IMG/VR virus record: IMGVR_UViG_3300045988_001600
Coordinates: 1-20,380 of that record
Origin: a virus
Lineage: Duplodnaviria; Heunggongvirae; Uroviricota; Caudoviricetes
DNA: 20,380 nt
Direction: 5' to 3' (one strand)
In this document: piece after piece, positions 1-20,380 of the stretch
Numbering within the stretch: position 1 is the first letter of the stretch
Layout of the letters: every line of letters begins with the position of its first letter
The notes under the pieces: model-generated
Seen by the model: only the letters and a program-made list of their open reading frames with translations
Database searches by the model: none
Told to the model about the DNA's origin: nothing
Program-made: the position numbers and the translations under genes

Positions 1-108
1 GACATCGGTTATTGCAGAGGCCATTCAATGAGTGGTCTCGACAATGGCTTATACCCTACACGGGATAACTTAACTGATATCCCTTTTAACGGATAAACGG
101 AGCCAACA

Positions 109-351
109 ATGGCAGAGATTATTCCCATGACTGAAGAACAGAAATTCCAGTTAGAGATTTACAAGCTGGTCATGAACCAGAACGCAGCCGCAGAAGAAGC
201 ATTTCAGTTCATTGGTACTGACGAGTTGAAGCTTGAGCTATTCAAAATTCACTTCCAGTCAGGCGGCGCTAATTCAGATATCACGACCCGCACAATCGAA
301 GCGGTGCGTAAATCGAAGGAAGCGTTAGACCTGTTCACTACCGGAGCATAA
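109..351 (+). CDS. Hypothetical small phage protein (80 aa) upstream of the terminase genes
   Basis: Intact 80-codon frame starting at ATG 109 with GGAG about 8 nt upstream; same strand and tight spacing as the terminase genes. No recognisable motif; function unknown. Confidence 0.5.
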   Translation: MAEIIPMTEEQKFQLEIYKLVMNQNAAAEEAFQFIGTDELKLELFKIHFQSGGANSDITTRTIEAVRKSKEALDLFTTGA

Positions 352-430
352 ACATGGCAACTCAAGGTTTCGACAACCCATCCAAATTCCGCGATGAATG
401 GGATAAGCAAGCAGAAGGGAAATAATCAAT

Positions 431-856
431 ATGGCGACTGAGAAAAAGAATGTCGGTCGCCCTTCGGATTACCTACCGGAGGTGGCTGATGATATCTGTG
501 CGCTGCTTTCCTCCGGGGAAAGTCTGGTTAAGGTTTGCAAGCGCCCCGGCATGCCAGCAAAGGCTACTGTATTTCGCTGGCTGTCAGAGCATGAAGAATT
601 TAGAGACAAGTACGCGAAGGCAACTGAGGCACGAGCTGATTCTATTTTCGAAGAGATATTCGAAATTGCTGACACTGCGATTCCAGATGCTGCTGAGGTG
701 GCAAAGGCAAGACTTCGCGTTGATACCCGCAAATGGGCGCTGGCCCGAATGAATCCCCGTAAGTATGGCGACAAGGTAACTAACGAGCTTGTCGGCAAAG
801 ACGGCGGCGCAATCCAGATTGAAACATCACCGATGAGCACTCTATTCGGAAAATGA
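431..856 (+). CDS. terS: Terminase small subunit (Sf6 gp1-like)
   Basis: 141-aa ORF directly upstream of the large terminase, with its stop overlapping the next start (ATGA). The protein (MATEKKNVGRPSDYLPEVADD ... RLRVDTRKWALARMNPRKYGDKV) matches my recollection of the Sf6 small terminase almost residue for residue. This is recall, not a search. Confidence 0.88.
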   Translation: MATEKKNVGRPSDYLPEVADDICALLSSGESLVKVCKRPGMPAKATVFRWLSEHEEFRDKYAKATEARADSIFEEIFEIADTAIPDAAEVAKARLRVDTRKWALARMNPRKYGDKVTNELVGKDGGAIQIETSPMSTLFGK

Positions 857-2265
857 CCTCGATTAATCCTATCTTTGAACCGTTCATTGAGGCGCATCGC
901 TACAAAGTCGCCAAAGGCGGTCGAGGTAGCGGTAAGTCATGGGCAATTGCTAGGCTGCTTGTTGAAGCGGCGCGTCGTCAGCCTGTGCGTATTCTCTGCG
1001 CTCGTGAACTGCAAAACAGTATCAGCGATTCGGTAATCCGGTTGCTTGAAGATACCATCGAGCGTGAAGGGTATTCGGCTGAGTTTGAAATTCAGCGTTC
1101 AATGATTCGTCATCTCGGAACGAATGCTGAATTCATGTTCTACGGCATCAAAAACAACCCGACGAAGATTAAATCGCTCGAAGGTATTGATATCTGCTGG
1201 GTGGAAGAAGCGGAAGCGGTAACGAAGGAATCATGGGATATCCTGATTCCAACCATCCGTAAGCCGTTCTCTGAAATATGGGTGAGCTTTAACCCGAAGA
1301 ACATCCTCGACGATACCTATCAGCGATTCGTCGTAAATCCTCCTGATGATATTTGTCTGCTGACGGTGAACTACACCGACAACCCGCACTTTCCTGAAGT
1401 TCTCCGTCTGGAGATGGAAGAGTGCAAACGCAGAAATCCGACACTGTATCGTCACATCTGGCTTGGTGAGCCAGTAAGCGCAAGTGATATGGCAATCATC
1501 AAACGTGAATGGCTTGAAGCCGCAACCGATGCGCACAAGAAACTAGGATGGAAAGCGAAAGGCGCTGTTGTTTCTGCACATGACCCGTCAGATACAGGGC
1601 CGGATGCTAAAGGTTATGCATCGCGTCACGGTTCGGTAGTTAAGCGCATTGCCGAAGGTCTGCTGATGGACATCAACGAGGGTGCTGACTGGGCTACTTC
1701 GCTGGCGATTGAAGACGGTGCTGACCACTACTTGTGGGATGGTGATGGTGTCGGTGCAGGGCTACGCAGACAGACAACGGAAGCGTTCTCCGGTAAGAAA
1801 ATCACCGCCACGATGTTCAAGGGCAGCGAATCGCCATTCGATGAAGATGCGCCATATCAGGCCGGAGCATGGGCTGATGAAGTCGTACAGGGCGACAATG
1901 TTCGCACTATTGGCGATGTATTCCGCAATAAGCGAGCGCAATTCTATTACGCGCTGGCTGACAGGCTGTATCTGACATATCGGGCGGTTGTCTACGGTGA
2001 GTATGCAGACCCCGACGACATGCTGAGCTTCGACAAAGAAGCGATAGGCGAGAAGATGCTGGAGAAGCTGTTTGCAGAACTGACGCAGATTCAGCGCAAA
2101 TTCAATAACAACGGGAAGCTGGAGCTTATGACTAAGGTCGAAATGAAGCAGAAGCTCGGTATTCCATCTCCTAACCTGGCTGATGCGCTGATGATGTGTA
2201 TGCATTGCCCGGCATTGGTCCGCGAAGAAACAGAAATATACGTTCCCTCATCCTCCGGTTGGTAA
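853..2265 (+). CDS. terL: Terminase large subunit (ATPase plus nuclease)
   Basis: 470-aa ORF with a Walker A motif near the N-terminus (KGGRGSGKS) and a Walker B-like hydrophobic stretch ending in acidic residues (IDICWVEEAE). Position between small terminase and portal; start overlaps the terS stop. Confidence 0.92.
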   Translation: MTSINPIFEPFIEAHRYKVAKGGRGSGKSWAIARLLVEAARRQPVRILCARELQNSISDSVIRLLEDTIEREGYSAEFEIQRSMIRHLGTNAEFMFYGIKNNPTKIKSLEGIDICWVEEAEAVTKESWDILIPTIRKPFSEIWVSFNPKNILDDTYQRFVVNPPDDICLLTVNYTDNPHFPEVLRLEMEECKRRNPTLYRHIWLGEPVSASDMAIIKREWLEAATDAHKKLGWKAKGAVVSAHDPSDTGPDAKGYASRHGSVVKRIAEGLLMDINEGADWATSLAIEDGADHYLWDGDGVGAGLRRQTTEAFSGKKITATMFKGSESPFDEDAPYQAGAWADEVVQGDNVRTIGDVFRNKRAQFYYALADRLYLTYRAVVYGEYADPDDMLSFDKEAIGEKMLEKLFAELTQIQRKFNNNGKLELMTKVEMKQKLGIPSPNLADALMMCMHCPALVREETEIYVPSSSGW

Positions 2266-2267
2266 AC

Positions 2268-4394
2268 ATGGCAGAGACATTAGAGAAAAAACATGAGCGG
2301 ATCATGCTCAGGTTTGACCGCGCCTATTCTCCACAGCAGGAAGTGCGCGAAAAGTGCATTGAAGCTACGAGGTTTGCTCGTGTCCCCGGAGGTCAATGGG
2401 AAGGAGCAACGGCGGCTGGAACTAAGCTTGATGAGCAGTTCGAGAAGTATCCTAAGTTTGAAATCAATAAGGTAGCAACTGAACTTAACCGCATCATTGC
2501 AGAATACCGCAATAACAGAATAACCGTTAAGTTTCGTCCTAGTGACAGAGAGGCAAGCGAAGAGTTAGCCAATAAATTAAATGGTCTGTTCCGTGCTGAC
2601 TACGAAGAAACTGATGGCGGTGAGGCTTGCGATAATGCATTTGACGACGCTGCTACTGGTGGTTTCGGTTGCTTCCGTTTGACGTCAATGCTGGTCAATG
2701 AATACGACCCCATGGACGATCGTCAGCGTATTGCTATTGAACCAATATACGACCCGTCGCGCTCTGTGTGGTTTGACCCTGACGCTAAGAAGTACGACAA
2801 ATCTGACGCGTTGTGGGCGTTCTGCATGTATTCGTTGTCACCTGAAAAATATGAGGCTGAATACGGAAAGAAACCTCCAGCTTCTCTGGATGTAACGTCT
2901 ATGACCAGTTGGGAATATGACTGGTTTGATGCAGATGTTATTTACATAGCGAAGTATTACGAAGTTCGTAAAGAGTCTGTTGACGTCATCAGTTATCGAC
3001 ATCCAATCACTGGAGAGATTGCAACATACGACAGTGATCAGGTTGAAGATATTGAAGATGAACTGGCAATAGCTGGATTTCAGGAAGTGGCAAGGCGCTC
3101 AGTGAAGCGCCGTCGTGTGTATGTATCCGTAGTGGATGGTGATGGTTTCCTTGAGAAACCTCGACGTATTCCTGGTGAGCATATCCCCCTCATCCCGGTT
3201 TATGGAAAACGCTGGTTCATTGATGACATTGAGCGTGTCGAAGGGCACATTGCAAAAGCAATGGATCCACAGCGTTTGTACAACCTTCAGGTTTCAATGC
3301 TGGCTGATACTGCAGCGCAAGACCCCGGTCAGATCCCTATAGTTGGCATGGAGCAAATTCGTGGACTTGAGAAGCACTGGGAGGCTCGCAACAAGAAACG
3401 CCCAGCGTTCTTGCCGTTGCGCGAAGTGAGAGATAAATCTGGCAACATTATCGCTGGAGCTACCCCTGCAGGATATACACAGCCTGCGGTTATGAATCAG
3501 GCATTGGCTGCATTACTACAGCAAACCAGTGCAGATATTCAGGAGGTTACAGGCGGCAGTCAGGCCATGCAGCAGATGCCAAGTAATATTGCTCAGGAAA
3601 CGGTTAACAACTTGATGAACAGAGCAGATATGGCTTCGTTTATCTATCTGGACAATATGGCGAAAAGTCTTAAACGCGCTGGTGAAGTATGGCTGTCAAT
3701 GGCGCGTGAAGTGTACGGTTCAGAACGTGAAGTGCGCATCGTTAACGAAGATGGAAGTGATGATATCGCTGTCCTGAGCGCACAGGTTGTTGACAGGCAA
3801 ACAGGGGCTGTTGTTGCGTTAAATGACCTTTCTGTCGGTCGATACGATGTGACGGTTGATGTTGGACCAAGCTACACAGCACGACGTGATGCAACGGTTT
3901 CTGTACTGACAAATGTCCTTAGCTCTATGCTTCCAACAGACCCAATGCGTCCGGCAATTCAGGGTATTATTCTGGACAATATCGATGGCGAAGGCCTTGA
4001 TGACTTCAAAGAGTACAACCGAAACCAACTGCTGATATCTGGCATTGCAAAACCACGCAATGAGGAAGAGCAGCAGATTGTTCAACAGGCGCAAATGGCA
4101 GCACAAAGCCAGCCAAATCCTGAAATGGTTCTCGCTCAGGCGCAAATGGTAGCAGCGCAGGCAGAAGCGCAAAAAGCAACTAACGAAACTGCTCAAACTC
4201 AAATCAAAGCATTTACTGCCCAGCAGGATGCGATGGAGAGTCAGGCAAACACTGTCTATAAACTGGCTCAAGCCAGAAACATCGATGACAAAGCAGTGAT
4301 GGAGGCAATACGCCTTCTGAAAGATGTCGCCGAGTCACAACAACAGCAATTCCAGTCACCACCACAGTCTCCGGCAGACTTAATGCCGAGTTAA
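2268..4394 (+). CDS. Portal protein (P22 gp1 / Sf6 gp3-like)
   Basis: The ORF track opens this frame at 2196, but that start overlaps terL by about 70 nt. The in-frame ATG at 2268, 3 nt after the terL stop, gives 708 aa. The central region (KRRRVY ... IPGEHIPLIPVYG) resembles the P22 portal as I recall it, and the C-terminal ~120 aa is A/Q/E-rich helical, consistent with a P22-type portal barrel. Confidence 0.9.
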   Translation: MAETLEKKHERIMLRFDRAYSPQQEVREKCIEATRFARVPGGQWEGATAAGTKLDEQFEKYPKFEINKVATELNRIIAEYRNNRITVKFRPSDREASEELANKLNGLFRADYEETDGGEACDNAFDDAATGGFGCFRLTSMLVNEYDPMDDRQRIAIEPIYDPSRSVWFDPDAKKYDKSDALWAFCMYSLSPEKYEAEYGKKPPASLDVTSMTSWEYDWFDADVIYIAKYYEVRKESVDVISYRHPITGEIATYDSDQVEDIEDELAIAGFQEVARRSVKRRRVYVSVVDGDGFLEKPRRIPGEHIPLIPVYGKRWFIDDIERVEGHIAKAMDPQRLYNLQVSMLADTAAQDPGQIPIVGMEQIRGLEKHWEARNKKRPAFLPLREVRDKSGNIIAGATPAGYTQPAVMNQALAALLQQTSADIQEVTGGSQAMQQMPSNIAQETVNNLMNRADMASFIYLDNMAKSLKRAGEVWLSMAREVYGSEREVRIVNEDGSDDIAVLSAQVVDRQTGAVVALNDLSVGRYDVTVDVGPSYTARRDATVSVLTNVLSSMLPTDPMRPAIQGIILDNIDGEGLDDFKEYNRNQLLISGIAKPRNEEEQQIVQQAQMAAQSQPNPEMVLAQAQMVAAQAEAQKATNETAQTQIKAFTAQQDAMESQANTVYKLAQARNIDDKAVMEAIRLLKDVAESQQQQFQSPPQSPADLMPS

Positions 4395-4407
4395 CCAGGA
4401 GTAATCA

Positions 4408-5292
4408 ATGGAAAACGAACTGATCATCGACGGTCAGGTTATTGACCTGTCTGAAACACAGGAAAATGCAGAAGAAACCATCATCCAAACAGAGTCACAG
4501 CCTGAGAATGAAAGCCAGGATGACAACGGAAAAGAGATGGCAACTGATCCTGAAAAAACCGAAGAGACACCAGAAGATTACGCCTTGCGTATTGGTGATG
4601 AAGAAATTCAGCTTAACGCTGACGATGATGATCACATTGACGGGCAACCTGCACCGCAATGGGTGAAAGATCTTCGCAAAGGCTTCAAAGAAACACAGAA
4701 AGAAAACCGTGAGTTGCGCCGCCAGCTTGAGGAAGCATTAGCCAAGCCAGCGGAACATCAGCAACCACAACCAGACGCTATTCCACCAAAACCGACTCTT
4801 GAGTCGTGTGATTATGACGAACAGGCGTTTGAACAGGCATTGACTGATTGGCATGAGAAAAAAGGCCGTGTCGAACAGCAGCAGCAACAAAAACTACGTC
4901 AGCAACAGGAATACCAACAGCGTTTCCAGCAAAGGGTAGAAGCGCATAAACAACGGGCAGCCAAACTTCCTGTGAAAGATTATCAGGAAATGGAGGCCAT
5001 TGTTCTTAGTGAGCTACCACCAATTCAGCAGGAAATCATCATTCACTGTGCAGACGAAGGCTCTGAACTACTCGCCTATGGCTTAGGTAAGAGCCAGCAA
5101 TTACGCCAGCGTGTAGCCGCTGAGACAGATCCAATTCGCGCAGCATTCCTCTTGGGGCAGATTAGCAAACAGGTAAGCCTTGCTCCAAAACCAAAGAAAG
5201 CCATCAAGCCAGAGCCGGAAGTACGTGGTGGCGGTGCTGATGCGAAACAAGACGAATTCAACAAATTATGCCCCGGCGCAAAAATCGAATAA
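4408..5292 (+). CDS. Scaffolding protein
   Basis: 294-aa acidic, Q/E-rich, predicted helical protein between portal and coat, with AGGAG upstream. The C-terminal part (KDYQEMEAIV ... LAPKPKK) parallels the coat-binding end of the P22 scaffold as recalled. Contains a CAG/CAA-rich low-complexity tract (QQQQQKLRQQQEYQQRFQQR). Confidence 0.8.
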   Translation: MENELIIDGQVIDLSETQENAEETIIQTESQPENESQDDNGKEMATDPEKTEETPEDYALRIGDEEIQLNADDDDHIDGQPAPQWVKDLRKGFKETQKENRELRRQLEEALAKPAEHQQPQPDAIPPKPTLESCDYDEQAFEQALTDWHEKKGRVEQQQQQKLRQQQEYQQRFQQRVEAHKQRAAKLPVKDYQEMEAIVLSELPPIQQEIIIHCADEGSELLAYGLGKSQQLRQRVAAETDPIRAAFLLGQISKQVSLAPKPKKAIKPEPEVRGGGADAKQDEFNKLCPGAKIE

Positions 5293-5303
5293 GGAAAAGA
5301 TAA

Positions 5304-6575
5304 ATGCCTAACAATCTCGACAGTAACGTCAGTCAAATCGTTCTGAAAAAATTCCTTCCGGGTTTTATGTCAGATTTAGTTCTGGCGAAAACCGTAGACC
5401 GTCAGTTGCTGGCAGGTGAAATCAACTCCAGCACTGGCGATAGCGTTAGCTTTAAACGTCCGCATCAATTCTCATCCCTCCGTACTCCCACTGGTGATAT
5501 TTCAGGGCAAAATAAAAACAACCTGATCTCAGGTAAAGCTACGGGGCGTGTAGGTAACTACATCACTGTTGCTGTTGAATATCAGCAACTGGAGGAAGCG
5601 ATCAAGCTTAACCAACTGGAAGAAATTCTCGCGCCGGTTCGCCAGCGAATCGTTACCGACCTTGAAACAGAGCTTGCTCACTTCATGATGAATAACGGTG
5701 CGTTGTCACTTGGTAGCCCCAATACTCCAATCACCAAATGGTCTGATGTTGCGCAGACGGCATCTTTCCTGAAAGACCTCGGCGTTAATGAAGGTGAAAA
5801 CTATGCTGTAATGGATCCATGGTCTGCACAGCGACTTGCTGATGCGCAGACTGGTTTGCATGCTTCAGATCAATTGGTTCGTACTGCATGGGAGAACGCA
5901 CAGATCCCAACCAATTTTGGCGGCATTCGCGCACTGATGTCTAATGGGCTTGCCTCTCGTACGCAGGGGGCATTTGGCGGAACACTGACAGTCAAAACAC
6001 AGCCAACTGTTACCTATAACGCAGTTAAAGACTCATACCAGTTCACTGTAACATTGACCGGAGCGACAACCAGCGTTACAGGTTTCCTGAAAGCTGGTGA
6101 TCAGGTTAAATTCACCAATACCTACTGGCTGCAACAGCAGACCAAACAGGCGTTGTATAACGGAGCCACACCAATTAGCTTCACTGCAACGGTTACTGCT
6201 GATGCTAATTCAGACAGCAGTGGCGATGTGACGGTTACGCTTTCTGGTGTTCCGATTTATGACACTACAAACCCGCAGTACAACTCTGTAAGTCGTCAGG
6301 TAGCGGCAGGTGATGCCGTATCTGTAGTAGGCACTGCTAGCCAGACAATGAAGCCAAACCTGTTCTATAACAAGTTCTTCTGTGGACTTGGCTCTATCCC
6401 ACTGCCGAAACTGCACAGTATTGATTCTGCTGTTGCAACATATGAAGGTTTCTCCATCCGCGTACATAAATACGCAGATGGCGATGCCAACGTGCAAAAA
6501 ATGCGCTTTGACTTACTGCCTGCATATGTGTGCTTTAACCCTCACATGGGCGGTCAGTTCTTCGGTAATCCGTAA
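5304..6575 (+). CDS. Major capsid (coat) protein
   Basis: 423-aa ORF after the scaffold with AAGGA upstream and a hairpin terminator just downstream. Size and position match the P22/Sf6 coat gene; assignment is by synteny and size, not by motif. Confidence 0.82.
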   Translation: MPNNLDSNVSQIVLKKFLPGFMSDLVLAKTVDRQLLAGEINSSTGDSVSFKRPHQFSSLRTPTGDISGQNKNNLISGKATGRVGNYITVAVEYQQLEEAIKLNQLEEILAPVRQRIVTDLETELAHFMMNNGALSLGSPNTPITKWSDVAQTASFLKDLGVNEGENYAVMDPWSAQRLADAQTGLHASDQLVRTAWENAQIPTNFGGIRALMSNGLASRTQGAFGGTLTVKTQPTVTYNAVKDSYQFTVTLTGATTSVTGFLKAGDQVKFTNTYWLQQQTKQALYNGATPISFTATVTADANSDSSGDVTVTLSGVPIYDTTNPQYNSVSRQVAAGDAVSVVGTASQTMKPNLFYNKFFCGLGSIPLPKLHSIDSAVATYEGFSIRVHKYADGDANVQKMRFDLLPAYVCFNPHMGGQFFGNP

Positions 6576-6579
6576 TAAC

Positions 6580-6605
6580 AAGGGGCTTACGCCCCTTTTA
6601 TGTTT
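6580..6605 (+). terminator. Probable rho-independent terminator after the coat gene
   Basis: Stem AAGGGGC / GCCCCTT with loop TTAC, followed by TTTTATGTTTT, starting 5 nt after the coat stop codon. Confidence 0.55.
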
Positions 6606-6617
6606 TAAGGAAACAAT

Positions 6618-6803
6618 ATGGATCGCATGAGTGTATTCCTTGCCGCAGATAACGAATCCGGGCATGTACAGGCCGTTATCGCAGAAAAAGACTTCCAGTT
6701 TTTCGAAAAGTTGGGCTTTGTTGCCTCAGTTGATGAATTGAAACCGACCAGTAAGCGAGGTCGTAAGGCGGCAGACAATGGCAACAGTACTGACAAAGGG
6801 TGA
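6618..6803 (+). CDS. Hypothetical small protein (61 aa) between coat and head-completion genes
   Basis: ATG preceded by AAGGA; occupies the short coat-to-gp4 interval where P22-like phages carry a small ORF. Its 3' end overlaps the next gene by about 26 nt in another frame. No motif. Confidence 0.4.
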   Translation: MDRMSVFLAADNESGHVQAVIAEKDFQFFEKLGFVASVDELKPTSKRGRKAADNGNSTDKG

Positions 6804-7260
6804 GATCGTCCTTTTTGCGCTTCGTAAGTTTGCTATTGCTTCTAATGCATCGCTGACTGATGTTGAGCCGCAATCAATTGAAGATGGTGTAAATGATCTG
6901 GAAGATATGATGTCCGAGTGGATGATTAACCCCGGCGACATTGGTTACGCTTTCGCAACTGGAGATGAGCAGCCATTACCAGATGATGAGTCAGGTCTTC
7001 CAAGAAAATACAAACACGCAGTAGGCTATCAGTTATTGCTGAGAATGCTATCTGATTACAGCCTTGAGCCAACTCCGCAAGTTCTCAGTAACGCCCAACG
7101 CTCATATGATGCCTTGATGACCGACACTCTGGTTGTTCCTTCAATGCGACGACGTGGAGATTTTCCTGTAGGACAGGGTAATAAATATGACGTGTTTACA
7201 TCTGACCGATATTATCCAGGCGATCTCCCTATGATTGATGGCGATATCCCAAACGCATAG
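6778..7260 (+). CDS. Head-to-tail adaptor / head completion protein (P22 gp4-like)
   Basis: 160-aa ORF; the N-terminal region ([13 protein letters not shown] ... [24 protein letters not shown]) aligns by eye with P22 gp4 as recalled (TKGDLVRAALRKL ... [24 protein letters not shown]). Confidence 0.85.
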   Translation: [160 protein letters not shown]

Positions 7261-7268
7261 GTGAATAA

Positions 7269-7373
7269 ATGCCGATTCAGCAACTTCCGCTTATGAAAGG
7301 TGTCGGCAAAGACTTTCGAAACGCCGACTATATCGACTATCTGCCAGTGAATATGCTGGCAATTTTGATATAA
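7269..7373 (+). pseudogene. Remnant 5' end (34 codons) of the tail-hub (gp10-like) gene, cut off at the homing-endonuclease insertion
   Basis: ATG 8 nt after the gp4-like stop encodes [31 protein letters not shown], then ILI and a stop. This matches the N-terminus of the intact tail-hub gene at 7942 ([31 protein letters not shown]) at protein level but differs at many synonymous positions. Confidence 0.7.
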
Positions 7374-7409
7374 TAAGTACATGAAAAATCGAAACTTTAA
7401 GGAGTAGAT

Positions 7410-7994
7410 ATGCTTTCTGAGAATGCTAAAGATATACCTGGATTTGAAGGTGTTTATGCCGTAACAGAAGATGGCAGGGTATATTCTCACTCACGTGTTG
7501 TTAAGGCTGCGCATGGCAGCACGCAACTCAGAAAGGGGCGCTGGTTAAAGCCTAAAATCAATCAGGGAAGGGTGCTTTATAATATCGGAGCAAAATGGAC
7601 TTTTGCCCATCGAATCGTTGCAATGACATTCCTGCCAAATCCTGAAAACAAGCCTCAGGTAAATCATATTGATGGCAATCCACTCAATAATAACGTCAAT
7701 AATCTTGAGTGGTGCACTCAAAGCGAAAACATCAAACATGCATACGCCACCGGATTAAAGAAACCAATCAAGTTTTTCGGAACCAAGCACCCAAAACACA
7801 AGTTGAGTGATGACGATGTTCTTGCAATCAAGTCATCAAAAGAAAGCTTGTCAGTAATTGCGGCTAAGTACGGGATATCTAAGACCTGGGCAAGTAGGCT
7901 AAAGCGTGATGCTAACTGGGTTCATATAAAGGTTGATTCCAATGGCAATACAACAACTACCACTAATGAAGGGATTGGGGAAAAGTGCGGTTAA
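7410..7994 (+). CDS. HNH homing endonuclease (NUMOD4-like N-terminus, HNH core, C-terminal HTH-like region)
   Basis: 194 aa with strong AAGGAG 6 nt upstream. GFEGVYAVTEDGRVYS is a NUMOD4-type motif; QVNHIDGNPLNNNVNNLEWCTQSENIKH is an HNH_3-type motif; the C-terminal LSVIAAKYGISKTWASRLKR region looks like a helix-turn-helix. Visibly AT-richer than the flanking structural genes. The 3' end overlaps the next gene by about 50 nt. Confidence 0.88.
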   Translation: MLSENAKDIPGFEGVYAVTEDGRVYSHSRVVKAAHGSTQLRKGRWLKPKINQGRVLYNIGAKWTFAHRIVAMTFLPNPENKPQVNHIDGNPLNNNVNNLEWCTQSENIKHAYATGLKKPIKFFGTKHPKHKLSDDDVLAIKSSKESLSVIAAKYGISKTWASRLKRDANWVHIKVDSNGNTTTTTNEGIGEKCG

Positions 7995-9360
7995 TGCTGA
8001 TTATATAGACCAACTTCCAGTCAATCTTTTAGCTACGCCCAAGGAGGTGTTGAATTCATCGGGATATCTTCGCTCATTCCCGGGCATTGCCAAACGTTCT
8101 GATGTAAACGGCGTATCGCGCGGTGTCGAGTACAACATGGCGCAGAATGCTGTTTATCGCGTTTGCGGTGGCAAGTTGTATAAGGGCGAAAGCGAGGTCG
8201 GTGATGTTGCCGGAAGTGGTCGCGTATCAATGGCGCATGGTAGGACATCACAGGCAGTAGGTGTTAACGGGCAACTGGTCGAATACCGCTATGATGGCAC
8301 GGTTAAAACCGTCTCAAACTGGCCTACAGATAGCGGATTCACTCAGTATGAGTTAGGTTCAGTCCGCGACATTACACGCTTACGTGGGCGTTATGCGTGG
8401 TCAAAAGACGGTACTGATTCATGGTTTATCACTGACCTTGAAGACGAATCGCATCCTGACCGCTACAGCGCACAATATCGGGCAGAATCACAGCCTGACG
8501 GAATAATCGGTATCGGCACATGGCGAGATTTCATCGTCTGCTTTGGTTCATCGACGATTGAATATTTTTCCCTCACTGGTGCAACCACTGTTGGTGCCGC
8601 GTTGTATGTCGCACAGCCATCGCTGATGGTGCAAAAAGGCATCGCCGGAACTTACTGCAAAACGCCGTTTGCTGATTCCTATGCGTTTATCAGCAATCCG
8701 GCAACAGGTGCGCCGTCTGTGTATATCATCGGCTCCGGTCAGGCGTCACCAATCTCCAGCGCGAGCATTGAGAAAATACTACGCTCCTACACTGCTGATG
8801 AACTGGCTGATGGCGTGATGGAGTCTCTGAGATTTGATGCGCATGAGTTGCTGATTATCCACCTTCCGCGCCATGTTCTTGTTTACGACGCATCTTCAAG
8901 CGCCAATGGTCCGCAATGGTGCGTACTGAAAACGGGCCTGTATGACGATGTGTACCGCGCTATCGACTTCATTTACGAAGGCAATCAGATAACGTGCGGC
9001 GATAAGCTGGAATCGGTGACCGGGAAATTGCAGTTCGACATCAGCAGCCAGTACGACAAGCAACAGGAACACCTTCTGTTTACTCCGTTGTTCAAAGCGG
9101 ATAACGCCAGATGCTTCGATCTGGAGGTGGAATCATCCACTGGCGTAGCTCAGTACGCCGACCGCCTGTTCCTCTCTGCAACCACTGACGGCATCAATTA
9201 CGGGCGTGAGCAGATGATTGAGCAGAATGAACCGTTCGTTTACGACAAACGCGTTTTGTGGAAGAAAGTAGGGCGCATCAGGAAAAACATTGGCTTCAAA
9301 TTGCGCGTTATCACGAAGTCACCTGTCACTCTGTCTGGCGCTCAGATAAGGATTGAGTAA
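7942..9360 (+). CDS. Tail hub protein (P22 gp10-like)
   Basis: 472 aa from ATG 7942 (the track opens at a TTG at 7933). Sits between the gp4-like and tail-needle genes as in P22-like phages, with the stop overlapping the next start (TAATGG). Confidence 0.85.

Positions 9361-20380: not shown

Follow-up and report, generated by a model that had tools for sequence, protein, structure and literature searches.

Organization of the locus

The window, by which we mean the whole 20,380-nt stretch of viral DNA that was analysed, contains a gp4-like head-to-tail adaptor gene (6778–7260; Pfam P22_Tail-4, E 1.7e-74), followed by an HNH homing endonuclease gene (7410–7994; 194 aa), tail-hub gene 10 (7942–9360; 472 aa) and a Sf6-type needle knob gene; all features given with coordinates lie on the plus strand. 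An initial annotation had described the endonuclease as a free-standing gene between gp4 and gp10, within a feature spanning 7261–8000. Its expectation that the gp4/gp10 junction is uninterrupted in relatives was borne out, with an exact empty site in Sf6, HK620 and P22 and no insert in 103 of 105 flank-matching P22-like phage records; the position assigned to the gene was not. Alignment with Sf6 (Sf6 ...AATATGTTGGC/TACACC versus window ...AATATGCTGGC/AATTTTGATATAA...CTTTTAGC/TACGCC, slashes marking the junctions) defined both ends of a 673-nt insert (7361–8033), which is missing from Sf6, HK620, P22 and relatives and lies within gene 10, at codon 31. This placement follows because positions 7269–7360, which had been overlooked, duplicate codons 1–31 of gene 10. 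The right end of the insert is 8033, with a recoded tract continuing to 8061, and the gp4-like gene is an upstream neighbour outside the cassette.

Besides stop codons, a TGnTATAAT box and a ribosome-binding site (RBS), the insert contains the endonuclease gene together with codons 1–31 of gene 10 in a second, diverged version. It was 673 nt long in all examined carrier loci except ES5, which displayed a 1-nt deletion. The GC content of the insert is 40.4%, compared with an average of 49.6% for 673-nt windows of the late operon (sd 2.2, lowest 44.6%), in agreement with the AT-richness noted initially.

Upstream of the endonuclease gene, the remnant of the resident gene 10 start (7269–7376) forms a frame of 34 codons, comprising the native RBS and ATG, codons 1–31 (7269–7360) and then ILI and two stops (TAA TAA), with both the ILI and the stops contributed by the insert. 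The remnant is near-identical to the start of Sf6 gene 8 and reads MPIQQ...DFRN, whereas the new gene 10 start reads MAIQQ...SAVN; the two copies (7269–7360 and 7942–8033) are identical at 59/92 nt and 24/31 aa. Among the carrier loci examined there were 20 remnant haplotypes, which mirrored the polymorphism of endonuclease-free alleles; 19 of their variant codons are synonymous and 5 nonsynonymous, and premature stops are absent. In E. coli genomes, PGAP treats the corresponding sequence as a pseudogene under the name 'packaged DNA stabilization protein, missing C-terminus'. As a side observation on GenBank/RefSeq, at least one phage record misses the true gene 10 start, and the remnant is called a pseudogene.

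The imported, diverged start of gene 10 (7942–8061) comprises codons 1–40, of which codons 1–31 belong to the insert and codons 32–40 (8034–8061), rightward of the insertion point, form the recoded tract. Between this tract, TACGCCCAAGGAGGTGTTGAATTCATCG, and the empty-site sequence TACACCCAAAGAAATCCTGAACAGCAGC there are 10 differences over 28 positions, only one of which is nonsynonymous. The imported stretch had a pi of 0.002–0.013 among carriers and differed from endonuclease-free alleles by 30–44%, a divergence that dropped to 7% directly past gene 10 nucleotide 120. The hybrid gene 10 matches Pfam Phage_stabilise over its full length (profile positions 1–469, E 1.7e-297), and the same hybrid is found in the isolated phage UPF_BP1; judged from its sequence, it is functional.

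The 3' end of the endonuclease gene overlaps the new gene 10 start, as the initial annotation had stated, by 53 nt (7942–7994) from the ATG at 7942, which lies in the +1 frame. Within this overlap the gene 10 frame is kept between lineages and the endonuclease C-terminus varies. Because the insert itself carries the replacement 5' end of gene 10, the overlap would be part of a mobile cassette rather than a chance abutment. No self-splicing intron around the endonuclease gene was found as an Rfam match at E≤1 within 6700–8600, and there is no in-frame intein, the remnant frame closing with TAA TAA and gene 10 being read in a different frame from the endonuclease.

A donor of the new gene 10 start was sought by tblastn against phages, which returned only UPF_BP1 at 100% (next best 86%), and by a degenerate-DNA scan of IMG/VR and metagenomes, which returned only contigs that also carried the endonuclease gene. 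Across phages, IMG/VR and metagenomes, the imported allele was never met without the endonuclease gene. Salmonella phage NM-3, which matched in two places in the tblastn search, proved to be a false lead, its gene 10 being uninterrupted.

Signals at the left end of the cassette

Close to the left junction lies TGATATAAT (7366–7374), a perfect extended -10 promoter-like box that represents a candidate promoter. In the 20.4-kb window TGNTATAAT was found once, both strands considered, with a chance expectation of about 0.6 per window. The same-site lineages have saturated synonymous divergence, and all of them have kept the TGnTATAAT box, even those where the stop codon of the remnant comes from elsewhere; the box was missing from a related endonuclease at the gp10/gp26 site. 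A sigma-70 scan, whose model excludes extended -10 promoters, found no -35/-10 promoter in the insert, and the box was therefore assessed apart from that scan. The endonuclease gene has its own strong RBS, as had been noted initially, in the form of the Shine-Dalgarno sequence AAGGAG (7399–7404), 5 nt before the ATG at 7410. Its leader, AAATCGAAAC..GGAGTAGATATG, is common to related endonuclease genes at another site.

An inverted repeat, TGCCAGT..GCTGGCA (7342–7361), ends exactly at the insertion point, and its stem is native gene 10 sequence. The predicted RNA hairpin folds at -11 kcal/mol (z -2.6), and together with ATTTTGAT of the insert it looked like a weak terminator in a terminator scan. 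This candidate was set aside, as the arrangement is unconserved in the L204 lineage.

The endonuclease and its predicted target

The protein comprises a NUMOD4 beta-domain, an HNH_3 core, a three-helix C-terminal domain and a disordered tail. Pfam identified NUMOD4 in residues 7–53 (E 1.3e-8, 35.3 bits, cutoff 23.4) and HNH_3 (PF13392) in residues 65–107 (E 1.9e-10, 40.6 bits, cutoff 24.8), and the protein matched PHROG 59 'HNH endonuclease' (E 3.9e-53). The initial annotation had proposed NUMOD4, HNH and HTH-like regions. The first two were thus recovered; for the third, no Pfam HTH or NUMOD1 model matches the C-terminus, and it is the AlphaFold2 model (pLDDT 88) that places three helices at 134–165. 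Residues 175–194 were modelled at a pLDDT of about 50 and are poorly kept between lineages. I-HmuI (1u3e) was the sole significant PDB match of the fold by Foldseek (E 4.8e-7, 189 columns) and the sole PDB match by sequence too (E 1e-8). Residues H86, N98 and N107 align with I-HmuI catalytic residues, H86 corresponding to H75 and N107 to N96, and N85, H86, N98, N107 and H110 are invariant across 55 homologues. N85 occupies the position of the metal-binding D74 of I-HmuI and is invariant within the endonuclease's own family. A scan of one genome per species for relatives returned no close one, the best being 49% identical. These matches and the predicted fold indicate an I-HmuI-type homing endonuclease (NUMOD4, HNH_3 and helix-turn-helix).

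All endonuclease-free alleles that were examined, from E. coli, Salmonella and Proteus, contain the core AATATGYTGGC. Carrier lineages without exception have AATCTTTTAGC, AATCTGTTAGC or AATTGCTTAGC in its place in their new copy, and M29, beside the insertion point, was replaced in all carrier lineages. The target is thus predicted to lie at or near AATATGYTGGC/NAC in gene 10 of P22 and Sf6. Compared with the Sf6 site across 45 nt that include the insertion point, the new copy displayed 19 differences and the remnant junction 21, figures to be read against a recognition site that is only predicted. Carriers would be immune, since their remnant copy has the target divided by the insert and their new copy has it recoded. 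The sharp right border (8061/8062) could reflect recombination being barred from starting inside the tract of 10 mismatches in 28 nt, and is by itself no proof of selection for immunity because lack of homology could suffice.

Distribution, diversity and decay

The insert was present in 2 of the 105 flank-matching phage records, both of them records of the Salmonella phage UPF_BP1, and among the 913 E. coli genomes that matched the locus, 18 (about 2%) carried it and 895 lacked it; hosts of the cassette are accordingly E. coli prophages and this one Salmonella phage. The initial proposal of a selfish homing gene in an essential operon stands in that HNH and NUMOD4 profiles of homing type match, the gene is sporadic and missing from most relatives and its composition is unusually AT-rich; the intergenic position falls, and homing itself is a proposal developed below.

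Among 25 distinct carriers, the 701-nt cassette was 99.4% identical (3.4% segregating sites) and the gene 10 body 91.6% identical (29.8% segregating sites), which amounts to a roughly ninefold lower diversity in the cassette than in its flanks. Carrier diversity was lowered beside the cassette and restored by roughly 500–700 nt; the endonuclease-free diversity set comprised 17 alleles gathered via another endonuclease gene, and one very divergent allele inflates its diversity. Carriers have at least three gp4 types, with 39–42% amino-acid identity between types by tblastn, which replaced an ungapped comparison whose values (0.24–0.32) were an alignment artefact and no estimate of identity. The remnants match the local gene 10 allele, being Sf6-type in the window and P22-type in UPF_BP1.

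Relatives at 69–83% protein identity (L203–L208) occupied the same site with the same layout. Between same-site lineages the endonuclease displayed a pN of 0.07–0.17 versus a pS of 0.59–0.92, values which indicate strong purifying selection. Apart from three, the examined carrier loci have all kept the ORF intact. The decayed copies comprised a frameshift (ES5), a W63 nonsense mutation (L197) and an IS21-family insertion (L201), with gene 10 intact in each.

HZ41-type phages have a related endonuclease gene at their gp10/gp26 junction, and that one does lie between genes. In the window the ATG of the new gene 10 is closely preceded by GGTTGATTCCAAT, where HZ41 has GGCTGATTCGAAT; this may be a vestige of a gp26 start, and is too short to interpret.

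Interpretation of the locus

From comparison of the sequences, the locus is probably an I-HmuI-type homing endonuclease cassette that sits inside the essential gene 10 at codon 31 and has replaced the start of that gene, and we infer that the cassette homes. Alleles would meet in a mixed infection, or when a superinfecting phage encounters a prophage. The enzyme would then nick or cleave the endonuclease-free gene 10 at or near AATATGYTGGC/NAC, and repair would copy the cassette into the cut allele, with the 92-bp remnant and upstream DNA serving as left homology arm and the gene 10 body from 8062 on as right arm. The split and recoded target would spare the carriers, and such a layout would give an endonuclease gene a place within an essential, conserved gene that requires neither intron nor intein. 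Decayed copies with intact gene 10, read as life-cycle decay of the endonuclease gene, count in favour of this reading, and the isolation of UPF_BP1 as a phage with the same hybrid gene speaks for the viability of the arrangement. Against it, these phages are highly mosaic, so that a linked cassette could travel through ordinary recombination with no contribution from the endonuclease; N85 stands in place of the metal-binding D74 of I-HmuI, although it is invariant in the family; the searches turned up no donor having the new gene 10 start but lacking the endonuclease; and the right border may have the simpler cause given above.

In an alternative account, one old illegitimate recombination made the duplication and the nuclease no longer homes, so that the cassette is a passive relic spread by homologous recombination and hitch-hiking. 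The strong mosaicism of P22-like genomes (gp4 and gene 10 3' modules), the existence of inactivated copies and a right border that lack of homology alone can explain are all consistent with such a history. We nonetheless regard it as improbable, as the ORF has stayed intact in all but three examined carrier loci and under strong purifying selection over lineages whose synonymous sites are saturated, the flanks are about nine times as diverse as the cassette, and M29 has consistently been replaced in all carrier lineages.

Purifying selection over so long a time would also fit a nuclease retained for the benefit of the phage as a weapon or regulator, for example by cutting gene 10 of endonuclease-free competitors, with homing as a by-product. 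Expression from its own promoter, possibly in the lysogen, could then act against competing or superinfecting P22-like phages; the TGnTATAAT box at the left end is kept across diverged lineages, and the target is an essential gene of close competitors. Carriage by only about 2% of E. coli genomes with the locus argues against a strong benefit, as do the decayed copies, and about 0.6 TGnTATAAT boxes per window would arise by chance. We consider this account no likelier than that of a relic.

An ordinary intergenic free-standing gene between gp4 and gp10 would agree with an independent ORF that has its own RBS, and with the truly intergenic relative in HZ41-type phages, but is highly improbable, since empty-site alignment places both junctions inside gene 10, with the 92-nt remnant upstream, and thereby refutes the position. 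An HNH domain within a phage morphogenesis operon might likewise suggest a packaging-associated protein like those that help terminase in cos phages, a reading we give almost no weight, as the gene lies about 5 kb from the terminase genes, most relatives lack it, Sf6, HK620 and P22 package without it, and NUMOD4 and HTH modules for DNA binding give the protein an I-HmuI-like architecture.

A natural series for study is available in about 50 carriers, together with decayed copies, precise empty sites and lineages that have diverged. P22 and Sf6 are among the best-developed phage genetic systems, and a concrete predicted target in both, together with the isolated carrier UPF_BP1, makes homing, immunity by recoding and co-conversion directly testable.

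Comparison with known systems

I-HmuI, an intron-encoded nicking HNH enzyme of Bacillus phage SPO1 (PDB 1U3E), shares with the endonuclease described here the N-terminal beta/NUMOD4 region, HNH core and C-terminal helical/HTH domain, as well as the general-base His and metal-binding Asn. The two differ in that identity is about 25%, Asp74 of I-HmuI is Asn85 here, and I-HmuI resides in a group I intron whereas the present gene lacks one.

Free-standing Seg and Mob endonucleases of T4-like phages perform 'intronless homing' by cleaving endonuclease-free genomes and co-converting flanks, and some insertions split genes, as with mobE/nrdA of Aeh1, mobA/T4 genes 39–60 and seg/gene 43 (PMC2988022). 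The cassette resembles these in using neither intron nor intein and in that some lie inside essential genes (PMC2988022). In contrast, the split genes yield two polypeptides, whilst gene 10 remains in one piece thanks to the start that the cassette brings, with part of the gene left duplicated; the string 'duplicat' does not occur in the text of that review (PMC2988022). The cassette is also comparable to endonuclease genes at genetic-exchange boundaries in ICP1 and other phages (PMC10448857), in that its ends fall together with a sharp change of sequence relatedness beside an essential structural gene; the genes described there are intergenic or intron-associated, with no replaced gene start and retained remnant described. 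Our literature searches on the cassette, on UPF_BP1 and on phage endonuclease genes with partial gene duplication returned no description of the arrangement.

The closest described architecture that we found is the 'gene hybrid' formed by mobile ORFs in fungal mitochondria, namely atp6 of Allomyces macrogynus and atp6, atp9, cox2 and nad3 of Glomus (PMC3630166), none having been found described outside fungal mitochondria. There, as here, an endonuclease ORF brings a foreign, diverged gene terminus that is fused in frame to the resident gene, and the native terminus stays as a nearby duplicate resembling the alleles of close relatives (PMC3630166). The fungal elements replace the 3'/C-terminal end, encode LAGLIDADG or GIY-YIG enzymes and reside in organelles (PMC3630166), whereas the arrangement is mirrored in the present cassette, which replaces the 5'/N-terminal end, encodes an HNH enzyme, resides in a dsDNA phage and has a gene start that overlaps the endonuclease ORF. 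Because the 5' end is replaced, the cassette must supply translation start signals too. It would therefore work like the gene-hybrid class without being a member by descent, given the mirrored end, the other enzyme family and the other host.

We tentatively suggest that the locus might be a phage counterpart of this strategy, that is, a self-contained cassette for gene-start replacement, with its own promoter and RBS, that houses an endonuclease gene in a conserved essential gene with no splicing, whose old start forms a renewable homology arm and whose half target, 5 nt upstream of the promoter, could serve autoregulation. I-TevI is reportedly autoregulated, a behaviour to which this possible role of the half target site may be likened. 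If the candidate promoter drove expression in the prophage, superinfecting relatives that lack the endonuclease could have their tail-hub gene cut as well. To our knowledge, endonuclease genes have been thought to persist in essential genes only via introns, inteins or splitting of the gene into two working pieces. The present cassette would represent a third solution, in a phage, whereby the element replaces the start of the gene with its own recoded copy.

Genomic context and structure of the insertion

The window spans the late region of a temperate Sf6/P22-like phage. Its plus-strand genes encode an Sf6-type small terminase, large terminase, P22 portal, scaffold, P22 coat, gp4 adaptor, gp10 tail hub, Sf6-type needle with knob, DUF2824, gp7, gp20 and gp16. 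Next come an mnt-like Arc/Mnt repressor gene (14843-15136, minus strand), a gene for a tailspike whose head-binding domain is that of P22, and the gtrC/gtrB/gtrA cluster for O-antigen glucosylation (17092-19788, minus strand). The gtr genes displayed a GC content of 30-39 %, far below the remainder of the window; both they and the mnt-like gene are typical of serotype-converting P22-like prophages.

The point of interest is how an endonuclease gene (7410-7994, plus strand) is lodged in gene 10, the tail hub gene. A short plus-strand ORF (7269-7376), overlooked in the initial annotation, separates the gp4 stop codon (7260) from the endonuclease gene. Codons 1-31 of this ORF duplicate the gene 10 start, with identity to 7942-8033 at 24 of 31 amino acids and 59 of 92 nucleotides. 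We refer to this ORF as the remnant. In Sf6, which lacks the insert, the empty site reads GTGAATATGTTGGC directly followed by TACACCAAAAGAA. The window instead reads GTGAATATGCTGGC (to 7360), AATTTTGATATAATAAG, the endonuclease gene, CAATCTTTTAGC (to 8033) and TACGCCCAAGGAG, and alignment to Sf6 defined both junctions to the base. By this alignment the insert comprises 673 nt (7361-8033) inside codon 31 of gene 10 and brings with it an in-frame replacement gene start, contrary to the earlier reading of an intergenic insert between gp4-like and gp10-like genes. The PGAP annotation of E. coli genomes contains all three parts, labelling one a pseudogene ('packaged DNA stabilization protein, missing C-terminus'), one an HNH endonuclease (WP_021538734.1) and the third gp10, which overlaps the endonuclease.

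The resulting hybrid gene 10 starts at ATG 7942 (plus strand) and matched the Phage_stabilise profile over its full length, and hence overlaps the endonuclease ORF by 53 nt. Its translation must therefore begin within that ORF, and a purine-rich stretch was present 5-10 nt before the new ATG in each lineage (AAGG in the window, and GGAG and GAGG in the diverged same-site relatives L204 and L203, respectively). In Sf6, the small domain with which the tail hub docks between a pair of adaptor subunits is built from both its N and C termini (PMC9728967), so the 40 replaced residues belong to the gp4-binding part. The hybrid gene is functional in at least one isolated phage, UPF_BP1. In the annotation of that phage (L001 2283-3593; NC_047875 / KX776161), gene 10 is 36 codons short at 436 aa; the true start falls within the endonuclease ORF, and no separate feature marks the 5′ remnant.

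An I-HmuI-type HNH endonuclease

The endonuclease gene itself is ordinary. Its 194-aa product had been proposed to contain NUMOD4, HNH and HTH-like regions. Pfam identified the first two at residues 7-53 (NUMOD4) and 65-107 (HNH_3), both exceeding curated cutoffs, in agreement with a match to PHROG 59 'HNH endonuclease' (E 3.9e-53). The HTH-like region matched no Pfam model and is backed instead by structure prediction, as I-HmuI was the only significant Foldseek match in the PDB (E 4.8e-7, 189 aligned columns). The AlphaFold2 model, generated from an alignment of 55 homologues (mean pLDDT 88), comprised an N-terminal beta domain, an HNH core, three helices (134-165) and a low-confidence tail from approximately residue 175. 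I-HmuI (1U3E) was also the sole solved structure with a sequence relationship to the protein (E 1e-8), with H86 aligned to its general base H75 and N107 to its metal ligand N96. Residues N85, H86, N98, L99, E100, W101, N107 and H110 were invariant among the 55 aligned homologues. The enzyme belongs among the I-HmuI-type HNH endonucleases.

Other features noted initially also held. The gene has its own ribosome-binding site (AAGGAG, 5 nt upstream of the ATG), its 3′ end overlaps the tail hub gene, and the insert is AT-rich, its GC content of 40.4 % falling below every other 673-nt window of the late operon (mean 49.6 %, sd 2.2, minimum 44.6 %). Residues ~175-194, encoded by the overlap, are poorly conserved and modelled as disordered; this tail seems to be no functional part of the enzyme, but read-through into the start of gene 10.

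Distribution and signature of movement

The insert was sparsely distributed. Among 105 P22-like records in the phage collection that matched the flanks, it was present only in Salmonella phage UPF_BP1 (two records, one phage), whilst 913 of 5,426 complete E. coli genomes matched the locus and 18 of these carried it. As so few phage records (2/105) and E. coli genomes (18/913) carry the gene, it is not common to all related phages, in line with its original description as an insertion. A further 27 carrier contigs were identified in IMG/VR and eight in the metagenome set; a scan of one genome per species yielded no close relative.

We compared 25 distinct carriers across the 673-nt insert plus the adjoining recoded tract (7361 to 8061; 701 nt), hereafter the cassette. 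Mean identity was 99.4 % with 24 segregating sites (3.4 %), versus 91.6 % and 387 of 1299 sites (29.8 %) in the gene 10 body (nt 121-1419). Upstream, carriers possessed several gp4 types with 39-42 % amino acid identity to that of the window. The remnant comprised 20 haplotypes with the same polymorphisms as endonuclease-free gene 10 starts, that of UPF_BP1 being P22-type. Its variant codons (19 synonymous, five nonsynonymous, no premature stops) follow the pattern expected if every remnant had until recently been in use as a gene start. Immediately right of the insert, a 28-nt tract (8034-8061) was invariant in carriers, with 10 differences from empty-site alleles, nine of them synonymous. 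From 8062 carriers shared the polymorphism of endonuclease-free alleles, and between-group divergence fell from 30-44 % to 7 %. Carrier diversity just right of the cassette was approximately half that of endonuclease-free alleles, converging by approximately nt 500-700, which is weakly suggestive of co-conversion or hitch-hiking given that the endonuclease-free set was small and gathered via another endonuclease gene. E. coli CB7286 matched window positions 7200-8100 at 100 % and 8100-9360, deeper in gene 10, at 88-96 %, indicating quick breakdown of linkage right of the cassette. Neither the new gene 10 start without an endonuclease gene, nor its donor, nor the founding event was found in phages, IMG/VR or metagenomes.

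Older relatives, selection and decay

A large protein search identified endonucleases 83, 82, 72 and 69 % identical to that of the window. Every contig encoding these had the layout of the window: gp4, then a gene 10 remnant that terminates near PVNML(A), followed by stop codons, TGnTATAAT, a leader (AAATCGAAAC..GGAGTAGAyATG) and the endonuclease gene, which is overlapped by a new gene 10 start. One same-site lineage was nearest to Proteus phages (74 % nucleotide identity), and the remnant of another, PLARGLRKDPHTADYIDGLK followed by a stop, matched the start of gene 10 in Proteus phage vB_BPM-V3, where the gene is uninterrupted (MPRIQIPLARGLRKDPHTADYIDGLPVNMLATPKEV). Gene 10 of the L203 lineage (L203 3560-5353) and vB_BPM-V3 (L209 2001-3782) encodes ~595 aa rather than 472 aa, with an extra internal segment in the tail hub.

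Between same-site lineages the endonuclease displayed pN of 0.07-0.17 against saturated pS of 0.59-0.92, indicating that the protein has long been kept by selection. Inactivated copies were also present, each beside an intact gene 10: E. coli ES5 carried a 1-nt deletion splitting the ORF (L005 1711-2294), one contig (L197) a nonsense codon at W63, and another (L201) an IS21-family element (906-2812; IstA 340 aa, IstB 260 aa) inside the ORF. A 140-aa truncated form was present in the protein database. Such decay beside intact gene 10 fits the usual endonuclease-gene cycle of invasion and degeneration.

A second endonuclease site at the far end of gene 10

Related NUMOD4-HNH genes, 55 and 43 % identical to that of the window, were present at a second hot spot, downstream of the gene 10 stop codon and ahead of the needle gene (phage HZ41, L003 2446-2991; L034 3001-3543; L053 3001-3531; L015-L017 about 4973-5515). 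Here the endonuclease stop overlaps the needle ATG (ATGGCTGA) with no duplication. Three contigs carried both elements, gene 10 being bracketed by two endonuclease genes. The window (7440-7530) and HZ41 (L003 2475-2565) endonuclease genes were 87-97 % identical over nt 30-120, aa 1-47 being nearly identical, and fell to 37-63 % thereafter; this drop suggests that an N-terminal module has been exchanged between the two sites. Genomes with the second-site gene also possessed a diverged gene 10 3′ module (last ~300 nt in L015-L017; about 2130-2424 in L003), 57-72 % identical to the window compared with ~90-95 % elsewhere, and endonuclease-linked replacement is thus evident at both gene 10 termini. 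These are the two termini that form one adaptor-binding domain in Sf6 (PMC9728967).

Predicted target and probable mode of spread

All endonuclease-free alleles (E. coli, Salmonella and Proteus), and all remnants reaching that point, contain AAT ATG YTx beside the insertion point. Every new copy reads AAT CTT TTA GC, AAT CTG TTA GC or AAT TGC TTA GC, changing M29 to L or C and recoding the next codon. This contrast is the best computational pointer to a predicted target site. I-HmuI, the closest characterized relative, is a nicking enzyme. The enzyme would nick or cut endonuclease-free gene 10 near the predicted site AATATGYTGGC|NAC, and repair would be templated by the carrier genome, the left arm consisting of the 92-bp remnant and upstream DNA and the right arm of the gene 10 body starting at 8062. 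Carriers would be spared because the remnant holds only a split site and the new copy a recoded one. With both arms within gene 10, the cassette could enter phages whose gp4 genes are unrelated in DNA, matching the variety of gp4 types among carriers. Alternatively, the cassette may have spread passively through the frequent recombination of P22-like phages, but, on sequence comparison, selection on the endonuclease protein and low cassette diversity make active homing the more probable of the two.

The cassette may also carry its own promoter. No perfect extended -10 motif other than TGATATAAT (7366-7374) occurs in the window. Such a box is kept throughout the same-site lineages, even where the remnant stop codon is not part of it; it is absent upstream of the related gene at the other site. 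The insertion point is the 3′ end of a native gene 10 inverted repeat (GCCAG-N8-CTGGC; 7342-7361), which with the T-rich insert start resembles a weak intrinsic terminator directly upstream of the box. This putative promoter box is preceded, at a distance of 5 nt, by the left half of the presumed target, which the cassette leaves in place, recalling the I-TevI operator arrangement (PMC2988022). Prophage expression of the endonuclease, and interference with endonuclease-free superinfecting phages, would at this stage be a speculative possibility.

Comparison with known systems

The cassette behaves as a mobile element, as do the free-standing endonuclease genes of T4-like phages. Where those are sited inside genes, the host gene is split into two polypeptides (PMC2988022), and no duplicated gene end is described in the T4-like endonuclease review (PMC2988022) or the ICP1 study (PMC10448857). 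Our literature search likewise found no description of an endonuclease-in-gene-10 arrangement. The closest described architecture is the mobile-ORF 'gene hybrid' of fungal mitochondria, in which a C-terminal gene segment of foreign origin arrives with an endonuclease ORF and is fused in frame, the native C-terminus being left behind as a duplicate (PMC3630166). The gene 10 case mirrors this at the 5′ end, with the differences that the cassette must also supply translation start signals and that the two ORFs overlap.

Follow-up and report, generated by a model that had tools for sequence, protein, structure and literature searches.

A probable mobile homing endonuclease cassette that brings a replacement start for gp10 in P22-like phages

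The 20,380 nt analyzed here (the window) come from a P22/Sf6-like phage and make up its late operon. Within it, a mobile homing-endonuclease cassette is very probably lodged in gp10, an essential gene of P22-like phages, at codon 30/31. gp10 is translated from a new start, and its original 31 codons are left upstream as a dead stub. The cassette spans ~7361–8064, and the order along the plus strand is gp4, the native gp10 stub, the endonuclease gene, and the intact gp10.

6778–7260, plus strand: gp4 (tail accessory factor/head-tail adaptor), the upstream neighbor; PF11650 P22_Tail-4, E 1.7e-74
7269–7373, plus strand: native gp10 5′ stub, a 34-aa ORF with an in-frame copy of gp10 codons 1–31
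7361–8033, plus strand: 673-bp insert relative to empty sites; 7359–8031 is equivalent, given a 2-nt "GC" ambiguity
7366–7374, plus strand: extended −10-like motif TGATATAAT at the left end of the cassette, overlapping the stop codon of the stub
7399–7404, plus strand: AAGGAG, Shine-Dalgarno sequence of the endonuclease gene, from sequence inspection
7410–7994, plus strand: free-standing homing endonuclease gene, I-HmuI-like NUMOD4/HNH, 194 aa, ORF intact; assigned from Pfam, 1U3E, and an AF2 model
7942–8064, plus strand: cassette-borne replacement ("recoded") gp10 codons 1–41, differing from native over 7945–8061
7942–9360, plus strand: intact gp10 of 472 aa, the tail hub (also "packaged DNA stabilization protein"); PF11134 Phage_stabilise, E 1.7e-297

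Two starts for one gene

The first-pass annotation had described the 5′ end of gp10 as duplicated, with a GC-rich copy that stops early and an AT-rich copy that matches the endonuclease gene in style, and this description holds. Codons 1–31 occur in frame at 7269–7361 and again from 7942. The stub retains the native Shine-Dalgarno sequence (AGGTGA) and ATG, runs through the 31 native codons into three insert-encoded codons (ILI), and ends after codon 34, as had been noted, at the stop codon at 7371–7373. All 469 positions of the PF11134 Phage_stabilise profile are covered by the downstream ORF (7942–9360) alone. The two copies share 24 of 31 residues, in line with the earlier estimate of about three quarters, and 59 of 93 bases (63%), a match 8 SD over the mean for the whole window on both strands, where the next-best ungapped match is 42/93. 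The same codon is used for only 8 of the 24 conserved residues, and differences at codon positions 1, 2, and 3 number 8, 3, and 23, so the earlier observation that most synonymous positions differ is correct. GC3 is 0.55 in both the stub and the remainder of gp10, 0.26 in the second copy, and 0.40 in the endonuclease gene. The longest identical run in the nucleotide and codon alignment is 5 nt. With this and 63% identity, the near-identity expected of a simple tandem duplication is absent, and that explanation is rejected.

The diverged tract extends past codon 31 to codon 40 (8061), and 13 of the 30 bases in codons 32–41 of the second copy are unlike native. The combination of a 5′ stub and a re-spelled start accounts for a recurrent annotation oddity: PGAP calls the equivalent stub in E. 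coli genomes a pseudogene "missing C-terminus," RefSeq contains a gp10 "pseudogene" of 31 codons, and the gp10 start of phage UPF_BP1 is mis-called.

The insertion point

Alignment with three empty sites (Sf6, N7, and HK620) and one occupied site (UPF_BP1) places a 673-bp insert after gp10 codon 30/31, which makes exact an earlier placement near codon 31. The stub is identical to the gp10 of Sf6, N7, and HK620 as far as ...CTGGC, and UPF_BP1 is 99.0% identical to the window over 7361–8063. The insertion interrupts the coding sequence of gp10, rather than lying between genes, and leaves the stub behind.

Could the insert be a self-splicing intron, or be otherwise removed from the RNA, with the stub as exon 1 joined to codon 31/32? 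A position exactly within a run of codons is intron-like, and I-HmuI, the closest solved relative of the enzyme, is intron-encoded. However, a double stop closes the stub, and the second copy has kept its frame open, along with a start codon and a Shine-Dalgarno-like element. Its peptide is conserved though 23 of 31 third positions have changed, which is sensible only if the copy is translated. In addition, no Rfam family, including any group I intron fold, matched 7000–8400 on either strand at E ≤ 1, a search that highly diverged introns could escape. An intron is therefore an extremely improbable explanation.

The endonuclease

By its domains, motif, and predicted fold, the product of 7410–7994 belongs to the I-HmuI-like NUMOD4/HNH homing endonucleases. 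It matches PF07463 NUMOD4 (35.3 bits; gathering threshold 23.4) and PF13392 HNH_3 (40.6 bits; gathering threshold 24.8). In the predicted build, a NUMOD4 beta domain at the N-terminus is followed by an HNH motif and a C-terminal three-helix DNA-binding domain. The last 53 nt of the ORF (7942–7994) are shared with the new start of gp10, which the disordered tail of the enzyme (residues 178–194) reads out of frame. The HNH motif aligns with that of I-HmuI (1U3E; E 1e-8), and N85, H86, N98, and N107 are invariant among 28 homologues (catalytic His and metal-binding Asn; beta-beta-alpha-metal motif). The AF2 model (pLDDT 83) has strands at residues 16–65, helices at 66–114, and three helices at 134–165. 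1U3E is its sole Foldseek match in the PDB at E ≤ 0.001 (E 1.6e-6, full length, 197 aligned columns). The TM-score against 1U3E is only 0.43–0.47, as expected of flexibly linked domains modeled without DNA. The enzyme thus resembles I-HmuI, the endonuclease of the SPO1 DNA polymerase intron, in its N-terminal beta domain, HNH, C-terminal helix-turn-helix, and catalytic motif, but it is free-standing rather than intron-encoded, and the two are 24% identical. The window has an intact ORF, as does a protein cluster of 153 members.

Expression signals inside the cassette

TGnTATAAT at the left end of the cassette is retained in 5/5 cassette lineages (described below) while neighboring bases vary, and this conservation suggests that TGATATAAT is likely the cassette's own promoter. 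A simple consensus promoter scan did not report the motif because it has no −35 hexamer. The endonuclease leader, from AAATCGAAAC to GGAGTAGATATG, is common to the lineages and to a second gp10/needle endonuclease gene. The cassette also supplies a substitute ribosome-binding site and start codon for gp10, and these overlap the end of the endonuclease gene. A terminator-like hairpin (TGCCAGTGAATATGCTGGCA with ATTTTGAT, 7342–7361) is treated as incidental, its stem not being retained in lineages L154 and L157.

Distribution and diversity

The cassette is rare, at 2–5% of related loci: the insert is present in 18 of the 915 E. coli genomes in which the gp4/gp10 region occurs and in 4 of 80 IMG/VR loci selected by the gp10 body alone. 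Only one isolated phage among 50,697 phage records, UPF_BP1, has it. Most copies are prophage-borne, and some are decayed, with a frameshift in ES5 and truncated products in P0005 and P0007. Among otherwise collinear relatives, the cassette is present or absent at a fixed position. The initial set of native sites had been picked by a pattern covering codons 28–35, so the conservation test was repeated with the 80 loci chosen by gp10 body only; AATATGYTGGC is invariant in 76/76 native loci of that set.

It has to be asked whether the nuclease is mainly a weapon for competition with, or exclusion of, incoming cassette-free relatives, which it would damage when expressed from the cassette's putative promoter in a prophage or soon after infection, with homing as a by-product. 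The TGnTATAAT motif, found in all five lineages and independent of the late operon, would suit such a role, as would a target in an essential, conserved structural gene. One study (PMC11620839) reports interference competition between phages via intron and free-standing endonucleases. The idea overlaps the homing explanation and is compatible with it. Against it, the predicted promoter motif has no −35 hexamer, and the rarity of the cassette speaks against a large advantage. A mainly competitive role is quite improbable.

Where it occurs, the cassette is nearly invariant (π ~0.006 in at least 22 loci). Across 22 cassette-bearing loci, π is 0.000–0.016 in the insert, 0.03 in the right flank adjoining it, mostly 0.04–0.10 farther out, and 0.24–0.46 in gp4. 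For the window lineage, diversity in the cassette is ~10-fold lower than in its immediate flanks. Within gp10, π among cassette-bearing (HEG+) loci is 0.006 to codon 41 and 0.058 thereafter, compared to 0.075 among cassette-free loci and a dxy of 0.067; from 8065 on, gp10 is indistinguishable from gp10 in cassette-free phages. The re-spelled start has a π of 0.006–0.007 among cassette-bearing loci and lies 0.35–0.45 from native alleles. As had been suggested, it travels with the endonuclease gene, near-invariant across divergent backbones.

The flanks, in contrast to the element, are far more diverse and match local backbones. Cassette-bearing loci have at least five unrelated upstream contexts, nearly every one of which has a cassette-free twin that is 98%–100% identical upstream (one is only 80%). 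Over the stub, all of the twins are 94%–100% identical, which confirms the claim that the copy at 7269 is the native gp10 5′ end of the same upstream backbone. One cassette-free locus (L058) is 100% identical to the window over the upstream 400 nt, and its gp10 5′ end is 98.9% identical to the stub. The re-spelled tract has no natural donor allele among 122 native alleles, the closest being 71% identical, and in a distant blastn search no phage record other than UPF_BP1 matched the re-spelled part of the query.

An old family

Four further endonuclease lineages (P0002, P0003, P0004, and P0006, with 83%, 82%, 71%, and 68% residue identity) all lie between gp4 and gp10, and each comes with a gp10 stub, the TGnTATAAT motif, a ribosome-binding site, and a re-spelled start of gp10 that overlaps the endonuclease gene. 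Four diverged lineages with the same layout indicate an old family rather than a one-off accident. Between lineages, pS is 0.60–0.92 (synonymous sites are saturated) and pN is 0.07–0.16; the endonuclease is under strong purifying selection. The replacement tracts of the five lineages are no nearer to native alleles (0.63–0.71 identity at most) than to each other (0.59–0.84), and 5/5 re-spelled copies alter position 1 of codon 29 and position 3 of codon 30, both invariant in natives. In lineage L154–156, 89 nt of the stub are 100% native, and the re-spelling ends at codon 30, to the right of which native sequence follows. The five lineages probably go back to a single founding insertion, in which case the common junction counts as one observation, not five. 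In species-representative genomes, a profile built from the five enzymes picked out only distant relatives (mostly <50% identity over long matches), none of them in the gp4/gp10 context.

A single founding junction would also be expected if the cassette were the relic of one illegitimate recombination event that placed a foreign segment, an endonuclease gene plus the gp10 start of a distant phage, within gp10, and has since spread only through descent and ordinary homologous recombination between P22-like prophages, with the enzyme driving nothing now. The low frequency of the cassette and its occurrence mostly in prophages, some copies being decayed, are consistent with such a relic. Strong purifying selection on the enzyme across lineages with saturated synonymous sites argues against it, as do the intact ORFs of the window and the 153-member cluster. 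Passive hitch-hiking would not readily produce a ~10-fold drop in diversity within the cassette on at least five unrelated backbones. An inert relic is thus unlikely, although descent and ordinary recombination could account for part of the distribution of the cassette. The right-hand boundary is sharp, as short conversion tracts would leave it, but great age alone would explain this equally.

A proposed homing mechanism

The comparative data support the homing model proposed in the first-pass annotation. How might the cassette spread and persist? First, when a cassette-free relative is present in the same cell, the enzyme would nick or cut the uninterrupted gp10 at or near codons 27–41. Second, repair of the cut allele would copy the cassette in, with the stub as the left homology arm and gp10 from codon 41 as the right arm; the stub would matter because gp4, farther left, is too variable to act as an arm. 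Third, the host genome would be spared, as the insertion parts the two half-sites and the re-spelling of the new gp10 start would make it resistant to cleavage. Fourth, the re-spelling should stop recombination between the two gp10 copies from deleting the cassette, since identity runs of no more than 5 nt offer no substrate. Imprecise loss of the cassette would inactivate essential gp10 because the gp10 translation signals lie inside the endonuclease ORF. We infer that the enzyme cuts, where its site lies, that the −10-like motif is active as a promoter, and what the stub and the re-spelling do.

The recognition site had been predicted at 7340–7365 (CTGCCAGTGAATATGCTGGCAATT). This prediction captures the left half-site, but its last four bases belong to the insert and the right half is missing. 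The left half-site survives intact in the immune genome, and the pattern in lineage L154–156 implies that neither half alone separates an immune from a sensitive genome. The true target has to be looked for in the uninterrupted allele, CTGCCAGTGAATATGYTGGC followed directly by TACACCCAAAGAAATCCTGAACAGCAGC, with both sides of the junction probably needed. I-HmuI-type enzymes are nickases that can cut their own intron-containing DNA, so the argument from host immunity, and hence for a junction-spanning site, is not airtight.

Comparison with known systems

Judged by layout, the closest parallel to the gp10 cassette is the mobile-ORF (mORF) hybrid of fungal mitochondria, of which it is a mirror image. 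In mORF hybrids, found in Allomyces macrogynus atp6 and in Glomus atp6, atp9, cox2, and nad3, an endonuclease ORF has entered a conserved gene along with a foreign copy of one end of that gene, and the native end, displaced, persists as a remnant (PMC3630166). The remnant is 91%–98% identical to insert-free relatives, and the inserted copy has 64%–81% nucleotide and 94%–100% protein identity (PMC3630166). The gp10 cassette likewise combines an endonuclease ORF, a diverged duplicate terminus, and a native remnant, with very similar figures (stub, 94%–100%; inserted copy, 63% of nucleotides and 77% of residues). There are also differences. First, the mORF replaces a C-terminus, in frame with the core of the gene upstream, whereas the gp10 cassette replaces the N-terminus, downstream of the endonuclease gene. 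Replacing a 5′ end means that the cassette must bring a ribosome-binding site and start codon. Second, the gp10 endonuclease gene, upstream of the replacement and overlapping it, is a separate ORF, unlike the in-frame mORF fusion. Third, the host is a temperate phage rather than an organelle. Fourth, mitochondrial mobile ORFs usually encode GIY-YIG or LAGLIDADG enzymes, unlike the HNH/NUMOD4 enzyme of the gp10 cassette.

Among phages, the free-standing seg and mob genes of T4 (intronless homing) lie beside the gene that is cut, linked to an allele with protective nucleotide differences (PMC2988022). The gp10 cassette similarly has no intron or intein, is variably present in related phages, and adjoins its presumed target gene. 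However, seg and mob genes are intergenic, whereas the gp10 cassette lies inside a coding sequence, of which 31 codons are left as a stub. Instead of a handful of polymorphisms, its putative protective tract consists of one discrete block of 120 nt, heavily re-spelled and ending sharply. An HNH gene within an essential coding region is known from mobE in Aeh1 nrdA and mobA in T4 topoisomerase gene 39/60 (PMC2988022). The gp10 cassette is also a free-standing HNH gene in an essential coding region of a viable phage. For mobE and mobA, both halves of the split gene are required and reassemble as two polypeptides, whereas gp10 is restored to full length and can apparently do without its upstream fragment.

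Implications

A literature search found no paper on the gp10 cassette or on the endonuclease of UPF_BP1. The kind of element is known, but a layout of stub plus re-spelled start seems to be undescribed in phages. Homing endonuclease genes are not known to persist in essential genes except via introns or inteins, at intergenic sites or, in rare cases, where the split gene works as two pieces. The gp10 cassette would be another solution in phage: bringing along a spare, re-spelled gene start. It also offers a candidate natural nuclease target of ~40 bp in a gene that is conserved among phages of Shigella, E. coli, and Salmonella. Crosses of Sf6, HK620, or P22 with UPF_BP1 would be a tractable system for homology arms, recoding, and conversion tracts in homing. 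A bolder reading, tentative and on balance doubtful, is that the stub is a working portable left homology arm which, with the cassette's own promoter and a gene start that blocks self-cleavage and deletion, defines a "gene-start replacement" class of phage homing element that may attack superinfecting relatives from the prophage. If so, such an element would home into any P22-like phage despite its mosaic gp4 and would need neither intron nor intein to live in an essential coding sequence.

The gp10 locus and its insert

The window holds the virion-assembly operon of a P22/Sf6-like temperate phage (Lederbergvirus).

Features of the window
853-2265: large terminase
2196-4394: portal
4408-5292: scaffold
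5304-6575: coat
6778-7260: gp4
7410-7994: endonuclease, with NUMOD4 and HNH_3 domains above Pfam thresholds
7942-9360: gp10 (PF11134, E 1.7e-297)
9360-10208: tail needle, Sf6-type
between needle and tailspike: ejection proteins
15177-17039: tailspike, P22-type head-binding domain
17092-19788, minus strand: gtr O-antigen genes

The genes downstream of the tailspike encode a GtrII-like glucosyltransferase and a family-2 glycosyltransferase. This O-antigen conversion module identifies the window as part of a temperate phage or prophage that converts serotype.

The duplicated gp10 start with its endonuclease insert is real. In-frame copies lie in ORF 7269-7373 (the native-type stub) and in codons 1-31 of ORF 7942-9360, and the PF11134 match identifies the “tail-hub gene” of the first-pass annotation as gp10. 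Pairwise alignment agrees with that annotation's description of a similar peptide in re-spelled DNA: the two copies have 24/31 residues and 59/93 bases in common, 16 of the 24 conserved residues are encoded by different codons, 23/31 third codon positions differ, and the longest identical run is 5 nt. The next-best match to the stub elsewhere in the window is at most 42/93, and 59/93 lies 8 SD above the mean. The reported difference in codon style is also borne out, with GC3 of 0.55 for the stub and the gp10 body, 0.26 for the second copy and 0.40 for the endonuclease gene.

The ends of the insert were defined by aligning the window with the uninterrupted gp10 of Sf6, N7 and HK620, which agree with it up to ...AATATGCTGGC and pick up again at TACNCC.... 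The insert is 673 bp (7361-8033) and follows gp10 codon 30/31, with an ambiguous “GC” at the boundary. To the right of the junction, 13 of the 30 bases in codons 32-41 differ between the window and native alleles, the sole peptide change being I36V, and from codon 41 on the window gp10 is ordinary local sequence. Since the re-spelling extends to codon 41 and is followed by local gp10, the travelling unit is ~7361-8064. The same insert is found in Salmonella phage UPF_BP1 (99.0% identity over 7361-8063), with a different gp4 upstream and a P22-type stub. The public gp10 annotation of that phage (NC_047875; L001 2283-3593 in our locus set) begins at an internal start, giving 436 aa instead of 472; it misses the re-spelled 5' end overlapping the HNH gene, and the stub is also unannotated. 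At 7342-7369, a native inverted repeat at the insertion point (TGCCAG..CTGGCA), followed by insert-derived ATTTTGAT, scores as a terminator-like hairpin that the other cassette lineages do not conserve.

The endonuclease

The product of 7410-7994 has a sequence match to I-HmuI (PDB 1U3E; E 1e-8). AlphaFold, given 28 homologues, models it (pLDDT 83) as an N-terminal beta domain followed by the HNH core and, after a linker, a C-terminal domain of three helices; the sole significant PDB match of the model is I-HmuI, over the full length. Residues 178-194, disordered in the prediction, are what results when the ribosome-binding site of gp10 and its first 17 codons are read out of frame (the two ORFs overlap at 7942-7994). 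An Rfam search of 7000-8400 matched no family, hence no recognizable group I intron. Decayed copies occur elsewhere: a frameshift gives two ORFs in E. coli ES5 (H89), and two homologues are shortened to 140 and 108 aa (P0005 and P0007). Such decay is in keeping with the cycle of gain, decay and loss that is usual for these genes. In E. coli STEC308 (L005), the cassette sits inside a degraded prophage remnant (gp4 without its N-terminus, a truncated needle gene, an MFS transporter pseudogene directly upstream), yet the endonuclease gene and gp10 are intact.

Distribution and diversity

Among complete E. coli genomes, 915 have this gp4/gp10 region and 18 have the insert; 24 contigs returned by an IMG/VR scan carry its left end. 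In a sample of 80 loci picked by the gp10 body alone, the cassette is present in four, and the 76 native loci show almost no variation in the junction region CCAGTGAATATGYTGGCWAC.... Diversity was compared between 22 occupied loci with enough flank and 77 cassette-free gp10 genes. Among occupied loci, pi is 0.24-0.46 in gp4 and drops over the stub from 0.11 to 0.04. It is 0.000-0.016 within the insert, 0.03 directly to the right of it, and mostly 0.04-0.10 farther into gp10. The replacement tract has pi of 0.006-0.007 among occupied loci and dxy of 0.35-0.45 to natives. From codon 42, the two groups are undifferentiated (pi 0.058 occupied, 0.075 empty; dxy 0.067). Occupied loci fall in at least five unrelated upstream contexts. 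Nearly every context has a cassette-free twin 98%-100% identical over the upstream 400 nt (one twin is only 80%), and stub identity is 94%-100% for all twins. Such a footprint is expected when a single element enters many backgrounds at the same site. On the left, exchange falls inside the stub or a little upstream of it; on the right, it falls just past codon 41.

Two further patterns concern gp10 itself. Cassette-free P22-type alleles in IMG/VR have two forms (L070 and L080; L047, L085 and others), one of which turns Sf6-type from codon 18 on and is identical to the UPF_BP1 stub and upstream region. Thus, even empty sites have a mosaic breakpoint within the first 31 codons, possibly left by earlier homing or loss. 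At the 3' end (9085-9357), pi is 0.11-0.19, two to three times that of the gene remainder, in occupied and empty loci alike.

The target site

The recognition site had been placed at 7340-7365. That string combines the left half with four bases of the insert (AATT) and exists in no sensitive genome. The L154-156 lineage is the most informative. Its stub, plus 60 nt upstream, is 100% identical to a native allele (L110; 89 nt of stub), differences of its replacement tract from native end at codon 30, and the sequence right of the junction is native, identically so in L156. The occupied genome therefore has an intact native left half (stub) and right half (gp10), never adjacent. Provided that the host is immune, the enzyme must recognize a site that spans codon 30/31 and includes both halves. 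I-HmuI-type enzymes are nickases able to cut their own DNA, so host immunity is only an assumption. The junction common to lineages is inherited and counts only once.

Conservation of the layout

A protein search found four homologues (83%, 82%, 71% and 68% identity), all between gp4 and gp10 of P22-like phages. At each locus, a native-type stub that breaks off at codon 30/31 (in L153, at codon 25) is accompanied by a TGnTATAAT motif, by the endonuclease gene with its leader AATCGAAAC..GGAGTAGATATG, and by a re-spelled gp10 start overlapping that gene. Between lineages, endonuclease pS is 0.60-0.92 (saturated) and pN only 0.07-0.16, indicating that the enzyme has long been kept functional. All five replacement tracts have states absent from natives (A at codon positions 3.3, 8.3 and 30.3; non-A at 29.1), and are no closer to any native (identity ≤0.71) than to each other. 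The tracts are read here as something the cassette inherits rather than as fresh captures.

Some relatives have a second NUMOD4/HNH gene (181 aa, ~55% identical) between gp10 and the needle, as in E. coli MB53 (L006 2589-3155), phage HZ41 and L007. Its leader (AAATCGAAAC..GGAGTAGATATG) is common to the window's gene, and the N-terminal 47 residues of the two enzymes are nearly identical; the remainder differs. No stub accompanies it, and gp10 upstream has diverged strongly in its final 150 nt, where identity to the window is roughly 55%. This looks like domain swapping among cassettes aimed at both ends of gp10, and the diverse gp10 3' end may be a conversion footprint of the second endonuclease.

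Related systems and proposed mechanism

Free-standing phage endonuclease genes normally lie between genes, and rarely split one gene into two working parts (PMC2988022); the gp10 cassette does neither. The closest described architecture is that of fungal mitochondrial mobile-ORF hybrids, in which an endonuclease ORF comes with a foreign duplicate of a gene's C-terminus, diverged in nucleotides and conserved in protein, and the native terminus is left as a remnant (PMC3630166; see also PMC6279837). The phage cassette differs in having an HNH/NUMOD4 enzyme and in being a mirror image, at the 5' end, which obliges it to bring translation-initiation signals. The parts are already labelled in RefSeq (as HNH endonuclease, gp10 and a 93-nt gp10 pseudogene); a literature search, which did not reach the key P22 comparative survey, found no paper interpreting them.

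With a corrected target site, the homing model of the first-pass annotation is well supported by comparative evidence. The anatomy, insertion point, presence/absence polymorphism and low cassette diversity in diverse backbones are firm, as are the conserved architecture and the constrained enzyme. How might the cassette move and persist? First, the enzyme would cut or nick uninterrupted gp10 near codons 27-41. Second, repair would copy the cassette, with the stub as left arm and, on the right, gp10 beyond codon 41; the stub would matter because gp4 is too mosaic to supply homology. Third, re-spelling would shield the restored gp10 and leave no substrate for cassette deletion by repeat recombination. 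Fourth, sloppy loss would be lethal to the phage because gp10 has its Shine-Dalgarno and start codon within the endonuclease ORF. Finally, a putative promoter, TGATATAAT (7366-7374), could allow cassette expression independent of the late operon. The importance of the finding would rise if the stub's role as a homology arm and expression in the prophage hold true.
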